Below, one piece after another: positions 1 through 64,000 of a stretch of DNA of 64,000 bases. The DNA comes from Escherichia phage UGJNEcP1, in sequence record OV754623, one strand, 5' to 3'. Positions within the stretch are counted from its first letter, which is position 1. The number at the start of each line of letters is the position of its first letter. Made by a program: the position numbers and the translations under genes. A model generated the notes under the pieces. That model had not been told where the DNA came from. It saw only the letters and a list, made by a program, of their open reading frames with translations, and did no database searches.

Positions 1-72
1 ACCAGTAGCACGTTGAGCGTGAGCGTTATCGATAAGACCTGCAAAGTATTCAATGTAATGTGAACGTGTCAT
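1..72 (-). CDS. hypothetical protein, N-terminal fragment (gene continues past window start)
   Basis: ATG at 70-72 (minus) with AGAGGAAAA Shine-Dalgarno and promoter-like element at 101-130; frame open to window edge. Confidence 0.4.
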   Translation of the reverse strand, partial: MTRSHYIEYFAGLIDNAHAQRATG

Positions 73-100
73 AATATTTTCCTCTCGTTAAGATAGATTC

Positions 101-130
101 ATTATACTCCAACCATCCTTGGTTGTAAAC
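101..130 (-). promoter_or_regulatory. early sigma70-type promoter (GTTTAC-18-TATAAT) with hairpin CAACCA/TGGTTG in spacer
   Basis: Minus-strand reading GTTTACaaccaaggatggttggagTATAAT; near-identical copy at 1121-1150. Confidence 0.6.
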
Positions 131-134
131 TGTT

Positions 135-1094
135 TTATGATTTTAATGCATTCATTGCATTAAAAAGTTTAGAATACTGCAACTGGAGATTCGTTACAAC
201 ACTTTGAGCATCACGAAGCTTAGCTTGTGCTTTGTCAAGTTCAACAGACAGTTGGTCCATAGTGGCCTTGATTTGATTGTAATGGTAATCTTCGGCCGGA
301 AGAAGGTCATTAGAAACATTTAGTTTTACTGCAGACAGTTTGCACACATTTGGCAAACCTTTAAACATTGATTTACCCGAAGTAGAATAAGCACTTAGGA
401 CTTCGGCCTGTTCAATTGGGGTCCCAGTAAGCGATGCTTCAAACGTTGCATTTTCCTTTTTAAGATTTTTATAATATTCAGAGTCTTTGTGCCACCATGG
501 CGCAGGAACCTTTTTACCAATAGATACACGAGCCTGGATAGCGATATTGCCCTTATTCTTGATAGGGTCGATAATATTAAGCTCACGAGAATAAATCGCT
601 TTAATCTGGTGGATATTATCACCTAAAACTTCCAACGCTTGGTGGAATACACGAGCAACGTTATCATTCTTAGGATTATATGTAAGAGTGAACTCGTTCT
701 CACTGATAACCATGATTTCTAACTTATCGTAAGTGTACTTAAGATGCTTCATGTTAATTGATTGAGGACGAATACGAGAAGCAATGGCCATCAGATTGTT
801 AAGGTTATTTCGGAACTGTTTAGCGAAATATTGTCCTTCACCGCCGATACAAAAATTACGAAGTTTCTGTTTGGCTAATAAACGGCTGAACTCACCATTT
901 TTAATGAACTCTTTAACGGGTGTGTTAGTAATGCATTCAAATTGAGTAAACATACGAGAATTAATCCCATAATATGAACAGATTTCCTCAATCTCTTCAG
1001 GAGTCTTTACAGGCATACGGATAGGATTAGGTCCTGGGGTATATGCGTTCGAGGTAAATTCTTTGATAAGTTCTCTACGTGTAATAAAAGCCAT
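135..1094 (-). CDS. hypothetical protein (319 aa) with C-terminal coiled-coil-like region
   Basis: Long ORF on the dominant coding strand; own upstream promoter-like repeat at 1121-1150; no family recognised. Confidence 0.6.
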   Translation of the reverse strand: MAFITRRELIKEFTSNAYTPGPNPIRMPVKTPEEIEEICSYYGINSRMFTQFECITNTPVKEFIKNGEFSRLLAKQKLRNFCIGGEGQYFAKQFRNNLNNLMAIASRIRPQSINMKHLKYTYDKLEIMVISENEFTLTYNPKNDNVARVFHQALEVLGDNIHQIKAIYSRELNIIDPIKNKGNIAIQARVSIGKKVPAPWWHKDSEYYKNLKKENATFEASLTGTPIEQAEVLSAYSTSGKSMFKGLPNVCKLSAVKLNVSNDLLPAEDYHYNQIKATMDQLSVELDKAQAKLRDAQSVVTNLQLQYSKLFNAMNALKS

Positions 1095-1120
1095 TTTATA
1101 TTCCTCATGTTGAAAAATTT

Positions 1121-1150
1121 ATTATACTCCAACCATCCTTGGTTGTACAT
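1121..1150 (-). promoter_or_regulatory. early promoter repeat copy (variant -35)
   Basis: 28-nt identity with 101-128. Confidence 0.5.
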
Positions 1151-2145
1151 CATTCCTTAAGAAGTTTTACTACTTGAATAAGATTAGCTCGTTCTGTTTT
1201 ATTTTTACCATTTAAGCCTGCTAATCGTGAGATTTCACCATCAGTCTGTTGAATAGTTACATTAAGTTCGTTAATCAAAGCTTCAAAGTATTTGATTTGC
1301 TCAGCATGTTTTGATTCAAATTTCTGAACCGGAATAACGTCTTGGTTTAGTTCATCAATAAGGTCTTTAAGAGCATCTTCTTGGTTGATATCATATTCAA
1401 CTTCTTTTATTTCTTCAACGAGCTCATCTTTATATCTAACGTCTTTTAGTCCTGGGGTCGGGCCTAAAATCTCTTCTTTAAGAGTACAAACATATCCAAT
1501 ACGATATCCAGTGCCGTCTCGCTTGATATCAACTTCGTCGATAAATCCACAATGTTTGAGGCCAGAGCCGATTAGGTCAAAATATCCTTGACGACGTCCT
1601 TCAAACGTTACACGAACTACTAAGACAGTTTTACCTGCAACCTTTTGAAGCTCACATTTATAAAAGTCAGTTGAACCTGAATAACGTGGATGAGTTTTAA
1701 AGTTCATCTGACGATCTAAGCCCATTTGTAAACGTGCTGATACGGCCAGAAAACGTGTTTGGTTCTCGTTAAGATGAGCAACAATCCATTTCAAAGGCAT
1801 TTTACCCTGTTCACGACCGAACAAATCAGTATGTCCTAGATTACGCAGGATGTTGTTAGAGTTAATCATCGACAGAACGTTAAGTTTATTCAGCGCGCTG
1901 AAGATTCCATCAGCCATTGATTTTCCGTAGCCTTTACACGCTTTAATAAGCGCTCGCGGTAGATTAGTATAGATTTCAGACGGCATATGAAAATCAAATT
2001 TACTAACCAGTAATTGATGAACTTGGATAGCAATTCGTTCATAATTAAGTGCTCTGCGATCATTATGGTCTTTAAACCACACTTTAATCTGTGAAGCACA
2101 TAAACCGTTAATTTCATGTTTTACCGCATCAGATGTAATGCTCAT
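1150..2145 (-). CDS. hypothetical protein (331 aa)
   Basis: Long ORF, compact spacing with neighbours; no family recognised. Confidence 0.6.
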   Translation of the reverse strand: MSITSDAVKHEINGLCASQIKVWFKDHNDRRALNYERIAIQVHQLLVSKFDFHMPSEIYTNLPRALIKACKGYGKSMADGIFSALNKLNVLSMINSNNILRNLGHTDLFGREQGKMPLKWIVAHLNENQTRFLAVSARLQMGLDRQMNFKTHPRYSGSTDFYKCELQKVAGKTVLVVRVTFEGRRQGYFDLIGSGLKHCGFIDEVDIKRDGTGYRIGYVCTLKEEILGPTPGLKDVRYKDELVEEIKEVEYDINQEDALKDLIDELNQDVIPVQKFESKHAEQIKYFEALINELNVTIQQTDGEISRLAGLNGKNKTERANLIQVVKLLKE

Positions 2146-2207
2146 AACTATTTCCTCAGATTGAATTGGAACTCAAAACCATTATAACCCGTCCTTGGGT
2201 AAAGCGT

Positions 2208-2735
2208 TTATGCGTGAACCGTCTTTAAACGTTCTTCAAATTTCCGAAGAGTACTAATACGTTCTGCTTTCTGTTTTGTATAGTTTGCAATACGTTCTGA
2301 AGTGAGAGCGTATCGTTCGTTTACTGATTCTTTCATGAAGTCAGGGATTTCACGAGAAGCTTTAATTTCATCAAACTTATCGAGTACTGCCTGGTCTTCA
2401 GCGATTAAATTTTCGTACATCTCGATATCTTTCTTGATAAACTCGATATCTTCCTGGGTTACTTTGGATAAACGAGATGCTTTATCCTTTTTGTACTGCT
2501 CGTTAGTTTCACGAGACCAGAATAATGTACGTTTTTTGTTAGTGTTTTTGTAGACTTCCACAATTCCAACTGAATCGATGATAACAATCCAATTCCAGCG
2601 AGATTTGAAAATCTGACCTCCGTCTACGGTAATCTCGTTACCATAAGCAACGTCATTAAAGAACTTGCTTTGTGCTTCAGATTTAAATTTACCGTCGTTA
2701 TAATTTACCAGGTTGAAAATATCTTTAGCGTTCAT
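2208..2735 (-). CDS. hypothetical protein (175 aa)
   Basis: ORF with GGAGG Shine-Dalgarno and PeSL-type promoter immediately upstream (2754-2791). Confidence 0.6.
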   Translation of the reverse strand: MNAKDIFNLVNYNDGKFKSEAQSKFFNDVAYGNEITVDGGQIFKSRWNWIVIIDSVGIVEVYKNTNKKRTLFWSRETNEQYKKDKASRLSKVTQEDIEFIKKDIEMYENLIAEDQAVLDKFDEIKASREIPDFMKESVNERYALTSERIANYTKQKAERISTLRKFEERLKTVHA

Positions 2736-2753
2736 GTTTTACCTCCAGTAGTT

Positions 2754-2791
2754 GATAGGTCTATAATAACATAATCATAGACCTTGTAAAC
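2754..2791 (-). promoter_or_regulatory. PeSL-type early promoter (GTTTAC-17-TATTAT) with stem AGGTCTAT/ATAGACCT
   Basis: Consensus hexamers and inverted repeat around the -10. Confidence 0.65.
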
Positions 2792-2793
2792 AA

Positions 2794-3081
2794 CTAAAAG
2801 AAACTTTTTTCGGTATTTTTTCCACTGAACCAAACAGACTTCGGGATTTTTTGTAATTTTTCAGATTTAAGTTTCTCTTCCTGTTCTTTCTTATATACAC
2901 CCTTGTCGTACTGGAGCATCTCTATGGCATTCTTTTGCAAATGATCTAAGGTAATTAAGGCTTTAGTTTTTCCTTTCAAGGAAGAGTCCTGGCGAACCTC
3001 CTCGCTATATTGCATTGTAGAACTAACCATACGATGAGCATAGAGTTCAACGGCGGCTTTAATTTTTTGCATAAAATCCAT
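2794..3081 (-). CDS. hypothetical protein (95 aa)
   Basis: ORF with AAGAGGA Shine-Dalgarno 7 nt upstream of ATG. Confidence 0.55.
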   Translation of the reverse strand: MDFMQKIKAAVELYAHRMVSSTMQYSEEVRQDSSLKGKTKALITLDHLQKNAIEMLQYDKGVYKKEQEEKLKSEKLQKIPKSVWFSGKNTEKSFF

Positions 3082-3219
3082 AACATATCCTCTTTGATTT
3101 GTACATCATTATTTTTAAATATTTCTATGCCCTCAGTAGGTTCCTGGTGTCCTTCTTTGAGGTAAGCCATATGATTATTCATCTTTATGGCTTTTGTTAC
3201 CTCAGAACTTCCTATAAGC

Positions 3220-4221
3220 TTATTTCAGTAAAGTTACTTCAGAGATTTCCTCCCAACCATCTTTATCAGTTGAAATAAAATCTGCTACATAAAGAGCCGT
3301 ACGTAATGATACATTGCGAAGACGAGATACGTTAGCCTTCATCCAGGACAATGCTTTATACGTTTCTGCATCCGTCAGACCACGTTTCTGCATCATGTCA
3401 GTAGATAATATTACATCTTCAACTCGAACCATAATCTCTTCATTAGAGTGTACTCCAAGATCGAGATACACTGAACGAGATACTAAAGCTTGAAGGTGTG
3501 GAGCAAGTTTAGAACCGCGTTCTAACTCTTTATCGATATCAACGTTTGTAATGAAAACGATAGTACCTTCAAACTCAAATTCTTTATCAATACCCTTATC
3601 CTCGAGATAAGATGACGCAGTGCTCCAACAAACTTTGCGTTTATCTCCGGTATCTAATGCTGCTTTAAGAAGGTTCAGGATGTCCATATCTGAGAATACG
3701 TCAACGTCATCGATTAAGAGAACGCTGTCTGCATCACGGTTGAGCCAAAGTTGTTCGTAAAGGCCAATGCCAGAGATTTTACCATTAATGCTTTTGTATT
3801 TGATGAAACCATTATCATTAGCATTATTAAGTGCTTTATCCAGAGAATACGTCTTACCAATACCAGCTGCACCTGAAATAATGAGTGAACGAATTTTGCC
3901 ATCGATAATGCCATTCGTCATCATGTTCATTACTTTAAAGCGTTTGTTGATACGAGTTTTCATATCTTCAGTGCTTTCAACAACTGCAACCGGTGATGTC
4001 TCAACTCCTTCCATTACGATGTCTGATTTGAAGACCCATACTCCACGTTCAGAACCATCAATCATAACGAAAATTTTACCATCACCTAAGTGGGAACATT
4101 CAGGATTAAGCTTTGCTGGGAACCAGGTCTTTGTGGCGACATAAGAACCAGAGATTTCGTTATTACGATAGATACCTTTTTTGATTTGAACGTTGAACAT
4201 TTTATTCTCCAATTTACTCAT
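3220..4221 (-). CDS. P-loop NTPase (Walker A GAAGIGKT, Walker B VLLIDDVD), AAA-like
   Basis: Walker A and B motifs read directly from the translation; promoter 4230-4267 upstream. Confidence 0.6.
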   Translation of the reverse strand: MSKLENKMFNVQIKKGIYRNNEISGSYVATKTWFPAKLNPECSHLGDGKIFVMIDGSERGVWVFKSDIVMEGVETSPVAVVESTEDMKTRINKRFKVMNMMTNGIIDGKIRSLIISGAAGIGKTYSLDKALNNANDNGFIKYKSINGKISGIGLYEQLWLNRDADSVLLIDDVDVFSDMDILNLLKAALDTGDKRKVCWSTASSYLEDKGIDKEFEFEGTIVFITNVDIDKELERGSKLAPHLQALVSRSVYLDLGVHSNEEIMVRVEDVILSTDMMQKRGLTDAETYKALSWMKANVSRLRNVSLRTALYVADFISTDKDGWEEISEVTLLK

Positions 4222-4229
4222 TTCGTTTC

Positions 4230-4267
4230 GATAGGTCTATAATAACATATCCTAAAAGCATGTACAC
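4230..4267 (-). promoter_or_regulatory. PeSL-type early promoter (variant -35)
   Basis: gataggtctataataacat... cassette shared with other copies. Confidence 0.5.
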
Positions 4268-4280
4268 TACTTTTTAAAAA

Positions 4281-4314
4281 TATTTTAACCCCCTAAAGGG
4301 ACCCGAAGGTCCCC
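4281..4314 (-). terminator. hairpin terminator (GGGACC-TTCG-GGTCCC)
   Basis: GC stem-loop downstream of 4319..4585; related copy at 22835-22858. Confidence 0.45.
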
Positions 4315-4318
4315 ACAT

Positions 4319-4585
4319 TTACTTATCGCACTTAGCAACATAATTAGGCATATCACAGAATACGGAGCGAGTAACTACTCGGCCCTTTGACCATGCTTCA
4401 GTTGCTTGTCCGGCCGTGCTATTAATATAGCTTGATTTAATGTTCTCAATACCCTGAGAATGTGATGCATTTACCGAACCATTGGAAGGCCCGGAAGACT
4501 GGTTACCACCATCTCCTGCACCTGTGTTAGCACCAACAGAGAATGCCATCATTACTGCGAATAAACCAATTACTAATTTTTTCAT
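4319..4585 (-). CDS. small secreted protein (88 aa, N-terminal signal peptide, C-terminal Cys pair)
   Basis: MKKLVIGLFAVMMAFSVGA hydrophobic leader; followed by hairpin terminator. Confidence 0.55.
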   Translation of the reverse strand: MKKLVIGLFAVMMAFSVGANTGAGDGGNQSSGPSNGSVNASHSQGIENIKSSYINSTAGQATEAWSKGRVVTRSVFCDMPNYVAKCDK

Positions 4586-4617
4586 ATTTACCTCAAGTTA
4601 AGGGGTTATTTATCTAC

Positions 4618-5607
4618 TTATTTATAGTAAGAATTATGATTTTCGAGATAGACTTGTTCAAGGAAGTCATCCCAGAAACTCATATCTACTTTTTGTTGCA
4701 TACCGTTCTTGGCAGCTTGTTCTGACGCATGTTCAACTTGGACAACGATATCTTCTAGGAATTCTTGTACAGTTTTAAACGTATGTTTACCAAGCTTAAC
4801 ATTGAGAATAAATGGAGCATCCTGAAGTGGGTAAACCAGGTCGCCGGTTTTGTAAATTTCCAATAATTGAAGTCCACCACGACATGCATGACTCAATGCT
4901 TTCCAGTCAATACCTTCGTTGGCTTCTGCCTTACGAGCACGTTCGCCATAGTTCTCTTCTAGTTTAACCAGGATGGCATTAAACTCTTTATTGGTTAACG
5001 TGTCTTGGAATTTACGGTCTAACAGATTATAGAATGTTTGCTTACCTGTTTTCTCGTTTTCGGTTTCAACCCATGAAGCAAATTCACCTACAGGCAGAAC
5101 ATTCTTCATATGTGATAAACGAATTACTGCACCGTTATCAAAGTATTGTCCCCATTCATTAGAACGTTTAAGGGCTTGACGAAGAACAGCCAGTCGAGAA
5201 CCCTTGACACCGTATTTAGAAGCTTGCTTACGGACATACCCTAAATAAGATTTCATGTTAGTGGTATAGAAACGAGACCTGTTATCTTGAATATACTTCC
5301 ATACATCAGGCAAATCAGATTTAACTACTAGACTTGGTGGAGTGTGAAGCATATCTAATGCGACGGTTTCACCATCTGCAGCTAGTTTAAAGAAATATTT
5401 GAGACTATACAACTCGTGGTCCACGTCGTCTTTTGTGTTCTTAGAAGATGTGTTATTCGTATTCTTGCTCATGTGTTCTTTAACGTTACCGGTCAAGATA
5501 TCACGAGCATGAGGGACATAAATTTCTTTAAAATCGACGTCAGATTCAGGAGTAGACGTTCCATAAAGGTGGCTACCAAAGTAGCCTTTCATAATTGTTT
5601 TCATCAT
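4618..5607 (-). CDS. predicted nucleotidyltransferase (pol-beta superfamily-like GS...D.D motif)
   Basis: N-terminal GSHLYGTSTPESDVDF matches the GS-x(9-13)-D-x-D nucleotidyltransferase signature. Confidence 0.55.
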   Translation of the reverse strand: MMKTIMKGYFGSHLYGTSTPESDVDFKEIYVPHARDILTGNVKEHMSKNTNNTSSKNTKDDVDHELYSLKYFFKLAADGETVALDMLHTPPSLVVKSDLPDVWKYIQDNRSRFYTTNMKSYLGYVRKQASKYGVKGSRLAVLRQALKRSNEWGQYFDNGAVIRLSHMKNVLPVGEFASWVETENEKTGKQTFYNLLDRKFQDTLTNKEFNAILVKLEENYGERARKAEANEGIDWKALSHACRGGLQLLEIYKTGDLVYPLQDAPFILNVKLGKHTFKTVQEFLEDIVVQVEHASEQAAKNGMQQKVDMSFWDDFLEQVYLENHNSYYK

Positions 5608-6077
5608 TTAGCCTTATATTCAAGAGTAGGACAGACTTTTTCTTTACGAGCTTTAAGGTATTCACCTATTAATGATTTCTTACGTTCAATAGGCTCAAGT
5701 CCATTTTTAATTCGTTCTTGGTTTTGTGCAATGAGCTCAATTTCTTTATAATATTTTCTGTCGTTATATTTGTCTAACAACCAAGACGGACCAATCACCA
5801 ACCCGGTAGCAATAAAAGCCATGACTGCTACCATTAAAATGCCTACACCAATTGAAGCTGGAACTAATGTCCATAGACTGCTAAAAACAAAGAATCTAGT
5901 TAAAATTTCCTGGCCAATGATTGTGACTGCTGCTAAAATCGCAAATCCAATAATTGAAGCAGCCAATACCGGGATTAACGTTTTCCAAAAATAAGCACAC
6001 AACGTTTTCGGACGATTCCATGTACTATTGAACGCGGCATAAATTTTAAAGTGCCAAGAGTTTTCATTGATAATCAT
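5604..6077 (-). CDS. multi-pass membrane protein (157 aa)
   Basis: Several hydrophobic helices; ATGA-type overlap with downstream nucleotidyltransferase gene. Confidence 0.55.
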   Translation of the reverse strand: MIINENSWHFKIYAAFNSTWNRPKTLCAYFWKTLIPVLAASIIGFAILAAVTIIGQEILTRFFVFSSLWTLVPASIGVGILMVAVMAFIATGLVIGPSWLLDKYNDRKYYKEIELIAQNQERIKNGLEPIERKKSLIGEYLKARKEKVCPTLEYKAK

Positions 6078-6086
6078 AATAATTCC

Positions 6087-6617
6087 TTATTTCAAAGTCG
6101 GGATAATAGAATCGAGATAAGCTTTAAGAGCAACTGCTTCATCTTTGTCTAATGTAATGATATGTTGACGAAGGTCGTCAATTTGGCGAATAACTACAAC
6201 ATCGCCGTCTTCATAAGAAGGATTAACGCTCAGGACTGTTGTATGGTCAGGGTTGTCCTGATTTGTAATAAAAGCATTACGACATTTAGCCCATTGAAGT
6301 TTGGCCTTTTTAGCTGTTTCAGATTCCATGAATTCTTTCACTTTAGTGACGAATGTTTTCCAATTATTAATAGAAAAACATTCGTCTTCTGTTTCGATAT
6401 TAACCCCACTATAAAGTCCGTGATAAAAACGAACTTGAAGGACTTCATCAATGTTAATTACAGATGCATGGCCTGGTGGATTGAGTTTCAAAATCTTGTC
6501 CAGTTCCATAGGAAGAATAGTAATAGCATCATCTTCTTGCGTCAGAACGTAAGCATAACCGCGTTTTTCAATACATAAATCACCAAACAATTCAGTTGTT
6601 TCAATTACAGTTTTCAT
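6087..6617 (-). CDS. hypothetical protein (~176 aa)
   Basis: Track ORF begins with TTG; first ATG at 6615-6617 (MKTVIETT) taken as start. Confidence 0.55.
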   Translation of the reverse strand: MKTVIETTELFGDLCIEKRGYAYVLTQEDDAITILPMELDKILKLNPPGHASVINIDEVLQVRFYHGLYSGVNIETEDECFSINNWKTFVTKVKEFMESETAKKAKLQWAKCRNAFITNQDNPDHTTVLSVNPSYEDGDVVVIRQIDDLRQHIITLDKDEAVALKAYLDSIIPTLK

Positions 6618-6618
6618 A

Positions 6619-6798
6619 TTATTCACCAATTAAAGTTTCAACAAAATTCACCAAAGCATTCTGGCAAGCGTCAACCTGATTTTCATAAAAGTCTCCGTTA
6701 TCATTTACCGCATTATAAGCTACATCATTCAAATCTGAATCGGCTTCACGTAAGTCACGGATAAGGTCCATCAATTTATTAGCTTGTTCACGGGTCAT
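6619..6798 (-). CDS. small hypothetical protein (59 aa), below the 60-aa ORF-track cutoff
   Basis: ATG overlapping the upstream stop (ATGA); acidic helical peptide MTREQANKLMDLIRDLREADSDL... Confidence 0.4.
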   Translation of the reverse strand: MTREQANKLMDLIRDLREADSDLNDVAYNAVNDNGDFYENQVDACQNALVNFVETLIGE

Positions 6799-6905
6799 TT
6801 TACCATACTCGTTTCAATAAGATTCACTATGCCGTTTACCATGTTATAAGTAAACATCGGATAATTGTATTGTACTACAACATAAGCGATAAGCAAAAGT
6901 TTCAT
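6795..6905 (-). CDS. small hydrophobic peptide (36 aa)
   Basis: ATG with GGAGAA Shine-Dalgarno just downstream of promoter 6925-6963; MKLLLIAYVVVQY...; ATGA overlap with next ORF. Confidence 0.35.
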   Translation of the reverse strand: MKLLLIAYVVVQYNYPMFTYNMVNGIVNLIETSMVK

Positions 6906-6924
6906 TTTGTTCTCCGTTTGTTTT

Positions 6925-6963
6925 GATAGGACTACTATAACATAGTCCTACCAAGATGTAAAC
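6925..6963 (-). promoter_or_regulatory. PeSL-type early promoter
   Basis: gataggactactataacatagtcctac cassette + GTTTAC. Confidence 0.6.
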
Positions 6964-7199
6964 TACCGATTGTGTTTTAAATGTTGATAAAGCTCTTCAA
7001 CTTGTTTAGGGTCCAAAACAATTAAGTCATTTTCTTGACGAAGATAAATCCATCCCTTATCCCCAGGGCCATTTTTACAAAACATCACCGTCGTCATATC
7101 GTCATCTTCAGCGCTTTCAGGTAAAAGTTCAAGTACACCGTCTTCAGATTTTCCAGTATAATCGTAAAGCATAATATCCTCACATAATCTCGTTAACAT
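6963..7199 (-). CDS. hypothetical protein (78 aa)
   Basis: ORF on coding strand, overlaps upstream gene end. Confidence 0.5.
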   Translation of the reverse strand: MLTRLCEDIMLYDYTGKSEDGVLELLPESAEDDDMTTVMFCKNGPGDKGWIYLRQENDLIVLDPKQVEELYQHLKHNR

Positions 7200-7359
7200 A
7201 CATTTGCAATTCGGTGTGGGCGTCAGCCATCTTTTTCATAGCTCTGTTAATGTCGATGTCTCCATCTTCGCAACCATGAGCATTTTCCCAATCAGATACC
7301 GCATTAGCGTACTCTTCAATCAAAAACATTAACTTAGAAATTTTTTCTTTACGTGTCAT
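7180..7359 (-). CDS. hypothetical small protein (~59 aa; start moved to MTRKEK)
   Basis: Promoter 7377-7416 lies inside the longer track ORF; GAGGAG Shine-Dalgarno precedes ATG at 7357-7359. Confidence 0.45.
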   Translation of the reverse strand: MTRKEKISKLMFLIEEYANAVSDWENAHGCEDGDIDINRAMKKMADAHTELQMYVNEIM

Positions 7360-7376
7360 AACGTTCTCCTCTAGTA

Positions 7377-7416
7377 AGTAAGGACTACTATAACACAACC
7401 TGAGGAGAAGTAAACT
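7377..7416 (-). promoter_or_regulatory. PeSL-type early promoter with SD-complementary spacer
   Basis: GTTTAC...TTATAGT; spacer CTCCTC complementary to downstream GAGGAG Shine-Dalgarno. Confidence 0.6.
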
Positions 7417-7426
7417 GCTAAATGCC

Positions 7427-7454
7427 AAAAAGCCCCAACCATAAGGAAGGGGCT
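7427..7454 (-). terminator. rho-independent terminator after rI
   Basis: AGCCCC...GGGGCT stem followed by TTTTTGG on minus strand. Confidence 0.6.
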
Positions 7455-7460
7455 AGTAAA

Positions 7461-7763
7461 TTAGATAGATGTAGGCTCTAATTTTATTTTCATGAACTCA
7501 GCAAATTGTCTGGCAGTTTTTATGCCTTGTTCATGACATTCAAATGCATCATCACAGGGGCTATTTTTGTAATGCTTTGCCATATACTTATAGAATTTTT
7601 CAGAATTCTCGACATTTTGAATTTCAAACAAAGTATATACGTTTTTAATCCCTGATTCCATAAAGTTATCAAAATATGGGTCGATATATGCAGTACCAAC
7701 GATAGGAGTTGTTGCTGCAAAAAACCCCAGCATCGCTATGACAGCTATCGCTCTTAAGGCCAT
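7461..7763 (-). CDS. rI: lysis-inhibition regulator rI (antiholin)
   Basis: N-terminal membrane anchor plus DPYFDNFMESGIKNVY and CDDAFEC segments matching T4 RI as recalled; sits next to tk as in T4. Confidence 0.8.
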   Translation of the reverse strand: MALRAIAVIAMLGFFAATTPIVGTAYIDPYFDNFMESGIKNVYTLFEIQNVENSEKFYKYMAKHYKNSPCDDAFECHEQGIKTARQFAEFMKIKLEPTSI

Positions 7764-7775
7764 ATAGGCCTCCTG

Positions 7776-7988
7776 TTAATTTTGGCCAGTATTTATTTTT
7801 CGCCTTTGGACGGCCTTAACATCTGTGAGGTATTTTTCCAGCTTGCGCTTGCGTGTATAATCAGCTTTAGAACCAGTTTGACGGATATCCTCGTTTAAAT
7901 GAGAAATAGAATGTCCTAATTCTCTTCGGATTTCATCCAATTGGGTTACAGTAAGATTACGAAGTTGTCTTTCGTTTAATTGCTGCAT
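7776..7988 (-). CDS. hypothetical protein (70 aa), rI-adjacent
   Basis: ORF between tk and rI. Confidence 0.5.
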
Positions 7989-8015
7989 ATATACCTCTTG
8001 GTTAGATATTAGTAT

Positions 8016-8597
8016 TTATAACAACCCTGTCAAATCATTCCAATGCTTCCGGCATAATGACACATATCTATCGGTATCACCAATTTCAATTTGACTGCCA
8101 TCTGTAATTGGAAGTCCGTCTTCCGTGACTCTAGCTACCATTGTGGCCTTTTTACCACAATGACAGACACCTTTAAGTTCAACAAGCTTATCGGCGATAG
8201 CCATTAATGCTTGAGAACCTTCAAATAGATTACCTTTAAAATCTGTTCGTAGTCCATATGCCATTACCGGCACATTGTATACGTCAACAATACGACTAAG
8301 TTGATACACCTTTTCAGTAGTTAAGAACTGAGCTTCGTCAACAAATACACAGTGAATATCCTTTTGTGCTGCAGCCCATTTATAGAATTCAAAGATATCC
8401 ATGTCTTTTGTAATTATATTGGCATCCTGACGAATACCAATACGAGAGACTATTTCACCTTTTGAATCACGAGTATCAATAGCCGGTTTAAGAACTAATA
8501 CACCCATGCCACGTTCTTTATAGTTATGTGCGGCAGTAAGTAATGAAGCAGACTTACCAGCGTTCATAGCGGCATAGGTAAAAATTAAACTAGCCAT
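8016..8597 (-). CDS. tk: thymidine kinase
   Basis: P-loop AMNAGKS, 193 aa, C-terminal Zn-ribbon Cys pairs (CHCGKK...C); strong recalled identity to T4 Tk. Confidence 0.9.
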   Translation of the reverse strand: MASLIFTYAAMNAGKSASLLTAAHNYKERGMGVLVLKPAIDTRDSKGEIVSRIGIRQDANIITKDMDIFEFYKWAAAQKDIHCVFVDEAQFLTTEKVYQLSRIVDVYNVPVMAYGLRTDFKGNLFEGSQALMAIADKLVELKGVCHCGKKATMVARVTEDGLPITDGSQIEIGDTDRYVSLCRKHWNDLTGLL

Positions 8598-8606
8598 AAG
8601 AGTCCC

Positions 8607-8789
8607 TTATAGTGAATTCACGTAGTCAATGAGTTCTTGTTCTTTCCTGTCAAATGATTCCATCAATGCTTGATATTCTTCATCTGTTAAAGGAGCATAT
8701 TCATCGTACGCATTGGTGGCTGCTTGCTCATCCAATAGGTCATGGATAAGTTCGAACAGTTTAGTTTTCTCTTCTTTAGTCAATTTCAT
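8607..8789 (-). CDS. hypothetical protein (60 aa)
   Basis: Small acidic ORF; ATGA overlap. Confidence 0.45.
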   Translation of the reverse strand: MKLTKEEKTKLFELIHDLLDEQAATNAYDEYAPLTDEEYQALMESFDRKEQELIDYVNSL

Positions 8790-9013
8790 TTAGGTTCACC
8801 TTCTTTAACGAAATCTGGGTAAGGGTAAAATCCTGAGTAAAACCCTTCACCTTTATGATTGCTACAACCTTTGTTCGAACAGTAACACCAATAATCAAAA
8901 TCACAAGCCATTTCGTCATTGCATAAAGCAAAAACTACAGGCCATTCGCATTTTTCGCATTTAGCACCTGTAAGAATTTTTGTTTGACTCATAGCCATGT
9001 CACCTTTAAGCAA
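8786..9013 (-). CDS. Cys-rich small protein (putative zinc-binding)
   Basis: CEKCEW...CNDEMAC...CYCSNKGC pattern. Confidence 0.5.
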   Translation of the reverse strand: MLKGDMAMSQTKILTGAKCEKCEWPVVFALCNDEMACDFDYWCYCSNKGCSNHKGEGFYSGFYPYPDFVKEGEPK

Positions 9014-9216
9014 TATTCTTCTACATGTTGTTTACGGCCTTTCTTATCAATAAAGGTATATTCAACGAATGTTCCGATGTAGTCTTTATCTACGTCATGT
9101 GGACTATTAATTGGACATTTGGTACGACAAATGCGTTCCCATTGACGAATAATTACTGCCTTATTCTTTGGATCATATGGATGTGGATAATGTATATTCA
9201 TAATAACGGTTCCCAA
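8989..9216 (-). CDS. hypothetical protein (75 aa)
   Basis: ORF on coding strand. Confidence 0.45.
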   Translation of the reverse strand: MGTVIMNIHYPHPYDPKNKAVIIRQWERICRTKCPINSPHDVDKDYIGTFVEYTFIDKKGRKQHVEEYCLKVTWL

Positions 9217-9695
9217 TCAACAATCACAATTTCCAGTTTAGTGGAATACGTATCTAAAATCTCTTCGATGACGTCCCAGTTTCCACCACCGATACCTGCA
9301 CCAATTCTTGGCATATAAATTACAGGCTTTGTTATCTTATTCTTTCCGAATTCATTTAATTCTGTTATACAATTCATTAAAGCAGAGTACTCAAAATTAG
9401 GTCCGGGCTCAAACTGCGTATAAAGATTAAAGCAATAAGCTTTATGGGTCTTAAAATATTTTTCATAAACCGAATAAGTCCCGAGTTTAGACTCGTCTCC
9501 GAATTCGGTTTGAAGTTTATCGGCTTCCAGAATTTTTGGATAAGCCTTTGCTAATTGTCCTGCCACACCGGCGCCCATTGTATGAAAACAATTACACCCA
9601 TGAGCAATATTATTACCTTTAGAAAACAGGGCGACAATATCGCCCTTGATATAGTTTTTAATCACTTGCTGCAAGTCCTCTAGTATAAGAGTCAA
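9198..9695 (-). CDS. macro-domain protein (ADP-ribose binding/processing fold)
   Basis: HGCNCFHTMGAGVAGQLAKAYP and IYMPRIGAGIGGGNW resemble the two glycine-rich loops of macro domains. Confidence 0.55.
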   Translation of the reverse strand: MTLILEDLQQVIKNYIKGDIVALFSKGNNIAHGCNCFHTMGAGVAGQLAKAYPKILEADKLQTEFGDESKLGTYSVYEKYFKTHKAYCFNLYTQFEPGPNFEYSALMNCITELNEFGKNKITKPVIYMPRIGAGIGGGNWDVIEEILDTYSTKLEIVIVDWEPLL

Positions 9696-10005
9696 CTAGA
9701 CGGTCCACCATAGAATTGCATGCTGCCTTATCTTTAGGTTCCGCCACCGAGCATTCTAATATTTGCCATTTTTTATAGTATCTTTTAATTAAGGTAGACG
9801 CCTTGAACCTACTAGACGCCCCATCTTTTTCTCCGTCTTTATACGCATATAACAATTTTTGTGAAAAATCTACTTTACACTCTTGACTTTTACCACAGTA
9901 ATCAGACGCCGTTCTGTTTGTATACTCCGTTACATCAGTATATGTAGTATTAGCAAGAGCGTTAAATGAAACCAAGCCAACTATTAAAGCCAACATTTTG
10001 GTCAT
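9658..10005 (-). CDS. secreted small protein (115 aa, signal peptide)
   Basis: MTKMLALIVGLVSFNALA leader. Confidence 0.5.
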   Translation of the reverse strand: MTKMLALIVGLVSFNALANTTYTDVTEYTNRTASDYCGKSQECKVDFSQKLLYAYKDGEKDGASSRFKASTLIKRYYKKWQILECSVAEPKDKAACNSMVDRLVDSYTRGLAASD

Positions 10006-10544
10006 TCTTTTATTTCCAGTAGTTTATTTGATTTAAGGTAATTAGCCTTTTCTAGGACTTCAGAAGCATATTTACTTCCAGCACTTGTCTTCCATCCCGC
10101 ATTATATGAGGATATAGCTTTTCTTATATCCCCGTTATGTATATTTAACCAATAAGAAAATTCGATATAAGCCCATCTGGCTGAATTAGACCGCTTAGAT
10201 AGCATTTTCTTAATTTGGGCATCAGTCATATTATAACCAAGCTGGTTAATTCTTGCCCTCATTGTTGGTAGATAATTTTGGAACATTCCATACGCATGGT
10301 GACCTTTCTTATCTTTAAGATTAATACCGGCAGATGATTCTTGCCATAGTATTGCGGCCATTATGTATCCAAGTCCTTTCTTATGCATATTTTCATGCGT
10401 TTTAAATTTTCCATCCTTAGAAAACTGTTCCCCAAACTGATAAGCATAATTCAAGTTATCGAGTTGGACATTACTAAAAGTATGCTCGGAGCTATGTGCT
10501 GATAATGAAAGAGCAAATAGACCAGCGAGTAGTGCTTTTCTCAT
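10002..10544 (-). CDS. secreted lytic transglycosylase-like protein (SLT-like)
   Basis: Signal peptide plus E-S...YGMFQ...YNAG spacing typical of SLT/lysozyme-like folds. Confidence 0.5.
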   Translation of the reverse strand: MRKALLAGLFALSLSAHSSEHTFSNVQLDNLNYAYQFGEQFSKDGKFKTHENMHKKGLGYIMAAILWQESSAGINLKDKKGHHAYGMFQNYLPTMRARINQLGYNMTDAQIKKMLSKRSNSARWAYIEFSYWLNIHNGDIRKAISSYNAGWKTSAGSKYASEVLEKANYLKSNKLLEIKE

Positions 10545-10552
10545 GTTTACCT

Positions 10553-11011
10553 CTAGATTTTAATCACTGCTTTAGAAGCTTTTCCTGGTAGTCGTTTATT
10601 GTTAATAATAGCCATTCTGCATTGAAGAGTCTTCATTTTGAATGCTGGATTTTCGCGACAAACTGTAAGTCCTAACCAAAGATTTCCATCAGTTATTTCT
10701 AAACGGCCTGGGCGATATTCGACACCTTCGACAAAATCTTCATCAACATCTGGACGTGCCGGCATTGATAAAAATTCTGCAACTTCTTTAACATGATTTT
10801 TTACTTTATGAAATAATTCAAAAACGTAATTCTCATCTATTTCTCTCTGGATGGCACGATCTAAGAGATGTTGAGAATACTTGATATGAAAGCCTGGTAG
10901 TCCAAGAGACTTTGCAGCATCTTTTATACTGGCATTTATTTTGCGGAACTCCGTTTCAAAGATTCGACGGAGTTTATTACGGCGGATAAAAACGTCTGAA
11001 TTGATAGTCAT
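10553..11011 (-). CDS. regB: RegB site-specific endoribonuclease
   Basis: 152 aa; MTINSDVFIRRNKLRR...GRLEITDGNLWLG...RLPGKASKAVIK matches T4 RegB as recalled. Confidence 0.8.
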   Translation of the reverse strand: MTINSDVFIRRNKLRRIFETEFRKINASIKDAAKSLGLPGFHIKYSQHLLDRAIQREIDENYVFELFHKVKNHVKEVAEFLSMPARPDVDEDFVEGVEYRPGRLEITDGNLWLGLTVCRENPAFKMKTLQCRMAIINNKRLPGKASKAVIKI

Positions 11012-11030
11012 TTTGATTTCTCCTCTAGTT

Positions 11031-11068
11031 GACAGGTCTATAGTAACACAACTAGAGGAGAAGTAAAC
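11031..11068 (-). promoter_or_regulatory. PeSL-type early promoter upstream of regB with SD-complementary spacer
   Basis: ACTAGAGGAG at 11051-11060 is the inverted repeat of the regB ribosome-binding region at 11021-11030. Confidence 0.6.
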
Positions 11069-11367
11069 TACTCTTTGAAAGGAATTAACTTTTTAACTGC
11101 TTTAGATACTTCGTCACGAACCTGGTGGAAGTTCTTGAGCTGTTCAAGGCGTTGTTCGTAATACGCAATCTCATCTTCTTCAAGACAATCGTCAGCGTCT
11201 TCTTTCAGATATGCCTTGTACTCATTAAAGAGGGCCCATAGGCGATTCTCAAAGTCATCAAGGCTTTGAATTTTCTTGTGCTTCGGAACAAGGCCAAAAG
11301 GATTGCTTTCAGTTATGCGTCGAGATGCTTCATAATGAGTTCCAAAGCCTGATAGGATTTGAGCCAT
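11068..11367 (-). CDS. hypothetical protein (~100 aa)
   Basis: ORF; start placed at MAQIL to give ATGA-type junction. Confidence 0.45.
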
Positions 11368-11612
11368 TAGTATTTTTCCTCTGGTTGAAATACCGCACGA
11401 CAAGCCCACATACTAGCTTCCTTTAGGCGTTCTTTAGCACAGTTCAATTGGGACAAAGCCGTCAGAGCTTCAGGAGTATTTGCTGATAATGCTTCTTCTG
11501 CCAGGGCGTCTAGAATAAGTCCTAAACGAACTTCGGCATCTTTAATAGCGTTCACTTTACCGATTTTATCATCGGTATGCGGCTTGTAGCCTTTAATATC
11601 TTCAATCGACAT
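11367..11612 (-). CDS. hypothetical protein (~81 aa)
   Basis: Internal Met start ([10 protein letters not shown]) avoids overlap with upstream ORF. Confidence 0.4.
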
Positions 11613-11826
11613 AAGGAATTTCCTCATCAGTGGCAAGGTCATATTCGACCAATTGGATAGGCTCATTAATACCATATCCACGTACAGTGATATCAGTTGT
11701 CGGATAGTTTCCAGTAATATCACCCATTCTAAATGCTTCAATGAATGATTGCTCGCCTGAGCAACTAAACCAGGCGGCAAAACATTTTAAAACATCTTCA
11801 GACCCTTCTATAATCAATTTAGCCAT
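11602..11826 (-). CDS. hypothetical protein (74 aa)
   Basis: ORF with ATGA overlap to the GrcA-like gene. Confidence 0.45.
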   Translation of the reverse strand: MAKLIIEGSEDVLKCFAAWFSCSGEQSFIEAFRMGDITGNYPTTDITVRGYGINEPIQLVEYDLATDEEIPYVD

Positions 11827-12188
11827 TATAGACTCTCAGTAAAGGTACGAGCGATAACGTCGCGCTGCTGTTCCGGAGTCAGAGAGTTAAAGCGAACTGC
11901 ATAACCGGATACACGGATGGTCAGCTGCGGATATTTTTCTGGATGCTTAACTGCATCTTCCAGAGTTTCGCGACGCAGAACGTTAACGTTCAGGTGTTGA
12001 CCACCTTCAATTTTAACTTTAGGTTGATGTTCAATTTCAATTTCACGGGCATTCAAACCGTAGAAAATTTCCGGGTCTACAATAGCGTCTTCTTTAAAAG
12101 TCTTAGAGACAATAATCCGGGCTTGAGTACCGTCTTCAAAATAAATAGTGCCTTTGTGTTCACCTTCAAGAATTTGATATGCTTTCAT
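11826..12188 (-). CDS. autonomous glycyl-radical cofactor (GrcA/YfiD-like)
   Basis: C-terminal [25 protein letters not shown] glycyl-radical motif; 3' half of the gene is markedly GC-richer than phage background. Confidence 0.8.
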
Positions 12189-12194
12189 ATAACC

Positions 12195-12503
12195 TCAATT
12201 AGAAAATAAATTTATCCAAGATTTTTCTTTAATCAAAAATGGGTCGGAATTAAACGCCATTAAACTTTGAGTGATTAATCCTTTAAATGGCCCATCAATA
12301 AATTCCATTTTGAAATGTGGAATACTAGTCATCAACCGTGCATTAGGAGCAGTACAAAGAACCTGCTGCCCTGCAAACGGTCCTTTAGTCAAACGATAAC
12401 GTTTAGGTTTAAAATGATAAATCTCGTAATTTTCTACAAGAGCCCTTTTATTGCATACTGGGCTGTTATAACAATACTCAAAAACTTCAATAGTGGTCAT
12501 CAT
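12195..12503 (-). CDS. hypothetical protein (~102 aa)
   Basis: ATG overlapping upstream stop (ATGATGA at 12497-12503). Confidence 0.45.
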   Translation of the reverse strand: MMTTIEVFEYCYNSPVCNKRALVENYEIYHFKPKRYRLTKGPFAGQQVLCTAPNARLMTSIPHFKMEFIDGPFKGLITQSLMAFNSDPFLIKEKSWINLFSN

Positions 12504-13039
12504 TGCATTCCAATCACAAAAAATTGAGGACGAGCAATACCACCGATGCAATATTTGCTTTTGCAACAGTGTTGGACTGTTTTAATATGGATGTCGTAAA
12601 TCTTATCCATATCAGGAGCTTTAATAGGCTCGTCAATTATGTACAGAATACGAGAAAGCGTTAATCCACGGAATTTATGTCCTTCATTACCAATAAAACT
12701 ACGGACAGAATCAGTAAATAAACGGAATCTAATATCATCGCTAGAATAACGAGAAAATTCTTTTTTAATGTTGCCAACAGAAATTTTAGCATAAGCTGAA
12801 GTATTAGAAAGAACAATAACTGTTCCACCATCATACAGCCAATTAACAGCAAAATTAGTTACTGCGGTCGATTTACCAGATTGCCTGCCGCCGTCTAAAC
12901 GAAGTGTACAGTACTGCTTGAGTACGTCTTCAAATGGTGGGGCATAACCGTTCTTACAAATTTCTTCTACTCTAGCATCAGAATGGTGTGTAAAAGCATT
13001 CATCAGGGATAGATAAGGTCCGGTTAAAAATGTTCTCAT
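12500..13039 (-). CDS. small P-loop NTPase (Walker A GGRQSGKST, Walker B ILYIIDEP)
   Basis: Motifs read from translation; preceded by an unusual GC-rich ~170-nt leader. Confidence 0.55.
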   Translation of the reverse strand: MRTFLTGPYLSLMNAFTHHSDARVEEICKNGYAPPFEDVLKQYCTLRLDGGRQSGKSTAVTNFAVNWLYDGGTVIVLSNTSAYAKISVGNIKKEFSRYSSDDIRFRLFTDSVRSFIGNEGHKFRGLTLSRILYIIDEPIKAPDMDKIYDIHIKTVQHCCKSKYCIGGIARPQFFVIGMQ

Positions 13040-13212
13040 TTAGTTTCTCTTTTAGGTTGGGCCATTCCGTGGCACATGTTAGGTCCTTCGACTCGCTATG
13101 TAAACCCATTACCGCACTTGGGCTCGACCTTATTACAGGTTGGAAAAGGTACATCACTCAGAGGACTCGACGTTCATGAGGAGAGGTTGCGTTTCCCTTT
13201 ATTAGGCAAGAA

Positions 13213-13542
13213 TTATACTCTAGGCTTTTGAGCTTGTTTGGTATTGGATTCCCATGCAGCTTTGGTAATTTTGTTAGCGGCATAACCAAAGGCACTAGAT
13301 AGAACACCTTTAGAGTTGAATACATCCAATCCAATAAGTACACCGGCTGTGTTAAATTTAGGAGCAAAGTACGCATTAGTTTTAGAAAGAGCTTTTTTCA
13401 ATTCAGGGTCTTGAACCAAACCATCAAAAACGCCTTTACTATTTACTTTATATGTTACTTTGGGATTTTTACCTTCTTCGATAGCAGCTTTCTGTTCCGC
13501 AGATAATGTAACTTCAGTGATAAACTCTTGATACGTTTTCAT
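13213..13542 (-). CDS. internal-protein-like (capsid-targeting leader MKTYQEFITE)
   Basis: N-terminus matches the T4 internal-protein capsid targeting sequence ending in the prohead-protease site I/L-x-E. Confidence 0.7.
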   Translation of the reverse strand: MKTYQEFITEVTLSAEQKAAIEEGKNPKVTYKVNSKGVFDGLVQDPELKKALSKTNAYFAPKFNTAGVLIGLDVFNSKGVLSSAFGYAANKITKAAWESNTKQAQKPRV

Positions 13543-13567
13543 TTTGTTCCTATTGTTTTAATTTATG

Positions 13568-13882
13568 TTATTCTTTAGGGAAGTTTTTAGAGTATGCATC
13601 ATAAAGTTTATTACCGATGCGACGGAAGACTTTAGCTGCAAAACGGTTTTCAGGGTTTTTAATCATGATTTGCATCATGTAAGTTCCTGCATCCGAAAGA
13701 GCTTCTTCATAGTACCCATTAATTTCTTTAAGGGTCCTACGTTTACCGCCAGGACCATCAACAGTAATTTTCCATTTACCTGTAGAAGTGCGGCTCGGTG
13801 GCTCAACTTGTTCAATCCAAATATAACCGCCTTCAACGCGTTGGTTGGCGGATTCTGCAATAAATTCTTTATACGTTTTCAT
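13568..13882 (-). CDS. internal-protein-like (capsid-targeting leader MKTYKEFIAE)
   Basis: Same N-terminal leader; promoter 13912-13941 upstream. Confidence 0.7.
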   Translation of the reverse strand: MKTYKEFIAESANQRVEGGYIWIEQVEPPSRTSTGKWKITVDGPGGKRRTLKEINGYYEEALSDAGTYMMQIMIKNPENRFAAKVFRRIGNKLYDAYSKNFPKE

Positions 13883-13911
13883 TTTTGTTTCCTTGTTTTT
13901 TTGATAGAGTA

Positions 13912-13941
13912 ATTATACCATATTAATACTTAAGCGTAAAC
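13912..13941 (-). promoter_or_regulatory. early promoter GTTTAC-18-TATAAT
   Basis: Consensus hexamers upstream of internal-protein-like gene. Confidence 0.6.
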
Positions 13942-13944
13942 AAT

Positions 13945-14061
13945 TTAAGCTTTACCGCCAGAAATAATTCCGAAGTTGTTAAAATCGTATCCAATATCGT
14001 CAACATCTACTTTAGGACCTTTGGCATCTGCTTCAATGATAAATTCTTGATACATTTTCAT
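13945..14061 (-). CDS. mini internal-protein-like peptide (38 aa; leader MKMYQEFIIE)
   Basis: ATG with AAGGAAAA Shine-Dalgarno; leader followed by 28-aa Gly-rich tail. Confidence 0.45.
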   Translation of the reverse strand: MKMYQEFIIEADAKGPKVDVDDIGYDFNNFGIISGGKA

Positions 14062-14067
14062 TTTTCC

Positions 14068-14481
14068 TTAGTAAATTGATTTACCATAGTATTTGTACCA
14101 AGTCGGACGTTGAGCAATTTTTTCATCTAAGCGTGCTTGACTTATCGCAATGGACGCTTCGGACGGGACATAATTATTACGAAATTCGGCAGGGATGTCG
14201 GAAATATCCTGGACTGTCGTGTCCTTGATTTTGAAACCACGTTTCAAACATTCAGCGATTAGCTCGATTTGTCGTAAACGTAAAAATTCGAGTTTGTCGT
14301 AAAAGAATGTTACGTGACCTGTGCCTAAGATAAATGTTGGAGAGATTTTAAAATCCTTTACACGTTTACCGTTTTGAACATGTTTACGGACTGCACCGAA
14401 TACACGAGGTAATTCACGATACTCAGCCATAAGATGTTGGTCGGTCAGTTCAGAAACAAGTGTTAAATTGATACGGGTCAT
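14068..14481 (-). CDS. denV: endonuclease V (pyrimidine-dimer DNA glycosylase)
   Basis: [12 protein letters not shown]...[17 protein letters not shown]...PTWYKYYGK closely matches T4 DenV as recalled. Confidence 0.9.
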
Positions 14482-14500
14482 AATTTCCTCCAAGTAGTTG

Positions 14501-14538
14501 ATGAATGTATAGTATCAAAACCCTTGGAGGAAGTAAAC
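14501..14538 (-). promoter_or_regulatory. PeSL-type early promoter upstream of denV with SD-complementary spacer
   Basis: CTTGGAGG at 14524-14531 complementary to the denV Shine-Dalgarno region CCTCCAAG at 14488-14495. Confidence 0.6.
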
Positions 14539-14539
14539 A

Positions 14540-14836
14540 CTATTTTTCTGAAGCGCCTGAAATATATTTTTCAAGACGTTGTTTCATCAGCGAACCGTTC
14601 TTAGCGATTTCTTCCGGTTTATCGCACATACGTAACAAGGCTTCAAGCTTAGCGATATCGCTGGTACGTTCAAATTTGCGAGTATCTATCTTACTAGCAA
14701 GTTCAGAAATACGTGCTAATAGACTTTCAGCTTCAACCAAAGCTGCACCTAGCTTAGTCGCAAATGTGTCAGTAGCTTCGTTAAGAATAGATTCTGATAA
14801 AAATTCACTATATGTTTTCATATATACGCTTTCCAA
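14540..14836 (-). CDS. internal protein (IPII/IPIII position; leader [10 protein letters not shown])
   Basis: Capsid-targeting leader; located between denV and e where T4 has ipII/ipIII. Confidence 0.7.
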
Positions 14837-15306
14837 GTTCCTGTTTTAAATGTTGAGATTACGCGTTTCGCGCGATTAGGTGTCTGACGATACCATTTAG
14901 ATTGGGCTAGATTTACTGCCGCTTCATCCCAACGTTTCTGTTGAAGCATACGAAGAGAATTAGTAAAACCGGCTACGCCTGATACACCCATTTGGAAGAC
15001 CATATTGACCAATGCACACCGACGAACTGCATCTAAAGAATCGTATACCGGTTTAAGTTTAGCATTACCCAAGATTCCACGAACGGCTTTATCAACGTCT
15101 TCATTAAATAGCTTTTCAGCCTCATCAAGGGTAATTGTACCGTTGCATTTACGACCGATCATTCTGTCAAGTTCAGCTTTAGCTACGGCTAAAGACGGGT
15201 TCTTTGTTACCAAATGGCCTATGCCAATCGTCCAAAAGCCTTCAGTGTCTTTGTATAAAGTCAGTCTAAGACCTTCGTCATTACGAAGCATTTCAAATAT
15301 ATTCAT
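14818..15306 (-). CDS. e: lysozyme (endolysin), T4 e type
   Basis: MNIFEMLR...DEGLRL..YKDTEG..TIGIGHL...[13 protein letters not shown], 162 aa; start placed at MNIFEML. Confidence 0.95.
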
Positions 15307-15331
15307 AATACCTCCCACGTTTATAGGAGGT
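15304..15331 (-). promoter_or_regulatory. hairpin sequestering the lysozyme e ribosome-binding site
   Basis: ACCTCC...GGAGGT inverted repeat spans the GGAGG Shine-Dalgarno and ATG of e. Confidence 0.5.
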
Positions 15332-15340
15332 ATTTATTAC

Positions 15341-15799
15341 TTATAGGAGGGTAGTGAGCACCTTATATAATGATTTGCCCATTACATATTCCCATTGAGA
15401 AGGTTTAATTAAAGCGAATGCATCAAATTCAGGAATCTGTCGTCCGTCTGGGAATGTATGATAGGAATTACAAACACTGTTTCTGAATTGCTCGTGCTCT
15501 ACAGGGATGGTATATTGGAACAGATGAATATTCTTATTGTCTGAGTAATGATGTTCACCTAGGTCTTTCAGGAAGGCAGGGTCATATTGTGTAAACCCAG
15601 TTTCTTCTTCACATTCGCGAATAGCGGCTTCAATAGGAGATTCACCAGGTTCGACACGTCCTTTAGGAATATCCCACCGATGAGCTAATGCACCTTTAGG
15701 ACGAGAACCAGTTACACGCCCCATGAATAATTCTTTATCTTCGGTAAGGAAAATAATACCGGCTGATAGTTCTTTCACTTTATTTTTCTTACTCATCAT
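15341..15799 (-). CDS. nudE: Nudix hydrolase
   Basis: Nudix box GRVEPGESPIEAAIRECEEETG; position adjacent to e. Confidence 0.85.
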   Translation of the reverse strand: MMSKKNKVKELSAGIIFLTEDKELFMGRVTGSRPKGALAHRWDIPKGRVEPGESPIEAAIRECEEETGFTQYDPAFLKDLGEHHYSDNKNIHLFQYTIPVEHEQFRNSVCNSYHTFPDGRQIPEFDAFALIKPSQWEYVMGKSLYKVLTTLL

Positions 15800-16025
15800 C
15801 TCGGTCCCATGATTTGGCCATTAATTCGGACATAAATTCTTCAATGCGCGTTTCTTTAGATGGACTTTCACTATTAGAGACCGCAAGTTTGTAATCTGCA
15901 ATAGGACGGAACAAATCAAGGTCCGTATTAAGGTCGTCTTTGATTTTTTCTTCTGACACATCTTTATCGTATGTGTACAGATAACTATCACATGATTCTG
16001 ATTTAATGTAAATTGCTATACTCAT
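15789..16025 (-). CDS. hypothetical acidic protein (~78 aa)
   Basis: ATGA junction with upstream gene. Confidence 0.45.
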   Translation of the reverse strand: MSIAIYIKSESCDSYLYTYDKDVSEEKIKDDLNTDLDLFRPIADYKLAVSNSESPSKETRIEEFMSELMAKSWDRDDE

Positions 16026-16513
16026 CTCAAATTCCTGCATTCGGTAATAAAACGTTCAACTTCATTATTCTTGGCCTTTATCCTGTCTTTACGTTCCTGT
16101 AAACTACTTTTAACAAGATTAATAATGATGGCGGCGGTACCGCCGCCAATGATGCCACCAACAACACTTATTATACTAGATGCTAATAAGATAGCAATAA
16201 TATCAACAAAACCGAAAGAACTCACCTTAGTACTAAAAAACCATACCGACGGTACAAATATAATCCATCCTGTTATCCATTGGCACTTATTGAAAAACTT
16301 TTCAAGCTCAGCTTGAGTTGTTCGTATTACTTCATCGATAGGTTGATATCCATTAATGTATCTGTTCACGATAATACCTGCTGGCTGGTCGATTTTAAAT
16401 TCTTGGCAAATATGTTTCACTAAATAGGATGGACAGGATGTCCAATCTACTGAATAGTATGAAATACCTTCATTGCCATCGTCTATATTAGACCAATATG
16501 TTTTGTTAATCAT
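16022..16513 (-). CDS. membrane protein with C-terminal ERFITECR motif
   Basis: Hydrophobic and Gly-rich helices (IIAILLASSIISVVGGIIGGG) plus shared C-terminal motif. Confidence 0.55.
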   Translation of the reverse strand: MINKTYWSNIDDGNEGISYYSVDWTSCPSYLVKHICQEFKIDQPAGIIVNRYINGYQPIDEVIRTTQAELEKFFNKCQWITGWIIFVPSVWFFSTKVSSFGFVDIIAILLASSIISVVGGIIGGGTAAIIINLVKSSLQERKDRIKAKNNEVERFITECRNLR

Positions 16514-17199
16514 TACCAGCCTTCCATAGGGAATTCCAGATAAACTTGGGCATTTACACGAATTTCATTGGTAATCTTTTTAACTCGGTCTGTATTACGA
16601 GATACACGTCCGAACCAACGCCATCCATTACTAATTGCACGAGAACCGGTGTGCCATGTTTGCCAATCAAACTGAAGAAGAGTACGGTCTGGAGCTTCCC
16701 ATTTCTCTAGTTCGCCTTTTTCGATTTTTTCGAGGACTTCTTTGTGCCACTGGCGATAGATAAGTTCGCCATCAGGAATCTGACTGAACTCTGCAGTTCC
16801 TGTTGCAAAATGAGTAGGACACACATCAGCGTTAACAAGACCAAGAATATGTTCAGAATGGTAACGAGGGTTGTCATAGTCAGGTTGTCCTGCAGTAATA
16901 AAGTGTTGACCAACCGGAATATCCGGGCGTGGTACATCGTCATGATGATATCCAGGAATAGCAGGGTACCAACCAGGCATCAGCATGTGGACTCGTGAAT
17001 CAAATACAACTTGATCGTTATTCCAATCATCAGGCAAGTTCATAATGAAAGAGCGAGTAATAGGACCGCCGTTATTATAAGCAAATTCTAAACTACAGTT
17101 GAAGAACATAGGCTCGTTTTTAATCTGGTCGTTTTTAATCGCATGAGCAAAACCACCTACTGCACGAGCTTGACTATTAAACACTTTAGAACTATTCAT
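16513..17199 (-). CDS. hypothetical protein (228 aa), possible H-x-D...H metal-binding enzyme
   Basis: YHHDDV and distal His residues; assignment tentative. Confidence 0.5.
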   Translation of the reverse strand: MNSSKVFNSQARAVGGFAHAIKNDQIKNEPMFFNCSLEFAYNNGGPITRSFIMNLPDDWNNDQVVFDSRVHMLMPGWYPAIPGYHHDDVPRPDIPVGQHFITAGQPDYDNPRYHSEHILGLVNADVCPTHFATGTAEFSQIPDGELIYRQWHKEVLEKIEKGELEKWEAPDRTLLQFDWQTWHTGSRAISNGWRWFGRVSRNTDRVKKITNEIRVNAQVYLEFPMEGW

Positions 17200-17200
17200 A

Positions 17201-17506
17201 TTATTTTCCTCGACATTCTTTAATGAAATTTTCTAGATTGGTAGATTCAATAGCTTTTTTACGAGCTTCTGCGTGTTCTTCTTCGGACAATTTACGTTTA
17301 TAATTGACCCAGACATTATGGTCGAAACCAGACGTGGCATATAATAACAAAGCTCCAACGAATAGCAAAAATGGTGATAAAAATATACAACCAGGAACAC
17401 CATCCATACTGTAAGCCTTTTGTAATACTGCAACAGAAAGAGTTGCGTAAAAAGGTGATGCAAGTATTGTTAAAAGACCAATTCGATTGGTTTCTGTTAA
17501 TTTCAT
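17201..17506 (-). CDS. small 2-TM membrane protein with C-terminal ENFIKECR motif
   Basis: Two hydrophobic segments then charged tail ending LENFIKECRGK. Confidence 0.55.
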   Translation of the reverse strand: MKLTETNRIGLLTILASPFYATLSVAVLQKAYSMDGVPGCIFLSPFLLFVGALLLYATSGFDHNVWVNYKRKLSEEEHAEARKKAIESTNLENFIKECRGK

Positions 17507-17527
17507 AATATTCTCCTCATGTTTTAA

Positions 17528-17564
17528 TAGGACTACTATAACATAGTCCTATCAGTTTGTACAC
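17528..17564 (-). promoter_or_regulatory. PeSL-type early promoter (variant -35)
   Basis: taggactactataacatagtcctatc hairpin cassette. Confidence 0.5.
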
Positions 17565-17783
17565 TTATTTTGACATTTCTTCGATGTCACGACGATACCC
17601 ATCACGAACTTCACGAAGAGCTTCAAGGCCACACATAGGCTCGATACCAGTAATGTGAACTTGATTAATCTGATACTCTACATCTTCTAACTGAGCGAAA
17701 ACATAACGACGTTCCGCTGCACAACCAGGTTTAGCTTTGCCGAAACGTTTATTCAAAGTAGTCATTTTTATATCTCCATTCAC
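17565..17783 (-). CDS. hypothetical protein (72 aa or shorter)
   Basis: ORF downstream of promoter 17795-17833. Confidence 0.45.
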   Translation of the reverse strand: MNGDIKMTTLNKRFGKAKPGCAAERRYVFAQLEDVEYQINQVHITGIEPMCGLEALREVRDGYRRDIEEMSK

Positions 17784-17794
17784 TCATTTGTTTT

Positions 17795-17833
17795 GATAGG
17801 TCTATAGTATCAACAACTACAGACCTTGTAAAC
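17795..17833 (-). promoter_or_regulatory. PeSL-type early promoter
   Basis: gataggtctatagtatc... + GTTTAC. Confidence 0.6.
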
Positions 17834-17845
17834 TGTTTTGTGAAA

Positions 17846-18802
17846 TTATTTGAAAGGTTTTACCATATGAAAGTTTTGTTTGAAACGCTTGACGTAATCG
17901 TCATGTCCTAAGCTTTGGTACATACTTACTACTTTGCTATAATTTTCCCAAGCGAACTCACGGAACCATCCTGATGTGATTGATGTACAGACCTTTTCAA
18001 GGGCCATCATAAAACTATCACGCGGATGGATTTTAAAGTCATTAGGAATCTGTGAACGTTCAAGAGCTAATACACAAGCTTCTTCATATACACCGGCTAA
18101 TTTAACCATTTCTGGTAATGATTCGAACTTCTCGCGTGAGGTCATGACTTCTGAGCCTTCTTTCATATAAAACTTATAAGCAGGCTGGTCAGTTAGTGCA
18201 ATGGCTTCATGGATAGTATCATGGTCATACGTATAGATGTCGTCTTTAAAGAATGCATTTTTAGTTGTGTCGAGAACCGGATGTGAGTAGTTCAGCACTT
18301 CTTTCTGGCGTTTCAGCATAATTTCAGTAAGTTCATCGTTCAGTGTAACACCTTTACCACGAAGATACTGAATATGGTTCATAGTCTTTAAAAAGAATGG
18401 ATTATTTTTCTTGAAACGATGAGACATCTTAATTGCAAGACATATCTCAGGAGTTGCCCAGTAAAACCCAGTCAAACGATCTTTAGTCAAATTTTTCTTG
18501 GTGTATTTTAAAAGGTCATAAGAAGACGTGAAATCTTCAGGAGTGAGTTCACCGACTAATTCACGGACATTAGTGATTGCCGGAACAATATATGCTTCAA
18601 AATGAGTTTCGCGTCCATTATGGAAGCATTTGAAAACTTGGACATCAGGGTTATCTTGGTGAACATATACACCCATCATTTGATTTTTGAATGCATTCCA
18701 AGAACCTTGGTCCGCAATAAAGTCCCAATCGCTATTTTTGATAGCGCTAGAATCAATAAGACCATGATAGTGAAGTGCACGAGAACCAATAACTAACATC
18801 AT
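17846..18802 (-). CDS. hypothetical protein (318 aa)
   Basis: Long ORF, no family recognised. Confidence 0.6.
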   Translation of the reverse strand: MMLVIGSRALHYHGLIDSSAIKNSDWDFIADQGSWNAFKNQMMGVYVHQDNPDVQVFKCFHNGRETHFEAYIVPAITNVRELVGELTPEDFTSSYDLLKYTKKNLTKDRLTGFYWATPEICLAIKMSHRFKKNNPFFLKTMNHIQYLRGKGVTLNDELTEIMLKRQKEVLNYSHPVLDTTKNAFFKDDIYTYDHDTIHEAIALTDQPAYKFYMKEGSEVMTSREKFESLPEMVKLAGVYEEACVLALERSQIPNDFKIHPRDSFMMALEKVCTSITSGWFREFAWENYSKVVSMYQSLGHDDYVKRFKQNFHMVKPFK

Positions 18803-18830
18803 AATATTTTCCTCGGATTAATTCATTAAC

Positions 18831-19082
18831 TTAAATTTCACGACATGCGATATCATATTCATCCCAGAGGTCATCATGTGAAGCCTCTACCAATGGAACG
18901 ATTGCACCGTTTATGTCTTCATTATAAGGGCAAATTGTACAGTGCGCATCTTCGAATCGGATGCCTTTGTGTTCAGATTTTTTATAACGCATATCGAATA
19001 TCTTTGCAAACTTTTCACGAGTAATAGTTTTAGCAACTACTTCGGTTCCGATACTTTCGTAATAAATCATTGTGGACTCCAT
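18831..19082 (-). CDS. hypothetical protein (83 aa)
   Basis: ORF directly downstream of promoter 19090-19128. Confidence 0.5.
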   Translation of the reverse strand: MESTMIYYESIGTEVVAKTITREKFAKIFDMRYKKSEHKGIRFEDAHCTICPYNEDINGAIVPLVEASHDDLWDEYDIACREI

Positions 19083-19089
19083 TTAATTT

Positions 19090-19128
19090 GATAGGACTAC
19101 TATAACATAGCCCTATCTTGTTGTAAAC
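19090..19128 (-). promoter_or_regulatory. PeSL-type early promoter
   Basis: gataggactactataacatagccctatc + GTTTAC. Confidence 0.6.
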
Positions 19129-19132
19129 TGTT

Positions 19133-19330
19133 TTAGCAAGAATAACTAGATGATACCCAGCCTTGAACAGTAATACTATTATTTGATAACGAGATTGCGT
19201 CCTGGAGATTCAGACCTGCGTTATCTTCAATCCACAATGTAACTTCTTCACGCTCTTCGGTTGCAATCTGGAACAGGTTTTCCAGAGCAGCTACTGCCGT
19301 ACGTACAGCACAATCTAATTCACGGGACAT
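19133..19330 (-). CDS. small protein, WVSSSxxC family member 3 (65 aa)
   Basis: Ends ...QGWVSSSYSC-stop; paralog of the two upstream genes. Confidence 0.55.
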   Translation of the reverse strand: MSRELDCAVRTAVAALENLFQIATEEREEVTLWIEDNAGLNLQDAISLSNNSITVQGWVSSSYSC

Positions 19331-19339
19331 ATGGTTTCC

Positions 19340-19612
19340 TTAGCAAGTGTGAGAAGATGCGACCCAACCACCAGTTTCGAGGCTCAGGTTGTAGTCATAT
19401 TGGTAAACGTCAGCCCATTCAGCATAGCCGTTTTTTGTACAACGTTCAAGATCGGCTTTAAGATGTCCGGGCGAATGATAGGTTCCACCCATACCATAAG
19501 CTGGATACAAGTCGAATGTTGTGTTTTGTTTATCAGCAATTTCTTTGGCAGCCTCAATAGCTGCATAGATTTTTGCTACAGCTTCAGCCAGTTCGGTTTG
19601 TTCTTTAGACAT
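19340..19612 (-). CDS. small protein, WVSSSxxC family member 2 (90 aa)
   Basis: Ends ...GGWVASSHTC-stop. Confidence 0.55.
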   Translation of the reverse strand: MSKEQTELAEAVAKIYAAIEAAKEIADKQNTTFDLYPAYGMGGTYHSPGHLKADLERCTKNGYAEWADVYQYDYNLSLETGGWVASSHTC

Positions 19613-19621
19613 AATGATTCC

Positions 19622-19927
19622 TTAGCACAACGCAGAAGACGAAACCCAAGCACCTTCAGTAATAACGTATCCATTACCTTCACGCTTAACATCGCCGCCA
19701 TTATTTTCAATTTCATCTTTCATCCACTGGGATACGATTTCACCCTTAGGATAATAAGTACGACCGCTACCATAATCACCTACAGAAAACGATACTGCAT
19801 ATTGGTCTGCGATCTTTGTTGCTTCTTCTTCGATACGTTCAGCTTGATTTAGAAGTTTATAAATTGCATCTGAAGCGGATTTGGCATCATTAAATTCTGG
19901 TACTTTAATTTCGATAATCTTACTCAT
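19622..19927 (-). CDS. small protein, WVSSSxxC family member 1 (101 aa)
   Basis: Ends ...GAWVSSSALC-stop; shares KIAD and YG.G.TY segments with member 2. Confidence 0.55.
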   Translation of the reverse strand: MSKIIEIKVPEFNDAKSASDAIYKLLNQAERIEEEATKIADQYAVSFSVGDYGSGRTYYPKGEIVSQWMKDEIENNGGDVKREGNGYVITEGAWVSSSALC

Positions 19928-20283
19928 TTTCTACATTCCTTAATAAAGTTTTCGATTGTTTCATTTTCACGTCTAGCTAAGAGTTCATTATAACTAATCA
20001 TTTGAGAAGCGTAAACCTTTTTATTTTTCTTGTTATGGTTTATAAAATCGTAGTAAAAATAGACTACAGTACAAAATGATGCGATGGATGCAAAGGCTTG
20101 GGTATACCGTAAGTCCTGCCATTGGTCTGTGAATCCACCGGTGTTCCCTATAAATCCTAACACAACGCCGTCAATAAGAAATCCAACTAATCCAAAGGCA
20201 AATCCCATGCCAATACTCATAATAAAAATTAAAATGTTCTCACCAAGAGAAGGCCGTACAGTTAAGAGTTGAGGCTTTTGCAT
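19924..20283 (-). CDS. membrane protein with C-terminal ENFIKECRK motif
   Basis: Multiple hydrophobic helices; ATGA overlap with downstream gene. Confidence 0.55.
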   Translation of the reverse strand: MQKPQLLTVRPSLGENILIFIMSIGMGFAFGLVGFLIDGVVLGFIGNTGGFTDQWQDLRYTQAFASIASFCTVVYFYYDFINHNKKNKKVYASQMISYNELLARRENETIENFIKECRK

Positions 20284-20657
20284 CTTATTTCCTTAACGAA
20301 TTCCATAGCTTCTTCATATTCATACTTTTTAACAGCTTCATCATACTGAGCTTGAGCTTTTGCGCACTGAACTTTCCATTCACGAACTCGAGCTCTGTGA
20401 TGACGGCCTTGGTGCCAATATCCTACCCAATTAATAGGCATTAATAAAAACGGTACAATAAGTGGTGCGACGAACATTAATGAAAACGCGGCAACAGACG
20501 ATATAACTTTATTGTAATCTAAAACAGCTCCTATAATCATAAAGATTAAAAATGCTAAAGCTAAAATAGGGCCAAATAGTACTTCATTTGGGATTAATTT
20601 ACGCTTGTATTCATATGCCCAGGGCTTACTTGGCATGTATAGGGTTGGCTTTGACAT
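20262..20657 (-). CDS. 2-TM membrane protein with related C-terminus (EFVKEIRC)
   Basis: Start placed at MSKPTLY (ATG 20655-20657) to avoid overlap with upstream gene. Confidence 0.5.
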   Translation of the reverse strand: MSKPTLYMPSKPWAYEYKRKLIPNEVLFGPILALAFLIFMIIGAVLDYNKVISSVAAFSLMFVAPLIVPFLLMPINWVGYWHQGRHHRARVREWKVQCAKAQAQYDEAVKKYEYEEAMEFVKEIRCKSLNS

Positions 20658-21249
20658 ATTCTCTACATTCCATAATAAATTGCTCAAGGATTAAATTGTT
20701 AGTGAAATTAGGACTAACAACCATGGTTTCATAAAGCGCATCAATAGCACTTAAAGCATCAACTCTTTTAAGCAAAGGCTTGCCTTCATACATAGTTTCA
20801 GAATCGACGATTAACGTAAAGTAATATTTTTTATTATCGACTAGAACTTCAGTATCGATATAAAACATGTTAGACCTCAGAAGCTTATCTCTAAAACCAT
20901 AATAATCTTCTGAACGTTCGCTGATATATTCCCATTCAGTGTTTAAACAACAAACAGACCACGTAGGAGCAACGAAATTAGTGAATCTAATATCATGATC
21001 TGCAACTAGTTTAGCAATAGCTCCGATATCATGAATCATAATACCCGGGGCTAATAAAGATTTTCTGCTATGGCTAGCCGTTTTCTCAGTAGTCTCATAA
21101 GAAGACGACCAGTACCATTTACGTCCAGTTGCAACATATCGTAATGAATCAACTAAAGACGTAGGTGGATTTACCTTATCTCGGAACTCTTCGAACATTG
21201 AGTCAATATCATTATTTTGGTTTCGCATGTTAACTCCTTTATTATCCAA
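20626..21249 (-). CDS. hypothetical soluble protein (207 aa) with C-terminal EQFIMECRE motif
   Basis: ORF; motif near C-terminus. Confidence 0.55.
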   Translation of the reverse strand: MDNKGVNMRNQNNDIDSMFEEFRDKVNPPTSLVDSLRYVATGRKWYWSSSYETTEKTASHSRKSLLAPGIMIHDIGAIAKLVADHDIRFTNFVAPTWSVCCLNTEWEYISERSEDYYGFRDKLLRSNMFYIDTEVLVDNKKYYFTLIVDSETMYEGKPLLKRVDALSAIDALYETMVVSPNFTNNLILEQFIMECREYVKANPIHAK

Positions 21250-21277
21250 AAGGAGGACCGGAGTCCTCCGTATTATT

Positions 21278-21886
21278 TTATTTCAAAGAGTTAATATATT
21301 CTTGTACATCAGCAGAAGTGGTTTCGACACCGGCTGGAGTGCCATTGAACGTTTCAACACGAGTCAGAGTGTCTTCGATATCAACCTTAGTTAGTGCAGC
21401 AATTTCAATCACATCATCGGCCGTAGAGATACCAAGAGCATTAGCTGCTCGAGTTTCACGAATGTATTCGAGTTTGATTGCCAGATTCTGACGAGCATCA
21501 TCAAGTTCAACCACCTTACGAGCAATTTCAATTCGCATAGCGGCATACCCGTCAGCTTTTGTATTAAGTTGTTCGGCAGTTCGACGATACAGAAGACCAA
21601 GCTTAGCATGCATGGTAACATCTTGTCCTTCAGCCAGGAGCTTACGAATTTCACGTTCCTTAGAAGCGGCTTGCTTATTCTTTTCAATAACAAGTTCGCG
21701 AATACGTTTTTCTTCATTAATAGATTTAACAGAAGCCGTTTTTAGTTCTTTGATTTGGGTAATCAACTTATCTGCAGCTGCGTTATACTGTTCTTCGACA
21801 GTCAGATTTTTAGCCATAGCAGTACCCAGTTTAGTGCGGATGAATTCAACAAGTTTCTTCAGTGTGTTCATATTATTACCTTTCAA
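21278..21886 (-). CDS. coiled-coil protein (202 aa)
   Basis: Heptad-rich sequence; no confident family. Confidence 0.5.
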
Positions 21887-21941
21887 TTGGTGGTTTATTA
21901 TCCAACGAGAGCATTATACTCTGCTCTCAAGAGTTTGTAAA

Positions 21942-22169
21942 TTATTTTTTAATCAAATTGACATAAAACTTGGCGTCTTCGGGGTGCATGCCTTCGCAGT
22001 ATTCTTCAACCATGAACTTCTTAATAGCTTCATAAGGACCGCTCAGATTAAGCTCAGTTGTCCAGAACTTGGAATCTTGGGCCGAATCAATACGAACTTC
22101 AGGGTGACGGTTGCGAATAACTTCTTCGGTGTATTCATAATCAACGACATCAATACTAACTTTAGCCAT
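21942..22169 (-). CDS. hypothetical protein (75 aa)
   Basis: ORF downstream of promoter 22194-22227. Confidence 0.5.
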   Translation of the reverse strand: MAKVSIDVVDYEYTEEVIRNRHPEVRIDSAQDSKFWTTELNLSGPYEAIKKFMVEEYCEGMHPEDAKFYVNLIKK

Positions 22170-22193
22170 TTTATATTCCTCTTGATTTGATGT

Positions 22194-22227
22194 GATTACT
22201 ATAACATAAACTTACTTAGATGTAAAT
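22194..22227 (-). promoter_or_regulatory. early promoter-like element (-35 ATTTAC)
   Basis: TATAGT-type -10 and near-consensus -35. Confidence 0.45.
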
Positions 22228-22380
22228 TATTTCAACGTCACCTTTAGCCGCTTTATAACCTTCAGCCCAAGATACAACAGAGTTTTTATCCGAGGATTCA
22301 AATTCAGGCATTGGACTTTCACCAATATTCACACAGTATGTTTCTTCATTTTCATCGAACCAAATAATTAAAGTAGTCAT
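22216..22380 (-). CDS. small hypothetical protein (54 aa), not in ORF track
   Basis: ATG at 22378-22380 behind a promoter/leader cassette near-identical to the one at 58621-58680. Confidence 0.4.
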   Translation of the reverse strand: MTTLIIWFDENEETYCVNIGESPMPEFESSDKNSVVSWAEGYKAAKGDVEIIYI

Positions 22381-22401
22381 TTTGTTTACTCCACTGTAGT
22401 T

Positions 22402-22440
22402 GATAAGTCTATAGTATCACCGTCCTTGGTGCTTGTACAT
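22402..22440 (-). promoter_or_regulatory. PeSL-type early promoter/leader cassette (copy A)
   Basis: Near-identical over ~40 nt to 58621-58660. Confidence 0.55.
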
Positions 22441-22448
22441 CATTATTT

Positions 22449-22754
22449 TTAATTTTTCCAACTTAACAACTTGTAGTGTCCTTCATTCATACGTGGTTTA
22501 TCCCAAGAAATACTAATATATGATTCGTTGTCAATAGAAGTCGCCGGGTTTTTCTCTACCGTAAGACCTTCACTTTCCAGCCATTCAATAGTATTTGCGC
22601 ATAAATCAGAAGAACACCTCATCGGGAACCGGCAAGATTTTTCACCTTTAGCTGCAGTGTTATACATCTTTTCTAAAATACGCTTTTGCACGTTTTTAAA
22701 AATAGTTTCAGCAGATTCTTCAGATTTTTTATTCAGTTCAGTGTAAAGACTCAT
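22449..22754 (-). CDS. hypothetical protein (101 aa)
   Basis: ORF downstream of promoter 22776-22811. Confidence 0.5.
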   Translation of the reverse strand: MSLYTELNKKSEESAETIFKNVQKRILEKMYNTAAKGEKSCRFPMRCSSDLCANTIEWLESEGLTVEKNPATSIDNESYISISWDKPRMNEGHYKLLSWKN

Positions 22755-22775
22755 AATATTTTCCTCATGTTTTTA

Positions 22776-22811
22776 TAGGTCTATAGTAACACATCTAGGG
22801 AAGAAGTAAAC
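22776..22811 (-). promoter_or_regulatory. PeSL-type early promoter
   Basis: ataggtctatagtaacac... + GTTTAC. Confidence 0.6.
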
Positions 22812-22834
22812 AACTTTTTCAGTAAGTTATAGAC

Positions 22835-22858
22835 CCCCTAAAGGGGACCGAAGTCCCC
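22835..22858 (-). terminator. hairpin terminator (GGGGAC-TTCG-GTCCCC)
   Basis: GC stem-loop downstream of 22864..23490. Confidence 0.45.
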
Positions 22859-22863
22859 ATTCT

Positions 22864-23490
22864 TTACTTACGAGTTTTTGCATACTGAGCAGCGTCAGCA
22901 GCCAAACGACCTGCCTGACGAAGTTTTTCTTTAATCGCATCGTGAAGTGGTTGAGTATACTTCAAACCTTCGATAGTCAAATAAAGACGATAAAGGTCTG
23001 GGGTATCAAGGTTGTTGATATGTTGGCCATTACGAAGACTGTTGAATTCACGAACGAGTGAAGATGTATCGGATTCAATATCACGAACAAGCGAAGATAG
23101 TTGTTTATATTTTTTTTCCAGGCTAGAAGTATCAAACTTAAGAGAAGGAGCTTTAGGAGTTGCTTTTACTTCCGGCTTAGGCTCAGGTTTTGCTATTGCT
23201 TTAGGGGTCGCAGGTTTAGGAACGGTAGGAGCAGGTTTTACTTTAGGCGAACCCGATTTAGCAGAAACACCGCCACTAACAATATCTTTGAATGCTTTAG
23301 AAGCTCTGTAATATTCTTTTTGGCTGGAAGTGTCGATACCATACATGGCTTGAACGTTTTTGAAAAACTCTGTACTAGTTTTTGTACCAGAAATAGCATC
23401 GTAAGCAGCTTGCCATTTCTCTTTTGTCATACGTACACCGGCTTCGGTGATTACTTCCGTTTCGGCTAAAAATTCATTAAAAGTATACAT
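22864..23490 (-). CDS. internal-protein-like (leader MYTFNEFLAE; Lys/Pro/Ala-rich linker)
   Basis: Capsid-targeting-like leader; late promoter TATAAATA at 23527-23534 (minus) upstream. Confidence 0.6.
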   Translation of the reverse strand: MYTFNEFLAETEVITEAGVRMTKEKWQAAYDAISGTKTSTEFFKNVQAMYGIDTSSQKEYYRASKAFKDIVSGGVSAKSGSPKVKPAPTVPKPATPKAIAKPEPKPEVKATPKAPSLKFDTSSLEKKYKQLSSLVRDIESDTSSLVREFNSLRNGQHINNLDTPDLYRLYLTIEGLKYTQPLHDAIKEKLRQAGRLAADAAQYAKTRK

Positions 23491-23526
23491 TGATGGTCCT
23501 TAGAAAGTAGGTTTATTGTTTACTAT

Positions 23527-23534
23527 ATTTATAC
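23527..23534 (-). promoter_or_regulatory. late promoter TATAAATA
   Basis: Exact late-promoter octamer on minus strand upstream of internal-protein-like gene, just after a terminator. Confidence 0.55.
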
Positions 23535-23563
23535 AAAAAAGCCCCAACCTTTCGGAAGGGGCT
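23535..23563 (-). terminator. rho-independent terminator
   Basis: AGCCCC...GGGGCT stem + TTTTTTG on minus strand; same stem family as 7427-7454. Confidence 0.6.
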
Positions 23564-23606
23564 ATATACCTTGTCGGGGTTTCCACCTACTAAGGCAAGT
23601 GTTTGT

Positions 23607-23698
23607 ACGAAACGCCGGGATTCGAACCCGGTTATTAAGCAGTTGACGCTACTCAATATTTTTAAAAGGCCATATCTTGACCATATCCGAACGTTCCG
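23607..23698 (-). ncRNA. tRNA-like element / possible stable RNA (T-arm GGTTCGAATCC with 7-bp acceptor-like stem)
   Basis: Minus-strand CCGGGTTCGAATCCCGG T-arm and complementary CGGAACG/CGTTTCG ends, but ~92 nt and no clean anticodon arm. Confidence 0.3.
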
Positions 23699-23866
23699 TC
23701 AAAAACGCTACTCGGCTTACGGCAAAGATATTTCCTCGAATCGATAATTCTGTGCGCCGTTTCTGCTGTGATGTAAGGGGATATTAACAAATCATAAAGA
23801 TTTATTAAGACCAGTCCTTACTCAGGGAACATCAGTCCGACGACTTGCCGGTAGCGACCCGGCTTC

Positions 23867-24211
23867 TTATTTTGGCATATCATCAATTTGTTCTCTACGT
23901 CTACGCCATAGATTAATTACTTCATCAACACATTCAGCATTTGGTATATGACGACAATAGTATAGTGATTCGCGTTTCTGGAACCGATGTTGTAATGGGA
24001 TTTCGTTTAAAAGGTCTTTACGGTCAAAGTATTCAAAACTAGTTAACCCAGAACGGTTTTTAATGAACTTCCAATGACCAAATTCATTTTGAACATAGAC
24101 GTAATCGGCATGCTGATACAGCGAATTAATTAACCTATCGGAAATAACTGTTTCACGTTCGTTAAAATAAAACGTTAAATCATGAACTACCAGATAAACA
24201 TTGCCTTTCAT
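23867..24211 (-). CDS. hypothetical protein (114 aa)
   Basis: Start moved to ATG 24209-24211 (GAGGAAAA Shine-Dalgarno); longer track ORF would overlap tRNA-Arg. Confidence 0.55.
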   Translation of the reverse strand: MKGNVYLVVHDLTFYFNERETVISDRLINSLYQHADYVYVQNEFGHWKFIKNRSGLTSFEYFDRKDLLNEIPLQHRFQKRESLYYCRHIPNAECVDEVINLWRRRREQIDDMPK

Positions 24212-24229
24212 ATTTTCCTCACTTAAAGT

Positions 24230-24306
<77 letters not shown>

Positions 24307-24309
24307 GAT

Positions 24310-24384
24310 TGGTGACCCTGGCTGGTTTCGATCCAGCTACCTATCAGTTATGAGCTGACAGCTCTCCCATTGAGCTACAGGGCC
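24310..24384 (-). tRNA. tRNA with CAU anticodon (Ile-lysidine type or Met), CCA encoded
   Basis: Acceptor GGCCCTG/CAGGGTC, D-stem GCTC/GAGC, anticodon loop CTCATAA, T-stem GCTGG/CCAGC; 3 nt from tRNA-Arg. Confidence 0.75.
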
Positions 24385-24463
24385 TAAATAACTTTCTATT
24401 ATGAAAGGCACTTTAGAGCACCTTTGGTAATAGAGGGTATGAATTAATAATAACACATAATTC

Positions 24464-24979
24464 TTAAAGCAAATCAATCATTTTAACAGTCGGCAAAACA
24501 ATTTCTTCTTCAATATAAGCGAATTCAACACGTTCAACTACACGCAAGAAATCATAGTCGTAGTATTCAGAAGCATAGCCAAGAATATCAATAAGGCCTT
24601 GGGATATCTCATCGCCTTTCACAAAGAACAGGTCGAATACACGCGATTCGTCTTCTTCAGATTTATTACCAAGGTCGACTTCAATATCAAAGACCTTTTT
24701 AATGAATTCTGGATAAAGCTGGTCTGAGAACAGTCCTTCAACCAAGTATTCATAGATTAAAAGCGAGCAATCACTGAATGGTGTATTACCACAGTAACGT
24801 TCAGCTTTAGTGCTAGAATGACGACTCTTAAATTTCTTCAAGAGATATTTAAACTGTTGGAGCTCATGCTCTTCCACTTCAAACAATGTTTTGGTTTTAT
24901 AGTTGTCACCATCATTTTCATAGGTAGTGACATCAATTACGTAACCCTTAGGAATTGTACTGCCTAAACAAATATTCAT
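24464..24979 (-). CDS. hypothetical acidic protein (171 aa)
   Basis: ORF upstream of tRNA pair; no GIY-YIG or HNH motifs seen. Confidence 0.55.
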   Translation of the reverse strand: MNICLGSTIPKGYVIDVTTYENDGDNYKTKTLFEVEEHELQQFKYLLKKFKSRHSSTKAERYCGNTPFSDCSLLIYEYLVEGLFSDQLYPEFIKKVFDIEVDLGNKSEEDESRVFDLFFVKGDEISQGLIDILGYASEYYDYDFLRVVERVEFAYIEEEIVLPTVKMIDLL

Positions 24980-24983
24980 TTAC

Positions 24984-25274
24984 TCACCGTACCATATTAA
25001 TGTAATTATATTCAATGCAACGTAATTTCAAAGGATTCTTGAAAATATCATATTCAAGAGGACCTTTTTCTGTTTCAATAAAGAAATCAAAGTTCACACT
25101 ATTAAATTTGCGGTCTTCCCAAAGTAATTTAACCTGTGAAGATGAACGGTCGATGTAAACCTTTTCAACTTCAAAGTGGGTCAAAATACCATAGTAATCG
25201 ACTAGTGCTTTAGCTGCAGCTCGGTCGCTTTCATATCCATTCTCAACGGATTTTACCTTAGCATAAAGAATCAT
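24984..25274 (-). CDS. hypothetical protein (96 aa)
   Basis: ORF, ATGA overlap. Confidence 0.5.
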   Translation of the reverse strand: MILYAKVKSVENGYESDRAAAKALVDYYGILTHFEVEKVYIDRSSSQVKLLWEDRKFNSVNFDFFIETEKGPLEYDIFKNPLKLRCIEYNYINMVR

Positions 25275-25651
25275 GAATGTTCCACCATTTCAAAGGTATG
25301 AGCATCAACAATATGATACCAGTCAAAATTTTCTTCTGCGTTTTTATAAATTTCGCGAAGAGCCTCAACAGTTTTTCCTGTAGCAACAAGGTCGTCAATA
25401 CCACCAAGAGGATAACAGTCATAACCAGCAAACAGAAGGAAATTAATAGTTTCTGTAGGTTCTGGATGCAGAACTCCGTTATCGTCTACCACTTCAAAGA
25501 AAGTGTAAGAAGGAGTACAAGTTTTAATCCAGGCCCATGCTTGAGCTGCTGAATCAAATGGATTACGGAATAAACGACAATCCGGGTCTTTAGAAGGATT
25601 TGCTTCAAAATCAGCATATACGTGATATTTCATTTTACTCACCTTTTGCAA
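25271..25651 (-). CDS. hypothetical protein (126 aa)
   Basis: ORF on coding strand. Confidence 0.5.
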   Translation of the reverse strand: MQKVSKMKYHVYADFEANPSKDPDCRLFRNPFDSAAQAWAWIKTCTPSYTFFEVVDDNGVLHPEPTETINFLLFAGYDCYPLGGIDDLVATGKTVEALREIYKNAEENFDWYHIVDAHTFEMVEHS

Positions 25652-25832
25652 TTTTATCCATAACGATAGCGATTAAGCCGATTAGAAATGCTACTACCAA
25701 TGAGATAGAGTTTTCAGTTGTTGTCAGTAGTCCACAAATGAATCCTACAAACATCGAAAAACTAAAAGCCATTGAAGCAATTACTACAGCAACATTACGA
25801 ATCAGTTCAGCGCGTTTCATTTTATTCTCCAT
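25635..25832 (-). CDS. small membrane protein (65 aa)
   Basis: Two hydrophobic helices; promoter 25848-25886 upstream. Confidence 0.5.
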   Translation of the reverse strand: MENKMKRAELIRNVAVVIASMAFSFSMFVGFICGLLTTTENSISLVVAFLIGLIAIVMDKIAKGE

Positions 25833-25847
25833 TTACTCATTTGTTTT

Positions 25848-25886
25848 GATAGGACTACTATAATATAATCCTATCAGCATGTAAAC
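25848..25886 (-). promoter_or_regulatory. PeSL-type early promoter
   Basis: gataggactactataatataatcctatc hairpin + GTTTAC. Confidence 0.6.
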
Positions 25887-25888
25887 TA

Positions 25889-26152
25889 TTAAATACCAGC
25901 TTCGCGTTTAACATAATCGACGTAAGCTTGGATAGCTTTCTTGCTGGTAATTTTTACCTGGCCACGTCCATTGCCTTCTTTAGAGTTTTTCTTAACAACT
26001 ACATTACCATCTTTAACACCCCATACATGGACGTAAGTACCGATGTTTCGGTCGTAGAACATTGCATGGTCGTTGTTGTAAGAGAATGATTCGTAGTTCT
26101 CTGTCAGAGTAGAAGATTGAGATTCGGCGATAAATTCTTTATAGGTTTTCAT
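25889..26152 (-). CDS. ipI: internal protein I-like (leader MKTYKEFIAE)
   Basis: Capsid-targeting leader; located next to 57B as ipI is in T4; promoter 26178-26216 upstream. Confidence 0.65.
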   Translation of the reverse strand: MKTYKEFIAESQSSTLTENYESFSYNNDHAMFYDRNIGTYVHVWGVKDGNVVVKKNSKEGNGRGQVKITSKKAIQAYVDYVKREAGI

Positions 26153-26177
26153 TTTATTTCCTTGAGGTTGTTTATTT

Positions 26178-26216
26178 GATAGGATGATAGTAACACACCA
26201 TCATCCTTATGTAAAC
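26178..26216 (-). promoter_or_regulatory. PeSL-type early promoter upstream of ipI-like gene
   Basis: Stem AGGATGAT/ATCATCCT flanking -10; GTTTAC -35. Confidence 0.6.
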
Positions 26217-26229
26217 TGTTTTGTGAAAA

Positions 26230-26915
<686 letters not shown>

Positions 26916-26919
26916 TTTA

Positions 26920-27654
26920 TTACCTTAAGATTGTTTCAATTTTAGAATAAAGCTCTTCTAAAGAGCCGTCGTTTGTAATAACTAAATCGCCTTCTTCAAT
27001 AGGCAACCCAGCTTCTGTAATATGTTTATCGGTGGATTCCGTACCAGAGCGAACCACATGAATAACTGTAGCACCCATCGCTCTAGCGGTTTCCATTTCA
27101 TGGACTTGACGTGTATCGGTTACGACATAGTAATCGAAATCACTTCCAATATAATCCATATAGTTTAATGCAAAAAGTTTAACCCAATACATACGGTCAA
27201 ATAAATTAACGACAACATCCGTACCGAGGGCTTGCATAAGACGGCGGATTGACCATGTGTCGTTGATATTATTTATAGCTTCACGCAGAGCTTCATATGG
27301 TTTAATATCTAGATACGAATATCCACCTTCTAACGATGATAATACTTTAACATTATTAATTGGTAAATATTGACTTTGCAAATAAATTAGCGCTTCTTCC
27401 AATAATTCAATAACATCCAACTTATTGATATTTAATGGTGTTTCACGGTCATATCCAACGCCTTCAAAGTATTCATATTTCAACTCAGTGAATACATCAG
27501 GATTTTCAGCATGTTTACGTCCCCAGGCTATTGCTAAAGCGTCTTTAATCGGATATGCTAATTGGTATTTTACGGATTTAAAGTTTGAATTGATGTAATC
27601 AGCAGTAGTGTCTTTACCACTACGTTTGATGCCACTTAAAAAGATTAGCTCCAT
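26920..27654 (-). CDS. 1: deoxynucleoside monophosphate kinase (gp1)
   Basis: N-terminal P-loop FLSGIKRSGKDT; 244 aa; ...RLMQALGTD...MYWVKLFA matches T4 gp1. Confidence 0.9.
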   Translation of the reverse strand: MELIFLSGIKRSGKDTTADYINSNFKSVKYQLAYPIKDALAIAWGRKHAENPDVFTELKYEYFEGVGYDRETPLNINKLDVIELLEEALIYLQSQYLPINNVKVLSSLEGGYSYLDIKPYEALREAINNINDTWSIRRLMQALGTDVVVNLFDRMYWVKLFALNYMDYIGSDFDYYVVTDTRQVHEMETARAMGATVIHVVRSGTESTDKHITEAGLPIEEGDLVITNDGSLEELYSKIETILR

Positions 27655-27707
27655 AGGTTTTCCTCATATAATTTATGAGTGATTATAACATACGGAGCTA
27701 GAAGCGA

Positions 27708-28298
27708 TTAACGCAAGGAAGGGTGTCTAGAAATGGATTTAGATTCGACCGCTTGACGTGGTTGTTGAGATACAATGACTTCACCATCCTTTTCTATCGT
27801 CATATACGCGTAATGAATAGTTGCTACGCAAGTAACGGCAGGGTCAGAATCTTCAGTGTAACTAAATTCAATTTCGCTCAGATCGGAAATCCATGGTTTA
27901 TAGAAATTTGCCGTCAAAACTACTTCGGTCTTATTGTTGTTTAAAATGTGCAAAGTAACAAACTCAGGACCATCGGAGTGGGCCGTATTATGTCCGGTTA
28001 TATAGTTATTAGTGCTGAGCATCCATTTATACATGTTCATCCAGGACGTCATGTCTTCATCAACTATAAATCGTACAACAAAAGGGTCATATTCAAATGT
28101 GGTGCCTGCACGCATTGCACGTCCTAACCCCATTGTGCCTGTAACAGTTTCAACAACAGGAATTCTCACGCCCGGCAATGGAGCCGTTTGGGCATTGAGC
28201 ACAAAACCTGAAGTTCGTGTACTATCTGGGATATCCACAACAAAGTTTGTTATATTTGTTTGGTTAAAAATCTGTCTCGCTGGACGAGTCATAAGCAC
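27708..28298 (-). CDS. 3: tail completion / sheath stabiliser protein (gp3)
   Basis: Position between genes 1 and 2; track ORF 196 aa (T4 gp3 recalled as ~176 aa, so start may be downstream). Confidence 0.7.
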   Translation of the reverse strand: MLMTRPARQIFNQTNITNFVVDIPDSTRTSGFVLNAQTAPLPGVRIPVVETVTGTMGLGRAMRAGTTFEYDPFVVRFIVDEDMTSWMNMYKWMLSTNNYITGHNTAHSDGPEFVTLHILNNNKTEVVLTANFYKPWISDLSEIEFSYTEDSDPAVTCVATIHYAYMTIEKDGEVIVSQQPRQAVESKSISRHPSLR

Positions 28299-28394
28299 CT
28301 CAAAAACGCTTTAATAAAAATGCAGTATAATGGTTTTAGGTCTCTTCCATTAATCCGGTTCAACAGAATATCAGACGAACGGAAGAGAATAGAA

Positions 28395-29216
28395 TTAAGA
28401 TTTCCAAACAGTATTCGCAGAGAAACGTTTTCCTTTTGACATAAACTGCTGAGTAGGTAACATGATTATGTTAGCCCAGTCTTTAGGAGCTATTTCTGTT
28501 ATTGTTCCTCTAATGTGGCCTGGCAGGTATGCTTTAATCATTTTGTCAGCACCTTGAAATCCTTTCACCTTGCTCCAGTCTATCTTCAACTTTGTGTTAT
28601 TAGTAATAGTAGTTGTGCTAGCATATTGCTTCAGCAATTCTTCAAGAAACTGTTGTCGTGCTTTAGGTGGGATATAGTGCAAGTTTAACCCATACATCAA
28701 ATTATGTTTACCTAATCCTAAATAAATAATCAAAGGATATCTGTCCCAATACGGCAGAGTATCTTTATGTTTAGCATCATACACGTAAGTATAAATTTTG
28801 CCTGGCGTAGGCTTGACTACTTTATGACCTTTTACACTTTTCTTAATTGTTTCAACAAACCACTTAGATGATTTGTTGTTTACTGCTGCACCTTCATTTC
28901 TAATCTTTTCTCGTATTGAACTGCGAAACGAGTTTATCATCAGAAGCTGGCGTTCTTGCTTATTGAGTTTATTTTTAGGTTTAGATTCAAGCGTTTCAAT
29001 TTTCTGTGCAGTCTTAATAGATGATGCATATCTAGACATTGCCGATGTAAACGACGAGTATTTTATTCCTTTTGATTCTGCAAATGCTTTTGCAGTGATT
29101 CCTTTCTCTTTAGCTTTCTTGTATTCTAATCCTATCTCAATCCATTTTCTTTCATTCACAGACTGAGCAATCTTAGGGGCTTGTACCCCTTCAGATATAA
29201 CTTGGAATATGCTCAT
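28395..29216 (-). CDS. 2: DNA end-protector protein (gp2)
   Basis: 273 aa, position and size as T4 gp2. Confidence 0.75.
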
Positions 29217-29218
29217 AA

Positions 29219-29671
29219 TTACCCCTTGTATCCGAGTTTTCTAAGACCATCTTCGGTTAGAACTCGAAATTTTATATTTCTCTTTTCAGCAACAGCTGAG
29301 GCAGCTTTCCATTTGTCACAGTTCACAGACCACACGTATATTTCATTCATATAACGTTTCTTAGCCGCAGTTGTAAGATTCACCGGTTTAATAGGTGGTT
29401 GAGTTTCTTTCTTTGGTTTTATTTCTACAAAAAACTCTTGTCCTGATGCATCTTTCATCCATATGTCCATATAGTATCGACGTTTCTTACCTTCAGCATT
29501 ACAAAAATATGGAATTACTGCTGTTTCACTACCCCATGCAATAATTTCTGGATTTTTATCCAGCCATTCGAAAAAGAATTTTTCCCAGTTTGAACGATAC
29601 GTTATTTTGGTATGGTCTCCACGGTATTTTTTTAAATTTTTTGGGACCCATTTACCAGAGTAGGCCATGTT
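29219..29671 (-). CDS. 4: head completion protein (gp4)
   Basis: Start at [11 protein letters not shown] (matches recalled T4 gp4 N-terminus) rather than the longer track ORF. Confidence 0.8.
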
Positions 29672-29679
29672 GTCCTCCT

Positions 29680-29687
29680 TATAAATA
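29680..29687 (+). promoter_or_regulatory. late promoter TATAAATA (gene 53)
   Basis: Exact octamer ~45 nt upstream of gene 53. Confidence 0.6.
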
Positions 29688-29729
29688 GTATTATTATTTA
29701 TACCAATTTCATATTGGAAGGAGACTATC

Positions 29730-30305
29730 TTGTTATTTACATTCTTCGACCCAATAGGATATAGTGCTAAAACAGTTGATAAGAATGCACCTACTATTCC
29801 TATGACAGACATATTTCGTAACTATAAAGAGTACTTTAAGCGTGTTGCTGCCAATTATAGATTACGTTCTTATTATATTAAAGGCTCTCCGCGTCCTGAA
29901 GAATTAGCAAACATAATTTATGGAAACCCACAATTATACTGGGTTCTTTTGATGTGTAATGATAACTATGATCCGTATTACGGTTGGATTACATCTCAGG
30001 AAGCAGCGTATCAAGCTTCTATTCAGAAATATGCAAATGCCGGCGGCGACCAAATTCTTTACCATATTAATGAAAATCGTGAGAAATTTTACAATTTAGT
30101 TTCATATCCGGACGAGCCTTTAGTGTGGTATGATAAAGGTGATGAAGCTCGTAAGTATCCGCAATATAAAGGACCTTTAGCTGCAGTAGATACTTATGAA
30201 GCGGCAGTATTAGATAATGAAAAACTTCGTAAAATAAAAATTGTTGCAAAAGAAGATATAAACTCGTTTATCACAGATTTGATTCGTGAGATGGAGATTG
30301 CATAA
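29730..30305 (+). CDS. 53: baseplate wedge protein gp53
   Basis: MLFTFFDP... matches T4 gp53; apparent TTG start 7 nt after GGAGG; late promoter TATAAATA at 29680-29687. Confidence 0.85.
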   Translation: MLFTFFDPIGYSAKTVDKNAPTIPMTDIFRNYKEYFKRVAANYRLRSYYIKGSPRPEELANIIYGNPQLYWVLLMCNDNYDPYYGWITSQEAAYQASIQKYANAGGDQILYHINENREKFYNLVSYPDEPLVWYDKGDEARKYPQYKGPLAAVDTYEAAVLDNEKLRKIKIVAKEDINSFITDLIREMEIA

Positions 30306-32038
30306 TGGAAATGATTAGCAGTAGCCTTAATTGGTTCGTGGGTGTTGTCGAGGACAGAATGGACCCATTAAAACAAGGGCGAGTTCGAGTTCGAGTCGTT
30401 GGTCTTCATCCGGCACAGAGAGCACAAGGTGATGTACAAGGTATTCCTACAGAAAAACTTCCATGGATGACTGTTATTCAACCTATTACGTCTGCATCAA
30501 TGTCAGGTATTGGTGGTTCTGTTACAGGTCCTGTTGAAGGAACTCGAGTATATGGTCATTTCTTAGACAAATGGAAAACAAACGGGATTGTACTTGGTAC
30601 ATATGGCGGAATTGTACGTGAAAAGCCTAATAGACTTGAAGGTTTTTCAGACCCGACAGGCCAGTATCCGCGACGTTTAGGTAATGATACAAACGTATTA
30701 AACCAAGGTGGTGAAGCTGGTTATTATTCGAACTCTAACGTAATTCAAGATAACAACTTGGATTATGGTATAAACCCAGATGATACAGATTTAGCAAATA
30801 TTCCAGAAGATGATGACCCTAATTTTACAATAACAGAAATGTTACGTCGTGACGAAGGTCTTCGTGATAAAGTGTATTGGGACCATCTCGGGTATCCTAC
30901 AGTAGGTATTGGACACCTTATCGTAATGGAAAAGACCCGAGATATGTCTCGAATTAATAAATTGTTATCTGATCAAGTAGGGCGTGAAGTAACAGGAAAT
31001 CCCGGGTCTATTACATTAGAAGAAGCAACAGCGTTATTTGAGAAAGACCTTGCTAAGATGCAAAAAGACATTCGTTCTAATTCTAAAGTAGGTCCTGTTT
31101 ATGCTAAAATGAACAGGTCTCGTCAAATGGCATTAGAAAACATGTGCTTCCAAATGGGTGTTGGTGGTGTAGCAAAATTCAATACTATGCTTAAAGCAAT
31201 GGCCACAGGCGATTGGAAAACTGCATACAAATCTGGACGCGATTCATTATGGTTCCAACAGACTAAAGGACGCGCTTCACGTGTAACAACAATTATTTTA
31301 ACAGGTAACATGGAATCATACGGTGTTCCTGTTAAAACACCTCCTTCACCAGGAGTTGGTGCCGATTTAGTTACTAGAAATACCGATCCAGAAGACCCGG
31401 CCGGTCCTCCTGTTCCATTAGATTCACGCATCCTTTTTAAAGAACCGGAATCAAGTTATCGTGGTGAGTACCCATATGTTCATGCTATGGAAACAGAAAG
31501 TGGTCATATTCAAGAATTCGATGATACTCCAGGTAATGAACGTTATCGCTTAGTTCATCCAACAGGGTCATATGAGGAAGTTTCTCCGTCCGGGCGACGT
31601 ACTCGTAAAACTGTAGAAGACCTTTTTGACATCACTAATGGTGATGGGAACTTCTTGATTTCTGGCGATAAGCTTGTTAACGTTGGTGCTAATGAAATAT
31701 ATTATAACATGGCAGACCGCCTCCATCAAATAGACGGCAATGACACAATCTTTATTCGTGGTAACCAATCTAAAACTGTTGAAGGCGATGGAACTCTTTA
31801 CGTTAAGGGCAATATCAAAATAGTTGTTGACGGAAATGCAGATATTCTTGTTAAAGGTGATGCTAAAACTCAGGTCGAAGGGAATCATGATTACACCGTC
31901 AACGGAAACGTTAAATGGACTGTTAATGGTAATGTTGATATGACTGTTGCCGGTGATTGGGCAGAAACAATGTCTACAATGAGCTCAGTAGCTTCAGGAC
32001 AATACACTGTTGACGGATCTCGTATTGATATTGGGTAA
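30305..32038 (+). CDS. 5: baseplate hub subunit and tail lysozyme gp5
   Basis: 577 aa; internal lysozyme segment DEGLRDKVYWDHLGYPTVGIGHL; C-terminal beta-helix VxGxxxxx repeats. Confidence 0.95.
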   Translation: MEMISSSLNWFVGVVEDRMDPLKQGRVRVRVVGLHPAQRAQGDVQGIPTEKLPWMTVIQPITSASMSGIGGSVTGPVEGTRVYGHFLDKWKTNGIVLGTYGGIVREKPNRLEGFSDPTGQYPRRLGNDTNVLNQGGEAGYYSNSNVIQDNNLDYGINPDDTDLANIPEDDDPNFTITEMLRRDEGLRDKVYWDHLGYPTVGIGHLIVMEKTRDMSRINKLLSDQVGREVTGNPGSITLEEATALFEKDLAKMQKDIRSNSKVGPVYAKMNRSRQMALENMCFQMGVGGVAKFNTMLKAMATGDWKTAYKSGRDSLWFQQTKGRASRVTTIILTGNMESYGVPVKTPPSPGVGADLVTRNTDPEDPAGPPVPLDSRILFKEPESSYRGEYPYVHAMETESGHIQEFDDTPGNERYRLVHPTGSYEEVSPSGRRTRKTVEDLFDITNGDGNFLISGDKLVNVGANEIYYNMADRLHQIDGNDTIFIRGNQSKTVEGDGTLYVKGNIKIVVDGNADILVKGDAKTQVEGNHDYTVNGNVKWTVNGNVDMTVAGDWAETMSTMSSVASGQYTVDGSRIDIG

Positions 32039-32041
32039 TAT

Positions 32042-32557
32042 ATGGCACAAATACTTCCTTTAAATACCGACTTAGGAGAAGACATGGAAGGGGCGTCTAT
32101 TGACGTCCTTTTTACTCCACAGTTAGAAACAACCGAAACTTTAGTGTCAATAAATATAACAGATTATGAACCGACACAAGGCATTACGGTAGATGGTAAT
32201 CGTTTATATGGAACATATGAAAGTGTGTTTAGCTTTTCTTCAGACGCATTGAAATACCGATTAAATGATGATTTTGAAACCGCATCTTCATGGGATGATT
32301 TACCAAAAGATGAGTCTACACAGTTATATTTGTGGAGAGCTCCTCAGAATCTTCGTAAAGTGTTTAGTTATACGGTTGAAATGATTTATAACTACCAAGA
32401 AGAAAGTTCATCAGGCGGTTCTAGAAGTGACTCTGGTACAGAACCTCCACCGGCTCCAGTACAAAAAACTCTTACTAAGGTTTATACAAAAACTATAGTA
32501 GGAAATTGGAGCAAATGGGCTCATCAATTACGAAACTATGTTTATGTGAGGCCGTGA
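32042..32557 (+). CDS. 5.1: gp5.1-like protein
   Basis: 171-aa ORF between genes 5 and 5.4. Confidence 0.7.
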
Positions 32558-32559
32558 AA

Positions 32560-32853
32560 ATGTCTGGCTTAAGTTACGACAAGTGCGTTACAGCAGGTCA
32601 TGAAGCATGGCCTCCTACTGTAATAAATGCTTCCCAATCTAAAGTGTTCACCGGCGGTATTCCTGTTCTTGTGGCAGGAGACCAAATAACACCTCATACA
32701 GAAATTAAAAAACCATACGAGACTCATGGAGGTGTTACTGAACCTCGTACATCTAAAGTATACGTCACCGGTAAAAAGGCCGTTCAAATGGCTGACCCAA
32801 TTTCATGCGGGGATACTGTTTCTCAGGCCTCGTCAAAAGTCTTTATAAAATAG
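32560..32853 (+). CDS. 5.4: PAAR-repeat spike tip protein gp5.4
   Basis: 97 aa from MSGLSYDKC; PAAR-like fold position. Confidence 0.75.
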
Positions 32854-32861
32854 GAATTAAA

Positions 32862-34835
32862 ATGGCAAACACTCCTGTAAATTATCAATTAACCCGAACA
32901 GCGAATGCTATTCCCGAGATTTTTATCGGGGGCACATTTGCCGAAATCAAACAGAACATTATCGAATGGCTTAATGGGCAGAATGAATTTCTTGATTATG
33001 ATTTTGAAGGTTCGCGTTTAAACGTATTGTGTGACCTTTTAGCATATAACACTCTTTACATCCAACAGTTCAGTAATAGTGCAGTGTATGAAAGTTTTAT
33101 GCGTACTGCAAACTTGCGTAGTTCTGTTGTACAAGCGGCTCAAGATAACGGATATCTGCCTTCATCTAAATCAGCAGCACAAACAGAAATTATGCTCACA
33201 TGTACAGATGCATTAAATAGAAACTATATCACCATTCCACGTGGCACTCGTTTCTTAGCATACGCCAAAGATACTTCTGTTAACCCGTATAACTTTGTTT
33301 CTACTGAAGATGTCATTGTAGTTAAAGACAAAAATAACCAATATTTTCCACGTCTTCGATTAGCTCAAGGACGTATTGTTCGCACTGAATTAACATTTGA
33401 TAGATTAAAACCTATCATTATTCGTGATAAGAATATTGACCGTAATTTGGTTAAGTTGTATGTTGACGGAGCAGAATGGATTAACTGGACTCGTAAGTCG
33501 ATGGTTCACGCTGGTTCTACGTCAACAATCTATTATATGCGTGAAACAGTTGATGGGAACACCGAATTTTATTTTGGTGAAGGCGAAATCTCTATTAACA
33601 CGTCAGAAGGTGCGTTAACATCTAACTATATTGGTGGCCTTAAACCTGTTCAGGGTTCTAAAATCGTAATTGAGTATATTTCTACTAATGGCGCAGATGC
33701 TAACGGTGCTGTAGGATTTTCTTATGCTGATACATTAGCTAATATCACGGTAATCGATATTAACGAGAACCCTAGCAATAACCCAGACTTTGTTGGGGCT
33801 GATGGTGGTGGTGACCCTGAAGATATTGAACGTATCCGCGAATTAGGCACAATTAAACGCGAAACTCAACAACGTTGTGTAACCGCTTCCGACTATGACA
33901 CATTCGTCTCTGAGCGGTTTGGTTCTATTATTCAAGCGGTTCAAACATTCACAGATTCATCTAAACCAGGGTACGCATATATTGCTGCTAAGCCTAAATC
34001 TGGATTGTATTTGACTTCTGTTCAACGTGATGATATCAAAAACTATTTGAATGATTATAATTTAGGGACTATTACACCTGTTGTTATTTCGCCTGATTAT
34101 TTGTTTATCAAAATGAATATCAAAGTTACATACGCGTTGAATAAACTCCAAGAATCAGAACAATATCTTGAAGGGCAAATTATTAATAAAATTGACCGAT
34201 ATTATATTGAAGATGTAGAAATTTTTAACTCATCGTTTGCAAAATCTAAAATGCTAACTTATGTCGATGATGCAGATATTTCTATTATTGGTTCTTCAGC
34301 TACTATTCAAATGGTTCGCGAAGTACAAAACTTCTATAAAACGCCTGAGGCCGGTATTAAATACAATAATCAGATTAAAGATAGATCGATGGAATCTAAT
34401 ATATTCTCGTTTGATTCGCACAGACCTAATCCAGAAAATGCAAACGAAACTATTAAATACGGTGTTCGCATAGTATCTTCTGACCGTAATGACCGTGGCA
34501 TAGGTCAAGTTATTATTGGTCCATTTGCAGACGGTGATGTTGTTGAAAACGAAAATATACAACCTTATACAGGTAATGATTTTAATAAACTTACTGTTAC
34601 TGACGGACGAAACAAATACTATTCAATTGGTGAAGTGAATTATCCTGCCGATTCGATTTATTGGAACATTGCTAAAATTGACCTCACTTCGGATCGTTTT
34701 GAAGTTCAAACAATTGAACTTTATTCCGACCCTGCAGATGATATTATTTTTACAAAGGATGGTTCTTTAATCGTATTCGAAAATGACTTACGTCCTCAGT
34801 ACTTAACTATAGATTTGGAGCCTATTTCACAATGA
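32862..34835 (+). CDS. 6: baseplate wedge protein gp6
   Basis: Start at MANTPVNYQ; ~657 aa; gene order. Confidence 0.9.
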   Translation: MANTPVNYQLTRTANAIPEIFIGGTFAEIKQNIIEWLNGQNEFLDYDFEGSRLNVLCDLLAYNTLYIQQFSNSAVYESFMRTANLRSSVVQAAQDNGYLPSSKSAAQTEIMLTCTDALNRNYITIPRGTRFLAYAKDTSVNPYNFVSTEDVIVVKDKNNQYFPRLRLAQGRIVRTELTFDRLKPIIIRDKNIDRNLVKLYVDGAEWINWTRKSMVHAGSTSTIYYMRETVDGNTEFYFGEGEISINTSEGALTSNYIGGLKPVQGSKIVIEYISTNGADANGAVGFSYADTLANITVIDINENPSNNPDFVGADGGGDPEDIERIRELGTIKRETQQRCVTASDYDTFVSERFGSIIQAVQTFTDSSKPGYAYIAAKPKSGLYLTSVQRDDIKNYLNDYNLGTITPVVISPDYLFIKMNIKVTYALNKLQESEQYLEGQIINKIDRYYIEDVEIFNSSFAKSKMLTYVDDADISIIGSSATIQMVREVQNFYKTPEAGIKYNNQIKDRSMESNIFSFDSHRPNPENANETIKYGVRIVSSDRNDRGIGQVIIGPFADGDVVENENIQPYTGNDFNKLTVTDGRNKYYSIGEVNYPADSIYWNIAKIDLTSDRFEVQTIELYSDPADDIIFTKDGSLIVFENDLRPQYLTIDLEPISQ

Positions 34836-37800
34836 CAGTAAAAGCGCCAGCAGTCACAAGTCTCAGAATATCCAAGTTGTCCGCTAACCAAGTTCAAATA
34901 CGCTGGGATGACGTTGGTGCTAATTTCTACTATTTCGTAGAAATCGCTGAGACTAAAACGGCAGATGGGGGAATAATTCCCCCTGCCAGCTACAGATGGA
35001 TAAATTTAGGATATACTCCTGATAGCAACTGGTTCGAAAGTAGCTTAGACCCATTAACTTCTTATATTATTCGTGTATCAACTGCCGCTGAAGGCTTCGA
35101 GAGATCTGATTGGGTATATACCGAAATATTTGAATCATTTCAGACTAACGCGTATACATTTCAACATATGATTGAAATGCAATTGGCTAACACTTTTATT
35201 AGAGAAAAATTTACAAATAACAACATGGCTTATGTCGATTTTAATAACGACACTATAATGGCAGCTCTAATGAATGAATCGTTCCAATTTAGCCCTGCTT
35301 ATGCGGATATTTCATCTATTAAAAATTTCATTATTGGCGAAAATGAGTATCATGAAATTCAAGGTTCGATTCAACAGGTGTGTCATGATATAAACCGTGT
35401 TTATTTGATGGAATCTGAAGGAATTCTTTATTTGTTTGAACGGTATCAGCCTGTGGTTAAAGTCTCTAATGATAAGGGACAAACCTGGAAATCGGTTAAA
35501 TTGTTTAATGACCGTGTAGGGTACCCTGTATCAAGAACAGTGTATTACCAGACAGATTACACCACGTATGTTCTTGGGTATGATAAATTATTTTACGGCC
35601 GTAAATCAACTGACGTTCGTTGGTCTGCTGATGATGTGAGATTTAGTTCTCAAGATATAACATTTGCTAAAATTGGTGACCAGTTAAATTTAGGATTTGA
35701 TGTAGAAATATTTGGTAACTATGCATCATTACCTGCTAACGTATCACGTATTGCAGAAGCTATCGTTTGCAATGACGATTATGTATATGTTGCTGCTCGA
35801 GATAAAGTTCGTTTTATTAAAACTAGTAATGCCCCTATTGATTCAGACCCGTTATCTCCGACATATTCCGAACGTTTGTTTGAACAAGAAACATTTAACA
35901 TCACAGGTAACCCTAAAGCAGTTTGCTATAAAATGGATTCTGTCGGTGGTAAAATATTTGCACTGATTATCGGTGAAGTTGTTAATCTTAATGACGACCC
36001 GAGGACCACTCCTATTGTTGATTCTGCTGATAAGGGTGTTTACGTTCTAGACCATGATGCTGGCACATTTAAACGTGTGTTTGGTAATACTGAAGAAGAA
36101 CGCCGTCGTATTGAACCTGGGTACACTAGTATGTCTACTGACGGTGTTGAGTTATCTATTTCATCTAGTAATTTTAAATTTTTAGAATCAGATATTGTTG
36201 ATGACCCAAAAACACAAGTCAAGTACGGTTTAATCGGTGCTGTTAAATATGAGTATCCTCGAGAATGGTTGGCTGATAAACATTATCATATGATGGCATT
36301 TATTTCAACTGAAGACTCTCAATGGGAATCATTCACTCCTCAACCGATGGAATACTATGCTGAGCCGTTCTTTAGTTATTCTAGAAAGTCTGGTACTAGA
36401 TGTTGGATTAATAACTCAGACAAGGCCGTTGTAATTTATTCTGATTTACTTTACACTAAGGTTATTGAGAATCATCCACTTAGTTCTTCGGACCGTGAAG
36501 TTCATGAATATTGGAAGGACGGTGACTGTACAATAGTGATGCCTAACGTAGATTTCACCGGATTTAAAAAATATGCATCCGGCATGATTTTCTATAAAGC
36601 ATCAGGTGAGATTATTTCTTATTATGATTTTAGTTATCGTGTTAGAGATAATGTTTCTATAATTTGGAAGCCTACTAATATATTCTTAACAGCATCGTTA
36701 CAAAACCAAGAAAAAGATATCACATGGACTCCTGTGGAAGAGAATGGTATTGCGGATCCAGATTTACGTCCATTGCTCACTACAATGATGCCGGAGTCTT
36801 ATCTTTTAGATAATACAAACTTCGAAGCATTCTGCGAGGCTTATATTCAGTATCTTTCTGACGGCTATGGGACCCATTATAACAACCTTTTAAATCTTAT
36901 TAAAAATCAATATCCGCGCGAAGAACATGCGTGGGAATATTTATGGTCTGAGATTTATAAACGAAACATTTACTTAAACGCTGAAAAACGTGATTTAGTG
37001 GCTCGTTTCTTTGAATCAAGAAGTTATGACTTCTATTCAACTAAAGGAACTGAAGCATCATATAAATTCTTGTTTAAAGTGCTTTATAACGAAGATGTTG
37101 AAATTGAAATTGAATCTAGTTCCGGGACCGAATATGATATCATCATTGAATCTGATTCGTTGACAGAAGATTTGGTCGGTCAAACAATATACACCGCTAC
37201 AGGACGTTGTAATGTGACGTATATCGAGAGAAGTTACTCTAAAGGTAAATTACAATGGACCGTAACAATTCACAACCTCTTAGGTCGTTTAATCCAAGGA
37301 CAGGAAGTTAAAGCTGAAAGACTCCCTGGTTTTGAAGGTGAAATTGTTCGTGGTATTAAAGGTAAAGAGCTTTCTCAGAACAACATCGATTACATAAATC
37401 GTGGTAGAGCATACTACGTAATGAAGATTAAATCTAAACTTCCATCATCTCGTTGGAAATCAGACGTATTACGTTTTGTTCATCCGGTTGGATTTGGATT
37501 TATCGCAATTACCCTTCTCACAATGTTTATTAACACCGGATTAACACTTAAACATGTTGAAACCATTATTAATAAATATAAAAACTATAAGTGGGATTCT
37601 GGATTACCGACTAAATATGCAGACCGAGTGGCTAAATTAGACCCACAAGGAAATGTTGAGTTTGACCCTATTACAGGTAAAGCGATATATGAAATAGGCC
37701 CTATGGCTGGTCAAGATTATCCATTGCCTGAAGATTATAACGCTGAAAACAATAACTCCATATTTCAAGGTCAACTTCCATCGGAACGACGTAAACTGAT

Positions 37801-37930
37801 GAGCCCATTATTTGATGCGTCCGGAACAACATTCTCTAGATTTAGAGATTTGGTTGAACAACGGTTAATCGATAATGTAGGAAATCCAAGAGACCCCGTG
37901 AATCCACCACAGGTTAAATTAGATGAATGA
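34832..37930 (+). CDS. 7: baseplate wedge protein gp7
   Basis: 1032 aa, same length as T4 gp7; ATGA overlap with gene 6. Confidence 0.9.
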   Translation: MTVKAPAVTSLRISKLSANQVQIRWDDVGANFYYFVEIAETKTADGGIIPPASYRWINLGYTPDSNWFESSLDPLTSYIIRVSTAAEGFERSDWVYTEIFESFQTNAYTFQHMIEMQLANTFIREKFTNNNMAYVDFNNDTIMAALMNESFQFSPAYADISSIKNFIIGENEYHEIQGSIQQVCHDINRVYLMESEGILYLFERYQPVVKVSNDKGQTWKSVKLFNDRVGYPVSRTVYYQTDYTTYVLGYDKLFYGRKSTDVRWSADDVRFSSQDITFAKIGDQLNLGFDVEIFGNYASLPANVSRIAEAIVCNDDYVYVAARDKVRFIKTSNAPIDSDPLSPTYSERLFEQETFNITGNPKAVCYKMDSVGGKIFALIIGEVVNLNDDPRTTPIVDSADKGVYVLDHDAGTFKRVFGNTEEERRRIEPGYTSMSTDGVELSISSSNFKFLESDIVDDPKTQVKYGLIGAVKYEYPREWLADKHYHMMAFISTEDSQWESFTPQPMEYYAEPFFSYSRKSGTRCWINNSDKAVVIYSDLLYTKVIENHPLSSSDREVHEYWKDGDCTIVMPNVDFTGFKKYASGMIFYKASGEIISYYDFSYRVRDNVSIIWKPTNIFLTASLQNQEKDITWTPVEENGIADPDLRPLLTTMMPESYLLDNTNFEAFCEAYIQYLSDGYGTHYNNLLNLIKNQYPREEHAWEYLWSEIYKRNIYLNAEKRDLVARFFESRSYDFYSTKGTEASYKFLFKVLYNEDVEIEIESSSGTEYDIIIESDSLTEDLVGQTIYTATGRCNVTYIERSYSKGKLQWTVTIHNLLGRLIQGQEVKAERLPGFEGEIVRGIKGKELSQNNIDYINRGRAYYVMKIKSKLPSSRWKSDVLRFVHPVGFGFIAITLLTMFINTGLTLKHVETIINKYKNYKWDSGLPTKYADRVAKLDPQGNVEFDPITGKAIYEIGPMAGQDYPLPEDYNAENNNSIFQGQLPSERRKLMSPLFDASGTTFSRFRDLVEQRLIDNVGNPRDPVNPPQVKLDE

Positions 37931-38927
37931 TTCAAGTGTTATCTATCGTGCAATAGTTACATCAAAATTTAGAACAGAGAAAATGCTGAATTTTTATAAT
38001 TCAGTTGGGGATGGAGATGATAAGAACTCCATTTATATTACGTTTGGACGTTCAGAGCCTTGGGCGTCAAATGAAAATGAGGTGGGCTTCGCCCCACCTT
38101 ATCCTACAGATTCTGTTCTTGGTGTTACTGATATGTGGACCCATATGATGGGCACCGTTAAAGTTTTACCTTCAATGTTAGATTCTGTTATTCCTAGACG
38201 TGATTGGGGAGATGTGCGATATCCAGACCCTTACACGTTTAGAATTAACGATATAGTCGCATGTAATACTGCTCCGTACAACGCGACAGAAGTTGGAGCT
38301 GGTTGGTTAATTTACCGTTGTTTAGATGTCCCTGACGTAGGGCTCTGTTCAATAGAATCTTTAGATAATAAAGATGAATGTCTTAAATTAGGTGGTAAAT
38401 GGACCCCGTCTGTTCGTTCTATGTCTCCTCCTGAAGGCAGAGGCGATGCTAATGGGGTTATCGAAACTGGTGATGGATATATTTGGGAATATCTTTATGA
38501 GATTCCTGCCGATGTGTCAATTAACCGTTGCACTAATGAATATCTTGTAGTTCCATGGCCGGAAGAAATTAAAGAAGACCCCACCCGTTGGGGATATGAA
38601 AATAACTTAACTTGGCAACAAGATGACTACGGCTTGATTTACCGTGTTAAAGCCAATACGATGCGGTTTAAAGCATATTTTGATTCCGTTTATTTCCCTG
38701 AGGCAGCTTTGCCTGGTAACAAGGGGTTTAGACAGATATCAATTATCGCAAACCCATTAGAAGCTAAGAAAAATCCAAATGACCCTAATGTTAAAGCAGA
38801 AAAGGATTATTACGACCCTAGAGACCTGCAACGTCATTCCGGTGAAATGATTTATATGGAAAACCGACCACCTGTTATTATGGCAATGGACCAAACAGAA
38901 GAAATTAACATTTTGTTTATGTTTTAA
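37923..38927 (+). CDS. 8: baseplate wedge protein gp8
   Basis: 334 aa as in T4. Confidence 0.9.
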   Translation: MNDSSVIYRAIVTSKFRTEKMLNFYNSVGDGDDKNSIYITFGRSEPWASNENEVGFAPPYPTDSVLGVTDMWTHMMGTVKVLPSMLDSVIPRRDWGDVRYPDPYTFRINDIVACNTAPYNATEVGAGWLIYRCLDVPDVGLCSIESLDNKDECLKLGGKWTPSVRSMSPPEGRGDANGVIETGDGYIWEYLYEIPADVSINRCTNEYLVVPWPEEIKEDPTRWGYENNLTWQQDDYGLIYRVKANTMRFKAYFDSVYFPEAALPGNKGFRQISIIANPLEAKKNPNDPNVKAEKDYYDPRDLQRHSGEMIYMENRPPVIMAMDQTEEINILFMF

Positions 38928-38930
38928 TTA

Positions 38931-38956
38931 GGGAGCCTTCGGGCTCCCATTTTTGT
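38931..38956 (+). terminator. rho-independent terminator after gene 8
   Basis: GGGAGCC-TTCG-GGCTCCC followed by ATTTTTG. Confidence 0.75.
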
Positions 38957-38959
38957 GTC

Positions 38960-38967
38960 TATAAATA
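38960..38967 (+). promoter_or_regulatory. late promoter TATAAATA (gene 9)
   Basis: Exact octamer between genes 8 and 9. Confidence 0.65.
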
Positions 38968-38999
38968 GAATATAATATCGGACAACAAAAGGCAGAATT

Positions 39000-39872
39000 A
39001 TGGCATTTTTTAAGCAAACTCCTAAACAATTAATCGATACCGGCGAAATTGGTAATGCCTCAACAGGTGATATCTTATTCGACGGTGGTAATAAAATAAA
39101 TGACGATATCAACGCTATTTACAATGCATTTGGCGATCAACGTAAAATGGCCGTAGCAGATGGAACCGGACCTACAGGTCAAACTATTCATGCAACAGGT
39201 TATTATCAAAAAGGAAAGGCGGTCGATTATCAAACTCCTATTAAACCAGGCACTATGCATGATATTGATGCTTCTGATGGTGGTGTGATTGTTATTATTG
39301 ACCGTCCTGAATTAGGTGACTCTGTAGAATTCATAAACTCTAATGGGTCTATTTCTGTTAACAATCCTTTAAGTATCCAAGTAACTGATGGTTCAATTAA
39401 AGGTGTTCTTAATAATCTTGTTATTTCCACCCCTTATACCCATGTTGTTCTTCGTTGTGTTGAAATTAATGGGCCAACTTCAGTATGGAATTATTCTACT
39501 GATAGCATGTTTGGGCAGAAAGAATCTCCTGTCGATGGAACTTGGAGTCTTACAGGAAACACAGTTTCTATTCCTCTGTTTTATCGCACAGATTATAACA
39601 TGGCTAAATTGCTTGTTACATGTCAATCCGCCGACGGTAGAAAAATAAAAACATGCGAAATAAATATTCTAATAGATACAATTAACTCAGAAGTTCTTTC
39701 TACCGAATTTGCAGTAATGCGAGTTGGTAATGTAGATGAAACCGACGAGATTGCTAATATTAGCTTTAGTATTATTAACAACTTTGCTACTATGACGATT
39801 ACATCCGATATTATTGGATTACGTTCGGCAGTTAAAATTATCTCAACTCAGAAAATTGGGGTCGCTCAATAA
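39000..39872 (+). CDS. 9: baseplate wedge / long tail fibre attachment protein gp9
   Basis: 290 aa; late promoter and terminator upstream. Confidence 0.9.
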   Translation: MAFFKQTPKQLIDTGEIGNASTGDILFDGGNKINDDINAIYNAFGDQRKMAVADGTGPTGQTIHATGYYQKGKAVDYQTPIKPGTMHDIDASDGGVIVIIDRPELGDSVEFINSNGSISVNNPLSIQVTDGSIKGVLNNLVISTPYTHVVLRCVEINGPTSVWNYSTDSMFGQKESPVDGTWSLTGNTVSIPLFYRTDYNMAKLLVTCQSADGRKIKTCEINILIDTINSEVLSTEFAVMRVGNVDETDEIANISFSIINNFATMTITSDIIGLRSAVKIISTQKIGVAQ

Positions 39873-41677
39873 TGAAACAAAATATTAAAATTGGTAACGT
39901 CGTTGATGACGGACAAGGCGATTACCTTCGTCGAGGTGGTGAAAAAATAAATGAGAACTTTGACGAAATCTATTATGAATTAGGTGATGGTGAAGTTCCT
40001 TATGCCGCTGGCGCATGGAAGACTTATGATGCTGCTGATGGTCTTAATCTTAAGGCTGCTTGGGGTAAATCTTATGCAATTAATACTACTTCTGGACGAG
40101 TTTCAGTAAATCTTCCTAAAGGGACAATTGCAGACTATAATAAAGTTATTCGTGCTCGTGACGTATTTGCAACTTGGAACATTAACCCTGTTACTTTAAT
40201 TCCGGCAAACGGAGACACGATTAAAGGTTCTTCATCTCCGGTAGAAATTAACGTTCAGTTCTCTGATTTAGAATTAGTTTATTGTGCTCCTGGACGTTGG
40301 GAATACATCAAGAACAAACAAATTGATAAAATAGTTAGCTCTGACATTAGTAATGTTGCTCGTAGAGAATATCTGGTTGAAACCCAAGGTCAGACCGATT
40401 TTATGGATGTTTTTAACGGGACCTCTTATAACGTTAACAACATTCGCGTAAAACATCGTGGCAACGAATTGTATTATGGCGATGTATTCAGTGATAATAG
40501 TGATTTTGGTTCACCAGGCGATAATCCTGGTGAACTGGTTGCACTTGATGGATTTAATATTAGATTACGCCAACCATGTAATGTTGGGGACACTGTACAA
40601 ATTGAGACATTCCTAGATGGTGTTTCTCAGTGGCGTAGTTCATATACTCGTCGCCAAGTTCGCATTTTAGATAGTAAATTGACTGCTAAAAAGTCTATTG
40701 ACGGAAGTATTTACGTCACTGATTTGAGTACGTTCAGGTCTATTCCATTTACAGCATTTGGTATTAATCCTACAGAACCACCTAACCCGAATTCATTAGA
40801 AGTTCGCTTCAATGGTATTCTCCAAGAATTAGCTGGTACTGTTGGAACTCCTACTTTCCGTTGTGAAGGTGTGGATGCTGATTCTGAAGAGTCATGCGCT
40901 AATCTCGGTGGGACATGGACCCAATCGTATACAGATTATGCGATTGAATATACTGATAATATCCCTAGCGCAATTCTGTTTGACCGTCAATTTGAAGACC
41001 AAGACATTATTACCATCACATGGTTTAATAACGATTTAGGAACTCTTCTTGAAATGGAAGAAATTCTTGATGTCGCTGATGAGAAATATGTTTCTCAAGG
41101 GTCTAACATTGAAATTACTGGTGACGTTGCATTAACCGATTTCGATAAAATTGGATGGCCTAATGTAGAACCTGTTCCTAAGTATGAACGTGAATTCTCG
41201 ACTATCTCAGCAATATTTGACACAATTTATCCTGTCGGGACTATTTACGAAAATGCGGTTAACCCTAATAATCCGGCCACTTATTTAGGTTTTGGTTCGT
41301 GGAAAATTTGGGGACAAGGCAAAGTATTAGCAGGTTGGAATGATGACGCGTCGGATCCTAATTTTGCATTAAATAATAATGACCTCGACGTCAATAATAA
41401 CCCTACTCATACCGCAGGTGGTACCGTTGGTGTAACATCCATCACATTAGAAAATGCTGATTTACCAGCTACACAAACCGATGAAAAGGTTCTTATTTCT
41501 GATGATAATGGTACAGTAATTATAGGCGGTTGCCAATACGACCCGGATGAAGAAGGTCCTATTTACACTAAATATCGTGAAGACTATGCAAAGACTAACG
41601 GATCTCATGTTCCAGCACGTTCTATAACTAATATTCAGCCATCTATAACTGTATACCGTTGGGTAAGGATTGCATAA
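39872..41677 (+). CDS. 10: baseplate wedge / tail pin protein gp10
   Basis: 601 aa; order. Confidence 0.9.
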
Positions 41678-42336
41678 TGACTGTACTTAATACAAAGGCG
41701 GGAGTTATTTCCCGTCATGCTGATTTTTTGAATTACAGAAAAAATCCGGCTCAAATTGATGTTTTAAACAACCAAGCTGTAGGTTCCGTGACTATTTCTC
41801 AGTTAGCTCGCGGTTTTTATGATGCTAACGTAGAATCTGCAATAAATGATGTCCATAATATGGCACGAGCCGATATTGGTACTGTTGTCACAAACACTTC
41901 AGGCATATCGCCTGAAGGTACAGCACAAGTTGATTATTGGACTTTTTCCGGTGATGTTCTCGACGATACTTTGGACACTGGAACGCCAGTCGTTATTAAC
42001 GTATTTGGACTTGCTGTTAAAGCAACAATCGGTATGACTGATAACGAATTAACGGCACAAGTTCGTATAGCTTTACAAGAAGCCATTGCTAATCAAATCG
42101 CTATTTCTTCTTATAAAGACCATCCGTCTGAAGGTAATAAACTTCAGGTGACATATTTAGATAACCAACGTCATGTGTTGCCGACATATGCTTCGTTTGG
42201 TGTAACAATTTCGCAAGAAATTTTGTCTGAAGCAAAATCCGGATACGGAACATGGAATTTATTGGGTGCCCAAACGGTTACTCTTGATAACCATGATACT
42301 CCTACCGTTTTCTACCACTTTGTGAGAGCCTCATGA
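41677..42336 (+). CDS. 11: baseplate wedge / short tail fibre attachment protein gp11
   Basis: 219 aa from MTVLNT (TAATG junction). Confidence 0.9.
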
Positions 42337-43916
42337 GTAATAACAATACATACCAACACGTTTCAAACGAATCCATTTACGTTGAATTCGACCCTACGGG
42401 GTCGAATTTTCCAGATACAGTCACTAATGTCCAAGCCGCATTAGCTGCCATTTCTCCTTCAGGTGTTAATGGCGTACCGGAAGCAACAACTACTACACCA
42501 GGAATTATTCAAATAGCTACTCCACAAGAAGTTATTGATGGATTAGATAATAGTAAAGCTGTTACTCCGGCATCACTGAATGCTCGTCTACAATATCCTA
42601 ATGCATCCGAAACTCAATATGGCTTAACTCGTTATGCTACTGAAGATGAAGCAGTAACAGGAACTATTGACGATGCATCGATTACTCCGCTTAAATTGAA
42701 TCAAAAAATAGACGATGTATTTCAGACAAAAGTGTCAACAGAAGCAACAAATGGTGTAATTAAAATTTCAACTTCTGCTGCGGCATTAGCCGGTTCTGAT
42801 GATACGACGGCAATGACTCCGTTAAAAACGCAACAATTAGCAATTAAACTTATTTCGCAAATTGCTCCAAATAATAGTGACGCCACCGAATCTATTACCG
42901 GTGTTGTTCGTTTGGCTACAGTTGCTCAAGCGCAACAAGGCACCCTACGTGAAGGCTATGCAATTTCACCTTATACCTTTATGAATTCAGTAGCATCAGA
43001 AACTAATAAAGGTGTCGTTAAACTAGGGACACAGACTGAAGTAAATAGTAACAACTCTTCAGCTGTAGTGACCGGCGCAACATTAAACGGACGTGGTGCT
43101 ACAACTTCTTTACGTGGAGTTGTTCGTTTAACTACACAAGCGGGTAGCCAATCAGGAGGTGATGGTTCTTCTGCCCTTGCTTGGAATGCTGATGTTATCC
43201 ACCAACGAGGCGGACAAACTATTAATGGCACGCTTCGCATTAATAATACGTTGACGGTTGGTTCTGGTGGCGCTAATATAACGGGTAATGTCAATATGAC
43301 CGGTGGTTATATTCAAGGCAATCGTATTGTGACTCAAAATGAATTAGACCGAATTCTTCCAGTTGGCGCTATTACAATGTGGGCTGCAGATAGTTTACCG
43401 AGTTCTGACTGGCGCTTCTGTCACGGTGGGACCGTTTCTGCTTCAGAATGTCCGGTATATGCTTCCAGAATTGGGACACGATATGGTGGTAGTTCTTCTA
43501 ACCCAGGCTTGCCTGATATGCGTGGATTATTTGTTCGTGGCTCAGGTCGTGGCTCTCACTTAACAAATCCAAATGTTAATGGTAATGACCAGTTTGGTAA
43601 GCCTAGATTAGGTGTAGGTTGTACTGGTGGATATGTTGGTGAAGTACAGAAACAACAGATGTCTTATCATAAACACGCTGGCGGATTTGGTGAGCATGAT
43701 GATTCTGGAGCATTCGGTAATACCCGTAGATCAAATTTTGTTGGTACACGTAAAGGACTTGACTGGGATAACCGTTCATACTTCACCAATGACGGATATG
43801 AAATTGACCCGGCATCACAACGAAATTCCAAATATACATTAAATCGTCCTGAATTAATTGGAAATGAAACACGCCCATGGAACATTTCTTTAAACTATAT
43901 CATTAAGGTAAAATAA
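42333..43916 (+). CDS. 12: short tail fibre protein gp12
   Basis: 527 aa as in T4. Confidence 0.9.
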
Positions 43917-45364
43917 TGGCTGATATAACTCTGGTAGATTTACCATATGTTGACGGCCCGCCAGACGCGGGTCAGAGTCGTATTGAATGGATTAAAAACG
44001 ATGAAGAAATAACAGGTGCTGACACAAAATACGGTTCTGAAGGTGTAATGAACCGTCCTATTGTTGAAGTTCAACGTAACGTAGAAGCGTTAGATGTTAA
44101 TATTAAAACTATAGCATCTTCTTTGAATACGGCCAATGAAGATATCAAAGTTATTCAAGGTATTTTAGATGTTTCCGGGGATGTTGATGCTCTTGCACAG
44201 ATAGGCCAGAACACCCAAGATATTGATGTCATTAAAGTCACAGTTCAAACCCATGCCAGTGAATTGAATGATTTGAATGAACATATTGATGCGAATACTG
44301 ATGATATTGGTGTTTATAATCAGGAAACAGATTCAGTTTATAGAACGGTTCGTAACGACCTGCTTTGGATTAAAAATGAATTAGGACAATATACTGGTCA
44401 AGATATTAATGGGGTTCCTACTCCAGGAAATGATAGTACTGGTATGAAACGCCGTATTATGACTAATAGCTCTGTAATTGTTGACCATGGTGTTCGTTTA
44501 ACCGATTTAGAAACTAAATTTGCTGATTCTGACGTCGGCTCTTTAACTATTGAAGTTGAACACTTGCGCGAAGAAATGGGACCTCGTACTTCTTTCACTA
44601 CTCCAGTGTTTAGTCGTCTTTCCGGTATTGATTTAACTTTGTCACGTCAAAATGCTGACTTGGACGGCATTAAACAGTCTATTGGATATCCTAATACGAC
44701 TTCTATTATTACTACCACTAATGCAAATAGTTCAGCAATAAACGACATTAATCTTGAGCTCAATCAATCTGGTGGTATTAAACCTCGTTTGACTACGGTA
44801 GAAACTGCCATTGGCTCTGATGATTTGCCTACTACAATCCAAGGACGTATTAAACTCAATACTGATGCTATCGGAGCATTGAACACTGTTGTCGGCTCTG
44901 ATTCTTCGTCAGGACTGCGTTTTAATGTGTCATGGCTAAATAACGTAGTTGGTGTTGACGCTTCAGGTGGGAAACCGGAACCAGACGGCTCTTTGCTTTA
45001 TCGTACTCGAGAGCTTGAAGGAACTATCAGTGGGATGAGTAATGACATTCAGAACATTCAAACTGATGTTGGGACTAATAGCACAGGAATTAAGGGTTCT
45101 GTAAACACATTAAATACTCTTATAAATGGCACCAACCCAAATGGTTCGACTGTTGAAGAACGCGGTATATTGCCTACAGTTAAAAGTCATGATACGACAA
45201 TTAATGGTTTAACTTCTAGAATTGCTACTCTTGAAACTGATTTAGCCGCTGCAGAAGCTGAAATCCAAACTCTTAAGGAAGCTGGATATATTGAAGATGC
45301 TCCTTCAGACGGTAAATTCTATGTTCGCAAAGATGGTGCATGGGTTGAACTTCCTACAGCTTAA
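43916..45364 (+). CDS. wac: fibritin (whisker antigen control)
   Basis: 482-aa coiled-coil protein with foldon-like C-terminus GYIEDAPSDGKFYVRKDGAWVELP. Confidence 0.9.
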   Translation: MADITLVDLPYVDGPPDAGQSRIEWIKNDEEITGADTKYGSEGVMNRPIVEVQRNVEALDVNIKTIASSLNTANEDIKVIQGILDVSGDVDALAQIGQNTQDIDVIKVTVQTHASELNDLNEHIDANTDDIGVYNQETDSVYRTVRNDLLWIKNELGQYTGQDINGVPTPGNDSTGMKRRIMTNSSVIVDHGVRLTDLETKFADSDVGSLTIEVEHLREEMGPRTSFTTPVFSRLSGIDLTLSRQNADLDGIKQSIGYPNTTSIITTTNANSSAINDINLELNQSGGIKPRLTTVETAIGSDDLPTTIQGRIKLNTDAIGALNTVVGSDSSSGLRFNVSWLNNVVGVDASGGKPEPDGSLLYRTRELEGTISGMSNDIQNIQTDVGTNSTGIKGSVNTLNTLINGTNPNGSTVEERGILPTVKSHDTTINGLTSRIATLETDLAAAEAEIQTLKEAGYIEDAPSDGKFYVRKDGAWVELPTA

Positions 45365-45396
45365 TGAAAAGGGCCTTCGGGCCCTAAAGGATTTAT

Positions 45397-46323
45397 ATGT
45401 CAGGTTATAATGCACAAAACCCTAAAGAATTAAAGGACGTAATATTACGTCGTTTAGGCGCTCCTATTGTAAATGTTGAATTAACTACAGACCAAATTTA
45501 TGATTGTATTTCACGAGCGTTAGAACTTTATGGCGAATACCATTTTGACGGGTTGAATAAAGGTTTCCATGTATTTTTTGTTGATGACGAAGAAAAATAC
45601 CGTCACGGCGTATTTGATATGCGTGGTTCTAACGTATTTGCCGTAACAAGAATTATAAGAACAAATGTTGGCTCTATTACTTCAATGGATGGTAATGCAA
45701 CTTATCCATGGTTCACCGATTTCCTTTTAGGAATGGCTGGTGTTTCAGGTGGTATGGGTAGTAATTGTGGTAAATTCTACGGTCCGAATGCTTTTGGCGC
45801 TGACCTCGGGTATTATTCTCAATTAGTATCTTATATGGGTATGCTTCAAGATATGATTGCTCCTCTTCCAGATTTTTGGTTTAACTCTGCAAACGAGCAA
45901 TTAAAAGTAATGGGTAACTTTAGACAGAAAGATGTCATTATCGTTGAATCGTATGTTCGCTCTTATATCGAGACCCATAAGATGGTAGGAAATACAGTAG
46001 GGTATGGTCAGGTAGGTCCTCGTGATTCATGGTCTATTTCTGAACGTTATGATAATCCAGACCATAATTTGGTCGGACGTCGAGTTGGTGAAGATCCTGC
46101 AACTAAACAAGGCGCATATAACAACCGCTGGGTTAAAGATTATGCGACTGCATTAGCTAAAGAGCTTAATGGACAAATTCTTGCTAAACATCAAGGTATG
46201 ATGTTACCGGGTGGCGTCACTGTTGATGGTGTTCGATTAATTGAAGAAGCTCGTTTAGAGAAAGAAGCTTTACGAGAAGAGTCATATTTACTGGACCCTC
46301 CTGCAGGTATTTTGGTAGGTTAA
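45397..46323 (+). CDS. 13: head completion / neck protein gp13
   Basis: 308 aa; order. Confidence 0.9.
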
Positions 46324-46324
46324 T

Positions 46325-47089
46325 ATGGCAACTTATGATAAAAATCTTTTCGCCAAACTAGAAAATCGTGGTGGGTATTCTCAGACAAATGAAACCGAAA
46401 TCCTCAACCCATTTGTCAATTTTAATAATTATGAGAATAGTCAGACATTAGCCGATGTTCTAGTGGCAGAAAGCATACAGATGCGCGGTATTGAATGTTT
46501 TTATGTTCCACGTGAATATGTTGCCGTGGACCTTATCTTTGGCGAGGACCTTAAAAATAAATTTACTAAAGCATGGAAATTTGCTGCATATCTGAACTCT
46601 TTTGAAGGTTATGAAGGAGCGAAATCGTTCTTCAGCAACTTCGGAATGCAAGTTCAAGACGAAGTTACATTATCTATTAACCCGGGTCTTTTCAAACACC
46701 AGGTCAACAATCAGGAGCCCAAGGAAGGTGATTTAATATACTTCCCAATGGATAACAGTTTGTTTGAGATTAACTGGGTTGAACCATATGACCCATTCTA
46801 TCAAGTAGGTAAAAATGCGATTCGTAAAATTACTGCAGGCAAGTTTATTTACTCTGGCGAAGAAATCAATCCGGTGCTTCAGAAAAATGAAGGTATCAAT
46901 ATACCTGAATTTAGTGACTTGGAACTTAACCCTGTTAGAAATCTTGACGGTATCCATGACATTAATATCGATGAATATTCTGAAGTTGAGCAAATCAATT
47001 CAGAGGCAAGTGAATACGTTGAGCCGTATGTAGTAGTTAACAACCGTGGTAGACAAAATTCACCATTTGACGATGGGTTTATGAATTAA
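46325..47089 (+). CDS. 14: neck protein gp14
   Basis: 254 aa; order. Confidence 0.9.
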
Positions 47090-47138
47090 TAAATAGATAA
47101 GATAAAGCAAACACCGGTCGAAAGGCCGGTTAGGAGAA

Positions 47139-47963
47139 ATGATGTTTGGCTATTTTTACAACTCGTCGTTCAGGCGATATATCACAATGATGGGCGATTT
47201 GTTTTCAAATATCCAAGTTAACCGTCAATTGTCTACAGGCAATAAATTAATTAGAGTTCCTATTACGTATGCATCTAAAGAGCACTTTATGATGAAACTT
47301 AATAAATGGACCTCTATAAACTCACAAGAAGATGCGGCTAAAGTCGAAACTATTCTACCACGTATAAATCTCCAAATGGTGGATTTCGTTTATAACCCAA
47401 CGTTTAAAACGAATATATTGAATAACTCTCTTTTGAGTAAATCGACTAAGGATATTGTAGACCAATACAACCCATCACCAATTAAAATGATTTTTGAACT
47501 GAGCATCTTTACTCGTTATGAAGATGATATGTTCCAAATCGTTGAGCAAATTATTCCATATTTTCAGCCGCATTTTAATACGACTATGATTGAGCAATAT
47601 GGGCAGGATATTCCGTTTGAAAGGGATATTAAAGTCGTATGGATGGCAGCAGCAATGGATGAACAAATAGACGGTGATAATTTATCTCGTCGACGTTTAG
47701 AGTGGTCATTAACATTTGAAGTAAATGGATGGATGTATCCTCCGGTAGGCGCAGCTGAAGGCCTTATTAAAACGACTTATCTTGATTTTCATGCTAACGA
47801 ACGAGACCTTCAAACAGCCGCCAGTGTTTTTGAATCAGTTGATACAGAAATTAAACCGAGAGACGTTGAAGCACAAGATTGGAATGGCGAAGTTGAACAA
47901 ACTTATACTCATGATATTCCAATCCCGACTCCACCAACCCCTCCTGGTCCTAGAAAACAATAA
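47139..47963 (+). CDS. 15: tail sheath stabiliser / completion protein gp15
   Basis: MFGYFYNSSFRRY... matches T4 gp15. Confidence 0.9.
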   Translation: MMFGYFYNSSFRRYITMMGDLFSNIQVNRQLSTGNKLIRVPITYASKEHFMMKLNKWTSINSQEDAAKVETILPRINLQMVDFVYNPTFKTNILNNSLLSKSTKDIVDQYNPSPIKMIFELSIFTRYEDDMFQIVEQIIPYFQPHFNTTMIEQYGQDIPFERDIKVVWMAAAMDEQIDGDNLSRRRLEWSLTFEVNGWMYPPVGAAEGLIKTTYLDFHANERDLQTAASVFESVDTEIKPRDVEAQDWNGEVEQTYTHDIPIPTPPTPPGPRKQ

Positions 47964-50292
<2,329 letters not shown>

Positions 50293-50319
50293 AAATAAAG
50301 CAAATTAAGAGGAATTAAA

Positions 50320-52302
50320 ATGGCACTTCTCTCTCCGGGCGTTGAGCTCAAAGAAACTACCGTACAGAGTACTGTAGTTAATAACTCCACTGGTACTGCT
50401 GCCCTGGCTGGAAAATTCCAATGGGGACCTGCATTCCAGATTAAACAAATCACTGATGAAGTTGCATTGGTTGATATGTTTGGTACTCCTAATACAGATA
50501 CAGCAGATTATTTCATGTCTGCTATGAACTTCCTTCAATATGGTAATGACCTTCGTGTTGTACGCGCAGTTGATCGTGATACTGCTAAGAACTCATCTCC
50601 TGTAGCAGGCAATATTGAATTCACAATCTCTGCTGCTGGTAGTAACTATGCAGTCGGTGATAAAATTATCGTTAAGTATTTGACCGAAACTGTTGAAGCA
50701 GATGGTTATGTCACTTCAGTTGATGTCGATGGTAAAATTCTTAACATTTATATCCCAACCGGTAAAATTATTGCTCGTGCAAAAGAAATTAATGAATATC
50801 CGGCATTGGGTTCTAACTGGACCGCCGAAGTTGCCAGTTCTTCTTCTGGACTCTCTGGCGTTATTACAATTGGTTCTATCGTAACCGATTCGGGTATTCT
50901 GTTAACTGAAGTTGAAACTTCTGAAGAAGCTATTACTTCTCTAACTTTCCAAGAATCTATTAAAAAATATGGTGTCCCAGGCGTAGTTGCTCTTTATCCT
51001 GGTGAACTTGGCGACCAGCTCGAAATTGAAATCGTATCTAAAGCAGACTACGACAAAGGTGCTTCAGCCCAGTTAAAAATTTATCCTGATGGTGGTACTC
51101 GTGCATCTACTGCTAAAGCAATATTTGGGTATGGCCCACAAACTGATGACCAATATGCAATTATCGTTCGTCGTAACGATGCTGTAGTTCAGAGCGTAAT
51201 TCTTTCTACTAAACGCGGTGAACGCGATATTTATGGTAGTAATATCTTTATTGATGATTTCTTTGCTAAAGGCGCAAGCAATTATATTTTCGCTACTGCA
51301 CAAGGTTGGCCAAAAGGTTTCTCTGGCGTAATCAAACTGGGTGGTGGCTTATCATCCAATGAAACGGTTGACGCTGGTGATTTAATGGAAGCTTGGGATT
51401 TGTTTGCTGACCGCGAATCTGTTAATGCGCAGTTGTTTATTGCAGGTTCTTGTGCAGGTGAATCTTTAGAAGTTGCTTCTACAGTTCAGAAACATGTTGT
51501 AGCAATTGGTGATTCTCGCCAAGATTGCTTGGTTCTTTGCTCACCGCCACGTGCAACTATAGTCGGTATTCCTGTTAATCGTGCAGTTGATAATCTGGTT
51601 GATTGGCGTACTGCGTCAGGAACTTACACTGATAATAACTTTAATGTAAGTTCTACTTATGCCGCTATTGACGGTAACTATAAATATCAATATGATAAAT
51701 ATAATGATGTGAATCGTTGGGTTCCGTTAGCTGCTGATATCGCCGGTCTTTGTGCTCGCACAGACAATATTTCTCAGCCTTGGATGTCTCCTGCTGGTTA
51801 TAATCGTGGACAAATTCTTAACGTTATTAAGCTTGCAATTGAAACTCGTCAACCACAGCGTGATCGTTTGTATCAGGAAGCTATTAACCCTGTTACTGGT
51901 ACCGGTGGTGATGGGTATGTTCTGTACGGTGATAAAACTGCCACTTCTGTTCCTTCACCATTTGACCGTATTAACGTTCGTCGTTTGTTCAATATGGTTA
52001 AAACGAACATTGGTTCAGCATCCAAATATCGTCTGTTTGAATTGAACAACGCATTTACCCGTTCTTCTTTCCGTACAGAGACTTCTCAATATCTACAGGG
52101 TATTAAAGCTCTCGGTGGTGTATATAACTTTAAAGTTGTTTGTGATACTACCAATAACACCCCAGCAGTTATCGACCGTAATGAATTTGTAGCTACTTTC
52201 TACTTACAACCTGCCCGCTCGATAAATTATATTACGTTGAACTTTGTAGCAACAGCAACTGGTGCCGATTTCGACGAACTGATTGGTGCTGTAGGTGGTT
52301 AA
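50320..52302 (+). CDS. 18: tail sheath protein gp18
   Basis: 660 aa; late promoter at 50285-50292. Confidence 0.95.
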   Translation: MALLSPGVELKETTVQSTVVNNSTGTAALAGKFQWGPAFQIKQITDEVALVDMFGTPNTDTADYFMSAMNFLQYGNDLRVVRAVDRDTAKNSSPVAGNIEFTISAAGSNYAVGDKIIVKYLTETVEADGYVTSVDVDGKILNIYIPTGKIIARAKEINEYPALGSNWTAEVASSSSGLSGVITIGSIVTDSGILLTEVETSEEAITSLTFQESIKKYGVPGVVALYPGELGDQLEIEIVSKADYDKGASAQLKIYPDGGTRASTAKAIFGYGPQTDDQYAIIVRRNDAVVQSVILSTKRGERDIYGSNIFIDDFFAKGASNYIFATAQGWPKGFSGVIKLGGGLSSNETVDAGDLMEAWDLFADRESVNAQLFIAGSCAGESLEVASTVQKHVVAIGDSRQDCLVLCSPPRATIVGIPVNRAVDNLVDWRTASGTYTDNNFNVSSTYAAIDGNYKYQYDKYNDVNRWVPLAADIAGLCARTDNISQPWMSPAGYNRGQILNVIKLAIETRQPQRDRLYQEAINPVTGTGGDGYVLYGDKTATSVPSPFDRINVRRLFNMVKTNIGSASKYRLFELNNAFTRSSFRTETSQYLQGIKALGGVYNFKVVCDTTNNTPAVIDRNEFVATFYLQPARSINYITLNFVATATGADFDELIGAVGG

Positions 52303-52316
52303 TAAGACGCCTGATG

Positions 52317-52334
52317 GGCTATTTCGGTAGCCCA
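52317..52334 (+). terminator. hairpin after gene 18
   Basis: GGGCTA-TTTCGG-TAGCCC stem-loop; weak U-tract. Confidence 0.45.
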
Positions 52335-52342
52335 TATAAATA
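52335..52342 (+). promoter_or_regulatory. late promoter TATAAATA (gene 19)
   Basis: Exact octamer after gene 18 terminator hairpin. Confidence 0.65.
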
Positions 52343-52414
52343 TACTATATCGTTTAAAAATTAATTCTATGGGCATCAGGTTAATCCTAAGCCCATATTA
52401 CTACAGAGGCTAAT

Positions 52415-52906
52415 ATGTTTGTAGATGACGTAACTCGTGCCTTCGAATCAGGTGATTTCGCTCGCCCTAACCTGTTCGAAGTAGAAATCTCTTATCTTGG
52501 GCAAAACTTTAGCTTCCAGTGTCGTGCTACGGCTCTTCCTGCTGCTATCGTTGAAAAGGTTCCTGTTTCTTATATGAACCGTAAAATTAACGTGGCCGGT
52601 GATCGTACATTCGATGATTGGACTATTACAGTAATGAACGATGATGCTCATAGCATTCGTCAGAAATTTGTTGATTGGCAAGGTATTGCAGCAGGACAAG
52701 GTAATGAAATTACCGGTGGTAAACCTGCTGAATATAAAAAGACTGCTATCGTTCGTCAATTTGCTCGTGATGCTAAAACGGTCACTAAAGAAGTTGAAAT
52801 TGTCGGCTTGTGGCCTACTAACGTTGGCGAAGTATCTCTTGACTGGGACAGCAATAACGAGATTGAAACGTTCGAAGTAACTCTTGCTCTTGATTGGTGG
52901 GAATAA
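52415..52906 (+). CDS. 19: tail tube protein gp19
   Basis: 163 aa; late promoter at 52335-52342. Confidence 0.95.
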   Translation: MFVDDVTRAFESGDFARPNLFEVEISYLGQNFSFQCRATALPAAIVEKVPVSYMNRKINVAGDRTFDDWTITVMNDDAHSIRQKFVDWQGIAAGQGNEITGGKPAEYKKTAIVRQFARDAKTVTKEVEIVGLWPTNVGEVSLDWDSNNEIETFEVTLALDWWE

Positions 52907-52954
52907 TCTGGTTGGGGAGAAATCCCCAGCTTCCCGTGATGACGGAGAAGTCCA

Positions 52955-52962
52955 TATAAATA
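52955..52962 (+). promoter_or_regulatory. late promoter TATAAATA (gene 20)
   Basis: Exact octamer ~30 nt upstream of gene 20. Confidence 0.65.
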
Positions 52963-52990
52963 TAACTATAATTCCCATTCGGAGAATACA

Positions 52991-54562
52991 ATGAAATTTA
53001 ATATCTTAAGTTTGTTTGCTCCATGGGCAAAAATGGACGAACGTGATTACAAAGACCAAGAAAAAGAAAATTTAGAATCTATCACCACACCAAAATTAGA
53101 CGATGGTGCTAAAGAATACGAAGTATCTGAAAATGAAGCACAGCAAACATATAATGCTATGTTTCAGAGAATGTTTGGTAGTCAAGAACCAGGGCTCAAA
53201 TCAACCCGTGAATTAATCGATACGTATCGAAATTTGATGACGAACTATGAAGTGGATAATGCAGTCTCTGAAATAGTTTCCGATGCTATCGTATATGAAG
53301 ATGATACAGAAGTCGTTTCTATAAATTTAGACAACACAAAATTTAGTCCAAATATAAAATCAATGATGTTGGATGAATTTAACGAAGTGTTGAATCATTT
53401 ATCTTTCCAACGTAAAGGTTCAGACCATTTTAGGCGTTGGTATGTAGATTCTCGAATTTTCTTCCATAAAATTATTGACCCTAAACGCCCTAAAGAAGGT
53501 ATTAAAGAGCTTCGTCGTTTAGACCCACGCCAAGTTCAATATGTCCGTGAAGTTATTACAACCACTGAAGCCGGTGTTAAAATAGTCAAGGGTTATAAAG
53601 AATATTTCATTTATGACACATCACACGAATCTTATGCTTGTGATGGTCGCATATATGAAGCTGGCACAAAAATAAAAATCCCTAAAGCCGCGATTGTTTA
53701 TGCCCATTCTGGTTTAGTTGATTGTTGTGGTAAAAATATCATTGGTTATTTGCATCGGGCTATTAAGCCGGCGAACCAATTAAAACTTCTTGAAGATGCC
53801 GTCGTAATTTATCGTATTACTCGTGCTCCTGATCGTCGTGTATGGTACGTTGATACAGGTAATATGCCTTCAAGAAAAGCAGCAGAACATATGCAGCATG
53901 TTATGAATACGATGAAAAACCGTATTGCATATGATGCTACTACAGGCAAGATTAAAAACCAGCAGCATATTATGTCGATGACCGAAGATTATTGGTTACA
54001 ACGACGTGATGGTAAAGCAGTAACAGAAGTTGACACATTACCAGGTGCGGATAATACTGGAAATATGGAAGATGTACGTTGGTTCCGTAATGCGCTTTAT
54101 ATGGCTTTACGTATTCCTATTACCCGTATTCCAAGTGACCAAGGTGGTATACAGTTTGATGCTGGTACTTCTATTACACGAGATGAATTGTCGTTTGGTA
54201 AATTTATTCGTGAGCTGCAACATAAATTTGAAGAGATATTCCTAGACCCGCTTAAAACTAATTTAATTCTTAAAGGAATTATTACAGAAGATGAGTGGAA
54301 TGATGAAATAAATAATATTAAGATAAAATTTCATCGGGATAGTTATTTCTCGGAATTAAAGGATGCTGAGATTCTGGAGCGTCGCATTAATATGCTTCAG
54401 ATGGCCGAACCATTTATTGGTAAATATATTTCTCACAGAACAGCTATGAAAGATATTCTTCAGATGTCTGACGAGGAAATTGAACAAGAGGCTAAGCAAA
54501 TTGAAGAAGAGTCGAAAGAGGCTCGTTTCCAAGACCCCGACCAAGAACAAGAGGATTTTTAA
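52991..54562 (+). CDS. 20: portal vertex protein gp20
   Basis: 523 aa; late promoter at 52955-52962. Confidence 0.95.
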
Positions 54563-54795
54563 TGGACGATTTAATTCAAGCTATTAAATCAAACGACCTC
54601 GTTGCTACTCGAAAGTTTTTTGAAAGTGCAATGGCAGAAAAAACGGTTCGTTTGATTGAAGCACGCAAAGCAGAAATCGCTTCTCAATTTTTAATTGAAG
54701 GCGAAGAACCTGAAGAAGAAAAGAAAGCTAAAGCTTCGGAAGACGACGCTGATGAAGGCGATGACGACGAAGACGAAGATGAGGACGATGAATAA
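54562..54795 (+). CDS. 67: prohead core protein gp67
   Basis: 77 aa with acidic C-terminal tail. Confidence 0.85.
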
Positions 54796-55220
54796 TGTAT
54801 CTTATCCCTGAATCTTATGAATTGGTACTCGAAAATGTCGAAGCACTTATTCCTGAAGCACAGGGCCGAATCGATGCATTGTCTTCTGCTCTCGATATTG
54901 ACGATATAAATACTATTATCGAGAACATGCTTGAAACTGAAACGGATTTAGCTGTTGCAATGGCTTCCATTATTAATGAAGAACAGTTAAATGAGTTTAT
55001 CGTTAAACATGTTTCTTCACGTGGTGAAGTCACCCGCACTAAAGACCGTAAAACTCGTGAACGTAACGCGTTCCAAACAACTGGTCTTTCTAAAGCAAAA
55101 CGTAGACAAATCGCTCGTAAGGTCGTTAAAGCTAAAAAAGCTAACCCTTCAGGCCAAGTTAAAGGCTTGCGTAAGCGTAAAAAGGCTCTTAAACGTCGTA
55201 AAGCATTAGGATTAAGCTAA
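54795..55220 (+). CDS. 68: prohead core protein gp68
   Basis: 141 aa, basic C-terminus. Confidence 0.85.
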
Positions 55221-55861
55221 TGAATAAACCCGAGTTACTTATTGAAACTTGGGGTCAACCCGGTGAGATTATTGATGGCGTTCCAATGTTGGAATCTCAT
55301 GATGGAAAAGATTCTGGCTTAAAACCAGGGCTTTATATAGAAGGTATTTTTCTTCAGGCAGAGGTTGTTAACCGAAATAAACGTTTATATCCTAAACGCG
55401 TTTTGGAAAAAGCAGTAAGTGACTATATTAAAGAACAAGTCGCAACCAAACAAGCCCTTGGAGAATTAAACCATCCACCTCGTGCAAATGTTGACCCTAT
55501 GCAAGCCGCTATCATTATTGAAGATATGTGGTGGAAAGGAAACGATGTATATGGACGTGCTAGAATTATTGAAGGCGACCATGGTCCCGGCGATAAATTA
55601 GCTGCTAATATACGAGCTGGTTGGATTCCAGGTGTTTCCTCTCGTGGTCTTGGTTCTTTAACCGACACCAATAAAGGGTACCGTATCGTGAACGAAGGAT
55701 TTAAATTAACCGTCGGCGTAGATGCCGTATGGGGACCTTCTGCTCCAGATGCTTGGGTTACTCCTAAACAAATATCAGAATCAGAAAATTCGGTGGAAAC
55801 CACCAAAAACAGTGCTGATGAAGCATTTAAAGCTCTCGCAGAGAGTTTAAAAGCATTATAA
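55220..55861 (+). CDS. 21: prohead core scaffold and protease gp21
   Basis: 213 aa; order. Confidence 0.9.
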   Translation: MNKPELLIETWGQPGEIIDGVPMLESHDGKDSGLKPGLYIEGIFLQAEVVNRNKRLYPKRVLEKAVSDYIKEQVATKQALGELNHPPRANVDPMQAAIIIEDMWWKGNDVYGRARIIEGDHGPGDKLAANIRAGWIPGVSSRGLGSLTDTNKGYRIVNEGFKLTVGVDAVWGPSAPDAWVTPKQISESENSVETTKNSADEAFKALAESLKAL

Positions 55862-55864
55862 ATA
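55857..55864 (+). promoter_or_regulatory. late promoter TATAAATA (gene 22)
   Basis: Exact octamer overlapping gene 21 stop. Confidence 0.6.
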
Positions 55865-55894
55865 ATAATGTAATCTAAACCACAGGACACTAAA

Positions 55895-56707
55895 ATGATC
55901 AAAGAACAACTTTTGAAAGAAGCTCAGAACATCGAGACTTCAGTTGCTCTTAATAGTGTTTTCGAATCAGTAGAACTGTCTCCGGACGTTAAAGCTAATT
56001 TCAGCACTGTATTCGAAGCCACCGTTAAGCAGGAAGCAGTCAAACTGGCTGAATCTCATATCAAAGCCATCGCCGAAAAGGCCGAAGAAGAAGTTGAAAA
56101 GGCTAAAGAAGATGCTGAAGAGAAAGCTGATAAAAAATTGGCTGAACAAGCTTCTAAATTCCTAGACCATCTTGCAAAAGAATGGCTCGCAGAAAACCAA
56201 ATCGCAGTTGATAAAGGCATTAAAGCTGATTTGTTCGAATCCATGCTTGGTGGTCTGAAAGAACTGTTTGTTGAACATAACGTTGTTGTTCCAGAAGAAT
56301 CTGTAGATGTTGTAGCAGAAATGGAAGAAGAGCTGGCCGAACATAAAGAAGAAACCGCTCGTTTGTTCGAAGAAGTTACCAAACGTGATGCATATATCAA
56401 TTACGTTCAGCGTGAAACCGCTATTAATGAAAGCGTAAAAGACCTGACTGAATCTCAGAAAGAAAAAGTTATTGGCCTGGTTGAAGGTATGGATTATTCT
56501 GACGCATTTGGTACTAAGTTAACTGCTATTGTAGAAATGGTTAAAGGTTCTACTAAAGAAGAAGCCGCTATTACCGAAAGTATAAATACAGTTGACAATG
56601 ACGCTGCCGGTCTTAATTTTGTTGCCGAAGCAGTTGACACTACCACAACTCAGGTAGAACAGAATTCTAATGTAAGTTTATATGCGAAAGTCGCATCTCG
56701 TTTCTAA
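55895..56707 (+). CDS. 22: prohead core scaffold protein gp22
   Basis: 270-aa acidic coiled-coil protein; late promoter at 55857-55864. Confidence 0.9.
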   Translation: MIKEQLLKEAQNIETSVALNSVFESVELSPDVKANFSTVFEATVKQEAVKLAESHIKAIAEKAEEEVEKAKEDAEEKADKKLAEQASKFLDHLAKEWLAENQIAVDKGIKADLFESMLGGLKELFVEHNVVVPEESVDVVAEMEEELAEHKEETARLFEEVTKRDAYINYVQRETAINESVKDLTESQKEKVIGLVEGMDYSDAFGTKLTAIVEMVKGSTKEEAAITESINTVDNDAAGLNFVAEAVDTTTTQVEQNSNVSLYAKVASRF

Positions 56708-56724
56708 TTTAAAGGTTAACACAA

Positions 56725-58293
56725 ATGACTACTATCAAAACTAAAGCTCAGCTCGTAGACAAATGGAAAGAACTGCTGGAAGGTGAAGGCCTGCCGGAAA
56801 TCGCTAATAGCAAGCAGGCTATTATCGCTAAAATCTTCGAAAACCAGGAAAAAGATTTCGAAGTATCCCCTGAATATAAAGACGAGAAAATCGCTCAGGC
56901 ATTTGGTTCTTTCTTGACCGAAGCTGAAATTGGTGGTGACCATGGTTATAATGCTCAGAACATCGCAGCAGGTCAAACCTCTGGTGCAGTAACCCAGATT
57001 GGGCCAGCAGTTATGGGTATGGTTCGTCGTGCTATTCCTAATCTGATCGCTTTTGGTATTTGTGGTGTTCAGCCTATGAACAGCCCTACCGGTCAGGTAT
57101 TTGCTCTCCGTGCAGTATATGGTAAAGACCCTATCGCTGCTGGCGCTAAAGAAGCTTTCCATCCGATGTATGCCCCAGACGCGATGTTCTCTGGTCAGGG
57201 TGCTGCTAAGAAATTCCCAGCTCTGGCTGCTGACACTACTACTGTTGTAGGTGATATCTATACTCACTTCTTCCAAGAAACTGGTACTGTATATCTGCAA
57301 GCTTCTGCTATCGTAACACTTGATTCTGGTGCAACTGATGCAGCTAAATTAGATGCAGAAGTTAAGAAACAAATGGAAGCTGGTGCACTAGTAGAAATCG
57401 CTGAAGGTATGGCTACTTCTATCGCTGAACTCCAGGAAGGTTTCAACGGTTCTACCGATAACCCATGGAATGAAATGGGCTTCCGTATCGATAAACAAGT
57501 TATCGAAGCTAAATCTCGCCAGCTGAAAGCTGCTTACTCTATCGAATTGGCACAAGACCTCCGTGCAGTACACGGTATGGATGCTGATGCTGAACTGAGC
57601 GGTATTCTGGCTACAGAAATTATGCTAGAAATCAACCGTGAAGTTGTTGATTGGATTAACTACTCAGCACAGGTTGGTAAATCTGGTATGACCCTGACTC
57701 CGGGTTCTAAAGCTGGTGTATTTGACTTCCAAGACCCGATTGATATCCGTGGTGCTCGTTGGGCCGGTGAAAGCTTTAAATCTCTGTTGTTCCAGATTGA
57801 TAAAGAAGCAGTTGAAATTGCTCGTCAAACCGGTCGTGGTGAAGGTAACTTCATTATCGCTTCCCGTAACGTAGTTAACGTACTGGCTTCAGTTGATACT
57901 GGTATTTCTTACGCTGCACAGGGTCTGGCTTCTGGTTTTAATACCGACACTACTAAGTCTGTATTTGCCGGTGTACTTGGTGGTAAATACCGCGTATACA
58001 TCGACCAGTATGCTAAACAGGATTACTTCACCGTTGGTTACAAAGGCGCTAACGAAATGGATGCAGGTATTTACTATGCTCCTTACGTTGCACTTACCCC
58101 ACTGCGTGGTTCCGATCCTAAGAACTTCCAGCCGGTAATGGGCTTTAAAACTCGTTACGGTATCGGTGTTAACCCGTTTGCTGAAAGTTCCCTGCAGGCT
58201 CCAGGTGCTCGCATCCAGTCCGGTATGCCGTCTATCCTGAACAGCCTTGGTAAGAACGCTTACTTTAGACGCGTCTACGTTAAAGGAATTTAA
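56725..58293 (+). CDS. 23: major capsid protein gp23
   Basis: 522 aa; near-identical to T4 gp23 as recalled (AQLVDKWKELLEGEGLPEIANSKQAIIAKIFENQEKDF...). Confidence 0.97.
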   Translation: MTTIKTKAQLVDKWKELLEGEGLPEIANSKQAIIAKIFENQEKDFEVSPEYKDEKIAQAFGSFLTEAEIGGDHGYNAQNIAAGQTSGAVTQIGPAVMGMVRRAIPNLIAFGICGVQPMNSPTGQVFALRAVYGKDPIAAGAKEAFHPMYAPDAMFSGQGAAKKFPALAADTTTVVGDIYTHFFQETGTVYLQASAIVTLDSGATDAAKLDAEVKKQMEAGALVEIAEGMATSIAELQEGFNGSTDNPWNEMGFRIDKQVIEAKSRQLKAAYSIELAQDLRAVHGMDADAELSGILATEIMLEINREVVDWINYSAQVGKSGMTLTPGSKAGVFDFQDPIDIRGARWAGESFKSLLFQIDKEAVEIARQTGRGEGNFIIASRNVVNVLASVDTGISYAAQGLASGFNTDTTKSVFAGVLGGKYRVYIDQYAKQDYFTVGYKGANEMDAGIYYAPYVALTPLRGSDPKNFQPVMGFKTRYGIGVNPFAESSLQAPGARIQSGMPSILNSLGKNAYFRRVYVKGI

Positions 58294-58332
58294 TGCTTTA
58301 ACGTTAAAATACATAACCTTATGGGAGACTTC

Positions 58333-58358
58333 GGTCTCCCATTTTTGGTTTTATTTCT
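58333..58358 (+). terminator. rho-independent terminator after gene 23
   Basis: GGGAGAC-TTCG-GTCTCCC followed by ATTTTTGGTTTT. Confidence 0.8.
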
Positions 58359-58620
58359 GTGCAATTTCGATGTAAGTTTTCAAAATATTTTGCCAATTAG
58401 GCATACCTTCTTGGACATATGCCGGAGAACCGTCTTTGTTTTTGAATGACGCAAGTTTATCAGTGGCCCAATAACCTTTAGCTCGAGCTTCAGAATCAAC
58501 TTTCATCCATACTTTGTTGAAGGCATTACCATTAACTTTTGCACCATATTTTTCTACTAACTTAACTGCTTCAGCTTCCAGAACTTTTAAAGTATCTCGT
58601 AAGAAACGTGCTTTAGTCAT
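58351..58620 (-). CDS. hypothetical protein (89 aa) inserted between genes 23 and 24
   Basis: Minus-strand ORF with its own early-type promoter/leader cassette (58621-58680). Confidence 0.55.
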   Translation of the reverse strand: MTKARFLRDTLKVLEAEAVKLVEKYGAKVNGNAFNKVWMKVDSEARAKGYWATDKLASFKNKDGSPAYVQEGMPNWQNILKTYIEIAQK

Positions 58621-58641
58621 TTTGTTTACTCCTCTGTAGTT

Positions 58642-58680
58642 GATAAGTTTATAGTATCACATACCAAATACGTTGTAAAC
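58642..58680 (-). promoter_or_regulatory. PeSL-type early promoter/leader cassette (copy B) inside the late region
   Basis: GTTTAC -35; leader identical to copy at 22381-22420. Confidence 0.6.
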
Positions 58681-58686
58681 AATCTT

Positions 58687-58694
58687 TATAAATA
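58687..58694 (+). promoter_or_regulatory. late promoter TATAAATA (gene 24)
   Basis: Exact octamer ~28 nt upstream of gene 24. Confidence 0.65.
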
Positions 58695-58721
58695 ATCTAT
58701 ATCACATAAGGAAAAAATGCA

Positions 58722-60005
58722 ATGAGTAAAATCCAAAAATTATTGCGTGAATCTACAACGTCTACTAGCAACTCAATTGGTCGCCCAAATCTCGTTGCTT
58801 TGACTCGCGCTACGACTAAATTAATATATTCTGACATTGTAGCAACACAAAGAACTAATCAACCTGTTGCTGCTTTTTATGGTATCAAATATCTTAACCC
58901 AGATAATGAATTCACATTTAAAACTGGTGCTACTTATGCGGGTGAAGTTGGATATGTAGACCGAGAAAAAATTACTGAGCTCACAGAAGAATCAAAAGTC
59001 ACACTAAATAAAGGTGATTTTTTCAAATATAATAATATCGTCTATAAGGTGTTAGAAGATACACCATTTGCAGATATTCAAGAAAGTGATCTAGAATTAG
59101 CTCTTCAGATTGCAGTCGTTCATTTAAAGGTACGGTTATTTTCAGATGCAGCGGTAACAAGCAAATTTGAAAGCTCTGATAGCGAAATTTCTGATGCAAG
59201 ATTCCAGATTAATAAATGGCAAACTTCAGTCAAATCTCGTAAACTTAAAACTGGTCTCACTGTTGAATTAGCGCAAGATTTGGAAGCGAATGGATTTGAT
59301 GCCCCTAACTTCTTAGAGGATTTGCTTGCTACTGAAATGGCTGATGAAATTAATAAAGATATTCTTCAGTCTTTAATTACTGTATCGAAACGTTATAAAG
59401 TTACTGGAATTACTGACACCGGATTTATTGACTTGAGTTATGCATCAGCTCCAGAAGCAGGTCGTTCATTATATCGAATGGTGTGTGAAATGGTATCACA
59501 CATTCAAAAAGAAACAACTTATACTGCAACGTTTTGTGTAGCCTCAGCTCGTGCAGCTGCTATTCTTGCTGCTTCCGGTTGGTTAAAACATAAGCCAGAA
59601 GATGACAAGTATCTTTCACAAAATGCTTATGGATTCTTGGCAAATGGATTACCTCTTTACTGCGATACCAACAGCCCGTTAGATTATGTTATTGTGGGTG
59701 TTGTAGAAAATCTCGGCGAAAAAGAAATTGTAGGGTCCATCTTTTATGCTCCATACACTGAAGGAGTAGATTTAGACGACCCGGAACATGTCGGTGCATT
59801 TAAAGTTGTAGTTGATCCAGAAAGCTTGCAACCGTCTATCGGATTATTGGTTAGATACGCTTTATCAGCAAATCCTTACACAGTAGCAAAAGACGAAAAA
59901 GAAGCGAGAATAATTGATGGTGGGGACATGGATAAAATGGCAGGACGTTCAGACTTGTCTGTTTTACTCGGTGTTAAATTGCCTAAAATTATTATAGATG
60001 AATAA
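58722..60005 (+). CDS. 24: capsid vertex protein gp24
   Basis: 427 aa gp23 paralog; late promoter at 58687-58694. Confidence 0.95.
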   Translation: MSKIQKLLRESTTSTSNSIGRPNLVALTRATTKLIYSDIVATQRTNQPVAAFYGIKYLNPDNEFTFKTGATYAGEVGYVDREKITELTEESKVTLNKGDFFKYNNIVYKVLEDTPFADIQESDLELALQIAVVHLKVRLFSDAAVTSKFESSDSEISDARFQINKWQTSVKSRKLKTGLTVELAQDLEANGFDAPNFLEDLLATEMADEINKDILQSLITVSKRYKVTGITDTGFIDLSYASAPEAGRSLYRMVCEMVSHIQKETTYTATFCVASARAAAILAASGWLKHKPEDDKYLSQNAYGFLANGLPLYCDTNSPLDYVIVGVVENLGEKEIVGSIFYAPYTEGVDLDDPEHVGAFKVVVDPESLQPSIGLLVRYALSANPYTVAKDEKEARIIDGGDMDKMAGRSDLSVLLGVKLPKIIIDE

Positions 60006-60006
60006 A

Positions 60007-60036
60007 CAAAAAAGGGACCTTACGGTCCCTTTTTTC
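60007..60036. terminator. bidirectional rho-independent terminator between convergent gene 24 and rnlB
   Basis: AAAAAAGGGACC-TTAC-GGTCCCTTTTTTC, A/T tracts on both sides. Confidence 0.85.
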
Positions 60037-60037
60037 G

Positions 60038-61045
60038 TTATGATACTAATTCAATCCATGCAGGACGCAGAACATCTTGCACCATTCGGACTAATTCTTT
60101 CTTAACAAGATTCGGATTATCAGATGATGTTAATACAATACCTTCACGAGAAGTTTCTTCCAGAATATCTTGAACAGTCAATCCCATCACTTTGCCAAAA
60201 TCTTTTGGCGTTACAGTCCCAATCTTAGAAATAACATTATTAACACGATTTAATGTAACATAACAAGCTAGAACATCAAGCAAGTTTTTGTCAATTTCGG
60301 TTAATGGAACCTGAGTTTTAATAGGCTTATCAGACTTTTTCTTTTCACTGAATTTAGAGTTCTTGCACTTAATAGCTACACGAGTACCGTTTGGCAGCCA
60401 TTTAGGGAAACAAGGCTTCAGAACATAACCTTCTGCCGTATTATCGCCAATAACATTAGCATCAAATACACAATTATTTGCTTCTACAAGGTCTTCTGAC
60501 GCAGTAGCATTATAAGCGGCTAAGACAGAATCAAGGTCGTTTGGAATCATGATAAGAGCATCAAATGTGCCACGACCAAGCATTGGTGCCGTTTTAAAAC
60601 CAAATTCATTACAGAAATCTTGCATTTCGTAATCGCTCATGTAATAAGTATCACCGCTTTCCGCGTTTATGATGATATCGAACACATAGAAATCTTTTTC
60701 ACCGTAGTCAACACCTTTCTGAATTCCACCACCAGCGAATTCACCAAAGACTTGATATGTCACCGGCACTGAAGTTGAAATACTGTCCATGACTTCTTGA
60801 ACGGCTTTAATAGCTTTATCATACTTCTTGAGTACGATTTCATAGCCATAAAAATCTTCTGCTGGAAGAATAGGGCCTGTGCGCTTGGCGCATGTGACGT
60901 TGTCACGTTCAATTATTAACGAGAAGTTGGTCCCATGGATTTTCTCACGTGCTACCCAAACACCAGTAGTCAAACCATTAGTGTAGAGTTTTTCAATAAA
61001 CTTAGAGTTGTAGTGGTTTTCAAGACTGCTGTATTTCTTAAACAT
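60038..61045 (-). CDS. rnlB: RNA ligase 2
   Basis: Ligase motif I KIHGTNF; 335 aa. Confidence 0.85.
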
Positions 61046-61164
61046 AAATCACCATTATAAATAATAATATCAAAATAATTAGCAGAGACTCTGTCTCTGA
61101 CCAGATGTTTAATTTGAATGGATAGAACCTAGATTCATTATACCATCAAAAATTGTAAAGCATA

Positions 61165-61416
61165 TTAGAACTTGATTTCTATCCAATGACCATCACGCTG
61201 GTCGTGATTAATTTTGTACTGAAAGCCGTTATCACGAAGCCATTGACCAACTTGTTCAGTTATAGTTAAATCGTTCTTTGACGGGTAGTACGTGAATTGT
61301 GTCTGGCCTTTGTCAGCGGCTTTCTCTGCCATCACAGAGAAGTTAGTAATAAAATCACTCAACAAATTAGCTTTAGTGGCCAGTGCCCTTTCTCTTAATT
61401 CCTGTGCAAAACTCAT
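61165..61416 (-). CDS. hypothetical protein (83 aa; T4 24.3 position)
   Basis: ORF between rnlB and hoc. Confidence 0.5.
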   Translation of the reverse strand: MSFAQELRERALATKANLLSDFITNFSVMAEKAADKGQTQFTYYPSKNDLTITEQVGQWLRDNGFQYKINHDQRDGHWIEIKF

Positions 61417-61613
61417 TTCTTCACCTTTTTGTTAATCAAACGTTTACGGTATACAACTTTTTCTTTTGCTTTAAACTTTGACCGAGCTGTCTCGGCTTTA
61501 GTCCATAGTAATCCAACTTCTTTAGGTTGTAAACCGATTTTTTGAGCAATTTCTACGAATGAAAATCCCGCCTCATGTAATGTATAAACTTCAACTTCAG
61601 CTCTCATAATCAA
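61413..61613 (-). CDS. small helix-turn-helix protein (66 aa; T4 24.2 position)
   Basis: GFSFVEIAQKIGLQPKEV resembles sigma-70 region-4-type HTH. Confidence 0.5.
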   Translation of the reverse strand: MIMRAEVEVYTLHEAGFSFVEIAQKIGLQPKEVGLLWTKAETARSKFKAKEKVVYRKRLINKKVKK

Positions 61614-61675
61614 TCCCGTATTATTTGGTTTGTGCCATTATATACATCAATCTCAAGTTGTGTTTTGTATGCTTT

Positions 61676-61704
61676 AAAAACGAAGAAAGGGGCCGAAGCC
61701 CCTT
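61676..61704 (-). terminator. rho-independent terminator after hoc
   Basis: GGGGC-TTCG-GCCCC then TTTCTTCGTTTTT on minus strand. Confidence 0.65.
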
Positions 61705-61708
61705 ACGA

Positions 61709-63124
61709 TTATGGATATGTATAGATGATACCAGTTTCCAAAGCAGTTTTATGGATGATGTATCCATTACGTGATTCTTGAACATCAACTTCCGGATAGT
61801 CTTTCATCATCTTCTGAAGAGTGTAACGATGCAGGTAGTATTTACTATCTGGATCTTCAGTTTTCCAATCTTTACCTTCTTCAGTCATTTTTTGGATTTC
61901 ATCCATAACCCACCAACCGCACCAGATGTAAGCTGAAGTACGATGTGGAAGAGGATGAACATAAGGTAGTTCACCTTCTGGTTCAATTGGAGTCCGTTCA
62001 GCAATAACAACTTCAGCGGTTGAACTAATTGTCTTTGAAGTATAATTATCTTTAGTTAATACTGCTTCAACTTTAATTGTATGAGTACCCGCTGAGGAGG
62101 TATCAATACTGTAAGTATTAGTAGAATTACTTTCTGCTACGTTGTCTTTCTTCCAAGAATACACAATATTAGTATCACCTGGAGCACCAGTAACAGATGC
62201 CGTTAAAGTTGCAGTTCCACCAACAGTAGTATTAACTGATGGCGGAGATAAAGAAATGGTGGCACTATTAAATGTCGCATTATTAGTTACTACTGTTGCT
62301 TCTGCTGAAATTTCTTTTGTAACATAATTTGTTGCAGAAACAGATACTGTGCATTTAAGAGTTTTACTTCCGACCTCGGTTGGAGTGAATTTATACGTAG
62401 CAGAAGTTGCATCTGGAATATTACTGTCATCCATTGACCACTGGAATGATGTAGTAGCACCTGAAGGTGCACCAGAGACATTTGCAGTTAAAGTAATAGG
62501 AACACCAAAGACCGTAGTCGGAGACTCAGGCGTAATTTTTAGTGTTGAAGAATTAGCCTTTTTATTTACAGTCAAAGAAACCGCTGATGATTCTACTGTT
62601 TTATCAACGTAATCAGATGCAGTCACTGTGACAGAACAAGTTATAGACTTAGTTCCTTCGGATGTTGGTGTATATTCAAAGGTTGATTGTTTTTGACCGT
62701 CAACAGCGTCCCCGTCAACTTTCCATGTATAAGCAATATCAGCACCACTAGGTTGATTGCTTACATTAGCAGTGAATGTTGTTGCTGTTCCAATTTCTAC
62801 TGCCGCCGGAGAAGCCGGAGTAACAGCGATGGTAGAATTATTTTCTTTCTTATTAACAGTGATAGTTGTTGACGCTTCAGCTATTTCTGGATCTCCTGCG
62901 GAAAGTGTATTAGTTGCAACCACTTTAATTTTTTTTGTTCCTGCTGGAGAAGCAAGAGTATAATCCATTGTAGCAGCCGTAGAATCCTGTGATATATCAT
63001 CTACAGTCCAGACGTATGTAATAGTACCATCTGGAGTTTCACCTGCAGGTGTAGCAGTGAATGTTTGTGAACCTCCAATAACCCCTGTAGGAGTTAAAGG
63101 AGACAACGTGACAGTGAATGCCAT
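61709..63124 (-). CDS. hoc: highly immunogenic outer capsid protein Hoc with four Ig-like repeats
   Basis: Four ~95-aa repeats (recurring VNKK.N.ST...TP.SP linkers) plus C-terminal capsid-binding domain; 471 aa. Confidence 0.85.
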   Translation of the reverse strand: MAFTVTLSPLTPTGVIGGSQTFTATPAGETPDGTITYVWTVDDISQDSTAATMDYTLASPAGTKKIKVVATNTLSAGDPEIAEASTTITVNKKENNSTIAVTPASPAAVEIGTATTFTANVSNQPSGADIAYTWKVDGDAVDGQKQSTFEYTPTSEGTKSITCSVTVTASDYVDKTVESSAVSLTVNKKANSSTLKITPESPTTVFGVPITLTANVSGAPSGATTSFQWSMDDSNIPDATSATYKFTPTEVGSKTLKCTVSVSATNYVTKEISAEATVVTNNATFNSATISLSPPSVNTTVGGTATLTASVTGAPGDTNIVYSWKKDNVAESNSTNTYSIDTSSAGTHTIKVEAVLTKDNYTSKTISSTAEVVIAERTPIEPEGELPYVHPLPHRTSAYIWCGWWVMDEIQKMTEEGKDWKTEDPDSKYYLHRYTLQKMMKDYPEVDVQESRNGYIIHKTALETGIIYTYP

Positions 63125-63133
63125 AAGTTATCC

Positions 63134-63802
63134 TTATTTTAATGTTACGAAAGAAGAATTACGAGTTTCACGAATTAGAACTGATCCATCGCGATTAATA
63201 TAATAAATTAAGCTAAATAATGTTTGGTGAGCAGAAGCGTGCACAAAACTGGTTGGGCGAGATTTCCAATCTGGGGTTTCGGCTATCCATTGATAAATCC
63301 ACCAAGGAACAGTAACATATCCTGGGCCTTTGCCTAATTTAATGAGTGTAGGACTAAAATTTTCAGGCAGAACAAATTTTACTTCTTTATTTACCTCTGT
63401 CTCAGGCTCTTTTTCAGATTCAACAACCTGAGTAATTGCTTCTTCGAATTTATCATGGTCGAATTCTTTTTCTTGTTCGACAACTTCCAATACTTCAACT
63501 TGTTCTGTTGGAGAATCAAACAACAGAATAGCTTCTTCTTTAACTTCTTCGTTGGTGAAATTAACACCATCCACATCATCTGCGGCAGTAATTAAATCGG
63601 CGATAGATAATCCATCAGTTTCAGGTAATGGTTCATCAGCCAGTGCGTTAAGAGCTTCTTCGATATCAATAACAATATTATCGAATGATTTTGTTTTCTT
63701 AACACTAATGCCAAATTGTTTCGCATATTCGAACAGTTTAGCTTTGGCTTCCTTTTTATCAGAAAGAGCACGTAACTCTTCAATATAGTCTTTATCGATC
63801 AT
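63134..63802 (-). CDS. inh: Inh-like inhibitor of prohead protease
   Basis: 222-aa acidic protein in the hoc-adjacent position. Confidence 0.65.
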   Translation of the reverse strand: MIDKDYIEELRALSDKKEAKAKLFEYAKQFGISVKKTKSFDNIVIDIEEALNALADEPLPETDGLSIADLITAADDVDGVNFTNEEVKEEAILLFDSPTEQVEVLEVVEQEKEFDHDKFEEAITQVVESEKEPETEVNKEVKFVLPENFSPTLIKLGKGPGYVTVPWWIYQWIAETPDWKSRPTSFVHASAHQTLFSLIYYINRDGSVLIRETRNSSFVTLK

Positions 63803-63815
63803 GATATTTCCTCAT

Positions 63816-63823
63816 TATAAATA
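63816..63823 (+). promoter_or_regulatory. late promoter TATAAATA (uvsW)
   Basis: Exact octamer ~30 nt upstream of uvsW ATG. Confidence 0.6.
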
Positions 63824-63852
63824 TAACTATATTTATTACATGGTAATTTGAC

Positions 63853-64000
63853 ATGACTGACATTAAAGTACATTTTTATGATTTTAGTCACGTGCGCATT
63901 GAATGCGACGAAAGTACGTTTTACGAACTTCGTGACTTTTTTAGCTTTGAAGCTGACGGGTATAAATTTAACCCAAAATATCGCTATGGGCAATGGGATG
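63853..64000 (+). CDS. uvsW: UvsW helicase, N-terminal fragment (continues past window end)
   Basis: MTDIKVHFYDFSHVRIECDESTFYELRDFFSFEADGYKF matches recalled T4 UvsW N-terminus; late promoter at 63816-63823. Confidence 0.65.
   Translation, partial: MTDIKVHFYDFSHVRIECDESTFYELRDFFSFEADGYKFNPKYRYGQWD

Follow-up and report, generated by a model that had tools for sequence, protein, structure and literature searches.

Small phage proteins with a conserved C-terminal W-x-[S/A/P]-S-S-x(0-3)-C tail are encoded upstream of a predicted MenT-fold nucleotidyltransferase

Three small genes with a common C-terminal tail

We analysed a stretch of 64 kb of DNA (hereafter the window) from Escherichia phage UGJNEcP1 (sequence record OV754623). 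The window is that of an RB69-like Mosigvirus; the queried stretch shows 100% identity to Escherichia phage UGJNEcP2, and the identity to RB69 is 97.6%. The locus comprises the following features.

19987-20015, minus strand: sigma-70-like promoter match (TTTACG-17-TATAAT) upstream of gene 1, a consensus match only
19622-19927, minus strand: gene 1, acidic protein of 101 aa (pI 4.6) ending GAWVSSSALC, then TAA; equals RB69ORF139c+138c; PHROG 899
19622-19648, minus strand: tail-coding segment of gene 1 (W V S S S A L C stop)
19613-19621, minus strand: 9-nt in-frame spacer GGAATCATT, which together with the TAA forms the AAGGAA Shine-Dalgarno site for gene 2
19340-19612, minus strand: gene 2, acidic protein of 90 aa ending GGWVASSHTC, then TAA; equals RB69ORF137c; PHROG 899; AYGMGGTY loop
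19340-19366, minus strand: tail-coding segment of gene 2 (W V A S S H T C stop)
19331-19339, minus strand: 9-nt in-frame spacer GGAAACCAT, with the Shine-Dalgarno site for gene 3
19133-19330, minus strand: gene 3, acidic protein of 65 aa (pI 4.05) ending QGWVSSSYSC, then TAA; equals RB69ORF136c; PHROG 4882; YGxG loop absent
19133-19159, minus strand: tail-coding segment of gene 3 (W V S S S Y S C stop)
18831-19082, minus strand: intervening ORF of 83 aa, RB69ORF135c-like, PHROG 3723, contains HCTICP
17846-18802, minus strand: protein of 318 aa with domains DUF7277 and DUF7275, equals RB69ORF134c; predicted Pol-beta nucleotidyltransferase of the MenT/AbiEii/ANT type and conserved genomic partner of the tail genes

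An earlier note on this DNA had described three consecutive genes that share a C-terminal motif. We confirmed this: the three genes lie on the same strand and in a single common reading frame, separated by 9-nt spacers, and encode 101, 90 and 65 aa. The DNA pattern for the tail and stop, TGGNNNKCNTCTWSTNNNNNNTGCTAA, matches exactly three times in the window, always at these stops (0 matches expected, 100 shuffles), and no further ORF of the window ends in the tail motif. The junctions read TGC TAA GGA ATC ATT ATG between genes 1 and 2, and TGC TAA GGA AAC CAT ATG between genes 2 and 3; the same 9-nt spacing is found in QL01 and other loci. Two details of the earlier description hold in part. 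The TAA and GGAA ribosome-binding site follow genes 1 and 2, but the TAA of gene 3 precedes a promoter-like stretch. The internal segment YG.G.TY is present in both genes 1 and 2, but KIAD is exact in gene 1 only and reads EIAD in gene 2. In the RB69 reference record gene 1 is divided into two ORFs (139c and 138c).

Promoter-like sites are not more numerous in the region than expected from shuffling, and no terminator-like site was found on the minus strand between the promoter match of gene 1 and the end of the nucleotidyltransferase gene. The ORF of 83 aa that lies between gene 3 and the nucleotidyltransferase gene is lineage-specific (12 of the 80 loci described below) and probably not part of the core of the module. 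A “sulfurtransferase” label that appears in some records belongs to an e.4-like membrane protein outside the cluster and is probably spurious; we discarded it.

The small proteins matched PHROG profile HMMs, i.e., phrog_899 for gene 1 (1.3e-22) and gene 2 (3.5e-19), and phrog_4882 for gene 3 (1.1e-36). They had no significant match in Pfam, NCBIfam or PADLOC. The AF2 model of the gene 1 protein (pLDDT 85) predicts a long helix (residues 15-43) and a small beta-sheet whose last strand includes W94-S96.

Kinship of the three paralogs

Pairwise BLASTP among the three proteins gave E-values of about 1e-4. When the tails were removed, intermediate homologues still linked the bodies, with two steps from gene 1 to gene 2 and three from gene 2 to gene 3, each at E ≤ 6e-5. 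The path between genes 3 and 2 runs via the N-terminal helix and a “FDIY” strand. The homology of gene 3 to the bodies of genes 1 and 2 passes through intermediates only, and profile-profile alignment (hhalign) of gene-3-type with gene-1/2-type bodies gave no match. Of 210 distinct tail-less bodies from many phages, 188 fell in one connected similarity network. These sequence paths identify genes 1-3 as old paralogs, with gene 3 as a shortened form.

Orthologues of each paralog share 55-66% identity across Tevenvirinae genera, whereas the paralogs share about 30% with each other. The duplications are therefore older than these genera, and the copies do not evolve rapidly. The earlier suggestion of a diversifying effector family is thus only half right: distinct and ancient paralogs do exist, yet every one of them is kept as an orthologue and none is evolving fast.

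Conservation and variation of the tail

A word-indexed search found close relatives of the small proteins, and the tail was kept in all of them. We then searched 1.84 billion cluster representatives exhaustively with a profile and obtained 306 hits at E ≤ 0.001, almost all of them proteins of 65-175 aa, with a match that extends to the last residue. Three hits (P0054, P0164 and P0190) were discarded: these long proteins, cadherin-like or with other repeats, had matched by virtue of low-complexity D-G-S-G-N-T-Y repeats. The motif is thus kept across the family, and not a peculiarity of this phage.

Conservation was quantified on the 134 representatives that end in Cys. The Trp at position -8, the Ser at -5 and the Cys at -1 are invariant (134/134), and the Ser at -4 is found in 133 of the 134. 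Position -6 is Ser, Ala or Pro, with a single Thr, and Gly is preferred at -9 and -10. No second Cys occurs in 83 of these 134 proteins, and 122 have the YG-x-G loop. The proteins of the family are acidic (median pI 4.5).

The three ORFs share a frame and are only a TAA and 9 nt apart, which could mean that they are a single longer gene read through its stops, or that the conserved element is one of DNA or RNA. The codons refute such an artefact, to which we give practically no weight. The stop directly follows the Cys in 126 distinct tail sequences (105 TAA, 19 TGA and 2 TAG). The Ser at -5 and -4 are encoded by both TCN and AGY codons, and the Cys by both TGC and TGT, so the constraint is on the protein and not on the DNA or RNA. 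Moreover, the three genes have separate ATG start codons and Shine-Dalgarno sites, and many phages have a single-copy tail homologue.

The tail varies in its spacing. One subfamily ends in W-x-x-S-S-C and also carries an internal W-L-N-S-S-C, and another has three residues between S-S and the Cys; across the family the distance from Ser to Cys ranges from 0 to 3 residues. An extra residue follows the Cys in eight of 198 family sequences examined. Some members have extra internal W-x-x-S-S units (9 observed, 2.2 expected). The residue after the Cys and the internal copy make a chemistry of the free Cys carboxylate less likely than recognition or modification of side chains.

Linkage to a nucleotidyltransferase gene

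The tail genes of QL01, Klebsiella phage EI, Pectobacterium PM2 and Myxococcus phage Mx1 lie just upstream of a gene for a homologue of about 320 aa of the DUF7277+DUF7275 protein. The linkage was measured in 80 viral contigs encoding such a protein, using a six-frame ORF scan. Of the 814 ORFs located up to 3 kb upstream of the enzyme gene and on its strand, 203 end in the motif, versus 12 of 6102 elsewhere. At least one tail ORF was found within this distance and on this strand in 74 of the 80 loci, with one to six copies. Four loci that failed a first, stricter pattern contained W-x-x-S-S-C variants; in a further four, members of the family lie on the opposite strand at a distance of a few kb. 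Among the six loci with no upstream match, one (L078) has an upstream W-x-x-S-S-C tail gene that the ORF filter had missed. The only true absence among the 80 loci is in a T4-like contig (L028), which has the enzyme gene and, instead of a tail gene, a cluster of seven tRNA genes.

The reverse test gave a consistent result: contigs reached from P0077, P0147 and P0166, which are divergent small proteins, have a DUF7275 gene just downstream. Two further contigs reached from small proteins are short, and their 1.3-1.7 kb of downstream sequence contains no enzyme gene. There were no tail genes within 4 kb of four distant relatives of the enzyme (in actinophages, Vibrio R10Z and an Alteromonas phage), whose N-terminal domain is shortened. 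We counted these two sets of cases, together with the T4-like contig lacking a tail gene, against a partnership of the two components.

The linkage extends over T4-like phages, Myxococcus phage Mx1, Pseudomonas Otagovirus, Stenotrophomonas Mendera and jumbo contigs of about 370 kb. Clustering of all neighbours in the 80 loci showed that the tail family is the sole family travelling with the gene of about 320 aa across lineages. We also considered tRNA genes as a general feature of the loci and rejected this: among 47 loci checked they occur near the enzyme gene in the T4-like ones and in three others, and most diverse loci have none.

The tail might function independently of the enzyme, as a reactive-thiol or metal-binding cap or as a docking motif for a host protein, with a linkage caused by co-regulation or by a shared pathway. 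Several traits are compatible with this: the model gives the tail partial order, with a terminal turn after a strand, its Cys is the sole Cys of the protein in most members, and the S-x-x-C geometry resembles (T/S)-x-x-C thiolate motifs. An acidic linker with a conserved C-terminal tip is also a common docking design, e.g., the C-terminus of SSB. Yet, the linkage, on the same strand and immediately upstream, persists in very distant lineages in which every other neighbour has changed, which makes a direct functional tie hard to avoid. We therefore regard an independent function as rather improbable. Judging from the sequences and their arrangement, the small proteins and the enzyme are probably direct functional partners, a conclusion that we hold with only modest confidence.

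A precursor role, as in ribosomally synthesised and modified peptides (RiPPs), has an appealing chemistry and should also be weighed. Here, the Ser of the tail would be activated and eliminated to dehydroalanine, to which the Cys would add, giving a lanthionine or an AviCys-type ring. Like epidermin-type lanthipeptide precursors, which are small, have a Ser three residues before the C-terminal Cys and are sometimes encoded by several precursor genes, the phage proteins are encoded by several small tandem genes, have a C-terminal segment with Ser and Cys, and lie beside a putative modifying enzyme. The S-x-x-C-stop spacing of most members is the S(-4)-x-x-C-COOH arrangement of these precursors. 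Yet, the resemblance does not extend to the locus. Pfam scans of 14 neighbouring proteins revealed no domain of a dehydratase, a cyclase, a LanD-type flavoprotein, a protease or an exporter, i.e., none of LanB/C/M/D, protease and transporter is nearby, and no such accessory family is conserved near the module in the 80 loci. In typical RiPPs the leader is conserved and the core hypervariable, whereas these proteins have a “core” that is constant and a “leader” that varies. Their bodies are predicted to fold (pLDDT 85), and both the range of Ser-to-Cys spacings (0-3) and the residue after the Cys in some members depart from a fixed S/T-x-x-C-COOH end. Finally, we know of no precedent for Ser dehydration driven by a nucleotidyltransferase. 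Lanthipeptide-like precursors are thus very unlikely.

The enzyme

The 318-aa protein matches the Pfam families DUF7277 and DUF7275 with 260.9 and 96.5 bits, above the cut-off of 27, and both families are matched by all 30 aligned relatives (30/30). In this alignment of relatives at 47-74% identity, the residues G6, S7, D25, D27 and E69 are invariant and correspond to the signature of Pol-beta nucleotidyltransferases. The protein has the features that define this superfamily, i.e., the hG[GS]...D-x-[DE] pattern and a third acidic residue on the core sheet, and its predicted fold fits nucleotidyltransferases, in agreement with Foldseek. The helical C-terminal DUF7275 domain has many invariant polar residues. 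With its catalytic motif intact, the enzyme is apparently catalytically competent.

The fold is predicted with high confidence to be that of a Pol-beta nucleotidyltransferase closest to MenT1, and the predicted structure is similar to the solved MenT proteins. The closest structural relatives are MenT1/3/4, which act on the 3' ends of tRNA, and ANT(2'') and LnuA, which act on small molecules; none of them acts on proteins. None of the 30 members matched Pfam AbiEii/DUF1814 at E ≤ 1, and the enzyme sequence had no match among PDB chains. Because the predicted fold matches but neither of these sequence comparisons does, we class the enzyme as a new family in the MenT/AbiEii/ANT branch of nucleotidyltransferases.

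Distribution of the module

We found the enzyme family in 733 of the 50,697 deposited phage genomes. The hosts of this gene include therapeutic-type T4-like coliphages, phages of Klebsiella, Enterobacter, Acinetobacter, Aeromonas and Pseudomonas, and jumbo phages. In 185,579 genomes of bacterial and archaeal species, the family occurs in five contigs only, all from metagenome-assembled bins, and four of the five have upstream tail genes. The module is therefore essentially restricted to phages.

In Yersinia phage phiR1-RT, g126, g127 and g128 are homologues of the tail family, as verified by translation, and g125 is the enzyme gene. These three proteins have been retained as non-structural hypothetical proteins in a study that identified 78 particle proteins by LC-MS/MS of virions (PMC6893735). 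When cloned in Escherichia coli they were non-toxic, with relative CFU of 0.94, 0.69 and 1.08, respectively, for a threshold of 0.4, in a screen that covered g126-g128 without the enzyme gene g125 (PMC6893735). These data bear on a role of the tail in capsid targeting, by which the proteins would be loaded and ejected as internal proteins, analogous to those with the capsid-targeting sequence of the T4 IP. The proteins are small, acidic, diverse and accessory, they are encoded in a plastic region of T4-like genomes, and in phiR1-RT the IpII and IpIII genes are a few kb away. Nevertheless, their absence from the 78 virion proteins, in this one phage, the N-terminal position of the T4 targeting sequence, and the linkage with the enzyme, which capsid targeting leaves unexplained, make this role highly improbable.

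A putative protein-tagging module

Our interpretation starts from what the data show: a motif conserved as protein sequence, the linkage of the genes, an enzyme with a predicted fold and an intact catalytic motif, and the restriction to phages. We give even chances to the view that the small acidic proteins work with the downstream nucleotidyltransferase and that the tail is the element that is recognised, most likely as a substrate and possibly as an inhibitor that mimics one. Anciently duplicated small acidic proteins would then partner with a MenT/AbiEii-fold enzyme encoded just downstream. The constant tail, W-x-[S/A/P]-S-S-x(0-3)-C, would be the element that the enzyme recognises, and the variable bodies would give each paralog its own role. 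In the mechanism that we consider most likely, the tail would enter the active site of the enzyme, where the invariant Ser pair, or possibly the Cys, would receive a nucleotide or a nucleotide-derived group. One enzyme could tag several proteins via this common handle.

We favour a role of the tail as substrate or tag because one enzyme faces several old and divergent paralogs with a constant tail, because the invariant residues are the chemically reactive ones, and because enzymes of the Pol-beta fold are the classic protein nucleotidylyltransferases. The fold is known to nucleotidylylate proteins or to place a nucleotide-derived group on a Ser of small acidic carriers, e.g., GlnD on PII, GlnE on GS, MntA on HepT, DrrA on Rab1, and CitX/MdcG on CitD/MdcC. 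Two points count against the substrate reading. The nearest structural relatives of the enzyme act on other molecules, as seen above, and the tail appears to be partly ordered rather than a free peptide, because the AF2 model puts its Trp in a beta-strand.

The strength of the proposal decreases with its detail. Covalent nucleotidylylation of the tail is a tentative suggestion, with the balance somewhat against it. More doubtful still is the complete scheme, a virus-specific protein-tagging system in which the MenT-fold enzyme would covalently link the Ser or Cys of a portable eight-residue C-terminal handle, present on up to six different small proteins per phage, to a nucleotide, an oligonucleotide or a nucleotide-derived group. 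We infer the physical interaction, the tail as contact point, the covalent modification and the downstream role alike; an accessory function in host takeover or counter-defence is a guess. The earlier note had proposed a modified or conjugated C-terminus. This idea gains from the conservation of the tail far beyond this phage and from the tightly linked nucleotidyltransferase gene, which provides a candidate enzyme, and it loses from the fact that the Cys is not always the last residue.

The main rival to a substrate or tag is an antitoxin-like inhibitor. The small proteins would bind and block the MenT-like enzyme, with the tail as a pseudo-substrate plug, and thereby time or restrain a modifier of tRNA 3' ends or of another host target. 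The nearest structural neighbours of the enzyme are indeed tRNA-modifying toxins, and there is a model for such regulation: MenA1, a helical protein of 68 aa encoded upstream of MenT1, blocks the active site of the latter (PMC10435456). The phage small proteins differ from MenA1 in most respects. They are unrelated to it in sequence and fold, and have no such similarity to any other PDB entry, they occur as one to six old and distinct paralogs per phage rather than as a single cognate inhibitor, and they have the invariant W-x-S-S-S-x-x-C tail, whose Ser-Ser and Cys suggest chemistry and not docking alone. The phage enzyme lacks the Pfam AbiEii match and has the additional, highly conserved helical DUF7275 domain, which sets the pair apart from MenA1-MenT1 and AbiEi-AbiEii. 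Furthermore, the module is found in lytic phages and is essentially absent from bacterial genomes, the home of toxin-antitoxin systems. We favour substrates or adaptors over a single inhibitor because there are up to six old paralogs per phage with very divergent bodies and a constant tail, and because some members hold the extra internal W-x-x-S-S units. We consider inhibition unlikely, although it has more in its favour than the other rivals.

Both components are annotated as hypothetical despite forming a common module, and our results give a functional context to PHROG 899/4882 and to DUF7275/DUF7277. If the tail is modified, the module would be a new viral protein-modification system with a portable tag, and the tagging scheme, if true, would establish phage effectors or carriers that are armed post-translationally as a new class. 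If instead the small proteins inhibit the enzyme, lytic phages would carry a nucleotidyltransferase pair resembling toxin-antitoxin systems. A nearly invariant tail beside a nucleotidyltransferase provides a hypothesis that is both sharp and cheap: a mass shift on a defined peptide.

Comparison with known systems

Our search of the literature on RB69ORF136c/137c/139c, DUF7275/DUF7277, MenT-like phage enzymes and C-terminal cysteine motifs yielded no publication on the tail, on its gene linkage or on the enzyme. The phage proteins are members of PHROG 899/4882 and of DUF7275/DUF7277, entries that carry no function, and we found no records that tie these PHROGs to these domains or that describe the tail motif.

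The module resembles MntA/HepT, GlnD/PII, GlnE/GS and DrrA/Rab1 in that a nucleotidyltransferase is genetically paired with a protein bearing an invariant hydroxyl residue. MntA adds a short oligo-AMP to its partner. It also resembles CitX/MdcG with CitD/MdcC, where an enzyme of the nucleotidyltransferase superfamily acts on an acidic protein of about 100 aa with a conserved Ser. CitX/MdcG attach a nucleotide-derived group through a phosphodiester to this Ser. We detected no relationship in sequence. In CitD/MdcC the Ser is N-terminal (Ser14) and not in a C-terminal tail, each system has one carrier, and the function is metabolic and not viral.

The module, to which we assign a putative function, is thus real and widespread. 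It resembles known pairs of a nucleotidyltransferase and a small protein, from which it is set apart by its tail, its multiple partners and its restriction to viruses.

Arrangement and integrity of the tail-bearing genes

The three genes of the triplet (19133-19927, minus strand) are encoded in one common reading frame, and the gaps between them consist only of a TAA stop codon and a 9-nt spacer (GGAATCATT and GGAAACCAT). A spacing of 9 nt is seen again between family members of other genera. The shared frame and the recurring spacing are consistent with translational coupling and with in-register tandem duplication.

Single paralogs are now and then broken, or else mis-sequenced. In the RB69 reference (AY303349 69734-70040, L001 6823-7129 in our set of loci), the 101-aa gene is split in two, ORF139c (71 aa) and ORF138c (33 aa), and the 90-aa gene is frameshifted in other isolates (P0012, 75 aa, and P0024, 65 aa). 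In Klebsiella phage EI (L004 1289-2411), the first family member is split by an insertion of around 600 nt that encodes a 201-aa ORF on the reverse strand (L004 1333-1938). Both sides of the insertion carry a copy of the gene's N-terminal part, which suggests that this is a mobile insertion.

Genes flanking the triplet and the enzyme

The neighbouring genes considered here are all encoded on the minus strand:

16022-16513, minus strand, F-I-x-E-C-R family gene
16513-17199, minus strand, 228-aa protein, RB69ORF132c-like
17201-17506, minus strand, F-I-x-E-C-R family gene
18831-19082, minus strand, 83-aa ORF separating the triplet from the enzyme gene, RB69ORF135c-like (PHROG 3723)
19924-20283, minus strand, F-I-x-E-C-R family gene
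20262-20687, minus strand, F-I-x-E-C-R family gene, e.4-like
20626-21249, minus strand, F-I-x-E-C-R family gene

The 83-aa ORF contains an H-C-T-I-C-P (C-x-x-C) motif and is kept in only 12 of the 80 loci retrieved through the enzyme, the predicted MenT-like nucleotidyltransferase. The 228-aa protein, which had no match in Pfam, includes a segment rich in His and Asp (PGYHHDDVPRP). In 23 T4-like loci, its gene is conserved around 1.4 kb downstream of that for the enzyme.

A second protein family with a common C-terminal motif, F-I-x-E-C-R, is encoded on both flanks of the triplet. In the window it includes e.2-, e.3-, e.4- and e.5-like proteins and an RB69ORF133c-like protein, which end in RFITECRNLR, NFIKECRGK, NFIKECRK, EFVKEIRCKSLNS and QFIMECREYVKANPIHAK. 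According to the RB69 annotation, e.2, e.3 and e.4 are predicted to be membrane proteins. Proteins with this F-I-x-E-C-R tail are also encoded by QL01, Klebsiella phage EI and L028, a T4-like contig. Several Mosigvirus records, e.g., that of phage vB_Eco_F27 (L002 4463-4858), label the e.4-like membrane protein as a "sulfurtransferase". This label is probably spurious, since the copy in the window (20262-20687) had no match in Pfam.

tRNA genes and reportedly toxic proteins near the module

The only clear case of an enzyme without tail-bearing partners is L028 (165.5 kb), where seven clustered tRNA genes (8615-9567) lie directly upstream of the nucleotidyltransferase gene, the usual place of the tail-bearing genes. 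One ARAGORN call in L007, a related RB69-like contig, is a 94-nt "tRNA-Stop (anticodon tta)" at 4381-4474. The tRNA genes of the window are restricted to tRNA-Arg(tct) (24230-24306) and tRNA-Met(cat) (24310-24384).

Yersinia phage phiR1-RT encodes two small transmembrane proteins, g136 and g137, that are reported to be toxic to E. coli (PMC6893735). Their genes (L105 15674-16277) stand amid tRNA genes around 5 kb from the module, to which they are unrelated.

Follow-up and report, generated by a model that had tools for sequence, protein, structure and literature searches.

The internal proteins (Ips) of bacteriophage T4 are injected inhibitors of GmrSD, and both these leader-tagged proteins and their polymorphism are already well known. 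Three different GmrSD type IV restriction enzymes are inhibited, one apiece, by Ip1, Ip2 and Ip3 (PMC12373910; preprint of the eLife paper PMC9391042), the known target of IPIII (Ip3; PHROG 5341) being the GmrSD of ECOR17. The first 10 residues of IPIII suffice for packaging, foreign proteins included, and within the T4 leader residues 4 and 7 serve targeting and residues 8 and 10 serve processing by gp21 (PMC9026906). The IPIII leader, MKTYQEFIAE, is the same as that of IPII, and the leader of IPI (Ip1) begins MKTFKEF. IPI is a 95-aa protein with a compact beta-sheet structure, and its 76-residue mature form implies cleavage after residue 19 (PMC3012670), so that maturation occurs at ITE↓A (the arrow marks the cut), past the first 10 residues. 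The T4 Ips are described as encoded 'in two distinct loci' (PMC12373910), which are 57B-ipI-trna.4 and e-ipIII-ipII-denV.

The DNA analysed here, referred to as the window, is a stretch of 64,000 nucleotides from Escherichia phage UGJNEcP1 (sequence record OV754623). Between positions 21000 and 26500 it has 100% identity with Escherichia phage UGJNEcP2 and 96-98% identity with RB69-like members of the genus Mosigvirus such as JS09 and HX01. The order of the minus-strand genes in the window is that of T4, and between the small stable RNA genes and the e.x genes lies an ORF of 208 codons whose product begins MYTFNEFLAE (Table 1). From the sequence this had been described as a fifth leader-bearing gene with a Lys/Pro/Ala-rich linker, set behind a terminator and an exact late promoter; all of these elements are present as described. 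The suggestion that the gene had been displaced to its present site is a different matter, and is considered below. The possibility that the ORF is a chance reading frame or an antisense gene was rejected, as conservation at the protein level extends across genera for this ORF but not for the plus-strand ORFs that overlap it.

Table 1. Features of the 208-aa ORF and its surroundings in the window, in minus-strand order.
Feature	Position	Strand	Remarks
gene 1, 57A, 57B	first in order	minus-strand direction	followed by the IPI-locus gene
IPI-locus gene	25889-26152		after 57B; the window's own; ~2.4 kb from the 208-aa ORF
trna.4/3/2 homologs	between IPI-locus gene and tRNA-Met		
tRNA-Met	24310-24384		
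tRNA-Arg	24230-24306		
RB69ORF150c homolog	between tRNA-Arg and rnaD/rnaC homolog		
rnaD/rnaC-like small stable RNA genes	23606..23866 (approximate, from T4 alignment)	minus	upstream neighbour of the 208-aa ORF
Terminator hairpin GCCCCTTCCGAAAGGTTGGGGC	23562-23541	minus	-17.3 kcal/mol in context; followed by T6 at 23540-23535
Late promoter box, exact TATAAATA	23533-23526	minus	43 nt upstream of ATG; one base past T6
Shine-Dalgarno AAGGA	23497..23501	minus	6 nt before ATG
208-aa ORF	22864..23490	minus	ATG start; in-frame stop 3 codons upstream; protein begins MYTFNEFLAE
Codons 1-10, MYTFNEFLAE	23461..23490	minus	capsid-targeting-sequence-like leader; ends in first gp21-type site LAE↓T
Codons 11-16, TEVITE	23443..23460	minus	second gp21-type site ITE↓A; Glu16 invariant
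Helical N-domain, codons 17-78	23257..23442	minus	RMTKxKW...MYGIDTS...YYKxxxAFK; three helices, residues 20-73, pLDDT 80-88
Lys/Pro/Ala-rich linker, codons 79-118	23137..23256	minus	modelled disordered from ~74, pLDDT about 31
C-terminal three-helix bundle, codons 119-208	22867..23136	minus	FDTSS...NNLDTPDLY...YTQP; pLDDT about 90
Downstream hairpin GGGGACTTCGGTCCCC, UUCG loop	22843..22858	minus	5 nt after stop codon; -12.2 kcal/mol in context
Early-type promoter GTTTAC-N17-TACTAT	22811-22783	minus	past the UUCG hairpin; serves the next gene
e.x genes, nudE, then e	e at 14818-15306		downstream of the 208-aa ORF
e-proximal Ip genes of the window	13.2-14.8 kb		
Additional leader-bearing genes	around denV		past e

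The rnaD/rnaC-like region (260 nt) upstream of the gene is nearly identical to T4 rnaD plus rnaC across the aligned stretch. This identity came from alignment to T4, an Rfam search of the region having given no match, and neither rnaD nor rnaC appears in the list of features that the 100%-identical record gives for the match. On the downstream side, e.8 is absent from the window; in RB69, IME08 and PG7 it follows the homolog of the gene.

The N-terminus of the protein closely resembles the leaders of the T4 Ips, that of IPIII likewise ending in [I/L]-x-E. A leader pattern, M-x(1-3)-[YFW]-x-[ED]-[FILM]-[ILVM]-x-E, applied to ORFs of at least 40 aa, picks out exactly five in the window and none in any of 100 shuffled versions; the other four lie in the two classical Ip loci. 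The leader positions that are critical in T4 are matched by F4, F7, L8 and E10, with the Phe at position 4 also found in IPI. The Lys that is usual at residue 2 is replaced by Tyr in this protein and by Leu or Ile in many of the homologs. Every family member examined, from nine genera together with distant representatives, keeps a leader of this kind (MKTYNEFLNE, MLKFKEFISE, MLNFKEFITE, MLQYNEFLKE, MKSYTQFLNE and MKTYAEFLTE are examples), and does so across proteins with just 20-35% identity elsewhere.

A second predicted site is VITE↓A (residues 13-17), with Glu16; no other position in the N-terminal region is unchanged throughout the three family alignments, and this predicted site is comparable to the ITE↓A at which IPI matures. 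The propeptide ranges from 9 to 16 residues among the homologs, and the A/S-x-x-R-M-T-K-x-K-W that follows stays in register across genera; a varying propeptide in front of an in-register mature start is how a conserved maturation site should look. The window encodes the portal gp20, the protease gp21 (Peptidase_S77, E=3e-107), the scaffold gp22 (T4_CASP), gp23 and gp24, and sites of the same type are present in the phage's own gp23 (FLTE↓AEI at residue 66) and gp24 (LLRE↓STT at residue 10). The gene thus has, as an Ip does, a leader of the targeting type and predicted cleavage sites formed by [I/L]-x-E and a small residue, in a genome with both gp21 and gp22.

The protein is predicted to consist of two helical domains joined by the linker, on the basis of an AlphaFold model with a mean pLDDT of 73. 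The linker (residues 79-118) holds 11 Pro, 9 Lys and 6 Ala in 40 positions, and its length and sequence vary among homologs. The helices of the C-terminal bundle span residues 122-153, 164-177 and 180-206, and comparison of this bundle with PDB and BFVD returned just generic helical-bundle matches, with no functional clue. The precursor has a calculated pI of 9.54, rising to 9.68 in the mature form, for which a mass of about 21-22 kDa is calculated. The protein is hence basic and small, as Ips are, and is predicted to be non-essential like IPIII since T4 is without the gene; the content of the site also varies among relatives.

Beyond the leader, the resemblance to the described Ips is limited to general properties. 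IPIII, at 193 aa, is of similar size and has the same calculated pI, but there is no similarity between the two past about residue 26 (BLAST E=0.005, leader only) and they belong to different PHROGs; IPIII is also unlike the 208-aa protein in lacking the arrangement of two helical domains and a Pro/Ala/Lys linker. IPI, with its beta-sheet, differs from the all-helical model. Compared with the Ips of the window, of T4 and of RB69, the 208-aa protein shows no similarity past the leader, and neither in sequence nor in fold does it resemble IPI, IPII or IPIII. Remote homology of the N-domain to IPIII, as might be read from the BLAST match of residues 1-26, was rejected, given that PHROGs separates the families and that the leader alone is common.

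The signals around the gene are of the late type. The hairpin GCCCCTTCCGAAAGGTTGGGGC is the conserved 3' terminator of the rnaD/rnaC homolog, and the rnaC-terminal hairpin is common to T4, RB69, IME08, ECML-134 and fPS-65; a simple terminator scan missed it because of an internal bulge in the stem. The exact TATAAATA box occurs 17 times on both strands of the window against 10.9 expected, with only five of these on the minus strand. Such a box alone is not rare in AT-rich DNA, and it is its position and its conservation in relatives that carry weight. An exact or one-mismatch late box is found at the equivalent position in IME08, PG7, W14-4, fHe-Yen9-01, CHI14, CIP9, Marfa and ECML-134, and in fPS-65 the equivalent box was labelled 'predicted late promoter' by the annotators (fPS-65 annotation). 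Among the five leader-bearing genes of the window, only the 208-aa ORF has an exact late box directly behind a terminator; for the other four, transcription would come from early-type promoters or by read-through from e. The UUCG hairpin is the predicted end of a cassette of ~720 bp. Terminator, late box and UUCG hairpin together suggest that this cassette is insulated and probably has its own late transcript.

The protein belongs to PHROG 2280, an unnamed family listed with 'unknown function' (E=1.5e-57, with residues 1-203 aligned to the whole 178-position profile); a Pfam search of it gave no match, and among the records listed all annotate the protein as hypothetical. A word-indexed protein search returned 18 clusters, and an exhaustive search of 1.84 billion representative proteins returned 13 matches, none longer than 278 aa. 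PHROG 2280 is a narrow family, and all members that were traced to their source record come from T4-like phages. Subtypes were counted in 50,697 phage records, in sets that overlap: the type found in the window, with its more distant relatives, is detected by tblastn in 143 records, each with a single copy, the CIP9/Jiaodavirus type query finds 185 records (of which 58 match most of the query length), the RB69 type is found by DNA in 165 and the fD1 g140 type in 512.

Members with the full architecture include fD1 g140/ECML134_132, ECML134_131 (equivalent to RB69ORF149c plus ORF148c), IME08 orf129, JS98 gp135 and PG7 gp146, which share family (1e-57 to 4e-60 as E values against the PHROG), genomic site and leader with the 208-aa protein. 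They have the same order of N-domain, linker and C-domain and are true relatives, although sequence identity to the 208-aa protein is 20-70% and some phages have two tandem paralogs. fD1 g140 is a full-length member, matching phrog_2280 at E=4e-60 and aligning with the window's family by hhalign at 95% probability over 152 columns, and so is the intact RB69 type (phrog_2280 E=1e-53). RB69ORF149c and ORF148c are a frameshifted copy of one 187-aa ORF, the reading frame of which is unbroken in ECML-134 and fPS-65.

Other relatives share just the front of the protein. The type-2 (CIP9-type) proteins and the representative protein P0026 align only over residues 1-83 and 1-75 (hhalign 99.8% and 98.7%, respectively), and the C-terminal halves of the type-2 Kanagawavirus/Jiaodavirus members and of P0026 are unrelated to that of the window's protein. 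As judged from these alignments, leader, N-domain and linker form the constant part of the family, behind which stands one of at least three C-terminal modules that are unrelated to each other and appear to be swappable.

The site of the gene is as constant as its front. Homologs occupy the same slot, between the tRNA/rnaC genes and e.8/e.x, in at least nine T-even genera: in addition to Mosigvirus these are Dhakavirus (IME08, JS98), Winklervirus (CHI14), Karamvirus (PG7), Kanagawavirus (CIP9), Jiaodavirus (KP179, W14-4, ValerieMcCarty04), Tegunavirus (fHe-Yen9-01), Marfavirus (Marfa) and Tequatrovirus (ECML-134, fPS-65, fD1). The gene is indeed far from the usual ipII/ipIII position, as had been noted, both relative to T4 and within the window, where the e-proximal Ip genes lie at 13.2-14.8 kb. 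The T4 record places ipII and ipIII downstream of e, and the reading that their classical position is beside the tRNA genes was rejected on that annotation. The gene lies in neither of the two classical Ip loci but between rnaC and the e.x genes, whereas the IPIII locus is downstream of e; IPI is also on the tRNA side of the e.x cluster, but in a separate slot. An Ip locus is a habit of the known members and not a mechanistic requirement.

With homologs syntenic across these genera, the claim of a displaced gene does not hold. The gene is, from its distribution, apparently a long-standing resident of a third slot that has been emptied in T4. In T4 there is a non-coding gap of ~285 nt between rnaC and e.8, in which the rnaC hairpin and TTTTTGGTAT are kept before the sequence diverges, with GGTATCTAAGCC in place of GGTATAAATATAG; this destroys the TATAAATA box, and the T4 slot has neither promoter nor gene. 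Since the family is so widely distributed, deletion in T4 would be the simplest account of the empty slot.

The slot nonetheless varies in content, being empty in T4, holding one gene in this window, IME08, PG7 and fD1, and holding two tandem paralogs in ECML-134 and fPS-65, where a second copy of the hairpin precedes the second paralog. The idea of mobile leader-tagged cargo, also raised at the outset, thus survives in part: alleles and C-domains seem to be exchanged within the slot, and no hopping between loci was seen. At the DNA level the RB69 allele shares at least 95% identity with alleles from Tequatrovirus phages, against an overall nucleotide identity of 61% between a Mosigvirus and T4 (AV110 preprint), a difference pointing to intergeneric exchange of the cassette. 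Likely substrates for such recombination would be the repeated hairpin, the sequence that encodes the leader and the rnaC region, which is nearly invariant.

This pattern has counterparts among the T4-type phages. Repoila and colleagues are said to have described, in 1994, Ip polymorphism at T4-type hyperplastic regions, and Arbiol and colleagues reportedly described, in 2010, modular gene shuffling involving promoter-stem-loop cassettes. As in such shuffling, the cassette here is small and bounded by repeated conserved elements (the hairpin after rnaC and the 30 nt that encode the leader), and its presence, absence and allele vary among close relatives. Unlike the promoter-stem-loop cassettes, its flank is a terminator hairpin with a late promoter rather than an early promoter stem-loop.

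The virion proteomics available for relatives of the protein give mixed results. A literature search found no virion proteomics for Mosigvirus, Dhakavirus or Karamvirus; the RB69 arabinosylation paper is without a virion protein list, the fPS-65 paper is without proteomics and the AV110 Mosigvirus preprint is without a transcriptome. In fD1 the occupant of the same slot, g140, was found by virion LC-MS/MS to be particle-associated at the strict threshold and its neighbours g138 and g139 were not, in a preparation of low specificity in which 113 of 277 proteins (41%) were called particle-associated, DenV, NudE and lysozyme among them. In ValerieMcCarty04, VMC04_131 (gp131, WKM80661.1) gave 0 peptide-spectrum matches in CsCl-purified virions, and in the same data the IPII-like proteins gave 26-66 matches and Alt about 190 (PMC13119998). 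The gene was confirmed in VMC04, and the identifiers of the peptide list run from WKM80658 straight to WKM80662; VMC03, which is not among the listed carriers of the gene, was left out of the comparison. VMC04_131 is a type-2 Jiaodavirus relative, with the same leader and N-domain and a different C-domain. The fD1 and VMC04 results roughly cancel, and the case for packaging would rest mainly on the leader and its conservation.

On balance the gene is best explained, with moderate confidence, as encoding a late, capsid-targeted internal protein that gp21 would cut after Glu10 and/or Glu16 and that would enter the host along with the injected DNA. The ORF, its signals, its conserved leader and slot and its domain structure are observed, and the same genome encodes gp21 and gp22; from these we infer a course that would lead from late transcription through targeting, cleavage, head retention and injection to a target. 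The rnaC hairpin would halt upstream transcription, and the TATAAATA late promoter would then drive the gene alone during the building of the prohead. MYTFNEFLAE would act as a capsid targeting sequence to bring the protein into the gp22 scaffolding core, where cleavage by gp21 after Glu10 and/or the invariant Glu16 would yield a basic protein of ~21-22 kDa with a pI of about 9.7. The mature protein would stay in the head with the DNA, its Lys-rich linker being suited to contact with DNA phosphates, and would be injected with the genome to act before any phage gene is expressed.

The most likely role for an injected protein of this kind, by analogy with T4 Ip1-3, would be to neutralise a first-line host defence, with the C-terminal bundle as the specificity module. 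Such an anti-defence role for the mature protein is at most a tentative proposal. The family is conserved across genera, unlike the hypervariable classical Ips that share only their leader, and a structural or morphogenetic role would explain this conservation no less well than that of an effector in an arms race. A broader reading, also tentative, is that PHROG 2280 consists of polymorphic injected effectors at a third Ip locus, in which a constant delivery module, made up of the leader, a helical N-domain of about 60 residues and the flexible Pro/Ala/Lys linker, would carry interchangeable C-domains and cassettes would be exchanged between genera at the rnaC hairpin and leader sequence.

A structural role could take the form of an accessory of the prohead core, which would aid head assembly or DNA condensation, as IPIII does in part in T4, and then be expelled or remain at low copy, and would not be an injected effector. 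Residence in one conserved slot across nine genera is more in keeping with this than with the hypervariable Ips, as are solely late signals when set against the early-type promoters or e read-through of the four classical Ip genes, and the all-helical model with its long coiled helices resembles the scaffold gp22 (AlphaFold). IPIII mutants of T4 show slower head assembly and more polyheads (PMC9026906), and the zero count for the Jiaodavirus relative would also be expected of a protein lost from the head. Degradation by gp21 in the manner of gp22 is not, however, to be expected, as there are three [I/L]-x-E sites in the 208-aa protein (8-10, 14-16 and 186-188) and 15 in the gp22 of the same phage. 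Moreover, T4 and many relatives build normal heads without the gene, fD1 g140 was found with particles and the swapping of C-domains resembles effector diversification, so that an assembly accessory, though the leading alternative, is considered unlikely.

The zero count for VMC04_131 could also be that of a late cytoplasmic protein that is never packaged, and whose leader, derived from shared ancestry or from recombination of Ip cassettes, no longer targets. The Tyr at position 2, with Leu or Ile in many homologs in place of Lys, would suit such a protein, as would the uniform 'hypothetical' label of the listed database records. A dead leader, though, would not be expected to keep positions 4, 7, 8 and 10 and an invariant Glu16 in proteins of 20-35% identity. 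Experiments in T4 implicate positions 4 and 7, not position 2, in targeting and show that foreign proteins are packaged by the leader on its own (PMC9026906), and IPI itself has the Phe at position 4; an unpackaged protein is accordingly judged improbable. Recent displacement or transposition of the gene from the ipII/ipIII or ipI locus, for which the leader held in common with the other four Ip genes of the window and the known polymorphism of Ip loci (PMC9026906, PMC12373910) could be cited, is highly improbable in view of the lack of similarity past the leader to the Ips of the window, T4 and RB69, the orthologous and syntenic copies in nine genera and the single copy in all 143 tblastn-positive records.

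The PHROG 2280 family, its fixed third locus and its modular build appear to be undescribed within the literature searched, and the lack of the gene in T4, which serves as the reference for annotation, is the probable reason why the family escaped notice and why the records examined label the protein hypothetical. As the T4 Ips are injected inhibitors of GmrSD, new proteins with a capsid tag are prime candidates for anti-defence functions, and the present family occurs in at least nine genera that include many coliphages considered as therapeutic candidates as well as phages of Klebsiella and Enterobacter. The slot would be a third Ip locus, and the conserved N-domain and linker may be a second and larger delivery module, for which the natural swaps of the C-domain provide a directly testable set. 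Phage engineering already loads cargo with the T4 leader, and in this family it would find naturally occurring cargo that is larger and has more than one domain. If the protein turned out to be unpackaged, then the leader alone would not predict packaging. If, on the other hand, the family does consist of polymorphic injected effectors, work centred on T4 would have missed these proteins because T4 deleted the locus, and they would be to phages what polymorphic toxins are to bacteria, as well as a ready supply of anti-defence proteins not yet known.

The slot that holds the 208-aa gene is occupied in ECML-134 (positions 780-2100 of its locus, L015) and fPS-65 (800-2114 of L016) by two family paralogs in tandem, each of which is preceded by its own copy of the GCCCC..GAAAGGTTGGGGC-T5 hairpin. 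Recombination at this repeated hairpin may be the way in which cassettes are gained or lost. The first fPS-65 paralog, g136c, looks frameshifted, since it ends at 112 aa with an unrelated terminal part, compared with 157 aa for its ECML-134 counterpart. The gene next after the slot is e.8 in T4, RB69 (L004, 10926-11189 compared), IME08 (L005, 3226-3504 compared), PG7 and fD1, but e.8 is missing from this place in the window (22754-22864 compared), where a homolog of RB69ORF146c comes next. The downstream border of the slot is thus also variable.

The four classical leader-bearing Ip genes are unlike the 208-aa gene in their predicted expression signals. No late box, whether exact or with one mismatch, lies within 150 nt upstream of any of them. 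Two are found behind early-type promoters of the form GTTTAC-N17-TA(C/T)(T/A)AT, a third follows 25 nt after the preceding Ip gene and the remaining one overlaps with the terminal part of e, the lysozyme gene. The ipI locus is likewise polymorphic between close relatives, with a single leader-bearing gene of 87 aa in the window and two adjacent Ip genes in both LF82-1 (L002, 7891-8550) and RB69 (L004, 14450-15110), which accounts for the alignment of region 21000-26500 with its relatives in two pieces at 95-96% coverage.

Features of the window discussed here
Feature	Position	Strand	Remark
Classical Ip gene	13213-13542	minus	
Classical Ip gene	13568-13882	minus	
Classical Ip gene	14540-14821	minus	
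Classical Ip gene	25889-26152	minus	ipI locus
RB69ORF146c homolog	22449-22754		next gene after slot
rnaD and rnaC homologs (T4 species 2 and species 1 RNA)	23606-23866	minus	near-identity to T4 across aligned stretch
tRNA genes	24230-24384		Arg-TCT and Met-CAT

In the GenBank record that is 100% identical (Escherichia phage UGJNEcP2), the features listed for the match do not include the rnaD and rnaC homologs, and they gave neither an ARAGORN prediction nor a match to an Rfam family. The genera compared otherwise share about 61% nucleotide identity, and conservation across such a divergence is strikingly high for RNAs with no known function. The nearby stretch contains just two tRNA genes, as against eight in T4, and no segB.

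Some annotations in the relatives also call for comment. The family representative P0020 (278 aa) carries 60 additional N-terminal residues ahead of its leader, MINFNEFLAE, an extension that almost certainly reflects a wrongly called start codon in the source assembly. A 57-aa ORF adjoining the family member in ValerieMcCarty04 (L014, 63-236) is annotated as 'vertex head subunit', a name that appears unsupported, as the supplement of the corresponding paper lists just two peptide matches, with E-values of 2.5-3.0.

RB69ORF149c and ORF148c (L004, NC_004928, 11429-11991) are two fragments of a single 187-aa ORF, which is unbroken in ECML-134 (L015, 1510-2073), fPS-65 and around 160 further records; in RB69 it is split either by a frameshift or by an error in the sequencing. 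The allele of RB69, a Mosigvirus, shares at least 95% DNA identity with those of many Tequatrovirus phages, which suggests that it has recently passed between the genera.

What the first reader, a model, noticed from the sequence alone, without database searches (positions are those of the whole stretch)
58351..58685. Early-type promoter/leader cassette duplicated from the accessory region into the g23/g24 junction
About 40 nt covering the promoter -10 region, leader and start context at 58621-58660 are near-identical to 22381-22420, roughly 36 kb away. Here the cassette drives an 89-aa minus-strand ORF between the major capsid gene and gene 24, where T4 carries the homing endonuclease segD as I recall. 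This looks like a cassette-mediated insertion of a small early gene into the late structural operon.
Basis: partly seen in the sequence, partly recalled or inferred. Interest (0 to 1): 0.65.

Follow-up and report, generated by a model that had tools for sequence, protein, structure and literature searches.

The report
Shared early promoter-leader patch, resident gene
A small early gene of unknown function sits backwards between the capsid genes 23 and 24 of this T4-like phage. It is an old resident there, and only its 46-base promoter-leader stretch was copied to or from a second gene 36 kb away, which is an ordinary event in these phages.

Summary
58615-58660(-) and 22375-22420(-) match at 44 of 46 bases, from the -10 box through the leader and Shine-Dalgarno to ATGACT. 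Shuffles give no such match. Among 15 early promoter-leader cassettes in the window, the next closest pair is 84% identical.

The interpretation, a cassette-mediated insertion of the gene, is not supported. The window is a Mosigvirus. Orthologues of the 89-aa ORF (31-71% aa identity) lie at the same g23/g24 junction in Gaprivervirus, Dhakavirus, some Tequatrovirus and three metagenomic T-even lineages. All share the -35 box set back-to-back with the g24 late promoter, and all share the g23 terminator hairpin. Their leaders differ from the one here.

So the gene and its promoter are ancestral at this site. Only the -10-to-codon-2 patch was homogenised with the ORF54 cassette, within the Mosigvirus lineage. 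In RB69 and phage 55 the two patches are 46/46 identical. This fits the published PeSL-type recombination zone.

The junction itself is polymorphic: empty in T2, segD in T4, ORF plus segD in JK45.

The protein is real (purifying selection, confident fold) but has no informative homologue. It is dispensable, being frameshifted in RB69.

Interest is low to moderate.

The parts
58615..58660 (-). 46-nt shared patch: extended -10 (TG at 58659-58658, TACTAT at 58656-58651), initial transcribed region, GAGGAG (58634-58629), ATGACT (58620-58615)
   Evidence: It is 44/46 identical to 22375-22420. The next best cassette in the window matches at 38/46.
58674..58680 (-). -35 element GTTTAC(A) of the junction early promoter; not part of the duplicated patch
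   Evidence: The promoter scan finds TTTACA-N17-TACTAT with TG. The element is conserved in all junction orthologues and upstream of T4 segD.
58687..58694 (+). T4-type late promoter TATAAATA for gene 24, set back-to-back with the early -35 box, 6 nt away
   Evidence: Read directly from the sequence. The block TTATTTATAAA is invariant in alignment A3 and present in the T4, T2, JK45, WG01 and VR20 junctions.
58351..58620 (-). ORF89, a small early accessory protein of unknown function (phrog_6003)
   Evidence: ORF list. PHROG match at E = 2e-45. Purifying selection: pN 0.18 against pS 0.70 versus L015. AlphaFold2 mean pLDDT 89.4. Orthologues at the same junction.
58321..58352 (+). Hairpin (9 bp, UUCG loop) plus T-run: intrinsic terminator of gene 23. 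The same hairpin read on the minus strand ends the ORF89 unit but lacks a proper U-run.
   Evidence: The terminator scan finds it on the + strand only. Folding gives z = -4.2 (+) and -4.6 (-). It is 30-33/33 conserved in lineages where the ORF is 66-70% identical.
22375..22420 (-). Paralogous 46-nt patch in front of ORF54
   Evidence: Its own promoter, TGTACA (22439-22434)-N17-TACTAT, and the sequence upstream are unrelated to the junction.
22216..22380 (-). ORF54 (phrog_5461; RB69ORF145c). It lies between frd.3 and RB69ORF146c (e.8 further upstream) in RB69, and between e.6 and e.8 in T2.
56725..58293 (+). Gene 23, major capsid protein (flank)
58722..60005 (+). Gene 24, capsid vertex protein (flank)

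Best explanation
The g23/g24 intergenic region of this Mosigvirus holds an old, self-contained early transcription unit that points against the late genes.

Its anatomy is as follows:
- A T4-type sigma-70 early promoter, GTTTAC-N17-TG-n-TACTAT, sits back-to-back with the gene 24 late promoter TATAAATA.
- From it comes a roughly 24-nt unstructured leader with a GGAG ribosome-binding site 8 nt before the ATG.
- This drives an 89-aa protein.
- The unit ends at the hairpin that serves, on the other strand, as the gene 23 terminator.

How it would work (inferred from the sequence, not measured): early in infection, host RNA polymerase makes this short leftward mRNA. Late in infection, the gp55/gp33 machinery uses TATAAATA to make gene 24 mRNA rightward. 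The two promoters therefore never compete in time.

The gene and its -35/late-promoter block were inherited vertically at this site in many T-even lineages. The gene was lost in T2-like phages, replaced by segD in T4-like phages, and joined by segD in JK45-like phages.

The 46-nt identity with the ORF54 cassette is a separate and much younger event. It is a short ectopic gene-conversion (or PeSL-type) exchange between two members of the dispersed family of early promoter-leader cassettes. It replaced only the -10-to-codon-2 stretch in the Mosigvirus lineage. The ORF54 cassette is the more likely donor.

The protein is a non-essential early accessory protein with three helices and a beta-hairpin. 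Most likely it acts on a host target, but that target is unknown.
For: Shown by tool results:
- The promoter, ribosome-binding site, ORF and hairpin are all present. The leader is unstructured (-1.3 kcal/mol, z = +1.3).
- Orthologues occupy the same junction in Gaprivervirus VR20, Dhakavirus WG01, Dhakavirus phage 04086, Tequatrovirus JK45 with segD directly downstream, and metagenomic contigs at 71, 70 and 61% aa identity.
- The segment running from the g24 start through the late promoter to the -35 box is 38-39 of 51-52 conserved in the three metagenomic lineages. The hairpin is 30-32/33 conserved. The patch is only 26-29/46.
- In those lineages the ORF and the neighbouring g24 5' end are equally diverged, 67-71% nt.
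- The RB69 ORF54 cassette is 46/46 identical to the junction cassette of phage 55. Both differences seen in the window are therefore derived.
- Tequatrovirus ORF54 genes (T2, slur04, GEP001, EP01; 86-91% nt identity to the window's ORF54) carry a different leader. They still share GACTTATCAA and ATGACT (GEP001 reads GATTTATCAA), characters absent from other junction leaders. This favours ORF54 as the donor.
- PeSL crossovers were mapped experimentally between the -10 box and the SD/ATG (PMC2839356). PeSLs are described as carrying the SD and start codon at their 3' end, with consensus TTTACW-N17-TAYWAT in T4/PST (PMC4122927).
- The gene is real: pN 0.18 against pS 0.70 and pLDDT 89.
- The gene is dispensable: it is frameshifted in RB69 and split in mogra.
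Against: - No transcription data were available, so promoter timing, the start site and termination at the hairpin are inferred from sequence only.
- On the minus strand the hairpin lacks a U-run, so read-through antisense into gene 23 is possible.
- The direction of exchange is uncertain. L015 (71% orthologue) also starts ATGACTAAA, and its leader 3' half (CAACTAAGGAGAGTAAA) resembles the shared patch.
- Both outgroups have a TGTTATTAT -10 box. The 5' 26 nt of the patch match the T4 denV cassette at 25/26. A third cassette could therefore be the source of both copies.
- The family consensus is strong (up to 84% between other pairs), so part of the identity needs no copying.
Confidence: 0.62

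Rival explanations
1. A promoter-bounded cassette (a PeSL mini-circle or similar) carrying ORF89 was inserted recently from the accessory region into the g23/g24 junction, bringing its own promoter.
For: - The 46-nt identity lies exactly in the zone where PeSL crossovers were mapped.
- The junction is polymorphic among T-evens: empty in T2, segD in T4, ORF plus segD in JK45.
- Distant family members occur in non-T4 phages as stand-alone promoter-plus-gene units. The gene must therefore have moved horizontally at some time.
Against: - Orthologues at the same site span 31-71% aa identity and have unrelated leaders.
- ORF divergence equals g24 divergence in the nearest lineages.
- The -35 box, the late-promoter block and the terminator are orthologous across lineages.
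- No second flanking cassette is present, and no stem-loop of the PeSL kind.
- Any insertion therefore long predates the patch identity.
Confidence: 0.06
2. No copying occurred. The two leaders converged because both are selected toward the same optimal T-even early promoter, initial transcribed sequence and ribosome-binding-site consensus.
For: - There are 15 stereotyped cassettes in the window, sharing TG-n-TAnnnT, AGACCTATCAA, a short A-rich leader and GGAG.
- Cassettes at about 85% identity precede unrelated genes (denV, alc, regB) in other genera.
- The leader is unstructured, as expected for efficient initiation.
Against: - The focal pair is 96% identical (100% between RB69 ORF54 and the phage 55 junction), against at most 84% for the other 104 pairs.
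- Identity includes non-consensus characters: CTT instead of CCT, and the exact spacer TAAACAAA.
- Identity ends sharply at both borders.
- Orthologous promoters in sister lineages function with quite different leaders.
Confidence: 0.1
3. The same gene-conversion event, in the opposite direction or from a third donor. Either the junction leader is the original and overwrote the ORF54 leader in the Mosigvirus ancestor, or both were overwritten by a denV-like master cassette.
For: - The L015 junction orthologue already has ATGACTAAA and a CAACTA..GGAG..GTAAA leader.
- Tequatrovirus ORF54 has a different, longer leader.
- The T4 denV cassette shares 25/26 of the 5' half.
Against: - GACTTATCAA is shared by nearly all ORF54 cassettes in two genera (GEP001 reads GATTTATCAA) but by no non-Mosigvirus junction cassette.
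- The L014 and L012 leaders are unlike the patch.
Confidence: 0.22

Closest known systems
PeSL (promoter-early stem-loop) regulatory cassettes of T4-type phages (Arbiol et al. 2010, PMC2839356; Comeau et al. 2014, PMC4122927)
   Same: Both have a sigma-70-like early promoter matching TTTACW-N17-TAYWAT, with the Shine-Dalgarno and start codon at the 3' end. Both are dispersed, near-identical copies that serve as sites of exchange. The identity tract spans the -10-to-ATG zone, where PeSL crossovers were mapped.
   Different: Neither copy has the defining stem-loop/terminator next to or over the promoter. One copy lies inside the conserved late structural block, where the papers say PeSLs are rare. 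Here the outcome was a short patch replacement at a resident gene, not insertion, deletion or swap of an ORF.
T4 segD locus (free-standing GIY-YIG homing endonuclease between genes 23 and 24)
   Same: Same intergenic site and the same antisense orientation. The orthologous upstream block is also the same: late promoter TATAAATA followed by a TTTACA-N17-TATTAT promoter-like site. In JK45 the small ORF and segD lie in tandem behind this promoter.
   Different: ORF89 has no endonuclease domain and no detectable relation to SegD. It is the older occupant, and segD is the add-on or replacement.
Phage morons / small early accessory genes of T-even hyperplastic regions
   Same: A short gene with its own promoter and a terminator. 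It is non-essential, diverges fast, and has distant homologues in unrelated phage types.
   Different: It lies between two essential capsid genes rather than in a hyperplastic region, and it has been syntenic there across several genera.

Membership tests
PeSL cassette | Sigma-70-like early promoter (T4/PST consensus TTTACW-N17-TAYWAT) | tested here: met
   TTTACA-N17-TACTAT with TG at 58679-58651(-). TGTACA-N17-TACTAT at 22439-22411(-).
PeSL cassette | Shine-Dalgarno and start codon of the downstream gene at the 3' end of the element | tested here: met
   GAGGAG at 58634-58629 and ATG at 58620. The same layout is found at 22394-22380.
PeSL cassette | Stem-loop (terminator/attenuator) just upstream of, inside or over the promoter | tested here: not met
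   The inverted-repeat scan found none at 22360-22500. At the junction it found only an 8-nt pair (TTGTTTAC/GTAAACAA, 45 nt apart), which is not beyond chance. Other promoters in the window do have 10-nt arms.
PeSL cassette | Lies next to indels or ORF replacements between close relatives | tested here: inconclusive
   The junction is polymorphic across genera: empty in T2, segD in T4, ORF plus segD in JK45. Within Mosigvirus the ORF is constant. ORF54's neighbours vary between phages.
PeSL cassette | Recombination between copies (mini-circles, chimeric cassettes) | not testable with these tools
   This needs inverse PCR or long-read data from infected cells. Only the identity tract is seen here.
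T4-type early promoter | GTTTAC -35 box, 17-nt spacer, extended -10 box, AT-rich upstream region; active immediately after infection with unmodified host polymerase | tested here: inconclusive
   The sequence features are all present. Activity and timing were not measured.
Free-standing homing endonuclease (seg/mob) | GIY-YIG or HNH nuclease domain | tested here: not met
   No Pfam, NCBIfam or PHROG nuclease hit. The predicted fold is three helices plus a beta-hairpin.
phrog_6003 (unknown function) | Full-length HMM match | tested here: met
   E = 2.1e-45, residues 1-89 against profile positions 1-90 of 90.

The most novel reading that the evidence does not exclude
ORF89 and its orthologues form a fast-diverging early anti-host or anti-defence factor, kept in a protected niche between two essential capsid genes. 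That niche is also a recombination boundary that segD exploits. The promoter-leader patch shows that regulatory cassettes of the hyperplastic regions also homogenise promoters inside the conserved structural block. A by-product is that T4 segD, reported to lack a promoter, actually sits behind the conserved early promoter of this niche.
Probability: 0.2. Interest if true: 0.5.

Novelty: new member of a known kind. Interest (0 to 1): 0.25.

Why it matters
This is a clean natural example of a regulatory patch (-10 box to start codon) moving between distant T-even promoters without moving the genes. It extends the published PeSL picture into the late structural block.

It also shows why repeat identity alone should not be read as gene insertion. 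Synteny across genera gave the opposite answer.

The g23/g24 junction emerges as a small variable niche with four observed states: empty, small ORF, small ORF plus segD, and segD alone. A conserved early promoter is present in the occupied states examined; the empty T2 site has none. This may explain how segD is expressed in T4.

None of this changes current understanding of T4-like phages. The 89-aa protein remains of unknown function.

Tried and rejected
- Pfam gave only a sub-threshold DUF4859 hit (E = 0.003, 17.9 bits against a cut-off of 22.6). I rejected it.
- NCBIfam and PADLOC gave nothing.
- A PDB sequence profile search gave E >= 0.1 only.
- Foldseek against BFVD found only a family member, at 31% identity.
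- The afdb50 library was unavailable.
- A profile search of 1.84 billion representatives found 11 clusters. The long proteins among them (P0018, P0020, P0022) are repeat or low-complexity artefacts, and P0021 is a chimeric contig.
- Rfam gave only sub-threshold chance hits.
- An exact-pattern scan of IMG/VR found a single contig, an ORF54 locus, so it did not help to show the cassette in front of other genes.
- Codon 2 (ACT) was considered as a marker of donor direction. It was weakened when L015 was found to start ATGACTAAA with a different leader.
- The 8-nt complementarity between the -35 box and the leader was considered as an SD-masking hairpin. I judged it within chance, and it is absent from the paralogue.
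- A literature search for T4 segD transcription data found nothing usable.

Full report
**Identity of the window**

The region 56700-60100 is 98.9% identical to Escherichia phage 55, a Mosigvirus of the Tevenvirinae. About 150 records match at 95% or more. The gene order is 22, 23, an antisense small ORF, 24, rnlB, 24.2/24.3, hoc, inh. This is the T4 late head-gene block.

**The observation**

On the minus strand, 58615-58660 and 22375-22420 align without gaps at 44 of 46 positions. The two differences are at 58649 (A against G) and 58633 (A against T). No shuffle of the window gave a match within three mismatches.

The tract starts at the extended -10 box (GTGATACTAT). It runs through the initial transcribed region, the GGAG ribosome-binding site and the spacer TAAACAAA, and ends after ATGACT. 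Flanks on both sides are unrelated.

**Family background**

A pattern scan found 15 early promoter-leader cassettes in the window, all on the minus strand. They share a very stereotyped layout: GTTTAC, a 17-nt spacer, TG-n-TAnnnT, AGACCTATCAA or AGTCCTATCAA, a short A-rich leader, GGAG and ATG.
- Among the 105 pairs, the focal pair is 96% identical. The next best is 84%. Each focal copy is 83% identical to the cassette at 11006-11049.
- In the phage database the 46-mer finds relatives at about 85% in front of denV in T4, and in front of alc, regB and other genes elsewhere.

So part of the similarity is family consensus, but the pair is a clear outlier that needs a copying event.

**Anatomy of the junction**

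Read on the minus strand, the elements are:
- the gene 24 start, on the other strand;
- the late promoter TATAAATA, at 58687-58694 on the plus strand;
- six bases later, the -35 box GTTTAC (58680-58675);
- a 17-nt spacer, then TG and TACTAT (58656-58651);
- a leader of about 24 nt with essentially no predicted structure;
- GAGGAG, with its GGAG core ending eight bases before the ATG at 58620;
- the 89-codon ORF;
- a 9-bp hairpin at 58321-58342.

The terminator scan calls the hairpin only on the plus strand, where it has a UUCG loop and a T-run. It is therefore first of all the gene 23 terminator.

**Is the ORF a recent arrival? No.**

tblastn found the protein at 90% identity or more in about 120 Mosigvirus records. 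It found the protein at 30-38% identity in about 119 further records. Those I opened all have it at the same junction and in the same orientation:
- Gaprivervirus VR20;
- Dhakavirus WG01 and phage 04086;
- Tequatrovirus JK45, where segD follows three bases after its stop codon.

The protein database added intermediates at 71, 70 and 61% identity, again between gp23 and gp24 homologues.

All of these share the late-promoter/-35 block and the hairpin, and they differ from -10 to ATG. Identity to the window, for the three metagenomic lineages:

| Segment | Identity to the window |
|---|---|
| g24 start through late promoter to the -35 box | 38-39 of 51-52 |
| Hairpin | 30-32 of 33 |
| ORF (codons 3-89) | 66-70% nt |
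| 46-nt patch | 26-29 of 46 |

(All.)

In those lineages the first 390 nt of gene 24 are 67-71% identical to the window, the same divergence as the ORF. That is the signature of co-inheritance, not of insertion.

The site is nevertheless polymorphic in Tequatrovirus:
- T2 has only the hairpin followed directly by TATAAATA.
- T4 has segD behind the conserved promoter block.
- JK45 has both the small ORF and segD.

**Age and direction of the patch**

The RB69 ORF54 cassette (RB69ORF145c) is 46/46 identical to the junction cassette of phage 55. The two differences in the window are therefore recent. Only 6 database records carry the window's exact junction variant.

Tequatrovirus ORF54 genes (T2, slur04, GEP001, EP01; 86-91% nt identity in the coding part) keep the same upstream promoter, GACTTATCAA (GATTTATCAA in GEP001) and ATGACT. 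Their -10 box (TTATTAT) and their leader are different and the leader is longer.

The patch therefore arose within the Mosigvirus lineage. Two characters bear on direction:
- GACTTATCAA occurs in nearly all ORF54 cassettes (GEP001 has GATTTATCAA) and in no non-Mosigvirus junction cassette. This favours ORF54 as the donor.
- L015 already starts ATGACTAAA with a partly similar leader, and the 5' 26 nt match T4 denV at 25/26. The reverse direction, or a third donor, therefore remains possible.

**Relation to the literature**

Arbiol et al. 2010 and Comeau et al. 2014 describe PeSLs. These are early promoters with a stem-loop, ending in the SD and start codon of the next gene. In PST/T4 the promoter consensus is TTTACW-N17-TAYWAT. 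Crossovers were mapped between the -10 box and the SD or ATG.

The present tract lies exactly in that zone, and both promoters fit the consensus. Neither copy has the stem-loop, however. The result here is a patch replacement at a resident gene, not an ORF insertion. The authors note that such elements are less frequent in structural regions.

**The protein**

The evidence that it is a real gene:
- It is under purifying selection: pN 0.18 against pS 0.70 versus L015.
- With a 10-sequence alignment, AlphaFold2 gives mean pLDDT 89.4: helices at 3-25, 31-48 and 76-88, and a beta-hairpin at 56-70.

A full HMMER scan of 1.84 billion representatives finds only 11 clusters. Two distant members lie in contigs that do not look T4-like. 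One sits next to a GpJ-type tail-tip gene, behind its own terminator and a TTGACG-N17-TATATT promoter.

The gene is frameshifted in RB69 and split in mogra, so it is dispensable.

My best guess is a non-essential early protein that acts on a host component. This is inference only.

**Verdict**

The repeat is real. The "cassette-mediated gene insertion" reading is not supported. What is there is an ancestral antisense early gene at a small variable niche between genes 23 and 24. Its -10-to-codon-2 stretch was homogenised with another early cassette by short ectopic exchange. That process is already described in principle for T4-type phages.

Noticed in passing
L011 2734-2823 (T4 NC_000866 107233-107322), minus strand: Upstream of T4 segD lies the same block as at the window's junction: late promoter TATAAATA on the other strand, then ATTTACA-N17-TATTAT preceded by TG. 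A 2010 review (PMC2988022) states that no segD-specific promoter could be identified. Comparative data suggest segD sits behind the conserved early promoter of this niche.
   Followed up: partly
L007 and L005 (Shigella phage JK45, MK962757): JK45, classified as a Tequatrovirus, is mosaic around this site. Its gene 24 5' end is 385/390 identical to the window (Mosigvirus type). Its junction ORF is Dhakavirus type (31% aa) and is followed by segD. Its ORF54 is 161/162 identical to the window and carries the shared leader patch. The junction is therefore a recombination boundary.
   Followed up: partly
window 14485-14494 / 14523-14532 (denV upstream); L010 375-430 (T4 denV): A perfect 10-nt inverted repeat (TTCCTCCAAG/CTTGGAGGAA) encloses the denV early promoter's -10 box and includes the Shine-Dalgarno. 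T4 has the analogous CTCCTGTAG/CTACAGGAG. Read-through transcripts would mask the ribosome-binding site, while transcripts from the internal promoter would not.
   Followed up: partly
window 6918-6969, 17519-17570, 19083-19134, 25841-25892 (and relatives): This is a sub-family of early promoters in which a 10-nt palindrome (GATAGGACTA ... TAGTCCTATC) brackets the -10 box. Copies are 77-100% identical over 52 nt. These look like true PeSL-type promoter-plus-stem-loop elements in the early region.
   Followed up: no
L016 9292-9532 (RB69 NC_004928 109291-109531): In RB69 the junction gene is broken into RB69ORF188c and RB69ORF189c by an insertion and a 1-nt deletion. Its leader patch carries three private changes. 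This could be decay of a dispensable gene or errors in an old sequence.
   Followed up: partly
L019 3502-3584 (T2 LC348380 102501-102583): The T2 g23/g24 junction is an empty site of 83 nt. It holds the gene 23 terminator hairpin, followed directly by TATAAATA for gene 24. There is no early promoter and no ORF.
   Followed up: yes
window 58321-58353 and orthologous loci: The terminator hairpin and its flanks (AAAAATGGGAGACCGAAGTCTCCCA) are the most conserved part of the junction. They are 30-33/33 identical in lineages whose flanking ORF is only 66-70% identical.
   Followed up: partly
window 58622-58629 / 58675-58682: There is an 8-nt perfect complementarity between the -35 region (TTGTTTAC) and the leader just before the ATG (GTAAACAA). 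It is probably chance, and it is absent at the 22.4-kb copy.
   Followed up: partly
L017 2860-3255; L018 3001-3264: Distant homologues of ORF89 (P0019, P0017) lie in contigs that do not look T4-like. One is next to a GpJ-type tail-tip gene and is preceded by a terminator and a TTGACG-N17-TATATT promoter. The family has therefore moved between phage types.
   Followed up: partly
window 24230-24384 (-): tRNA-Arg(TCT) and tRNA-Met(CAT) genes lie in the early region, in the same order as in RB69.
   Followed up: no
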